A DNA stretch of 26,133 nucleotides from an uncultured Eubacteriales bacterium. Its GTDB lineage: Bacteria > Bacillota > Clostridia > Christensenellales > Aristaeellaceae. Positions 1 through 26,133 of the stretch are shown here, piece by piece (the first letter of the stretch is position 1; each line of letters opens with the position of its first letter). The notes below the pieces were generated by a model, which did no database searches, was not told the origin of the DNA, and saw only the letters and a list, made by a program, of their open reading frames with translations. Where the stretch lies: the NCBI GenBank assembly GCA_944353735.1, contig CALVPU010000215.1, positions 1 to 26,133 of the forward strand. The letters are read 5' to 3'. Made by a program: the position numbers and the translations under genes.

Positions 1-8
1 ATCCTTTA

Positions 9-450
9 ATGGCAAACCGCCAATTGCCCGCCGGAGTGGCTCAGAGAACGTCCCCGCAACGCCCTCTCCCTTTGCATTCGTCCGTTCATCAAATACTGGG
101 AGCGGATGCCGTGGTGACAGCCGCGCCCCAATTTCCGATGGCTTTCGCAAAGTTGCAATGGCAAACCGCCAATTGCCCGCCGGAATGGCTCAGAGGACAT
201 CCCCGCAGTGCCCTCTCCCTTTGCATTCGTCCGTTCGTCAAACACTGGGAGCGGATGCCGTGGTGACATCCGCTCCCCAATTCCCGATGGTCTTCGCAAA
301 GTTGCCATGGCAAACCGCCAATTGCCCGCCGGAATGGCTCAGAGGACGTCCCCGCAGCGCCTGGTCTTTTGCATTCATTCGTTCGTCAAATACTGGGAGC
401 GGATGCCGCCACGGCATCCGCGCCCCAATTTCCGATGGTCTTTGCAATGC
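9..450. repeat. Three tandem copies of a 149-bp palindrome-containing (REP/BIME-like) unit
   Basis: ATGGCAAACCGCCAATTGCCCGCCGG recurs at 9, 158 and 307 (period 149). Each copy has a GCGGATG...CATCCGC-type hairpin, e.g. GGGAGCGGATG (247-257) / CATCCGCTCCC (267-277). The tract lies just downstream of ppa. Confidence 0.9.
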
Positions 451-490
451 GCTCCGCAGCCGCTTTGTACCGGCGCTTTCGCAATGCGCT

Positions 491-1027
491 TCAGCCGCGG
501 CAGAACTTTTCGATATAGGCGTCGTAGCTCTTCTGGATGATCTGCATGGCCTGTTCGCGCCCGTAGGCGCCGACGATTTCCGTGTCCTTGTCGCCCTCGA
601 GACTCTTGTACACGTTGAAAAAGTGCATGATCTCCTCGGCGATGTGCGAGGGCAGGTCGCTGACGTCGTGATAGCTGTTGTACACCGGATCGCCGAACGG
701 CACCGCCAGTATCTTTTCGTCCATCGAATTGCCGTCGCGCATTGCGAAATAGCCGATTGGGTACACCCGCACGAGGCTCATCGGGCGGATCGTCTCGCTG
801 CACAGCACCAGCACGTCCAGCGGGTCGTCGTCCTCGGCGTAGGTGCGCGGGATGAAGCCGTAGTTGGCCGGATAGTGCGTCGAGGTGTACAGGATGCGGT
901 CCAGGCGCAGCGCGCCGGTCTCCTTGTCCATCTCGTACTTGTTCTTCGAGCCCTTTTCGATCTCGATCACCGCCATGAAGTCGTCCACCCGCATGCGCGC
1001 CGGACGGATATCGTGCCACAGGTTCAT
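491..1027 (-). CDS. ppa: Family I soluble inorganic pyrophosphatase
   Basis: Motifs EIEKGSKNKYEMD, YPANYGFIPRT, DDDPLDVLV and DEKILAVP; GAGGAGG RBS upstream of the ATG. Confidence 0.95.
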   Translation of the reverse strand: MNLWHDIRPARMRVDDFMAVIEIEKGSKNKYEMDKETGALRLDRILYTSTHYPANYGFIPRTYAEDDDPLDVLVLCSETIRPMSLVRVYPIGYFAMRDGNSMDEKILAVPFGDPVYNSYHDVSDLPSHIAEEIMHFFNVYKSLEGDKDTEIVGAYGREQAMQIIQKSYDAYIEKFCRG

Positions 1028-1077
1028 GCTCTTCCTCCTCGCCGGTTTTGGTCTATCTCTATTCTTTCGACGTCAAA

Positions 1078-1114
1078 GGCGCGATTTCCTGCCGCTTTCC
1101 GGCGAAATCGCGCC
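1078..1114 (-). terminator. Putative intrinsic terminator of the L,D-transpeptidase gene
   Basis: 11-bp perfect stem GGCGCGATTTC / GAAATCGCGCC, followed on the minus strand by only a short TTT. Confidence 0.5.
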
Positions 1115-1164
1115 CTGTTTTTCTCGCAAAATGAGACCGCGCCCGGCGAAGGGCGCGGCGCCGC

Positions 1165-3111
1165 TCAGTAGACGACCACCACGGTGCCGGAGGGGCAGTT
1201 TTCGTAGATCCACTTGGCGTCCTCGACCTGCAGGCGCACGCAGCCGTGCGACGCCTTGCTGCCCAGCGCGTAGACCGAGTTGACGCGCAGCGTGCTGGTG
1301 TCGCGCTCGCTGTAGAGCACGGAATGGAAGAGGATGTCGCCCTCGATCTGGTAGGCGTACTGCGCCCAGCATTCAAACTTCGTGAAATAGTGCCAGCGGT
1401 CGAGCGGCTGGGTCTGGGTGAAGATGCCGCGCGGGGTGGAGCTGCCGAGACCGGTGGAGCAGATGAAGGCGTCGATCTGCTCGTACGCGCCGTCGGCGTT
1501 GAGCTCGTAGACGTACACGTACTGGTCGTCGAGGCTGATCTCGAGCTTGTAGTGGGTCCAGTCGCCCACGGGATCGGCGGAGAACAGCGCGCGCTGCGTC
1601 TCCTCGTCGGCGATCCCGGTCGCCTCGAGGCCGTTCTTTTCCTGGAACAGCGCGATGGCGTCGCGCGTCGTGCCGCCATAGATGCCGTCGATGTCGAAGC
1701 GCGACAGATAGTACAGCGTGTGCAGGCGCCGCTGCACGCGCGCGGTTTCCGCCTCGGAGGCGTCGGGACCGACGTCCTCGCGATAGATGAACAGATCCGC
1801 TTCGGCGAGCGCGTCCTGCGCCTCGGCGGAAAGGTGTTCGCTGTCGGCGAACAGTTCGGCGTACGGGCTGTCGTGGTCGGAGAGATAGGCGTACAGCCGC
1901 TCGACGCCCTCGCGTACCTTGCTGCCGTACTCGCCGTCCTCGACGTCGGCGAGCATGCCGTACTGGTTGAGCAGGCGCTGCACGCTGCGCACCGCGCCGT
2001 TTTCGTCGCCCAAGGCGATGTCGTGCGCCACGAAGCGCTCGGCTGTGGCGGCGTCTGCGGCAAAGAGCGCGTCGATGGTGGCGCGGTCGGCGACGCCGGT
2101 GGCGTCGAGCCCCGCCGCCTGCTGGAAGGCGCGCGTGCACGCCGCGGCGTAGTCGTCGTAGACCTCGTCGGGATCGGCGTCGAGATAGCCGAGGTCGCGC
2201 AGCCTGCGCTCCACGCGCCTTGCCTCGCTGCCGCTGTCGCCGGCGCGAAGCGCCGTCAGGTAGGTGGAATAGCCGTCGCTGAAGAGGATCTCCTGCGTCA
2301 TCGGCGAGGCAACGCCGTCGGCGTCGATCCCGCCGGGCAGGCGGTCGCCATAGCCCTGCGCGATGAGGTGCGCCTGAAACGCCGCCACGGCGCTCTGCGT
2401 GTTTTCGCCATAGATGCCGTCGGCGGCGTCGCGCAGAAAGCCGTACTGGATCAGCATGCGCTGCAGCTCCGCCACGGCGTCGCCCTCGTCGCCGCGCGAC
2501 AGCTGCGCCCGCAGCGCGCGCACGTCGGCGTCGGACATCCGCGCGGTGGTGCGGGCGTCGGCGACGCCGGTGACGTCGAGGCCGTTCAGGCTCTGAAACA
2601 GCGCCACGGCGCTTTGCGTCTGCGCGCCAAAGATGCCGTCCGCCGCGCCGGAGAGGTACCCCAGCTCGATCAGCCGCGCCTGCAGCTGCTCCACCGCCTC
2701 GCCGCGCGCGCCCTCGCTGAGCGCCGCTTGGGCCTCCGCCGAATCGTCGGAAGCCGCCGAATCGTCGGACGCGGACGGGCTGCCGGCAGACGCCGGCTGA
2801 GCCGCATCCGCCTCGCCGCTGCCGGTCGCCGCGTCCACCGCCGCGTTCGCCGGCGGATCGCCGTTTTCGCCATGAGCGGTCGCGCCGGATGCCGCAGAGC
2901 GCTGGTCATGCCCGTCGGCGCTGCCGCCAACGTCCTCCGCGCTGCCGGCTGCCGCGCCTGCCACGACCGGCGTGCCCATTGCCGCGCCGAACAGCGCGCC
3001 TGCGGCGTATAGGTTCGCGCCATGCGCCGGCGCTTCGGCGCCCGCCGCCGTCATGGACAGCGCCAGCAGCAGGACCAGTGCGGTCGCCTTCATCGTTTTT
3101 TTCCAATTCAT
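1165..3111 (-). CDS. Secreted L,D-transpeptidase (YkuD family) with about five PG_binding_1 domains
   Basis: Start reassigned to ATG 3111 (MNWKKTMKATALVLLLALSMTAAGA signal peptide, GGAG RBS). Repeated L..G..G..V..LQ..L...GY....DG.FG..T..AV..FQ...GL..TG.AD units. C-terminal ILFHS...SHGCVRL catalytic His/Cys motif. Confidence 0.9.
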   Translation of the reverse strand: MNWKKTMKATALVLLLALSMTAAGAEAPAHGANLYAAGALFGAAMGTPVVAGAAAGSAEDVGGSADGHDQRSAASGATAHGENGDPPANAAVDAATGSGEADAAQPASAGSPSASDDSAASDDSAEAQAALSEGARGEAVEQLQARLIELGYLSGAADGIFGAQTQSAVALFQSLNGLDVTGVADARTTARMSDADVRALRAQLSRGDEGDAVAELQRMLIQYGFLRDAADGIYGENTQSAVAAFQAHLIAQGYGDRLPGGIDADGVASPMTQEILFSDGYSTYLTALRAGDSGSEARRVERRLRDLGYLDADPDEVYDDYAAACTRAFQQAAGLDATGVADRATIDALFAADAATAERFVAHDIALGDENGAVRSVQRLLNQYGMLADVEDGEYGSKVREGVERLYAYLSDHDSPYAELFADSEHLSAEAQDALAEADLFIYREDVGPDASEAETARVQRRLHTLYYLSRFDIDGIYGGTTRDAIALFQEKNGLEATGIADEETQRALFSADPVGDWTHYKLEISLDDQYVYVYELNADGAYEQIDAFICSTGLGSSTPRGIFTQTQPLDRWHYFTKFECWAQYAYQIEGDILFHSVLYSERDTSTLRVNSVYALGSKASHGCVRLQVEDAKWIYENCPSGTVVVVY

Positions 3112-3170
3112 CCTCGTCTCTCCAATGCCTTGGTTTTCGCCGTGCGGCGCATGCGCGCCTTCGCACCGGT

Positions 3171-3198
3171 ATTCTAATATACACGATTTATGTGTCAT
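3171..3198 (-). promoter_or_regulatory. Putative sigmaA promoter of the L,D-transpeptidase gene
   Basis: Minus strand ATGACA-16 nt-TAGAAT. Confidence 0.45.
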
Positions 3199-3433
3199 TT
3201 TTATCGCTAACATCTTAATTCGACGAAAACTGTATGGTCTGTACAAGCAAAATCTCGCTGCGCGACGCGCGAGGCGAAGCGTGCGGGAGGCGGTGCGAGG
3301 GAGCGGCGCTGGCTTGAGTGCGGCGGACAAGACTTCGCCCCATTCCGCGAATGCGAAATGGGGCGGGCGCGTGGAATCCCGAAGGGACTTCCGATGCGTC
3401 GGGATTAGAGAGAACCCGAACGCGGCAGCGGCG

Positions 3434-4648
3434 TCACGGCTCGAGGGAGAACTCGAACGCGGCCTCGGGATCGTCGTAGTGCTCGTTGGGAATCCAGAGC
3501 ACGGAGCGGTCGGTCAGGTTGTACACGGCGCTGTGCACGGTGCAGCCGTCGTCCCAGCTGCGCCGGCCCACGTTGGCGAGGATGTCCATCGCGGCGCGCT
3601 CGTCCGCGACCACGCCGCCGGTGGCGGTCAGGTCCGCGCCGATGCGGTCGTAGCGGTCGCGGCCCTCGATATCGGCGCTGGAAGAGCCCTCGTAGTAGCC
3701 GGGCTGGAGGATGAAGTTGGTGACCCACTGGCAGTCGCTGGCGGCTTCCGCCTCGCCCAACGCCGCGTCGCCGTCGCTGTAATGCACCACCAGCCGGCGC
3801 TGGGCGCCGTCGTTGTCGGTGGCGTCGGTCTCGCCGATCCACTCCAGCACCGCGCTGCGCCCGCTGGCGTCGGCGACCATGTAGTGGTAGGAGGTGCGCG
3901 CGGAATCGTGCATGTCGTAGCTGGACGCGATCTCCACCGCCTCGTCGAGGTCGTCGGCGTAGTCGAGGATCAGGCGCAGCAGCGTGGTGGAGGTGAAGTC
4001 GGGCTTGCCGGTGTCCTGATCGGTGGGCACGGTCGACTCGCCCTGAAAGCTCATGTAGATGCCGCACGCCACGCCCGCGTCGTTGACGCCGTCCAGCGGC
4101 GTGTAGGTCGCGGCGAGGCAGGTGATGCGGTCCATCAGCCCGTCGAGGTCCTCGTTCACGTCGATGCCCAGAAACTGCAGGTCCGCCGTGGAGATGCTGG
4201 CGTGCCGGCCCTCGTTCGCCTCGGTGAACACCAGACAGGTGTTGGTCTTGGAAAAGTCATAGTTGCGGGCGAACAGCGCGTCGCCGTCCTCGGTGCGCGC
4301 CGTGAACGACGCGCAGCTGATCTCCGGCGCGCTGATGCCCATGTCCACCAGCCCCTTGGTGATGTGGTCGGTGATGAAGGCGATGAGCTCCTCGTCGCTG
4401 GACACGCCGCCCTGCGCGACGAAATCGTCCAGATAAAAGCCGCCGTGCACGTGCATTGTGTAGACCGAGCCGTCCTCGTTGGCGTCGTCGCGCGCGCGGA
4501 TCTGCTCGATGCTGGCGAGCGTGACGATCTCGTCGCCCCACATCGCCCACACCGTGCCCGCCGCCGCCACTGCCAGCGCGGCGACCGCCGCCGCCAGCGC
4601 CAGCAGGACCTTCTTCCAGCGCGCCATCTTTCGCTTGCCCTGTTCCAT
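3434..4648 (-). CDS. Exported Cys-nucleophile Ntn-hydrolase (linear amide C-N hydrolase; choloylglycine hydrolase/acid ceramidase-like)
   Basis: Basic N-terminus plus hydrophobic helix. Internal SCASFTA (putative autocleavage Cys), then LFARNYDF, DGVNDAGVA, HYMVADASGRSAVLE and VTNF. GGGAG RBS. Confidence 0.8.
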   Translation of the reverse strand: MEQGKRKMARWKKVLLALAAAVAALAVAAAGTVWAMWGDEIVTLASIEQIRARDDANEDGSVYTMHVHGGFYLDDFVAQGGVSSDEELIAFITDHITKGLVDMGISAPEISCASFTARTEDGDALFARNYDFSKTNTCLVFTEANEGRHASISTADLQFLGIDVNEDLDGLMDRITCLAATYTPLDGVNDAGVACGIYMSFQGESTVPTDQDTGKPDFTSTTLLRLILDYADDLDEAVEIASSYDMHDSARTSYHYMVADASGRSAVLEWIGETDATDNDGAQRRLVVHYSDGDAALGEAEAASDCQWVTNFILQPGYYEGSSSADIEGRDRYDRIGADLTATGGVVADERAAMDILANVGRRSWDDGCTVHSAVYNLTDRSVLWIPNEHYDDPEAAFEFSLEP

Positions 4649-4701
4649 AACAGCACTCCCTTGCTCATTGGTTAATTTATTGAACTATAATTGTCCTCGC
4701 T

Positions 4702-4730
4702 ATTGTACGACAAAGCGGGCGATTTGTCAA
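4702..4730 (-). promoter_or_regulatory. sigmaA promoter of the Ntn-hydrolase gene
   Basis: Minus strand TTGACA-17 nt-TACAAT. Confidence 0.8.
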
Positions 4731-4832
4731 TGCCCTGCGGCGGAAATTTGTCCCGGGCGCGCTCTGTTTGGGCGTGAATGCGATGAAAATGTGCATATTT
4801 CGCGCTTTTTCTGCATTGTTTTGGCACAGCGA

Positions 4833-4860
4833 TTGATTTTTCAACAGGTTTTGATATAAT
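4833..4860 (+). promoter_or_regulatory. sigmaA promoter (extended -10) of the LCP gene
   Basis: TTGATT-16 nt-TATAAT with TGn immediately before the -10 box (TGATATAAT). Confidence 0.75.
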
Positions 4861-4918
4861 ACGATTGACAGGTCCCCGCATTTGCGAGGGCCAACCTGCA
4901 AATGGAGGAACGCTGACC

Positions 4919-5923
4919 ATGATGATGAGAAAGCTGCTGGCGCTGGTACTGGCGCTGGCGTTGGCGCTGAGCGCGTGCGCGCTGGCGGAGGAGCCGGTGG
5001 TCGAGGATGTGCCGCTGGCGACCGCCGCGCCCGACGAGGATTTTGACCTCTCCGGCGTGCTCGACGAGGAGATCCTCGCCGACGAGTTCATCTCCGTCGA
5101 GGACTATGCCGAGACCGAGAACCTGCCCGACGACTGGTGGAACATCCTGCTGCTGGGCACCGACAACCGCTATGAGGGCAATACCTACGGCAGGACCGAC
5201 TCAATGATCATCCTCTCGGTCAATCCCGCCACGCTCGAGGCCAAGCTGACCTCGCTGATGCGCGACACGTGGGTTTCGATGTACGGGCGCAGCAGCAAGG
5301 CCAAGCTCAACGCCGCCAGCGTCTACGGCGGTCCGGAACTGACGATGCGCACCGTCAACGAGTGCTTCGGCATGAACATCTCCGACTACGCGCTGATCAA
5401 CATCACCGGCCTGGCGGACGTGATCGACGCCCTCGGCGGCATCGAGCTCGACGTCACCGAGGAGGAGCGCGCCGCGCTCAACCGCGGCCTGTTCGACCTG
5501 TCCTCGCAGTCCGGCATGGAGGAGCTGGAGGAGTCGGGCGAGCAGGTGCACCTCAACGGCAACCAGGCGGTCGCCTTCGCGCGCATCCGCCGCATCGACA
5601 GCGATTACAAGCGCACAGAGCGCCAGCGCGACGTGCTGACCGCCATCGCCGAGAAGCTGCAGGAGAGCAACAACGCCGCGACGATCGTCGGCGTGGTCAC
5701 GTCGCTGATGCCCTACGTCGAGACGAATCTCGATCTGGGCGAACTGATGACGCTCGCCTACGTCGGGCTGCAGCTGGACATGTCGAACGTCGAGCAGCTG
5801 CGCCTGCCCGCGGACGGCACCTTTGACGCCGGCACGTACAACGGCGTGTGGAGCATCCGCCCCAACTTCGACGAGAACAAGCAGATCCTCTACGACTTCA
5901 TCTACGGCGAGGACGAGGAATAG
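4919..5923 (+). CDS. LCP (LytR-CpsA-Psr) family cell-wall glycopolymer transferase
   Basis: NILLLGTD, GRTDSMIILS, SLMRDTWV, KLNAA, LNGNQAVAFARIR and SDYKRTERQR motifs. Start moved to ATG 4919 behind GGAGG. Confidence 0.93.
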   Translation: MMMRKLLALVLALALALSACALAEEPVVEDVPLATAAPDEDFDLSGVLDEEILADEFISVEDYAETENLPDDWWNILLLGTDNRYEGNTYGRTDSMIILSVNPATLEAKLTSLMRDTWVSMYGRSSKAKLNAASVYGGPELTMRTVNECFGMNISDYALINITGLADVIDALGGIELDVTEEERAALNRGLFDLSSQSGMEELEESGEQVHLNGNQAVAFARIRRIDSDYKRTERQRDVLTAIAEKLQESNNAATIVGVVTSLMPYVETNLDLGELMTLAYVGLQLDMSNVEQLRLPADGTFDAGTYNGVWSIRPNFDENKQILYDFIYGEDEE

Positions 5924-5959
5924 GCGCGCCTGCAAACGCCGCGGCGCGCGGAGAACGAA

Positions 5960-5998
5960 AAAGGGCGCTTTCACCATCATGCGGTGAAAGCGCCCTTT
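5960..5998 (+). terminator. Intrinsic terminator after the LCP gene
   Basis: 16-bp perfect stem AAAGGGCGCTTTCACC / GGTGAAAGCGCCCTTT followed by GTTGT. Confidence 0.85.
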
Positions 5999-6023
5999 GT
6001 TGTCAGAAATGCCCGCCGCGGCA

Positions 6024-6682
6024 GGATCGCCCTTCTCGTCGGCGGGAAGGTTTTTCCCATGGCGGCGAAGTGCCCTTCTCGCGGCAGTGCCGTTCCTGCG
6101 GCAGCGCTCTTCCCGAAGCGGAAATGCCTTCTTGCGGCGGGGGCGCTGTAGCGGTGATTTCAATCTCCGCGTTTCGTGAAGGATCGCCCTTCTCGTGAGG
6201 GGGAGCGACTCCGGCACACACATCGCCCCGGGGAGCGTGGGCATTTCAATCCACGCTGCCCGCGAGGGGAGCGACGTCAATTCCCGCGTTTGTGCAGATG
6301 TCAACGATCGATTTCAATCCACGCGCCCCGCGAGGGGGAGGGTTTTCTCATGGCGGGAAAGCGCCCTCTTGCGGCAGCGCCGTTCCCGCGGCAGCGCGCT
6401 CTTCCCGAAGCGGAAATGCCTTCTTGCGGCGGGGGCGCTGTAGCGGTGCTTTCATTCTCCGCGTCTCGTGGAAGAGCGACCTCCCCGCGAGGGGAAGGGT
6501 TTTCCCATGGCGGCGAAGTGCCCTTCTCGCGGCAGTGCCGTTCCCGCGGCAGCGCTCTTCCCGAAGCGGAAATGCCTTCTTGCGGCGGGAGCGCTGTAGC
6601 GGTGCTTTCAATCTCCGCGTCTCGTGAAGGATCGCCCTTCTCGCGAGGGGGAGTTTTTTCTCATGGCGGCGAAGCGCCCTTC
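6024..6682. repeat. ~157-bp tandem repeat tract (about 3.5 units) built partly from degenerate type I-C CRISPR repeats
   Basis: CATGGCGG anchor (ATG) at 6059, 6350, 6507 and 6663, giving periods 291, 157 and 156. The extra ~134 bp in the first period is the CRISPR mini-array. The tract sits between the convergent LCP and SGNH genes. Confidence 0.9.
6157..6340 (-). CRISPR. Orphan, degenerate type I-C-like CRISPR mini-array (2 spacers)
   Basis: Repeats on the plus strand: ATTTCAATCCACGCTGCCCGCGAGGGGAGCGAC (6243-6275, 33 nt), ATTTCAATCCACGCGCCCCGCGAGGGGGAG (6311-6340, lacks CGAC), and a degenerate fused repeat at 6157-6209 ending GAGCGAC. Spacers are 33 nt (6210-6242) and 35 nt (6276-6310). The reverse complement GTCGC...GCGTGGATTGAAAT matches the established I-C repeat pattern. 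No leader or cas genes are in the window. Confidence 0.75.
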
Positions 6683-6690
6683 GCTGCGCC

Positions 6691-7329
6691 TTATCCGATC
6701 AGCTTGCGGACCTCCTGGGCGAGCGCCTCGCCGAGGGCGCGATGCGAGGCGGCGTCCATGTGCACGCCGTCGACCGGCGAGGGTTCGGCGACCGTGGCGG
6801 CGTCGAAAAACGCCGCGCCCTGCGCCTGCGCCACGTGGCGGTAGTAGAAGGCGAACTTCTTGCTCTCCGCATAGCCGCCGCGCAGCGTGCCGTAGGGGTC
6901 GTCGGCGACCGACGGGTGCAGCTGGATCGGCGAGACCAGCAGCACCTTGAACCCGTTGGGGAACACCTCGCTGCTCTCCTTGCGCGCCTGCACGGCGCGG
7001 GCGAGGTCGATCAGGCGCTCGGCGCCCTTCGCGGCGCCAAAGGCGTCGGTGAACTTCAGGTCGTTCGTGCCCATCATCAGCACGAGCAGGTCCAGCGGCT
7101 TTTGCGCCACCAGCGCCATCGGCAGCGCCGCCGCGCCCAGCCGCCACGGGCTCCACGGGTCCTCGTAGACCGAGGTGCGCGCGTTCTGCCCGTCCTCGAG
7201 CACGCGGTAGCCCGCGCCGAGCGCCGACTGCATTACGCCCGTCCAGCGCGTGTCCAGATCGAAGCGCACGCCCGTTCCCGGCGTGTAGCCCCACGTGTTG
7301 GAATCGCCAAAGCACAGGATGTTTTTCAT
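6691..7329 (-). CDS. SGNH/GDSL-family hydrolase (arylesterase-like)
   Basis: ILCFGDSNTWGY (block I), EDGQNAR (II), MMGTNDLK (III), DGVH (V). Start at ATG 7329 behind GGAGG. Confidence 0.93.
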   Translation of the reverse strand: MKNILCFGDSNTWGYTPGTGVRFDLDTRWTGVMQSALGAGYRVLEDGQNARTSVYEDPWSPWRLGAAALPMALVAQKPLDLLVLMMGTNDLKFTDAFGAAKGAERLIDLARAVQARKESSEVFPNGFKVLLVSPIQLHPSVADDPYGTLRGGYAESKKFAFYYRHVAQAQGAAFFDAATVAEPSPVDGVHMDAASHRALGEALAQEVRKLIG

Positions 7330-7375
7330 AATAATGCCTCCGCCCCTTTGGGGTCTGTATTGAATCTCCAGATTG

Positions 7376-7404
7376 ATTATAGCCCATCGCGCGCGTGTGC
7401 GCAA
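7376..7404 (-). promoter_or_regulatory. sigmaA promoter of the SGNH hydrolase gene
   Basis: Minus strand TTGCGC-17 nt-TATAAT. Confidence 0.65.
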
Positions 7405-7613
7405 GATCCTGAGGGGATTTTATTGCCGTTCCGGCGCATCGAGCGACAACAGCCAGGCGCCAGCAAAGGATAAAAAGGGAATTCTGAAGAGAGAGGCTGG
7501 AAGCGTGACCGAACCACGCACGGCAGAGGCGTTCTCCATGGATGGGATATCACGGGCCAACCGCATTGTGTTGGCGGCGCCGGAAAGCACTGTCAGTATG
7601 CGGAGAAGGGCGA

Positions 7614-7763
7614 ATGCACGCGCCGGGCATGGCGCGAAATGTGCAGCGCGCACGGCAATGTGAGCGCAAAGCGCAGCTGCGCCGGTTCGTTGCATGGTTC
7701 TTCTTCCTCGCTGGCTGGCTCCTTGTATGGCAGCTTGTGGTCATTTTTGCGGGCACGCTTTAA
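7614..7763 (+). CDS. Possible small single-pass membrane protein (49 aa)
   Basis: GGAG lies 8 nt before ATG 7614. The product MHAPGMARNVQRARQCERKAQLRRFVAWFFFLAGWLLVWQLVVIFAGTL has a basic stretch then a ~22-residue hydrophobic helix. No family recognised. Confidence 0.3.
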   Translation: MHAPGMARNVQRARQCERKAQLRRFVAWFFFLAGWLLVWQLVVIFAGTL

Positions 7764-7828
7764 TGACGGGCAAGGCCGCCCCAAGAAGGGCGAAGAAGCG
7801 TTTCCCGGAGAGTGCCATGACAAGCGCG

Positions 7829-8689
7829 CTATTCGCCCTGTGCGCCGCTTTCGTATAGGTCTTCCGAAACGTGGCGTTGTTTGCGCAGTTCGATGTCGAT
7901 GAGGCTTTTATACATGGAAGGGGTGCGAGAAGTGATCTTCTTGAACACGGTGGCGAAATAGGCGGGCGACGCGTAGCCCAGCGCAGTGGCGACTTCCGTA
8001 ATCGAATAGTCCTGCGCGATCATCCGCTTGGCGAAGGCAATTTTGCGCCAATTTATGTAGTACATCGGCGTGACGCCGCTTTGGAGCACGAAGGTTCTTT
8101 TGAAATGCGAGAGCGAGCACTTGCTCAGCGCCGCCAGGTCCTGCAGGCAGATTTCCTCGGTAATGTGATCGTTGATGTATCGGAAGGCGATGTCGATGTT
8201 CGGCGCGCGCTGCGGCGACGCGCTTTCGATGAGGTCTTCAAGTGAGAACAGAAAGCGAATCAGTTCTCCCTGACCGCGCAGCCGCAAACGGGGCTGGCTC
8301 GTGGTGCAGAAGCGCAGCGCGTCAGTCAAAATTTCCGCGAGAAGCGCGTTCCCATGATAGCGATACGCGTTCAGGGACAGCAGGTAGGCGCGAATCGACC
8401 TGGCTGTGGAAGGCGACAAACCCAGCAGCGGATGTTCCTCGCCGGAAGCGATCTTCAATTGAAAATAGGTGTGCTTGTACTGCGGATGATTTCCGGTCGA
8501 ATACCGCGCGCGGGGCGGAATGACCAGCAGATCTCCACCGCTGAAGGAGAGCTCCGTCTGATCGACGCGGTAAATTTGAATCCCCTTGGTGATCAGGCGC
8601 AATTCAATGCAGTCTTCGTTGCGCTGCCGGGGAAGCGGATTTGTTGAATGCTCGATGCACATCTGACCAAATGCCTTGACGCCTTCCAT
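7829..8689 (-). CDS. AraC/XylS-family transcriptional regulator
   Basis: Cupin-like N-terminus (IELRLITKG...GDLLVIPP) and C-terminal double HTH (LQDLAALSKCSLSHFKRTF; SITEVATALGYASPAYFATVFKK). The start is either ATG 8689 or TTG 8734. Divergent from the ABC operon. Confidence 0.92.
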   Translation of the reverse strand: MEGVKAFGQMCIEHSTNPLPRQRNEDCIELRLITKGIQIYRVDQTELSFSGGDLLVIPPRARYSTGNHPQYKHTYFQLKIASGEEHPLLGLSPSTARSIRAYLLSLNAYRYHGNALLAEILTDALRFCTTSQPRLRLRGQGELIRFLFSLEDLIESASPQRAPNIDIAFRYINDHITEEICLQDLAALSKCSLSHFKRTFVLQSGVTPMYYINWRKIAFAKRMIAQDYSITEVATALGYASPAYFATVFKKITSRTPSMYKSLIDIELRKQRHVSEDLYESGAQGE

Positions 8690-8904
8690 CGTTTTGCCCC
8701 ATTTCTCATTGTAAATTTGCGCAGAGGATTTCAAAATAATATTCCATACGAATATGGATGCCGGGAGGGGGAAACTGTGCTAGTATAACAGCAGAGAGCC
8801 CCTTAAAGCGAGGAACATTTCCTCATCAATACCATCATACCTTGCGGCGGGGGAGAAGTACAACCATCCTTTTGAAAAATGCGCGCAAATAGGAGGGACA
8901 TGCC

Positions 8905-9837
8905 ATGACGATGCACTGGAAAAAGATGCGGGAACTCAGCCGATCGCGGAGCGATGGATGGCAACTGTACACGTTGATGATTCCCGCCGCGGTTCTGGTA
9001 ATCCTATTTAGCTATATTCCGCTTTACGGAGTTATCATCGCGTTTCAAGACTACAAGCTCGGCGATCCATTTCCTGCGGTGAGCGGTGTCGAATGGGTAG
9101 GGTTCAAGCACTTTCTAAGCTACATAGAGAGCAAGTTCTTTGCCCGCACGATGATCAACACCATTCGGCTAAGCCTGATGAATCTCCTCTTCGGGTTTAC
9201 GACGCCGATCATCTTCGCGCTTCTCCTGAACGAAGTCCGCAATGCGCGGTACAAGAAATTCGTTCAGACCGTGAGCTATCTCCCTTATTTTATCTCCATG
9301 GTCGTCGTCGCCGGCATGGTCCTTTCGTTTCTGGAAATCAACGGCCTGATCAACAACCTCCTTTCACTGTTTGGCGTATCGCCCCGGGAATACATCATCT
9401 ATCCGGAATGCTATCCGTGGATTTACACGTTTACGAATGTGTGGAAGAGCTTCGGATTCGCCTCCATCCTCTATTTTTCGACGATTTCGGGGATCGATCC
9501 CGCGCTGTATGAATCGGCGCGAATCGACGGCGCGAATCGCTGGCAGCAGATGCTCCACATCACGCTGCCGAGCATCCTGTACATCATCGCGGTGCAGCTG
9601 GTCATGCAGATGGGACAGATTCTGAACACCAACACGGATCTCGCGCTGCTGCTGTATCGGTCCTCGACCTATTCGACCTCGGACACGATTGGCACCTATA
9701 TCTACCGCATCGGAATTCAGGGCGGGAAATACAGCTATACAGCTGCCGTAGGACTGTTCATGTCCGTGATTGGCTTTGCGCTGACGTTCATCACAAACAG
9801 GATCAGCAACCGGCTTACGGGCTACGGACTTTGGTAA
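8905..9837 (+). CDS. Carbohydrate (CUT1) ABC transporter permease, LplB/YteP-like
   Basis: WVGFKHF, QTVSYLPYFIS and EAA loop LYESARIDGANRWQQMLHITLP; GGAGG RBS. Confidence 0.93.
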   Translation: MTMHWKKMRELSRSRSDGWQLYTLMIPAAVLVILFSYIPLYGVIIAFQDYKLGDPFPAVSGVEWVGFKHFLSYIESKFFARTMINTIRLSLMNLLFGFTTPIIFALLLNEVRNARYKKFVQTVSYLPYFISMVVVAGMVLSFLEINGLINNLLSLFGVSPREYIIYPECYPWIYTFTNVWKSFGFASILYFSTISGIDPALYESARIDGANRWQQMLHITLPSILYIIAVQLVMQMGQILNTNTDLALLLYRSSTYSTSDTIGTYIYRIGIQGGKYSYTAAVGLFMSVIGFALTFITNRISNRLTGYGLW

Positions 9838-9849
9838 GGAAGGGTCGAT

Positions 9850-10755
9850 ATGAAGAAAAATCGAAACGCCATTCGCGAAGGCAGCCGGTTCGCGGACGCT
9901 GCGATCTACTTCATCGCCGCTATCGTCGCGTTTATCACGCTGTATCCGCTGTACTATGTGCTCATCCTGTCGCTCAGCGAGCCGGAAATTGCGGCGACCA
10001 TGCGGGTGTACTGGTTTCCCAAGGGGCTGTACTGGGGCGGGTATGAGAAGATCTTTGAAGATGTGCGGCTGTGGATATCTTATCGCAATACGCTGATCTA
10101 CGCCGGCGTCGAGGCGGTTGGCATGCTCTTTACCTGCTGCACGTTCGCGTATGCGCTCTCGTGGAAGAAGCTCCGCGGACGCTCGTGGATCAACGCCTTT
10201 ATCCTAATCCCGATGTACTTTTCGGGCGGAATCATCCCGCTGTTCCTGCTGATGATCAACTTTGGCCTGTACAACACTCCGTGGGCGTTGATCCTCCCGG
10301 GATGCTACTCGATCTGGTACATCATCTTGGTGCGCTCCTACTTTTCCTCGATTCCGGAAACGCTTCGGGAAGCGGCGCGAATCGACGGCGCCAACCACTA
10401 TCAGACGCTTTGGAGCATCTATCTTCCGATCTCGAAGCCGATTCTGGCGGTGATCGCGCTGTATACCATCGTCGGCGTCTGGAACAGCTGGTATCATCCC
10501 GCGCTGTTTTTGACGGACACAAACTTGCAGCCGCTGCAGCTCTATCTGCGCCGCGTGCTGGTGGAACAGACGATTTCGTTCACGGAAGACTTCGCTTCCG
10601 CGGAAATGCTGGTCGCGTATCAGGAAGAAAAGATCTCCAATAACCAGCTCAAGTACACGGTCATTATCGTATCCACGCTGCCCATGATCGTGGCGTATCC
10701 CTTCTTCCAGAGATACTTTATCAAGGGCGTTATGCTGGGCTCCTTGAAGGAATGA
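9850..10755 (+). CDS. Carbohydrate (CUT1) ABC transporter permease, LplC/YtcP-like
   Basis: MYFSGGIIP, EAA loop LREAARIDGANHYQTL, WNSWY, and YPFFQRYFIKGVMLGSLKE terminus. Confidence 0.93.
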   Translation: MKKNRNAIREGSRFADAAIYFIAAIVAFITLYPLYYVLILSLSEPEIAATMRVYWFPKGLYWGGYEKIFEDVRLWISYRNTLIYAGVEAVGMLFTCCTFAYALSWKKLRGRSWINAFILIPMYFSGGIIPLFLLMINFGLYNTPWALILPGCYSIWYIILVRSYFSSIPETLREAARIDGANHYQTLWSIYLPISKPILAVIALYTIVGVWNSWYHPALFLTDTNLQPLQLYLRRVLVEQTISFTEDFASAEMLVAYQEEKISNNQLKYTVIIVSTLPMIVAYPFFQRYFIKGVMLGSLKE

Positions 10756-10820
10756 TGCGGTTTTTATGGGACGGAGGCTTCCGAACCCGTAGAATAAATC
10801 TTGATTTGGAGGGAAACAAA

Positions 10821-12530
10821 ATGAAGAGAATCATGGCACTTTTCCTGACCGCACTGATGATTCTGGCAATGTCGCCGATCAGCACGCTCGCAGAGGACGC
10901 AGACCTGAGAACCATAAACATCCTCGCCATCTACCCCACGACCGGATTGACGCCGGAAGAGGCCCGCGAGATGCCCATGTGGGCGGACTTTGAAGCGCTG
11001 TGGGCGGAAAAGGGCATCAAGCTCGAGCTCGAATACGTCGACAGCGATCAGTACGCCACGGTGCTGCAGGCGCGCATTGCGGCAAACGATATGCCCGACG
11101 TATTCCGGGTCAACCCGCTGGGCGAGGCGACCATGATGAGCCTCATCGAATCCGGCAAAATTCTGGCCGCAGATGACGTCTTGCAGTATTCGGACGGCAC
11201 GGCTTCGTACGCCCTGAGCGAGGAGGGTTACCTGTACCCCATTCGCCAGAAGAACACGATGGAGGATGGCAAGCTCTGGTACTTCACAAACGGCTCCATG
11301 CTGCCCTCCGTTGACAGCACGGATGACAACTTCGGCTACAACGCCGTTACCAGCAATACCTATTCCATGAAGGTTCGCAAGGACTGGCTGGACGAGCTCG
11401 GCATGGAAGCGCCCACGACGCTGGACGAGTTCTTCGATATGCTGGTGGCGTTTCAGGAAAACGACATGAATGGAAACGGCGTAAAGGACGAGCGCATGGT
11501 CATCTGCACGACCACTTGCGATTTGCAGTGGGGCGGCCTGTTTGACAACGGCGTTGCCGGCTGGTTTGGTCTGGCGCCCTATGTCTTCCAGCTCAACCGC
11601 GTGACGTGGAAGGCCGAGGTTCCCTTCCTTCAGGAAGGCTTCATCCCCTATGTGGAATTCCTGAAGAAGTGCGTGGACGCGGGCGTCCTCTACCTCTCCG
11701 ACAGCGTCGGGAAAAACGATTCCAACACCACGATGCTCATGGCGCAGAACGTCGTCTCCGCGTACTTCATGCGCGCCGACGTCGATGACGCGGCCACTCC
11801 GGAAGGAGCCGTCTACCAGACGCTGGGCCCGATCGTCGGCGTAGAAGGCATCGAACCGGTCATGGACGGCAGCCGCGGCTGGAAATCGTTTGAAAGCTAT
11901 GGCTTCCGCGCGGACATGGATCCGCAGCTCGCGGCCGATTATCTGGACGTCGTTTACAGCATCGAATGGAGCGAGTTCTTCAGCTTCGGCGTCGAAGGCA
12001 AGTCCTACGAAATCCTCGACAACGGCCTCTATGATTTCTACGCGCCGACCGACAAGGAGGAGTACAAGGAGCTCGGCTATACCACTTGCTACAATCTCCT
12101 TGGCGACGGCAACGTGACGCGCACCTCTTTGGAGGCCTACTATCAGACCTTCAACGGCGAGAGCCTGATCTGGGACAGCTACGAGGATTTCGTCAATTCG
12201 GACTACTTCAACGAATTCTACACGGCGGATTTCTCCGAGACCACCATTGAGAACATCAAGACGTGGTGCAAGATGGCGGACACGCTCCAGAAGTACAACA
12301 TGAACGGTGACCTCGACATGATCGCCCCGATAGTCACCGCGGAAGAAGCGGAGATCCTGGATATGTACAACACGGATCTGTTCACCTACATGGACGAGCT
12401 CTTCGCCAATTTGCTCAGCGGCGTGTGGTCCACCGAGGATTACGACCTCTACGTCGAGGAGCTCTACAACTACGGCCTGCAGGAAGTCTTGGATGTGCAT
12501 CAGGCCCGGTACGATCGCATCGTTCGCTAA
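10821..12530 (+). CDS. Extracellular solute-binding protein of the ABC transporter (LplA-like)
   Basis: Start at ATG 10821 behind GGAGG; signal peptide; motifs VRKDWLDELGMEAPTTLDEFFDMLVAFQENDMNGNG and FGVEGKSYE; typical acidic helical C-terminus. Confidence 0.9.
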   Translation: MKRIMALFLTALMILAMSPISTLAEDADLRTINILAIYPTTGLTPEEAREMPMWADFEALWAEKGIKLELEYVDSDQYATVLQARIAANDMPDVFRVNPLGEATMMSLIESGKILAADDVLQYSDGTASYALSEEGYLYPIRQKNTMEDGKLWYFTNGSMLPSVDSTDDNFGYNAVTSNTYSMKVRKDWLDELGMEAPTTLDEFFDMLVAFQENDMNGNGVKDERMVICTTTCDLQWGGLFDNGVAGWFGLAPYVFQLNRVTWKAEVPFLQEGFIPYVEFLKKCVDAGVLYLSDSVGKNDSNTTMLMAQNVVSAYFMRADVDDAATPEGAVYQTLGPIVGVEGIEPVMDGSRGWKSFESYGFRADMDPQLAADYLDVVYSIEWSEFFSFGVEGKSYEILDNGLYDFYAPTDKEEYKELGYTTCYNLLGDGNVTRTSLEAYYQTFNGESLIWDSYEDFVNSDYFNEFYTADFSETTIENIKTWCKMADTLQKYNMNGDLDMIAPIVTAEEAEILDMYNTDLFTYMDELFANLLSGVWSTEDYDLYVEELYNYGLQEVLDVHQARYDRIVR

Positions 12531-12593
12531 ATCAATGTGCGCCGGGGCCAGTTTCCCATCGCTGACCCCGGCTTCCGCAAGAAAGGGATCAAT

Positions 12594-13376
12594 ATGAAAA
12601 AGTGCGTAACCGTATGGAACTACCCCGGCGATCGGGTGGAAAACGCCTATCGCTTTCGCGAGCTCGGCTTCGACGCCATCAGCTGGCTCGGCTCTGAATT
12701 CGCGGCCTTGACCCCGGAGGACGACGAGCGCGTCGTCGCCATGCTGAAAACCACGGGAATGCAGTTTACCGTCCATTCCCGCCTGCCGGATCCTCAAAAG
12801 CCCGAGGACTGCGAAGCGTTTCGCAGGGAAATCCGCCGGGTTGCGGCGTGGCAGCAGAAGTACGGGCTTCTCTACAGCTACACGTTTGACTTCTGGACGG
12901 ACGAGCAGACGACGCTGCCCTACCTCGGCGAAGCGCTCGCGACGCTTCGGGGGATGAACATCGTCATGGCGTGCGAGGACATTCCGCTGAGCAAGTCACA
13001 GTTCCGAGAGTTCGAGAAATACGTTCATCCCCGGGACAAGTTCGGCATCCTGATGGATATTGGGCACATGAACATCCGTCAGAGATGTATGGAGTTGATC
13101 GAGCCGGAGGACTTTGTCGCTTCCTTTGAGGCGCTTCAACTGCCGATCATCGAGGTGCATCTGCACGACAACAAGAGCTTTGCGGACGAGCACATGTACC
13201 TGGGCTATGGGACAGTGCCGCTCAAGGCGGTCGTCACGGGGCTGAAGAAGAAGCGGTTTGATGGATTCGCGACCGTTGAAATTATCCAGCGGGACTGGAG
13301 CGCGGATCAGACCTTCCAGTACGCCGTGGACAGCCGGGATATGTTTCTGCGCTGCTGGGAGGAGACGACGATCTAG
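12594..13376 (+). CDS. Xylose-isomerase-like TIM-barrel protein (sugar phosphate isomerase/epimerase, AP_endonuc_2 family)
   Basis: Metal-ligand pattern MACED...MDIGH...VHLHDN...HMYLG.G...TVE. Confidence 0.85.
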   Translation: MKKCVTVWNYPGDRVENAYRFRELGFDAISWLGSEFAALTPEDDERVVAMLKTTGMQFTVHSRLPDPQKPEDCEAFRREIRRVAAWQQKYGLLYSYTFDFWTDEQTTLPYLGEALATLRGMNIVMACEDIPLSKSQFREFEKYVHPRDKFGILMDIGHMNIRQRCMELIEPEDFVASFEALQLPIIEVHLHDNKSFADEHMYLGYGTVPLKAVVTGLKKKRFDGFATVEIIQRDWSADQTFQYAVDSRDMFLRCWEETTI

Positions 13377-13461
13377 AACGGCGTTCGCCTTTCTGACGCG
13401 AGCCGAAAAAAGCGCCGTTTCCCCGGCGAAGGGGCGGACGCGCGACAACGGGGGACAGACG

Positions 13462-14277
13462 ATGATCATTGACCACGACTTTCACATTCACACCACGCTG
13501 AGCCTGTGTGCACACGACGACACGGCGACGGTCGAAAACTACGTCCGGCGGGCGAAGGATCTGGGACTGCGCAAGCTTGGTTTTTCCAACCACATGTGGG
13601 ACAGCAGCGCCCGCCCCGCGTCGGGCAACTTCTACGAAGTGCAGGATTACGCGCACGTCGCTCAGCTTCGCAGCGAAATTGACCGCTGCAGCGCGGAGAG
13701 CGGCGTCGACCTCTATTTCGGCTGCGAGGTGGAATACGATCCCATCCGCAGGGACATCGCGCTCACGGAGCGCACCGCGCAGGCGTTCGACTACATCCTC
13801 GTGCCAAATTCTCACACGCACATGATGATGCCCGAGGAGTACTACGAACCCAAGGCAAGGCATGCCCAGTTCATGTTCGATGCGTTTATGGATATCGTGA
13901 CGAGCCCGCTTGCGAAATACGTCACGGCGGTGGCGCACCCGTTTTCCGCCGTGTGCTGCCCGTATGACCGAAGGCTTCTCTATCCATTGATTTCAGAAAA
14001 ACAGTACCGCGAGGCGTTTGTGTGCGCGCGGGAGCACGATATCGCGATTGAGCTGAATATTTCCGGCTACACGGAATATGGGATTCGGGAAATCGTGCAG
14101 GACCCGACCATTCGCATGTTCCGCATCGCGAAGGAGTGTGGCTGCAAGTTCATTTTCGGGTCGGACGCGCATTCCGCCGCTGCGGGCGAGACGCACGATT
14201 TTTGGTGGATCGCCTACATCCTGGCAGAACTGCTTGAACTGAAGGAAGCGGACATGACCGAAATCGTCCGCCGGTGA
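13462..14277 (+). CDS. PHP-domain phosphoesterase (histidinol-phosphatase-like)
   Basis: DFHIHT, GFSNH, GCEVE, VAHP, IELN and FGSDAH motifs; start at ATG 13462 behind a GGGGG RBS. Confidence 0.88.
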   Translation: MIIDHDFHIHTTLSLCAHDDTATVENYVRRAKDLGLRKLGFSNHMWDSSARPASGNFYEVQDYAHVAQLRSEIDRCSAESGVDLYFGCEVEYDPIRRDIALTERTAQAFDYILVPNSHTHMMMPEEYYEPKARHAQFMFDAFMDIVTSPLAKYVTAVAHPFSAVCCPYDRRLLYPLISEKQYREAFVCAREHDIAIELNISGYTEYGIREIVQDPTIRMFRIAKECGCKFIFGSDAHSAAAGETHDFWWIAYILAELLELKEADMTEIVRR

Positions 14278-14561
14278 ACAGGGCGGCGAAACAGGCACGC
14301 GATGACGCCAGAGAACAGGTCCGGACAAATTTGCCCGGAGCGTTGACCTCCGCCCCTGCGTTTGCGCACAAACGCAGGGGTCCGTCGATGTCTGCCTGAC
14401 CTTCGCGGCGTGTACCCGGCGCAGAGATCAAATGCGCGGGGATGGGCGTTATGATCTGCTGGCACAGCTTCAGCTGATGCTGGGCGGCGGCATGAGGAAA
14501 GAAGCGGCGCGGTCCCTGTTCCCCGGTGATTGACTTAACCGCGCCATCGGGTGCGCAAGGG

Positions 14562-14604
14562 CAGAAGAAGTGCGCCGGTAAAAATGACCGGCGCACTTCT
14601 TCTG
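14562..14604. terminator. Strong hairpin, probable bidirectional terminator
   Basis: 18-bp perfect stem CAGAAGAAGTGCGCCGGT / ACCGGCGCACTTCTTCTG between convergent genes. Confidence 0.8.
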
Positions 14605-14629
14605 TTTGGTGGTCGTGCCCAAACACGCT

Positions 14630-16606
14630 TCAATCGGTCAAGACCGCATAGGTCGAGGATACCCAGCGCGCCTGACCGTCGTAGGCGACCTTATACCAGT
14701 CCACGCCGCGCTCGTCTGTGGAGGTTTCGCCCAGATAGTCGAGGCGGCTGCCCCTGGGCGCGACGCCGGTGGAGTCATAGGTCAGCCCGGGACCGGTGCG
14801 GACGTTGACGTCTCCCGTGGCTGAGACGCTTATTCCGGGCGCGGCGGTGTCTTTCGGGTTCTGCGCGGCGAGACCCGCCGCCGGCGCGATGGCGGTCAGC
14901 TCGTCGTTTTCCAGCGCGCCCATGCCGGATTGCTCCATGAGCGTGGGCAGCTCGTTCCGGTTTTCCGCTACGCAGAGCGTTTCCGCGCCGGGCAGGCTGG
15001 CGGAGACGTATTCGCGGGAAGACTGTCCGTCGCGGGAGGTTATGGAAGCGATCCGATCGAAGCGCAGACCCGCGGCGGACAGCGCGCGCTCCAGCGCGGC
15101 GCGGTATTCGTCCTCCACGTCCCGCCACGAGGCGCAGCCTTCGCGGCAGAAGAGCTCGGCGTCCGTCTGACCGTCGTACAGGCCCACCGCGCTGGTATAG
15201 CCGGGATCGTAGGCGCTCTGGACAAGGGACGGGATGCCGTCACTCAGGCGATAGAGGCTGTAGCGGACGCCGGCGCCGTCCAGCATCGTCGCCAGCTCAC
15301 AGTAGATATCCCCGCTTTCCAGCGCATAGGCGGCGAAGCGCTCGCCGGTGAGCGTGTCGCCGACCGTCCCCACGACGATGTCCGCCAACACGCCGCCCGT
15401 GGCGTCCACGCTGCGCATGTGTATTTCCGTGCAGGGAAATCCCCATTCGTCCGCTGCCGGCAGGCCGTAGAACTGCACCTGCGCCGCCCGCACGGTCACT
15501 TCGCAGGTGTCCGCGCTGCCGATGCACGGCTGACCGAACGCGTCGCACAGGTAAGCGGTCACGGTCGCCTTGCCCGCACCGGCGGGCGTCAGCCGACCGC
15601 TGCCGTCCACGGTGACGACCGCCGCGTCGCTGCTCTGCCAGCAGATCGCGTGCGCCGCGGCGGCGCTGGCGTCCTTCAGGGAAGCGTGGAGCTGCACCGC
15701 GTCTTCCGGTCCGGCATTCAGCCCCAGTACGACGCCGTCCTCCGCGATGTCCACGGAAGAAAACTGGAACAGGCACCAGTCCGTGCCGCTGGAGAGATAC
15801 ATCGCGGCGGCGCCGGTGTTCGCAATGCGGTCGAGCATCTCACCGGCGCTCACCTCGCCGTCGCCGTCCACGTCGTTCTCGATAAAGGCGTACAGCTCGG
15901 TCAGCTGGAGCGCGTCGTCGGCACTGTCGGCGTCATCGGCGTTCAGCGCGCCGTCCGCACTGCGCTGGATTCCCTTGGCGATGGCGTTGGTCATGGCGCC
16001 CATCCAGGCGCTGGCGTCGGATTCGGCGGCATAGACCAGCGTAAAGCGCGCCCGGTCCCCGGCGCTCAGCCGCTCGAGCCCCTCTGTCTCAAAGGTCTCG
16101 GCAAAGCAGGCGTCGATGAATACCAGAAAGTTGCCCCGATAGGCGGCGAGATCTTGCGCCAGCTCGGCATAGGGATAGCGCTCCTGCGCGCTGCACATGA
16201 CGCCGTAGGTGTCAGGCTGTCCTTCCACGCCGGCGGTGTGACCGCAGTAGTAGAACAGGTTCAGGTCGCCATCCTCGCTCTGTCCGAAGGCCTCGTCCAG
16301 CCAGTCCTCAAACGCTTCGCGCGTGCTGGACGGGAGTCCGCCGATGGACTGTTCGGAATCGTAGCTGCGCAGGAACAGGTTTTGCGGCTGGACCTCCACG
16401 CAGATCTTGTTGGCGGACAGCGCGTCATAGAGCGCCTCGCAGCCCGAAACGGGCCAATAGACGGCCTTGACCTTGGATGCGCCGCTGACGATCAGGGCGT
16501 GCATTTGGGGAAGATCCGCGTCCGGGTCGGGATAGCGGACCTGCTCCGCGTGGGCGCACGCGCACAGCAGGAGCAGTGAAAACAGAACAAGGATCGCACG
16601 CTTCAT
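14630..16606 (-). CDS. Secreted caspase-fold (clan CD, C14-like) peptidase with EF-hand loop, Ig-like (Big_2) domain and C-terminal SH3b domain
   Basis: Signal peptide MKRAILVLFSLLLLCACAHA. His/Cys dyad motifs DLNLFYYCGH and FLVFIDACF. EF-hand loop DVDGDGEVSAGE. Big_2-like WQSSDAAVVTVDGSGRLT...GKATVTA. SH3b-like VNVRTGPGLTY...WYKVAYDGQARWVSS. Confidence 0.7.
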   Translation of the reverse strand: MKRAILVLFSLLLLCACAHAEQVRYPDPDADLPQMHALIVSGASKVKAVYWPVSGCEALYDALSANKICVEVQPQNLFLRSYDSEQSIGGLPSSTREAFEDWLDEAFGQSEDGDLNLFYYCGHTAGVEGQPDTYGVMCSAQERYPYAELAQDLAAYRGNFLVFIDACFAETFETEGLERLSAGDRARFTLVYAAESDASAWMGAMTNAIAKGIQRSADGALNADDADSADDALQLTELYAFIENDVDGDGEVSAGEMLDRIANTGAAAMYLSSGTDWCLFQFSSVDIAEDGVVLGLNAGPEDAVQLHASLKDASAAAAHAICWQSSDAAVVTVDGSGRLTPAGAGKATVTAYLCDAFGQPCIGSADTCEVTVRAAQVQFYGLPAADEWGFPCTEIHMRSVDATGGVLADIVVGTVGDTLTGERFAAYALESGDIYCELATMLDGAGVRYSLYRLSDGIPSLVQSAYDPGYTSAVGLYDGQTDAELFCREGCASWRDVEDEYRAALERALSAAGLRFDRIASITSRDGQSSREYVSASLPGAETLCVAENRNELPTLMEQSGMGALENDELTAIAPAAGLAAQNPKDTAAPGISVSATGDVNVRTGPGLTYDSTGVAPRGSRLDYLGETSTDERGVDWYKVAYDGQARWVSSTYAVLTD

Positions 16607-16641
16607 GGCATTTCCACCCTCTCGAGACGATTCATGCTTGT

Positions 16642-16670
16642 ATTATAGTGCGCCAAAGTGATCGCGTCGA
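16642..16670 (-). promoter_or_regulatory. Putative sigmaA promoter of the caspase-like gene
   Basis: Minus strand TCGACG-17 nt-TATAAT. Confidence 0.55.
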
Positions 16671-16786
16671 GCGCAAAAATGCAAAAAAATAAAAGCGCGC
16701 CGATGCGATTCGCAAATGTAAGAATGGCGCCGCGCCAGTGCTGCCCGCGGACGAAAATCGCCGTCGCGCCGGTGCTGCCGAATCGC

Positions 16787-16815
16787 AAAGCCGCCCGCAC
16801 AGTTCGGGCGGCTTT
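16787..16815 (-). terminator. Intrinsic terminator after dppA
   Basis: 11-bp stem AAAGCCGCCCG / CGGGCGGCTTT. Confidence 0.7.
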
Positions 16816-16874
16816 CTACCGTTGTCAATGGCTCTGCTGCCGGCGCTGCCGGCAGCCTCTGCCGGCGCTGCGGG

Positions 16875-17681
16875 TCAGAGGACCCAATCGAACATGTTCA
16901 GCACGTCCATGTAGTCGTCGGCGTCGTATTCCACCGTGGTGGGGCTGGTCTGGACGACGCCGGGATAGGTGACGGCGTTGCGGGCGCGGAAGTGCTCCTT
17001 GAAGCTGATCTCGACGTGGAAATGATCCGGCAGCGGGAACATGCAGTCCTTCGCCGGCTTCTCGAGGGCGCGCTTCGCCGCCGCCTGAATCTTGCCGCAG
17101 GCCACGGACGGGAGCATCGAGATCGTGCCGCGACCGCGGCCCTCGTTGACGGCGACGGTCTCGATGTTGGGGTTGATGGCGCGCATCCAGTCGCACAGCC
17201 CCTTGTCGCCCGTCACCAGCCGCACCGGCACGCCCAGATACGCCGCCGTCAGGCTGTTGATCATCAATTCCGGCGCGATCATGCCGTTGATCTTGACGTA
17301 GTTGTTCTGGCGGTTCATCGTGTGGGCGAGGGGATTGGTGTCCATGCCCGCGCCGGAATGGTAGCCGGTGAAGAACACGCCGTCGCAATCGCGCTCGAGC
17401 CCCGCCATCATGCTCATCGAATCGCTGCCCCAGCCGCGGAAGATGCGGATGTTCTCGCAGGTGGGGAAGTGCGAGGGAATGAGGTTGCAGGCGCTGTCGT
17501 GCGCGTCCTTGACGAGGATCTGGCAGCCCCTGTCGACCTGCATTGCGCCGTTGCACGCCGCGACGACCTCCTTCGTCATCTGCTCGGCGAAGTACGCATA
17601 GCGGGGATGACCGGTTTCGGTCTCGTCCCAGCGGGTGATGCCCGCGGTGCCCTCGATGTCGGCGGAAATGTACAGCTTCAT
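16875..17681 (-). CDS. dppA: D-aminopeptidase, peptidase family M55
   Basis: MKLYISADIEG, VKDAH, GYHSGAG, LAHT, PEL and VTGD motifs; start at ATG 17681 behind AAAGGAGG. Confidence 0.92.
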   Translation of the reverse strand: MKLYISADIEGTAGITRWDETETGHPRYAYFAEQMTKEVVAACNGAMQVDRGCQILVKDAHDSACNLIPSHFPTCENIRIFRGWGSDSMSMMAGLERDCDGVFFTGYHSGAGMDTNPLAHTMNRQNNYVKINGMIAPELMINSLTAAYLGVPVRLVTGDKGLCDWMRAINPNIETVAVNEGRGRGTISMLPSVACGKIQAAAKRALEKPAKDCMFPLPDHFHVEISFKEHFRARNAVTYPGVVQTSPTTVEYDADDYMDVLNMFDWVL

Positions 17682-17736
17682 GAAAAGCCCTCCTTTACCA
17701 AAATTCACATTCGGAAAATGTGCGCAAATGGGAAAT

Positions 17737-18912
17737 TCATCCGACCGCCTCGCTCAGCCGGTCCAGCGCCAGCGCGCACTGCATCGCGCAGCCAATGGGC
17801 AGGCAGCGCTCGTCGAGGCGGAAGTCGCGGCTGTGCAGCGGCGCGGCGGGCTGCTCCGCGGCGCAGCCGAGGTGGTAGAACGCGCCCGGCGCCTCCGCGC
17901 AGAAGTAGGAGAAGTCCTCGCCGCCCATGCTCGGCGACTCGCGCGGCGCGACGTTCTCCGCGCCCAGCAGCGCCCGCCCCAGCCGGAAGGCGCGCTCGAC
18001 CTCGCCGGGATCGTTCATCAGCGCGCAGTAGCCCTCGACGATGTCCACGTCCACGCGCGCGCCGAACGCCGCCGCCACGCCCTGCGCCACTTCGCGGATG
18101 CGCGCCTTCATCGCCGCGCGCACGGCGGGATCGGCGGTGCGCAGCGTGCCGCTGAGCTCGACGCGGTCGCAGACGACGTTGCGCGCCGTGCCGCCGGCGA
18201 TCTTGCCAAACGTCAGTACCGCCGGAACCAGCGGCGACACGCCGCGCGAGACCACCGTCTGCAGCGCCGAGACCATCTGCGCGGCGCAGACGATGGCGTC
18301 GACGCACTGCTCCGGGCGCGCCGCGTGTCCCGCCACGCCGCGAATGGCGAGGTTGACCTCGTCGGTCGAGGCGTTGAGACAGCCCGGACGCGAGTCGATG
18401 CGCCCGACGTTCATGTACGGCTGCACGTGCAGCCCGTACACCGCCGCCACGCCGCGCATCGCGCCCGCCGCGACCATCGGCGCCGCGCCGCCCACCGTCT
18501 CCTCCGCCGGCTGGAACAGCAGCCGCACCGTGCCGGAAAACGCATCGCGCATCGACGCGAGCAGCCTCGCCGCGCCCAGCTGCACCGCCATGTGTGCGTC
18601 GTGCCCGCAGGCGTGCATCCAGCCGGCATGCTCCGAGCGAAACGGCAACCCCTCCGGCTCGTCCAGCGGCAGCGCGTCCATGTCCGCGCGCAGCGCCACC
18701 ACCGCGCCCGGCGCCGCGCCCGCGATCTCGCCGATCACCCACGTGCGCTCCGTGCGGTAGGGAATGCCCATCTCGTCCAGCAGCCGGCAGATCAGCGCCT
18801 GCGTCTTGAACTCGCGAAAACCTTCCTCCGGAATGCGGTGCAGCGCCCGCCGCACCTCCGTCAGCCAGTCCGCCTGCGCCTGCGCCCGGCGGTAAATCTC
18901 CTGAATGTCCAC
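17737..18912 (-). CDS. M20D amidohydrolase (hippurate hydrolase/N-acyl-amino-acid amidohydrolase-like)
   Basis: LHRIPE, ALRADMDALP, MHACGHDAH, FQPAEE, GGEDFS and LHS motifs; GTG start at 18912 behind GGAGG. Confidence 0.92.
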   Translation of the reverse strand: MDIQEIYRRAQAQADWLTEVRRALHRIPEEGFREFKTQALICRLLDEMGIPYRTERTWVIGEIAGAAPGAVVALRADMDALPLDEPEGLPFRSEHAGWMHACGHDAHMAVQLGAARLLASMRDAFSGTVRLLFQPAEETVGGAAPMVAAGAMRGVAAVYGLHVQPYMNVGRIDSRPGCLNASTDEVNLAIRGVAGHAARPEQCVDAIVCAAQMVSALQTVVSRGVSPLVPAVLTFGKIAGGTARNVVCDRVELSGTLRTADPAVRAAMKARIREVAQGVAAAFGARVDVDIVEGYCALMNDPGEVERAFRLGRALLGAENVAPRESPSMGGEDFSYFCAEAPGAFYHLGCAAEQPAAPLHSRDFRLDERCLPIGCAMQCALALDRLSEAVG

Positions 18913-19137
18913 GGTCCTCCACCTCGCCAGCTTCAATTCTGTACTGCGCCCAGCCGCAGCCAGCCTTCCGCCGGACGCCGCCGAGCCGTTTTCCCTCATT
19001 TGCCGCGCTCCGCACCCCAACCAATCGCGCCGCGCACAGCGAATGACGCCGCCGTCCGGCGGCATTCGCCCCGGAAAGAAACGTCGCCTTCCCCCTATTA
19101 CCCGCGGCGCATGCAATGCGCCGCCGAAGCGGGATTC

Positions 19138-19188
19138 TCAAGGGGCTCAGCCCCTTGAGCGGGGGTGCAGGGGGGCAGCGCCCCCTAC
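19138..19188 (-). repeat. REP-like double-hairpin element
   Basis: Minus strand GTAG-GGGGC-GCT-GCCCC, followed by a second hairpin TCAAGGGGC-TGA-GCCCCTTGA. A GTAG foot plus short palindrome is the established REP layout. Confidence 0.5.
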
Positions 19189-19225
19189 GCGTCTCCCCGC
19201 GTCGTCTCCCGCGTCCTGCGCTGCG

Positions 19226-19254
19226 ATTATATCCCATTGGGGGCGGGGCGTCCA
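19226..19254 (-). promoter_or_regulatory. Putative sigmaA promoter of the M20-dppA operon
   Basis: Minus strand TGGACG-17 nt-TATAAT, about 310 nt upstream of the GTG start. Confidence 0.5.
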
Positions 19255-19294
19255 CCGCGGAAGGTTAAGCCTTCGCAATGTCAAGCAAAAAGGC

Positions 19295-19323
19295 TTGACA
19301 TTGGCGGGGCGGGCGGCTATAAT
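19295..19323 (+). promoter_or_regulatory. Consensus sigmaA promoter of the ylxM-ffh operon
   Basis: TTGACA-17 nt-TATAAT. Confidence 0.92.
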
Positions 19324-19356
19324 AAGTGAGCGACAATGCGCGCGGAGGCGACGGGT

Positions 19357-19710
19357 ATGGCGGACGTGGCGGACCGGGTGGCGCTGGGCTACCTGCTGGA
19401 CTTCTACGGGCCGCTGCTGACGGCGCACAGGCGCGAGCTGGTGCGCCTGTACTGCGAAGAGGACCTGTCGCTGAGCGAGATCGCGGAGCAGATGTCCATC
19501 ACGCGGCAAGGGGTGTCGGACGCCATCCGCAAGGCGCGCGCCCAGCTGGAGGGCTATGAGGAAAAGCTCGGGCTGGTGGCGCGATATGTGGCGATCAACC
19601 GTCAGGCGCGCGCGTGCATGGCGGCGCTGGATGCGCTCGGCGCGGGCGACGGCGGCGCGATGACCGCCGCGCGGCAGGCGCTGGAGAATATCCTTCAAAT
19701 CGAGAGGTGA
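19357..19710 (+). CDS. ylxM: YlxM/UPF0122 SRP-associated DNA-binding-fold protein
   Basis: LLDFYGPLLT...LYCEEDLSLSEIAEQMSITRQGVSDAIRKA...YEEKLGL; directly upstream of ffh; ATG 19357 behind GGAGG. Confidence 0.92.
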   Translation: MADVADRVALGYLLDFYGPLLTAHRRELVRLYCEEDLSLSEIAEQMSITRQGVSDAIRKARAQLEGYEEKLGLVARYVAINRQARACMAALDALGAGDGGAMTAARQALENILQIER

Positions 19711-19716
19711 ACGCCG

Positions 19717-21063
<1,347 letters not shown>

Positions 21064-21131
21064 GTGCACTATGGCGCAAGCCGTATGACACATATCTTTC
21101 GCACAGCGATTTCTTTAAGGAGGAAACCACA

Positions 21132-21371
21132 ATGGTCAAGATTCGTCTCAAGAGAATTGGCATGAAGAAGAAGCCCTTCTACCGCCTCGTCGTCACCGAC
21201 AGCCGCAATCCGCGCGACGGTCGCTTCATCGAGGAAGTCGGCTACTACAACCCCGTTTCCGAGCCGGTTGAGCTCAAGATCGACGCGGAGCGCGCGAAGT
21301 ACTGGCTCGGCAACGGCGCGCAGCCGACCGACACCGTGCGCGGCCTGCTGAAGAAGGGCGGCGTGCTGTGA
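21132..21371 (+). CDS. rpsP: 30S ribosomal protein S16
   Basis: [41 protein letters not shown]; AAGGAGG RBS. In the ORF track it appears only as the tail of 20124..21371. Confidence 0.98.
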
Positions 21372-21604
21372 CGATGGTCGAACTGGTCCGCTATATGGCG
21401 GCCTCGCTCGTGGACAAGCCGGACAAGGTCGACGTCCGCGAGATCGAAAACGAAGAGGACATCGTCATCGAGCTGCGGGTCGATCCGGACGACATGGGCA
21501 AGGTCATCGGCAAGCAGGGGCGCATCGCCAAGGCGATCCGCACCATTGTCAAGGGCGCGACCCCCAAGGACGGCAAGCCCGTCTCCGTGGAGATCATCGA
21601 GTGA
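21368..21604 (+). CDS. khpA: KH-domain RNA-binding protein (YlqC/KhpA)
   Basis: [25 protein letters not shown]; overlaps the rpsP stop (GTGA); alternative start at ATG 21374. Confidence 0.95.
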
Positions 21605-21614
21605 ACCGCCAAAC

Positions 21615-21646
21615 AAATCCCGCCGGTTTGTGCCGGCGGGATTTTT
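21615..21646 (+). terminator. Intrinsic terminator ending the ffh-rpsP-khpA operon
   Basis: 12-bp stem AAATCCCGCCGG / CCGGCGGGATTT plus additional TT. Confidence 0.88.
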
Positions 21647-21759
21647 GCGTCTCTCCAAAACTGCGCGGCGGGGACAACTGCCCCGGGCGGCGGGCTTACG
21701 CTTCGCTGGCGAGAAGCGCCTGCGCCCTCAATGCCGCCGTAAAGCCCAAGTAATAGTGC

Positions 21760-22683
21760 TTACGCCTCGCTGGCGAGAAGCGCCTGCGCCTGCGCGAGGG
21801 TGGGCATGCCCTGCTGCGCGCCGTAGGCGGTGACCGCCAGCGCGCCGGCGGCGTTGCCGAGGCGCACGGCCTCGCGCAGCGGCAGTCCCATCGCCAGTCC
21901 CGCCGCGAAGCCGGCGTTGAAGGTGTCGCCGGCGGCGGTGGTGTCCACCGCCTTGACGCTAAAGCCGGGAACGTGCTCGATGCCGTTGCGCGTACCGATG
22001 TAGGCGCCATCCGCGCCGCGCTTGTGGATCACCGCGCGGTCGCTGCCGCCGACCAGATGGCGCACGCGCGCCTCTATGCCGGCGCTCTCGGGCAGGTCGG
22101 CGGTGACGATGCGCAGCTCGGTCTCGTTCGGGGTCAGATAGTCCACTGCGGCGAGCAGCTCCGCGGGCAGCGGCACCGCCGGCGCGGGATCGAGCACGAT
22201 CGTCTTGCCCCGCGCGCGCAGCCGCGCGACCGCCTCGGCGACGGTGTCCAGCGGAATCTCCAATTGCAGCAGGAAGATGTCGCAGTCCGCCGTGGCGGCG
22301 AGGGCGCGGTCGAGCCACGCGCGGTCGCACAGCCCGTTGGCGCCGGGCGCGATGACGATGCAGTTTTCGCCTTCGGCGTTGACGAGGATGTCCGCCACGC
22401 CGGTCGACGCGCCGGGCACGGCGTCCACCGCGGCGACGTCGACGCCGCTGCGGCGGAAGTGATCGAGGTATTCCTGTCCAAAGGGGTCGCCGCCGACGCG
22501 GCCCGCCATGCGCACCGGCATGCCGAGCCTGCCCAGCGCGATCGCCTGGTTGGCGCCCTTGCCGCCGGGAACGGTCTGAAAGCCGCTGCCGGTCAGCGTC
22601 TCGCCCGCGGCGGGAAAGCGCGGCACGCGCAGCACCATATCCATGTTGATCGAGCCGATGACGGCGCATTTTTTGAAAGCCAT
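21760..22683 (-). CDS. rbsK: Ribokinase (PfkB family)
   Basis: GSINMD, PGGKGANQAIA, GRVGGDPFG, LLQLEIP, LTPNETE and VDTTAAGDTFNAG. Confidence 0.95.
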   Translation of the reverse strand: MAFKKCAVIGSINMDMVLRVPRFPAAGETLTGSGFQTVPGGKGANQAIALGRLGMPVRMAGRVGGDPFGQEYLDHFRRSGVDVAAVDAVPGASTGVADILVNAEGENCIVIAPGANGLCDRAWLDRALAATADCDIFLLQLEIPLDTVAEAVARLRARGKTIVLDPAPAVPLPAELLAAVDYLTPNETELRIVTADLPESAGIEARVRHLVGGSDRAVIHKRGADGAYIGTRNGIEHVPGFSVKAVDTTAAGDTFNAGFAAGLAMGLPLREAVRLGNAAGALAVTAYGAQQGMPTLAQAQALLASEA

Positions 22684-22736
22684 GGCGTTATTCCTCCGAT
22701 GAGATCGCTGTGCTGGGAAAGGGCGCGCCCTGCCGA

Positions 22737-23678
22737 CTACGCGCCGATCTTGGCGAACAGGTCGCGGAAGATCGGGTTGCGGTGGCAGAAGTACGCCTCG
22801 CGGATGGGGTGGCGGCGCGGGTCGAGCGCCCAGTGGCTGTCGTCAGTGAGCAGCGGACTGGGCACGAGCTTTGCCGGCACCCAGTCGGGCTGGATGAGAT
22901 GACCGATGACCGCCGTGTCCCAGAGCTCCTTCGCCCATGCGAAATGGTCGCGCTCGTAGGCGGCGAACAGCTCGATCAGCGCGTCGCAGAGCGCGTTTTT
23001 GCCGCCGATGCAGCTTTTGAGCTCCTCCACCGTGGTCAGCATGTGCGACGCCACGCCCAGACACGGCACCAGCGTCAGCGCCGCGCCGCAGTCCAGCGCC
23101 ACGCGGGCGGCGGCGACGTCCTGCGAGAGGTTGAATTCCATCGCGGTGGGATAGCCGGTCGGGTGCCCGCCCAGCCAGACGATGTGGATGCGGTGGGCGA
23201 TGCGCGGCTCCATCAGCAGCGCCGAGGCGACGTTGGTGATGGCGCCGATGGCGGCGACCACCAGCGGCGGCTCGTCCTCGCCGCGCGCCATGGCGCGCGC
23301 CACCAGATCGCGCGCCGCAGGGCTGTCCACCGGCGTGCGCCCGTCGGGCAGGAAGGCGCGGCTTCCCTCGAATACGCGCCCCTGCGCGGGCAGGTCCATC
23401 TTGCCCAGCAGGCGGACGATCTCGGCATAGCTCTTTTCCATGCCGTCGGCGGGGCTGCTGGCGCGGTCGTTCAAGAACGGCGCGGCGTAGACCGCCTGCA
23501 CGTTCAGGCGCTCGGGCGAGCGCAGCGCATAGGCGAGGGCGAACTGGTCGTCGACCTCGTTGTAGGTGTCGGTGTCGAGCACCATGTCGAGCCTGCCCGC
23601 GGGCAGCTCGAGGCGCCGGCACAGTTCCGCGGCGGGCGGGACGTCCCACCGCAGCGATTCGCGTTCATACCACCACAT
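22737..23678 (-). CDS. Nucleoside hydrolase (IU-NH family)
   Basis: VLDTDTYNEVDDQFAL, AIGAITNVASAL, VWLGG, EFNL..D..AA and LWD motifs; adjacent to ribokinase; GGAGG RBS. Confidence 0.88.
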   Translation of the reverse strand: MWWYERESLRWDVPPAAELCRRLELPAGRLDMVLDTDTYNEVDDQFALAYALRSPERLNVQAVYAAPFLNDRASSPADGMEKSYAEIVRLLGKMDLPAQGRVFEGSRAFLPDGRTPVDSPAARDLVARAMARGEDEPPLVVAAIGAITNVASALLMEPRIAHRIHIVWLGGHPTGYPTAMEFNLSQDVAAARVALDCGAALTLVPCLGVASHMLTTVEELKSCIGGKNALCDALIELFAAYERDHFAWAKELWDTAVIGHLIQPDWVPAKLVPSPLLTDDSHWALDPRRHPIREAYFCHRNPIFRDLFAKIGA

Positions 23679-23702
23679 GGCGTACCTCCTGTTGCAATCG
23701 CG

Positions 23703-24035
23703 TCAGTCCAGCAGATATTCGTATTCCCAGCGGATAAGGCCGTCCTCGAAATCGAATATGTCGACGGAGCGGCCGCCGTTGCTGTTTTGCAGAAAGGCGA
23801 CGATGCGGTTGCCGCTGGGGCTGACCTCCATGCGCTCGCAGGTGAAGGTCGCGTCCGAGGTGCGGTAGCCGGACATGATGCGGTCCATGTACTCCTCGCG
23901 TCCGGCGACGGGCATGTGGGTCATCTCGGTGTGCAGAAACCACATCACCTGCGGGTGCAGGTAGCCGCGAAAGGCGATCCAGTCGCGCGCGTTTTCGGCG
24001 TCGAAGAATTTCTGCAGCAGTTCGGGATTGGTCAT
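23703..24035 (-). CDS. NTF2/SnoaL-like small protein
   Basis: LLQKFFDAENARDW...LHPQVMW...GREEY...DIFDFEDGLIRWEYEY; ATG 24035 behind GGAGG. Confidence 0.8.
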   Translation of the reverse strand: MTNPELLQKFFDAENARDWIAFRGYLHPQVMWFLHTEMTHMPVAGREEYMDRIMSGYRTSDATFTCERMEVSPSGNRIVAFLQNSNGGRSVDIFDFEDGLIRWEYEYLLD

Positions 24036-24075
24036 GGGGATAAAACCTCCTGTCGGCGCAAATGCGTTTGTCCCT

Positions 24076-24104
24076 ATTATAGCGGTTTTCCGCGCGGCTT
24101 TCAA
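24076..24104 (-). promoter_or_regulatory. sigmaA promoter of the SnoaL-nucleoside hydrolase-rbsK operon
   Basis: Minus strand TTGAAA-17 nt-TATAAT. Confidence 0.8.
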
Positions 24105-24156
24105 TCATTCAGGCGCGGTTTTCAGGCGGAAAAATGTATCTTTCGGCGTCCAGCCG

Positions 24157-24185
24157 TTGCGGACCGCGGGCAATCATGCTATACT
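24157..24185 (+). promoter_or_regulatory. sigmaA promoter (extended -10) of the flotillin gene
   Basis: TTGCGG-17 nt-TATACT with TGn before the -10 box. Confidence 0.7.
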
Positions 24186-24187
24186 GT

Positions 24188-24209
24188 TCTTACCGAACGT
24201 TCGGAAAGA
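24188..24209. promoter_or_regulatory. Putative repressor operator (22-bp palindrome) at the flotillin transcription start
   Basis: TCTTACCGAACGTTCGGAAAGA: 10 of 11 pairs complementary, starting 3 nt after the -10 box. Confidence 0.55.
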
Positions 24210-24229
24210 TACAAAGGGGGAATCCATTC

Positions 24230-25669
24230 ATGAACATGCCGCTCATCATCGGTCTCGCCGTCGCGGCGGTCGCGATCCTGCTCGTGGCGCTGGGCTACCT
24301 GAAGGCGCCGCCGGACACGGCCTACATCATTTCCGGTCCCGGACGCCGGCGCATACTCATCGGGCGCGCGGGCTGGCGCATTCCGTTTCTGGAGCGCGTG
24401 GACAAGCTGTCGCTCAACGTCATGCAGGTGGACGTCAAGACCAGCGAGGCGGTGCCGACGAACGAGTTCATCAACGTGCTCGTCGACGGCGTGGCGAACA
24501 TCAAGGTCTCGTCCGATCCGGAGCTGCTCAAGCGCGCGGCGGAATCGCTGCTGGGCATGAAACAGCAGCAGCTGATCAACATGGTCACGCAGGTGCTCGA
24601 GGGCAACATGCGCGAAATCGTCGGCTCGGTCGGCCTGAAGGAAATGGTGCAGGACCGCCAGGGCGTCGCCAAGAAGATCACCGAAAACGTCGTGCCCGAC
24701 ATGCGCAAGCTGGGCATCGAGGTCGTCAACTTCAACATCCAGAACTTCAAGGACAACGCCGGCACCATCGAGAACATGGGCATCGACAACGTCGAGCAGA
24801 TCCGCAAGAACGCCCAGATCGCCAAGGCGAACGCCCAGCGCGACATCGCCATCGCCACCGCGCAGGCGCAGCAGGAGGCGAACGCCATCAAGGTCGAGTC
24901 CGAGATGAAGATCGCCGAGCAGGACATGGAGCTTGCCGTCCAGCAGGGCGAGATGAAGATCAAGGCGGACACCAAGCGCGCCGAGGCGGACGCCGCCTAT
25001 TCCATCCAGCAGGAAAACCAGCGCCGCACCATCGAGGTCGCGCGCGTCAACGCCGACATCGCCCGCAAGGAAAAGGAAGCGGAGCTGGCGGAAAAGGAGA
25101 CCGCGCTCGCCGAGCGCAAGCTCGACGCCGACGTCCGCAAGCAGGCGGACGCCATGAAGTACAAGGCGGAAAAGGAAGCCGAAGCCGAGCTCATCCGCCG
25201 CCAGCGCGAGGCGGAGGCGCAGAAGTACGAGGCGATCCAGCAGGCGGAGGCGCGCAAGGCGGAGGCAGAAGCCGTGCGCTTCGCCATGGAGCAGGAAGCC
25301 GCGGGCATTCGCGCCAAGGGCATCGCCGAGGCGGAAGCCATCGAGAAGAAGGCGGAGGCGCAAAAGCGCATGGGCGAGGCGTCCGTCATCGAGATGTACC
25401 TGCAGGCGCTTCCGGACATCGTCAAGAACGCCGCTACGCCGCTTTCCCAGACGGACAAGATCGTCATGTACGGCGACGGCAACGCCACCCGCGTGGTGCG
25501 CGACGTCATGAACAGCGCCAGCCAGATCATAGAGGGCGTGCGCGAATCCACCGGCGTCGACCTGCAGCAGCTCGTCGAGCGCCTGACCGCGGCAAAGCCC
25601 GCGCAGCCCGCCGCCAACGCAGCGCCCGCCGAAGCCGCCGCCAGGCCGGACCTCCCGCCGCAGGCGTGA
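24230..25669 (+). CDS. Flotillin family (SPFH/band 7) protein, FloT/YuaG-like
   Basis: N-terminal TM helix; APPDTAYIISG, PFLERVDKL, VPTNEFINV and VLEGNMREI; long EA-rich coiled coil (AEAEA); LSQTDKIVMYG. Start at ATG 24230 behind AGGGGG. Confidence 0.93.
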   Translation: MNMPLIIGLAVAAVAILLVALGYLKAPPDTAYIISGPGRRRILIGRAGWRIPFLERVDKLSLNVMQVDVKTSEAVPTNEFINVLVDGVANIKVSSDPELLKRAAESLLGMKQQQLINMVTQVLEGNMREIVGSVGLKEMVQDRQGVAKKITENVVPDMRKLGIEVVNFNIQNFKDNAGTIENMGIDNVEQIRKNAQIAKANAQRDIAIATAQAQQEANAIKVESEMKIAEQDMELAVQQGEMKIKADTKRAEADAAYSIQQENQRRTIEVARVNADIARKEKEAELAEKETALAERKLDADVRKQADAMKYKAEKEAEAELIRRQREAEAQKYEAIQQAEARKAEAEAVRFAMEQEAAGIRAKGIAEAEAIEKKAEAQKRMGEASVIEMYLQALPDIVKNAATPLSQTDKIVMYGDGNATRVVRDVMNSASQIIEGVRESTGVDLQQLVERLTAAKPAQPAANAAPAEAAARPDLPPQA

Positions 25670-25681
25670 GGAGCGAAGGGA

Positions 25682-26115
25682 ATTTCGTCATCCCGCCCGG
25701 CGGGAGAATTTTCCACCGCAGGGGCGCGGGGCGATTGACCATGCCGCGCACCTGCGGTGTCGGGGATGCCATTGTGGACGCGAGGGAAGGGTTCGACGGA
25801 TTTCGGCATCCCGCCCGGCGGGCGAACCTTCCGTCGCAGGGGCGCGGGGCGATTGCCCATGCCGCACACCTGCGGTGTTGGGGATGCCATTGCGGACGCG
25901 AGGGAAGGAGGGCGACGGATTTCAGCATCCCGCCCGGCGGGAGAATTTTCCACCGCAGGGGCGCGGGGCGATTGCCCATGCCGCGCACCTGCGCATGGTC
26001 GGGGATGCCATTGTGGACGCGAGGGAAGGGTTCGACGGATTTCATCATCCCGAGCGCGGGGGGGCGCCGCGATGGGAGGGAGGGGAGGCGACGGCGGATG
26101 CCGCACACCTGCGCA
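25682..26115. repeat. ~119-bp tandem repeat tract (3 full units plus a diverged partial), hairpin-rich, REP/BIME-like
   Basis: ATTTC..CATCCCG anchor at 25682, 25800, 25919 and 26039. Copy 1 has a 15-bp stem with one mismatch (25715-25729 / 25744-25758). The tract is directly downstream of the flotillin stop. Confidence 0.9.
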
Positions 26116-26133
26116 TAAACGAGAGTGCAATTG

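Follow-up and report, generated by a model that had tools for sequence, protein, structure and literature searches.

Introduction

CRISPR arrays away from cas genes – orphan, or isolated, arrays whose cognate cas operon lies elsewhere in the genome – were reportedly described by Shmakov and colleagues in 2020. Recombination between CRISPR repeats is one way in which arrays change, duplicating or deleting spacers and repeats. Regulatory mini-arrays and solitary repeat units are also known, including CreTA, CreR, and crlRNAs, and neo-CRISPR loci formed by off-target spacer integration are said to have been obtained in E. coli by Nivala, Shipman and Church in 2018. An isolated type I-F array has been described in Pseudomonas aeruginosa ATCC 10145 (PMC13142298). 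Canonical type I-C arrays are processed by Cas5c (Cas5d); for the enzyme of Bacillus halodurans, what chiefly matters is the site of cutting together with the nucleotides downstream of it, and neither the loop nor the 5′ overhang of the repeat (PMC8524198).

The locus described here lies in a chicken-gut Clostridia genome, between two ordinary genes coding for a LytR-CpsA-Psr (LCP) family protein and a GDSL/SGNH hydrolase. The stretch of DNA analysed – the window – is the 26,133 nucleotides of contig C215, part of a fragmented, metagenome-type assembly of 2.15 Mb in 284 contigs that is 74% complete. A first, sequence-only reading had noted a tract of ~157-bp repeats with an enlarged first period, and within it a small CRISPR array of two spacers (S1 and S2) and two recognizable repeats (R1 and R2).

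This mini-array shares with orphan arrays its short length, its distance from cas genes, a repeat of the cas-adjacent family, a phage-matching spacer, and a possible use in trans, but it has only two spacers, decayed hairpins and no leader, and sits inside a satellite with degenerate repeat copies. Like canonical I-C arrays (PMC8524198) it has a 33-nt repeat (GTCGC...GGATTGAAAT), spacers of 33-35 nt, a TTC motif for S1, and an intact 11-nt handle in R1 and R2; unlike them, the 8-bp stem of R1 is interrupted, the base of the R2 stem is lost, a third repeat is 20 nt too long, and there is no leader or adjacent cas gene. The locus also resembles repeat-mediated spacer duplications, such as that on contig C164 of the same genome where one spacer is duplicated in tandem, in that direct repeats allow unequal exchange and tandem copying of the intervening DNA; here, however, a 107-nt body that is no spacer takes the place of the amplified ‘spacer’, the mediating repeats have degenerated and expanded, and the product is a 157-bp satellite as opposed to a 67-bp unit. 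As with CreTA, CreR, and the crlRNAs, the array is small, its repeats are degenerate, and the genome has a cognate type I system, whereas the search for a partial self-target was negative, cas genes are not adjacent to the array, and S1 is an ordinary phage spacer. The position of a mini-array between housekeeping genes recalls neo-CRISPR loci, but the repeats are true I-C repeats and not duplicated local sequence.

Here, we show that the feature is a real, partly decayed, two-spacer type I-C CRISPR fragment situated away from the cas genes. An orphan I-C array with a cognate system is a known kind of feature, and the unusual aspect is a minisatellite built on degenerate copies of the repeat.

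Results

Organization of the locus

The CRISPR sense is the minus strand, and the features of the region, with coordinates in the window, are as follows.

4865-5923, plus strand: LCP family gene (Pfam PF03816, E = 3.7e-37), converging on the repeat region
5955-6003, both strands: strong hairpin (inverted repeat) with T runs on both strands; minus-strand terminator at 5998-5960, 17 pairs
6023-6049, minus strand: tail of a further partial unit (pseudo-repeat remnant), 84-88% identical to the ends of the other units
6050-6156, minus strand: body of unit 1, 107 nt, 66% G+C, with ~17-nt sub-repeats
6157-6209, minus strand: pseudo-repeat 1, the trailer-side terminal repeat of the mini-array, recognized by local alignments and a joint motif test, with no canonical hairpin in its fold
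6210-6242, minus strand: spacer 1 (S1), 33 nt, phage-derived, with a 31/33 prophage match
6243-6275, minus strand: repeat R1, 33 nt, with one uncompensated mid-stem mismatch
6276-6310, minus strand: spacer 2 (S2), 35 nt, for which no protospacer was found
6311-6343, minus strand: repeat R2, whose 3′ 27-30 nt are conserved (6311-6340)
6341-6497, minus strand: unit 2, a body and a pseudo-repeat (6449-6497)
6498-6653, minus strand: unit 3, a body and a pseudo-repeat (6605-6653), 96% identical to unit 1
6654-6690, minus strand: partial fourth unit, abutting the SGNH stop codon
6691-7329, minus strand: GDSL/SGNH hydrolase gene (Pfam PF13472, E = 2.9e-16), transcribed towards the array and in its sense

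The order on the minus strand is therefore SGNH gene, partial unit, unit 3, unit 2, R2, spacer 2, R1, spacer 1, the expanded terminal pseudo-repeat, unit 1 body, partial pseudo-repeat, and terminator. An Rfam scan of 5800-6800 gave nothing relevant. On the plus strand, hairpins derived from the repeat stem and followed by a T run are present at the unit boundaries (6031-6050, 6326-6350, and 6635-6653); they are terminator-like and lie behind the LCP gene’s own terminator, and may be mere by-products of the repeat hairpin.

Other genes within the 26-kb window code for an L,D-transpeptidase, a choloylglycine-hydrolase-family protein, an AraC regulator, an ABC sugar transporter, PfkB, and an SPFH protein, and no integrase or phage genes are present there. 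Because these neighbours are those of an ordinary chromosome – with cell-wall, transport, and sugar-kinase functions – a mini-array borne by a mobile element, or an anti-CRISPR solitary repeat, is unlikely; the 26 kb examined give no sign of a phage, plasmid, or island location. In congeners the LCP and SGNH homologues do not lie side by side, and I-C repeat-like DNA accompanies neither when up to 8 errors are allowed; among the species sampled, the locus is specific to that of the window.

A type I-C repeat and its cognate system

The 135-bp surplus that constitutes the array core has the composition first read from the sequence: CGAC (6206-6209), S1 (33 nt), R1 (33 nt), S2 (35 nt), and 30 nt of R2. 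The type I-C assignment and the minus-strand orientation proposed at the same time are borne out by R1, which agrees at 30 of 33 positions with the repeat of the genome’s own cas-adjacent array on contig C35, the three differences falling in the loop (two) and the stem (one). In length R1 is within the expected ~32-33 nt, and it belongs to the same GTCGC...GGATTGAAA(T/C) family as that cas-adjacent I-C repeat. It is closer still to the cas-adjacent array repeat of the congener G004 (32/33). Across 11 genomes of the genus, only G004 and the window have the GCGA-loop repeat type, and only the larger arrays of the window’s own genome have the GCAT-loop type. The mini-array appears to come from an older repeat generation than the genome’s present cas-adjacent array.

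The description of the array as ‘Cas-less’ holds for the 26-kb window, in which there are no cas genes, but not for the genome, where the cognate I-C operon expected of an orphan array is present. Contig C35 carries cas5c (6873-7538), cas8c, cas7, cas4, cas1, and cas2, all scoring over curated NCBIfam cut-offs, followed by a 1.5-kb repeat-rich spacer region, a leader of 44-50% G+C, and a nine-repeat array; a cas3 core is found on C18 and at the end of C35. A second array is on C274, and there are further degenerate mini-arrays on C164, on C270, and at C274:3188-3600.

Two regions of these contigs are of interest in their own right. The approximately 1.5 kb of repeat-rich DNA between cas2 and the leader and array on C35 (C35:639-2211) is non-coding, with no NCBIfam match for its open reading frames, and includes a 207-bp tandem repeat in two copies at 802-1216. 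The degenerate mini-array at C274:3181-3600, 2.6 kb from the C274 array, has a repeat extended to a long perfect palindrome (TTCAATCCACGC...GCGTGGATTGAA) together with an inverted copy of a GCGA-loop repeat, a layout that suggests strand-switch rearrangements in decaying arrays.

Decay of the repeats

Type I-C repeat RNA is expected to form a stable hairpin of 7-8 bp with an 11-nt tail behind it. R1 retains an intact stem base and 11-nt 3′ part (UGGAUUGAAAU), both identical to those of the canonical repeat, and the 11-nt tail, or handle, is the same in R1 and R2. R2 has its first 4-6 nt (crRNA sense) replaced by unit sequence, with loss of the base of the stem. Canonical repeats fold to a perfect stem of 8 bp, at -16.8 and -16.7 kcal/mol (z about -3), and R1 and R2 fold at only -9.8 and -9.1 kcal/mol, both inside the range of shuffled sequences. 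The third repeat, pseudo-repeat 1, has the two ends of an I-C repeat, but its length is 20 nt in excess and its fold shows no canonical hairpin; its alignments indicate a degenerate full repeat followed by a partial one. No leader is present beside the array, whose flanks are 66-69% G+C compared with 44-50% for the C35 leader, and a promoter-like site was not found at the array. The lack of an AT-rich leader had been noted from the sequence, where a decaying array was one of two options offered, and the decayed hairpins fit that option: the changes in R1 and R2 are uncompensated, as expected under relaxed selection.

The 157-bp satellite

Unit copies are located at 6044-6205, 6336-6497, and 6492-6653, with partial copies at both ends, and their starts are 292 and then 156 bp apart (TRF period 156). 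The first period is thus 292 bp compared with a unit period of 156-157 bp, much as first described, and as neither 157 nor 292 is a multiple of three the tract is not a coding repeat. The second of the two options, that the array travels with an intergenic repeat family, is not supported: by BLAST the 157-bp unit occurs within the assembly at this locus alone, and when 40 relatives were searched at the DNA level only the flanking genes and CRISPR repeats came up.

Alignment to the I-C repeat resolves the last ~49 nt of each unit into two pieces: a full but degenerate copy, matching 19/25 over positions 2-26, and after it a partial copy (positions 14-33). The pseudo-repeat of unit 2 includes a perfect 15-mer of the congener-type repeat, and the alignment score of unit 2 to the repeat was reached by one shuffle in 500 and lies above the 99th percentile for random 350-mers from the genome. 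Moreover, apart from true repeats (C164, R1, and R2), the three units are the only places in the whole assembly with the joint motif TTTCA[AT]TC...CGYGAGGGG, against an expectation of 0.04; the structure lies well outside chance. Alignment and motif together indicate that the unit ends derive from the I-C repeat, a claim that covers the last roughly 49 nt only. For the 107-nt body, the best local score to the repeat (in the U0-U1 region) is not above that of shuffles, and a 12-mer, GCCCTTCTCGCG, common to the first sub-repeat of the body and the pseudo-repeat, hints at a more extensive descent from the repeat.

The sequence-only reading had the array spliced into the tandem repeat at a motif shared by the two. 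Since each unit ends in an inherited degenerate I-C repeat, the shared motif is the repeat’s own 3′ part, present by common descent, and does not mark a splice point.

The genome is unusually rich in intergenic tandem repeats, mostly with unique and unrelated units: assembly-wide, TRF reports 158 loci with a period of at least 25 in 2.15 Mb, many with periods of 90-260 bp and two to four copies. A general tendency of this genome to duplication acts here as well. Two other tandem repeats are inside the window, at 8-447 (period 149) and 25682-26113 (period 118). The 118-bp unit at the window’s right end continues at the start of C57 (C57:2-320), so these contigs are probably adjacent; its boundary, ...CGCGAGGGAAGGGTTCGACGGATTTCAGC..., faintly recalls the end of an I-C repeat followed by a repeat start, with alignment scores (24.5-26.5) at only about the 97th-99th percentile of background. 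Some tandem units elsewhere share palindromic elements, one (...CAAAGGGTCTCAGACCCTTTGG...) on C2, C15, C42, and C72 and another (...CCGGCGGGATTC...) on C161, C180, C182, and C72.

Spacer targets

The search for spacer targets with a TTC PAM, proposed from the sequence, succeeded for S1 and gave no match for S2. In the crRNA sense, S1 matches 31 of 33 nucleotides at G004:C108:22578-22610, with TTC immediately 5′. G004 is Candidatus Faecivicinus avistercoris, a congener represented by a chicken-gut MAG, and its contig C108 carries a prophage. The protospacer is within an 836-aa open reading frame with PHROG tail-protein matches, which lies between a Dit homologue on its upstream side and a second tail protein. 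This site is the sole match of S1 with three or fewer mismatches in 300 genomes of the family. In length, S1 and S2 are within the ~33-36 nt of type I-C spacers, and S1 has the mobile-element origin and 5′-TTC PAM expected of them. The chance expectation for such a match is 1e-7 with uniform base frequencies, and at most 0.003 even at a match probability of 0.35. S1 is, by its match and flanking motif, a genuine phage spacer.

No matches to S1 or S2 were found with exact patterns in IMG/VR and JGI metagenome contigs. Among cultured phage genomes S1 gave nothing, and S2 gave only 20/22-nt chance matches in Klebsiella phages; at three or fewer mismatches in the 300 family genomes, S2 was found in the window alone. 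The first 15 nt of S2 (plus strand) resemble the start of the pseudo-repeat at 13 of 15 positions, and because of this likeness S2 may be partly scrambled itself.

The active array on C35 is directed against the same prophage contig, which is matched by four of its eight spacers (28/34, 34/35, 30/35, and 32/34), with TTT flanks at three of the four sites. The duplicated spacer of the orphan C164 mini-array also matches this contig, at 30/35. As a separate observation, the target of this spacer (from the mini-array at C164:409-560) and that of one spacer of the C35 array (C35:67-638) overlap on opposite strands, at G004:C108 6657-6691 and 6668-6702. Both sites are TTT-flanked, the chance of such an overlap is roughly 1-2%, and the pattern is that expected of primed acquisition or an acquisition hot spot. 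Altogether the G004 prophage, with its Dit and tail proteins at about 6.6-28.4 kb of C108, is targeted by at least six spacers of the window’s genome, linking host and phage across sister species of the chicken gut.

Independent assemblies and strain variation

The mini-array and its junctions recur in sequencing runs of other studies. In run X1 a 322-nt contig covers 6125-6446 with zero differences; in run X2, from another study, contigs cover 6143-6262, 6259-6340, and 6311-6410; and in run X3, from a third, a contig covers 6208-6397. Words from S1-R1-S2 are present in three more runs. An assembly chimera joining a true array to the repeat, which had been named as the finding that would overturn the first interpretation, is excluded because contigs of three independent studies reproduce both junctions.

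The comparison across strains, also proposed at the outset, shows the locus to be polymorphic. In run X2 the pseudo-repeat before S1 has unit-2-type variants, suggestive of exchange between units. Run X3 contains a second, deeper form consisting of 30 nt of S1, 36 other nucleotides, R2, one shortened unit, and the SGNH gene. Pieced together from these fragments, this variant would have a different spacer at the SGNH-proximal position, with R1 partly deleted at a microhomology (CGCTCCCC) common to R1 and S1. Its 36-nt segment has no matches in viral and genome collections or in the G004 prophage contig. The distal spacer is shared between strains, and the proximal spacer and unit number are variable – a pattern that fits an array that once acquired spacers, or recombined, together with a satellite that is still changing.

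Expression and processing

The proposal that the array could be transcribed by read-through from the SGNH gene is plausible from the arrangement of the region, because the array is co-oriented with that gene and there is no minus-strand terminator between them. The only minus-strand terminator-like site between the SGNH stop codon (6691) and the LCP gene is that at 5998-5960, beyond the array. Given that recognition by Cas5c centres on the site of cutting and on nucleotides downstream from it, R1 may still be cleavable, giving S1 the correct 5′ handle. If SGNH read-through crosses the array, a spacer-1 crRNA could still be made, as R1 keeps the stem base and the UGG...handle.

No RNA runs containing S1-R1-S2 words were found. 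One metatranscriptome contig (X16) from another strain variant ends 14 nt beyond 6676, with nothing across the array.

For a regulatory or CreTA-like use of the array, as entertained in the sequence-only reading, a PAM-flanked seed match to a host promoter would be expected, usually in an array within or next to the cas locus. In the 74%-complete assembly neither S1 nor S2 has a TTC-flanked seed or overall match above shuffled controls; the best such seed has 9 nt for S1 and 8 nt for S2, lengths that shuffled spacers reach as well.

Discussion

The explanation we favour, with somewhat more confidence than doubt, is that the locus is an orphan, partly decayed I-C array fragment of an older repeat generation, that the satellite is amplified array-flanking sequence, and that the array is largely a fossil. 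For the order of events, we infer that part of an older I-C array, its repeats bearing the GCGA loop as in the sister species, would have come to lie between the two convergent genes, where its trailer-side repeat degenerated and expanded. Unequal exchange (or slippage) between repeat copies would then have amplified the adjacent 107-nt body and degenerate repeat, flanking the R2-S2-R1-S1 core, and conversion between units probably continues. Unequal exchange would yield a hybrid R2 with its first bases from the unit, as is seen. Since each unit combines the 107-nt body with some 1.5 degenerate I-C repeats, the best reading of the satellite is as array-flanking DNA that was amplified. Two observations sit less easily with this history: the two units with the highest identity (96%), 1 and 3, lie on opposite sides of the array, so that extra conversion or duplication steps are needed, and the likeness of the unit body to the repeat is not above background.

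The reverse order, in which array DNA was put by gene conversion into a satellite that already had a relic of the repeat, is also conceivable.

A possible but rather doubtful alternative is that the array remains in use, with SGNH read-through cut by the genome’s Cas5c at R1 (and weakly at R2), and a spacer-1 crRNA loaded into the I-C Cascade for interference or priming against the Faecivicinus prophage family. The genome does have a cognate I-C system, whose active array targets the same phage, and the R1 handle (11-nt) and stem base are those of the canonical repeat, the parts critical for Cas5c (PMC8524198). There is no minus-strand terminator from the co-oriented SGNH gene to the array, and both spacers are retained in independent samples from several studies; these two points and the intact parts of R1 also weigh against reading the array as a fossil. 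On the other side are the uncompensated mismatches in both hairpins, a pseudo-repeat after S1 without a canonical hairpin, the lack of a leader or promoter-like site, and the RNA data, where S1-R1-S2 words are in no RNA run and the one metatranscriptome is blank across the array, although it is of a different strain. We think that the array is largely a fossil; some residual use in trans may be possible.

A broader version, which we consider quite unlikely, is that the orphan I-C mini-arrays of this genome (those of the window, C164, C270, and C274:3188-3600) are a live long-term memory, transcribed by read-through, with old mismatched spacers that load Cascade and prime acquisition into the cas-adjacent array, while their repeats seed new intergenic satellites. 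A hint in this direction is the overlap, on opposite strands of one prophage, between the site targeted by the orphan C164 spacer and that of an active C35 spacer.

It is improbable that an unrelated, pre-existing 157-bp tandem repeat received a 135-bp array piece (repeat-S1-repeat-S2) at a chance 12-nt microhomology. The surplus is indeed exactly one repeat-S1-repeat-S2 period that enters and leaves at the same motif, and the genome makes many unrelated tandem repeats, but every unit also has the other end of the repeat (TTTCAATC), on the right side and in the right orientation, which chance microhomology does not predict. The rarity of the joint motif (0.04 expected per genome), the perfect 15-mer in unit 2, and the absence of the unit from the rest of the assembly and from 40 relatives also speak against it, and the single-unit strain variant of X3 leans the same way.

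A regulatory or addiction mini-array of the CreTA, CreR, or crlRNA kind, with a guide partly matching a host promoter, is very improbable. Degenerate repeats and small size are typical of such elements, but the TTC-flanked matches of S1 and S2, by seed or in total, do not rise above shuffles – in an assembly that is 74% complete, and from which the cas3 promoter may be missing – the array is not beside cas genes, and S1 has a near-perfect phage match.

Finally, an assembly chimera or a neo-CRISPR locus, for all that the assembly is metagenome-type and fragmented and that off-target Cas1-Cas2 integration into non-CRISPR DNA is reportedly known from E. coli, can be dismissed, the former by the X1 contig without differences and by X2 and X3 contigs bridging U1-S1-R1, R1-S2-R2, and R2-U2, and the latter by near-canonical I-C repeats in R1 and R2 in place of its defining mark, the duplication of local non-CRISPR sequence.

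The favoured reading, an ageing orphan fragment flanked by its own amplified border, reveals no new kind of system. For annotation it is useful to recognize that such satellites could pass for new repeat families or cas-less CRISPR systems. The locus provides a clean example, from nature, of ageing in a CRISPR array fragment separated from its cas genes: its hairpins wear down, its terminal repeat grows longer, and local amplification driven by the repeats gives a minisatellite. One of its spacers still records a phage that is also targeted by the active array. It bears on whether orphan arrays keep adding to immunity or priming.

Follow-up and report, generated by a model that had tools for sequence, protein, structure and literature searches.

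Orphan arrays, degenerate terminal repeats and recombination between repeats are all well known among CRISPR loci (PMC8616872), and the part of that article which cites Shmakov et al. (2020) describes orphan arrays as frequent, reads them as signs of degeneration and counts some of them as functional. The locus described here is a small two-spacer array embedded in a tandem repeat, whose unit consists of a half repeat (H), a degenerate full repeat (D) and a non-CRISPR segment (S). With orphan arrays it shares its distance from the cas genes, decayed and truncated end repeats, genuine spacers and a cognate cas operon elsewhere in the genome, whereas it departs from them in carrying repeats that are fused without a spacer, are tandemly copied together with 107 nt of leader-position DNA and flank the surviving spacers. 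It is also similar to the known outcomes of repeat-repeat recombination, with allele differences that comprise whole modules, a duplicated spacer 1 and crossovers inside repeat homology; a comparable duplicated spacer is found on contig C164 of the same genome. The exchanged module measures 157 bp instead of the usual ~67 bp, because S takes the place of the 'spacer' that separates the repeat remnants.

Solitary repeat units and mini-arrays of viruses and mobile elements, for which a decoy role has been proposed (PMC8616872), likewise have one or two spacers and combine complete with truncated repeats, but our locus is not a mobile-element mini-array, since its neighbourhood is housekeeping DNA. 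REP/BIME elements are, like the unit, GC-rich, palindromic and intergenic, and an initial annotation of this DNA had spoken of a REP-like satellite. However, such elements are defined by many dispersed copies, and the unit is present at a single locus: all BLAST matches of the unit in the whole genome fell at 6023-6690, a DNA search of 40 relatives recovered ordinary arrays and the target of spacer 1 and not the unit, and scans of genome and metagenome collections returned 0 exact matches to the unit or to D. Because the copy-number test failed, the unit cannot be called REP-like. Moreover, neither of the flanking-gene orthologues adjoins an array or a unit in the congeners examined.

Neo-CRISPR arrays, said to have been described by Nivala et al. 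in 2018, reportedly arise from off-target spacer integration, and the small size, ectopic chromosomal site and imperfect flanking repeats of our locus are reminiscent of them. In contrast to neo-CRISPR repeats, which are duplicates of local sequence, the central repeat of the locus (R) is the canonical genomic repeat (30/33) and is not derivable from H.D; H.D lacks the canonical 3' half GCGTGGATTGAAAT that R possesses. As the central repeat is canonical and not a duplicate of local sequence, the locus is not a neo-CRISPR array. Our literature search for a CRISPR remnant amplified within a longer tandem unit, that is, a CRISPR-derived minisatellite, found no description of one. Since the component processes are known and the amplified-remnant form was not found described in this search, we file the locus as an unusual variant of orphan-array decay.

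Setting and anatomy of the repeat locus

The window, by which we mean the whole stretch of 26,133 nt that was analysed, is contig C215 of a gut Clostridia metagenome-assembled genome (MAG) of 2.15 Mb, 65% GC and 284 contigs, whose host genus was judged from the closest relatives to be Candidatus Faecivicinus. The repeat locus fills a 767-nt gap separating two convergent genes, a LytR_cpsA_psr family gene on the plus strand (4865-5923; Pfam PF03816, E 3.7e-37) and a GDSL/SGNH hydrolase gene on the minus strand (6691-7329; Pfam PF13472). A bidirectional intrinsic terminator hairpin (5955-6003), recognized as inverted repeat I1 and by the terminator scan, is the sole predicted minus-strand terminator downstream of the GDSL gene. 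The neighbourhood consists of cell-wall, ABC-transport and AraC genes, and no mobile-element genes occur in the window. Scanning 5800-6900 with the Rfam covariance models gave nothing near the gathering score, only noise, and a coding explanation was rejected, as the open reading frames across the repeat region had no Pfam match and the spacing of 156/157 bp shifts the frame between copies.

Tandem repeats are common elsewhere in this genome, where 108 loci with a period of at least 50 bp, 20 of them touching contig ends, make up 1.44% of the sequence; these are unrelated and locus-specific. Both ends of the window itself lie in or next to tandem arrays (8-447 and 25682-26113; periods 149 and 118/239), with a similar 148-bp array on contig C14 and a similar 118-bp array on contig C57. 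A sample of 180 kb from five congeners, biased toward long contigs, held 2 non-CRISPR tandem loci with a period of at least 50 bp.

We read the locus on the minus strand, which is the crRNA sense given the orientation of the repeat on contigs C35 and C274. The locus amounts to 3.4 tandem copies, for which Tandem Repeats Finder and a second repeat-finding program gave a period of 156/157 bp with three full and two partial units. Each unit begins with a 17-nt H, which corresponds to the 5' half of the repeat, followed without a spacer by the 32-nt D and then by 107-108 nt of S, which is non-CRISPR DNA with a 17-nt sub-period that forms sub-arrays within each unit copy. The order along the locus is (H.D-S) x 2, R'-spacer 2-R-spacer 1, GTCG.H.D-S and a truncated H.D, so that tandem units stand on both sides of a two-spacer mini-array. 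The strings which the initial annotation had quoted as 32-nt degenerate repeats, at 6157-6188, at 6449-6480 and from 6605, are all present there, and the half repeats that it described as fused to them without a spacer were found at 6189-6205, 6481-6497 and 6637-6653.

Starting from the GDSL gene, a partial S (6654-6690, direct-repeat family D2) abuts the stop codon and is followed by unit A (6498-6653), made up of H_A (6637-6653), D_A (6605-6636) and S_A (6498-6604) and 96% identical to unit C. Unit B (6341-6497) comprises H_B (6481-6497), which forms a perfect 7-bp hairpin, D_B (6449-6480), which retains the 5' GTCGCTC, and S_B (6341-6448). The first array repeat, R' (6311-6340), is joined directly to S and has the true 3' two-thirds of the repeat, an H-like start and no 5' GTCG. 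Spacer 2 (35 nt, 6276-6310), without a protospacer match, separates R' from R (6243-6275), an intact 33-nt type I-C repeat that agrees with the main-array consensus at 30/33 positions and whose stem is weakened by one C-C mismatch. Directly after spacer 1 (33 nt, 6210-6242) come GTCG and H_C (H_C at 6189-6205), together the first 21 nt of a repeat (6189-6209; 10/10 for GTCGCTCCCC), and these are fused without a spacer to D_C (6157-6188), a degenerate full repeat with 22/33 matches to the locus repeat and the 3' end GATTGAAAT kept. Unit C continues with the 107-nt, non-CRISPR S_C (6050-6156), again with the 17-nt sub-period, and the locus closes with a truncated unit (6023-6049, direct-repeat family D4) composed of a degenerate half repeat, H0 (6032-6049), and the first 9 nt of D (6023-6031). 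All of these elements are on the minus strand.

On the plus strand, each half repeat together with the T-run following it resembles a terminator hairpin (6031-6055, 6326-6348, 6481-6503 and 6635-6659). Two of these four sites were flagged by the terminator scan, which made seven overlapping calls in 5800-7500 versus 2.0 expected, and we treated these terminator-like signals at the unit boundaries as a by-product.

Relation of the tandem unit to the type I-C system of the genome

An array with this type of repeat on contig C35 lies beside cas2, cas1, cas7, csd1/cas8c and cas5d, and the system is thus type I-C, as the initial annotation had proposed; cas3 was not among the confirmed genes because the contig ends there. 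This cas operon contig is distinct from our locus, and more arrays with the same repeat occur elsewhere in the genome. The stretch from cas2 to the main array on C35 is an unusually long leader region of roughly 1.5 kb, and a 207-bp tandem duplication (C35:802-1216, L002; 2.0 copies, 96% identical) is situated in it. At least four more short, decayed I-C mini-arrays are located off the cas operon (C164:413-556, C274:3188-3583, C270:1777-2000 and C21:1990-2090); the one on C164 has, besides its duplicated spacer, an end repeat truncated after the stem, and on C274 arrays abut in opposite orientations.

R, which ends in ATTGAAAT, is of the same type as the I-C repeats of this genome, and the two spacers of the locus have lengths of 33 and 35 nt. 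Spacer 1 is a genuine spacer: it matches a gene of congener G004 (L028 3079-3111) at 31/33 positions, with TTC directly 5' on the crRNA-sense strand, and TTC, the canonical I-C PAM, bears out the type I-C assignment. The target gene and its neighbours match phage tail families in PHROGs (Dit, tail protein), the target itself being in the 836-aa tail gene of a prophage. The contig in question, C108 of G004 (L028:953-6047), carries a prophage tail module composed of Dit, the 836-aa tail protein, which includes an amidase-like region, and another tail protein. No match was found for spacer 2 in 150 family genomes, nor for either spacer as an exact match in IMG/VR.

To relate H and D to CRISPR repeats, we used as reference the repeat of the true C35 and C274 arrays together with the central copy at 6243-6275; the 33-nt genomic repeat of the C35 and C274 arrays starts with GTCGCTCCCC and ends with GGATTGAAAT. 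D agrees with the reference in 22/33 columns, which is the best full-length match within each D+S stretch, and its score was reached by 0-3 of 200 dinucleotide shuffles. Sites as good as D number 140 in the 4.19 Mb of remaining genome, corresponding to 0.022 expected in 660 nt, and by match score alone the CRISPR identity of D would merit moderate confidence. D lies, however, on the same strand as the true repeats, and D_A and D_C retain the 3' GATTGAAAT / GATTGAAA. The match of H_B to repeat positions 5-20 is 15/16, reached by 0/1000 dinucleotide shuffles and by 0.08% of natural 157-nt windows, and H_C comes after GTCG exactly one 33-nt spacer beyond a true repeat (6189-6209). The three units are copies of one another and therefore count as one observation, not three. 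Since the matches exceed the shuffles and the genome background, and since their position agrees in strand, intact ends and register with spacer 1, H and D are repeat-derived. D was also considered as kin of the other decayed repeats in the genome, which was rejected, as its best partners were intact variant repeats.

The proposal that the unit is built from type I-C repeats consequently holds for H and D, which account for 49 of 157 nt or about a third of the unit, but as to repeat pieces in the remaining S it found no support. The sub-repeats noticed in S are real: its self-identity at lag 17 is 47% (z = 5.2, reached by 0/500 shuffles), and Tandem Repeats Finder agrees. They had been taken to resemble the half repeat, whereas the resemblance is to the derived H-D junction motif CGCGAGAAGGGC only (top-3 score, p about 0.005) and not to the true repeat, to either half of which S has no similarity (p 0.2-0.9); S as a stack of half repeats was rejected on this ground. 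An origin of S by leader duplication was likewise rejected, as S showed no similarity to the leader or trailer regions of the C35 and C274 arrays. Compared with the neighbouring terminator, S had no likeness beyond chance save that of S_B to a terminator arm (p 0.02). It could be that the junction motif of S invaded the repeat rather than the reverse.

Processing by Cas5d calls for a stable repeat hairpin with an 11-12-nt handle behind it. With regard to folding, the main repeat reaches -16.8 kcal/mol (z -3.4) and R -9.8 kcal/mol (z -0.4), while shuffled sequences fold as well as H.D; the repeat hairpin is lost from D, in which hairpin and handle are ~20 nt out of register. For the unit as a whole, folding is better on the plus strand (z -2.9) than in the crRNA sense (z -1.1). 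A conserved RNA gains no support from these predicted folds.

Natural alleles and probable reshaping of the array

Alleles of the same locus were retrieved from independent assemblies by exact flanking proteins, then aligned and parsed. Within the same species we found four structural alleles, which range from 1.4 to 3.4 units, have an S of 73 or 107 nt and carry 0, 2 or 4 spacers. The allele of L129/L135 has the 767-nt structure of the window with 1 nt different. In L130/L134 the gap measures 319 nt and holds no array; a single unit links the partial S with the truncated unit. Relative to the window, this gap is shorter by exactly 448 bp, the distance that separates the 96%-identical units A and C. 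The allele of L131 and L136 has a leader-side S of only 73 nt, without two of the sub-repeats, and a leader-side spacer (X) different from that of the window, for which no match was found in 60 family genomes; furthermore, a fusion at the microhomology CGCTCCCC joins the first 10 nt of a repeat to the 3'-terminal 20 nt of spacer 1. The fourth allele, in L133, stems from a different study, is located within a contig of 317 kb and has four spacers, namely spacer X, a remnant of spacer 1, and spacers 2 and 1. One full repeat of L133 consists of GTCG and the body of R' and comes after a spacer, and it is the product that would be expected of a crossover between GTCG.H and R'.

Two further observations concern the surroundings of these alleles. 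In L133 an unrelated insertion sequence (DDE_Tnp_1/DUF772; L133:3636-5192, ENA ERZ21563605 contig_51552) is inserted in the terminator hairpin beside the locus. An identical GDSL hydrolase protein adjoins a hexapeptide acetyltransferase gene in L131 (350-1658), whereas in the window (6691-8734) it is next to an AraC-family gene, suggesting rearrangement or exchange on that side too.

The locus is likely, in our view, to be a secondary type I-C array situated off the cas operon and owing its present form to slippage and unequal homologous recombination. In this scheme H would be the 5' stem-loop half of a repeat and D a decayed full repeat, and their fusion would have come about by a deletion that removed the 3' handle along with the spacer separating two repeats or, equally, by duplication of the first ~20 nt of a repeat. 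S would be unrelated DNA that precedes the first repeat, where a leader is expected, expanding and contracting by slippage of 17-20 nt, and the H.D fusion would have been duplicated and deleted along with this leader-position DNA via recombination between repeat remnants. Because H, D and the true repeats still share homology, unequal crossing-over could gain or lose whole 157-bp modules and move spacers. As parsed from their alignment, the alleles appear to show directly the three processes needed, namely microhomology deletion in the array, slippage of 17-20-nt sub-repeats and unequal crossing-over in H/repeat homology, and the suggestion in the initial annotation that an array had been 'collapsed and amplified' fits this series. 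We infer the order of the rearrangement events, with parsimony only setting their direction as deletion or insertion.

Since the scan predicted no terminator on the minus strand from the stop codon of the GDSL gene to 5998, transcripts of this gene could plausibly read through in the crRNA sense, and the repeat region may well be transcribed in this way. Spacer 2, and perhaps also spacer 1, may still be usable in trans by Cascade made from contig C35, and the units themselves are probably selectively neutral. As the leader-side spacers differ by allele, the array could still be acquiring spacers, and 'decaying' may be too strong a word.

Alternative explanations and significance of the locus

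The possibility of continued acquisition can be taken further, to a secondary array that is active, with S as a working leader, with Cas1-Cas2 from the C35 operon adding spacers at the S-R' junction and with the H.D-S modules as by-products in the form of duplicated leader-repeat cassettes. This would agree with the position of S, which immediately precedes the first repeat in all alleles that have an array, with a leader-side spacer that is spacer 2 in some alleles and spacer X in others although they have the distal spacer 1 in common, and with the apparently intact I-C adaptation module in the genome. However, fresh integration would duplicate the first repeat, and in all alleles the first repeat is without the 5' GTCG and internally unlike the second. 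Moreover, S is unlike the main-array leader, one allele is without the array entirely, and differential loss with recombination explains the differences between alleles equally well; we regard an active array as unlikely.

It is distinctly improbable that the tandem repeat came first, as an unrelated 157-bp repeat with a chance repeat-like motif into which a CRISPR fragment was spliced by recombination. Under such a history, the 15/16 match of H, the 5' GTCGCTC present in D_B and the 3' GATTGAAAT seen in both D_A and D_C would all have to be coincidental, and this on the right strand and in the right order. It could draw on the many unrelated tandem repeats of the genome, on the lack of CRISPR similarity in S and on the natural allele with a unit and no array, but this array-less allele is exactly what a crossover between units A and C would leave, given their 96% identity and their spacing of 448 bp.

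We think it very improbable that the H.D-S module is functional, with S serving as a leader with extra leader-repeat junctions, or with transcribed decoys that bind Cas5d or Cascade and tune I-C adaptation or interference. If this were true, the locus would be a chromosomal CRISPR-derived regulator with a copy number set by recombination. Hardly credible is the related idea that the H.D transcripts are decoys or regulators binding Cas5d or Cascade, or that the units are decoy sites for Cas1-Cas2 integration. The H of unit B does keep a stable hairpin and D the 3' handle sequence, transcription by read-through in the crRNA sense is plausible, and repeat-like decoy RNAs are known from viruses (PMC8616872). 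On the other hand, the hairpin and handle of D are displaced from each other by ~20 nt and folding is no better than in shuffles, the setting is housekeeping chromosomal DNA and not a mobile element, the locus is single and has no counterpart beside the flanking-gene orthologues in the congeners examined, and the alleles differ in copy number (1.4 to 3.4) and may have lost the array. Nor does anything at this locus point to mimicry of Cas5d or Cas1-Cas2 substrates, the alternative offered by the initial annotation, given the lost hairpin of D, the absence of the locus from congeners and the natural allele that has no array at all. An assembly artefact, in which the assembler joined a CRISPR fragment into a repeat, might be suspected in a MAG fragmented into 284 contigs, and repeats often end contigs, but it is ruled out by the alleles, since the same 767-nt structure, 1 nt different, is present in another assembly and a related array-plus-unit form lies inside the 317-kb contig from a different study.

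We thus return to the reading of the locus as a secondary type I-C array reshaped by slippage and unequal recombination, in favour of which we also count the proneness of this genome to local tandem duplication, with its 108 loci, and the presence of other decayed mini-arrays. The locus is a recombination by-product confined to one site, and not a new satellite family or a shown regulator, and it reveals no new defence or regulatory mechanism. Its value is that of a worked natural example of CRISPR array decay with multiple alleles, along a route in which microhomology deletions fuse repeats to repeats or spacers and the remaining homology of the remnants drives unequal crossing-over. In this manner a repeat remnant and the DNA next to it can become a local minisatellite. 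The example is useful to curators of CRISPR predictions, because loci of this kind resemble arrays with 107-nt 'spacers', and it bears on the origin of orphan arrays and of some intergenic tandem repeats.
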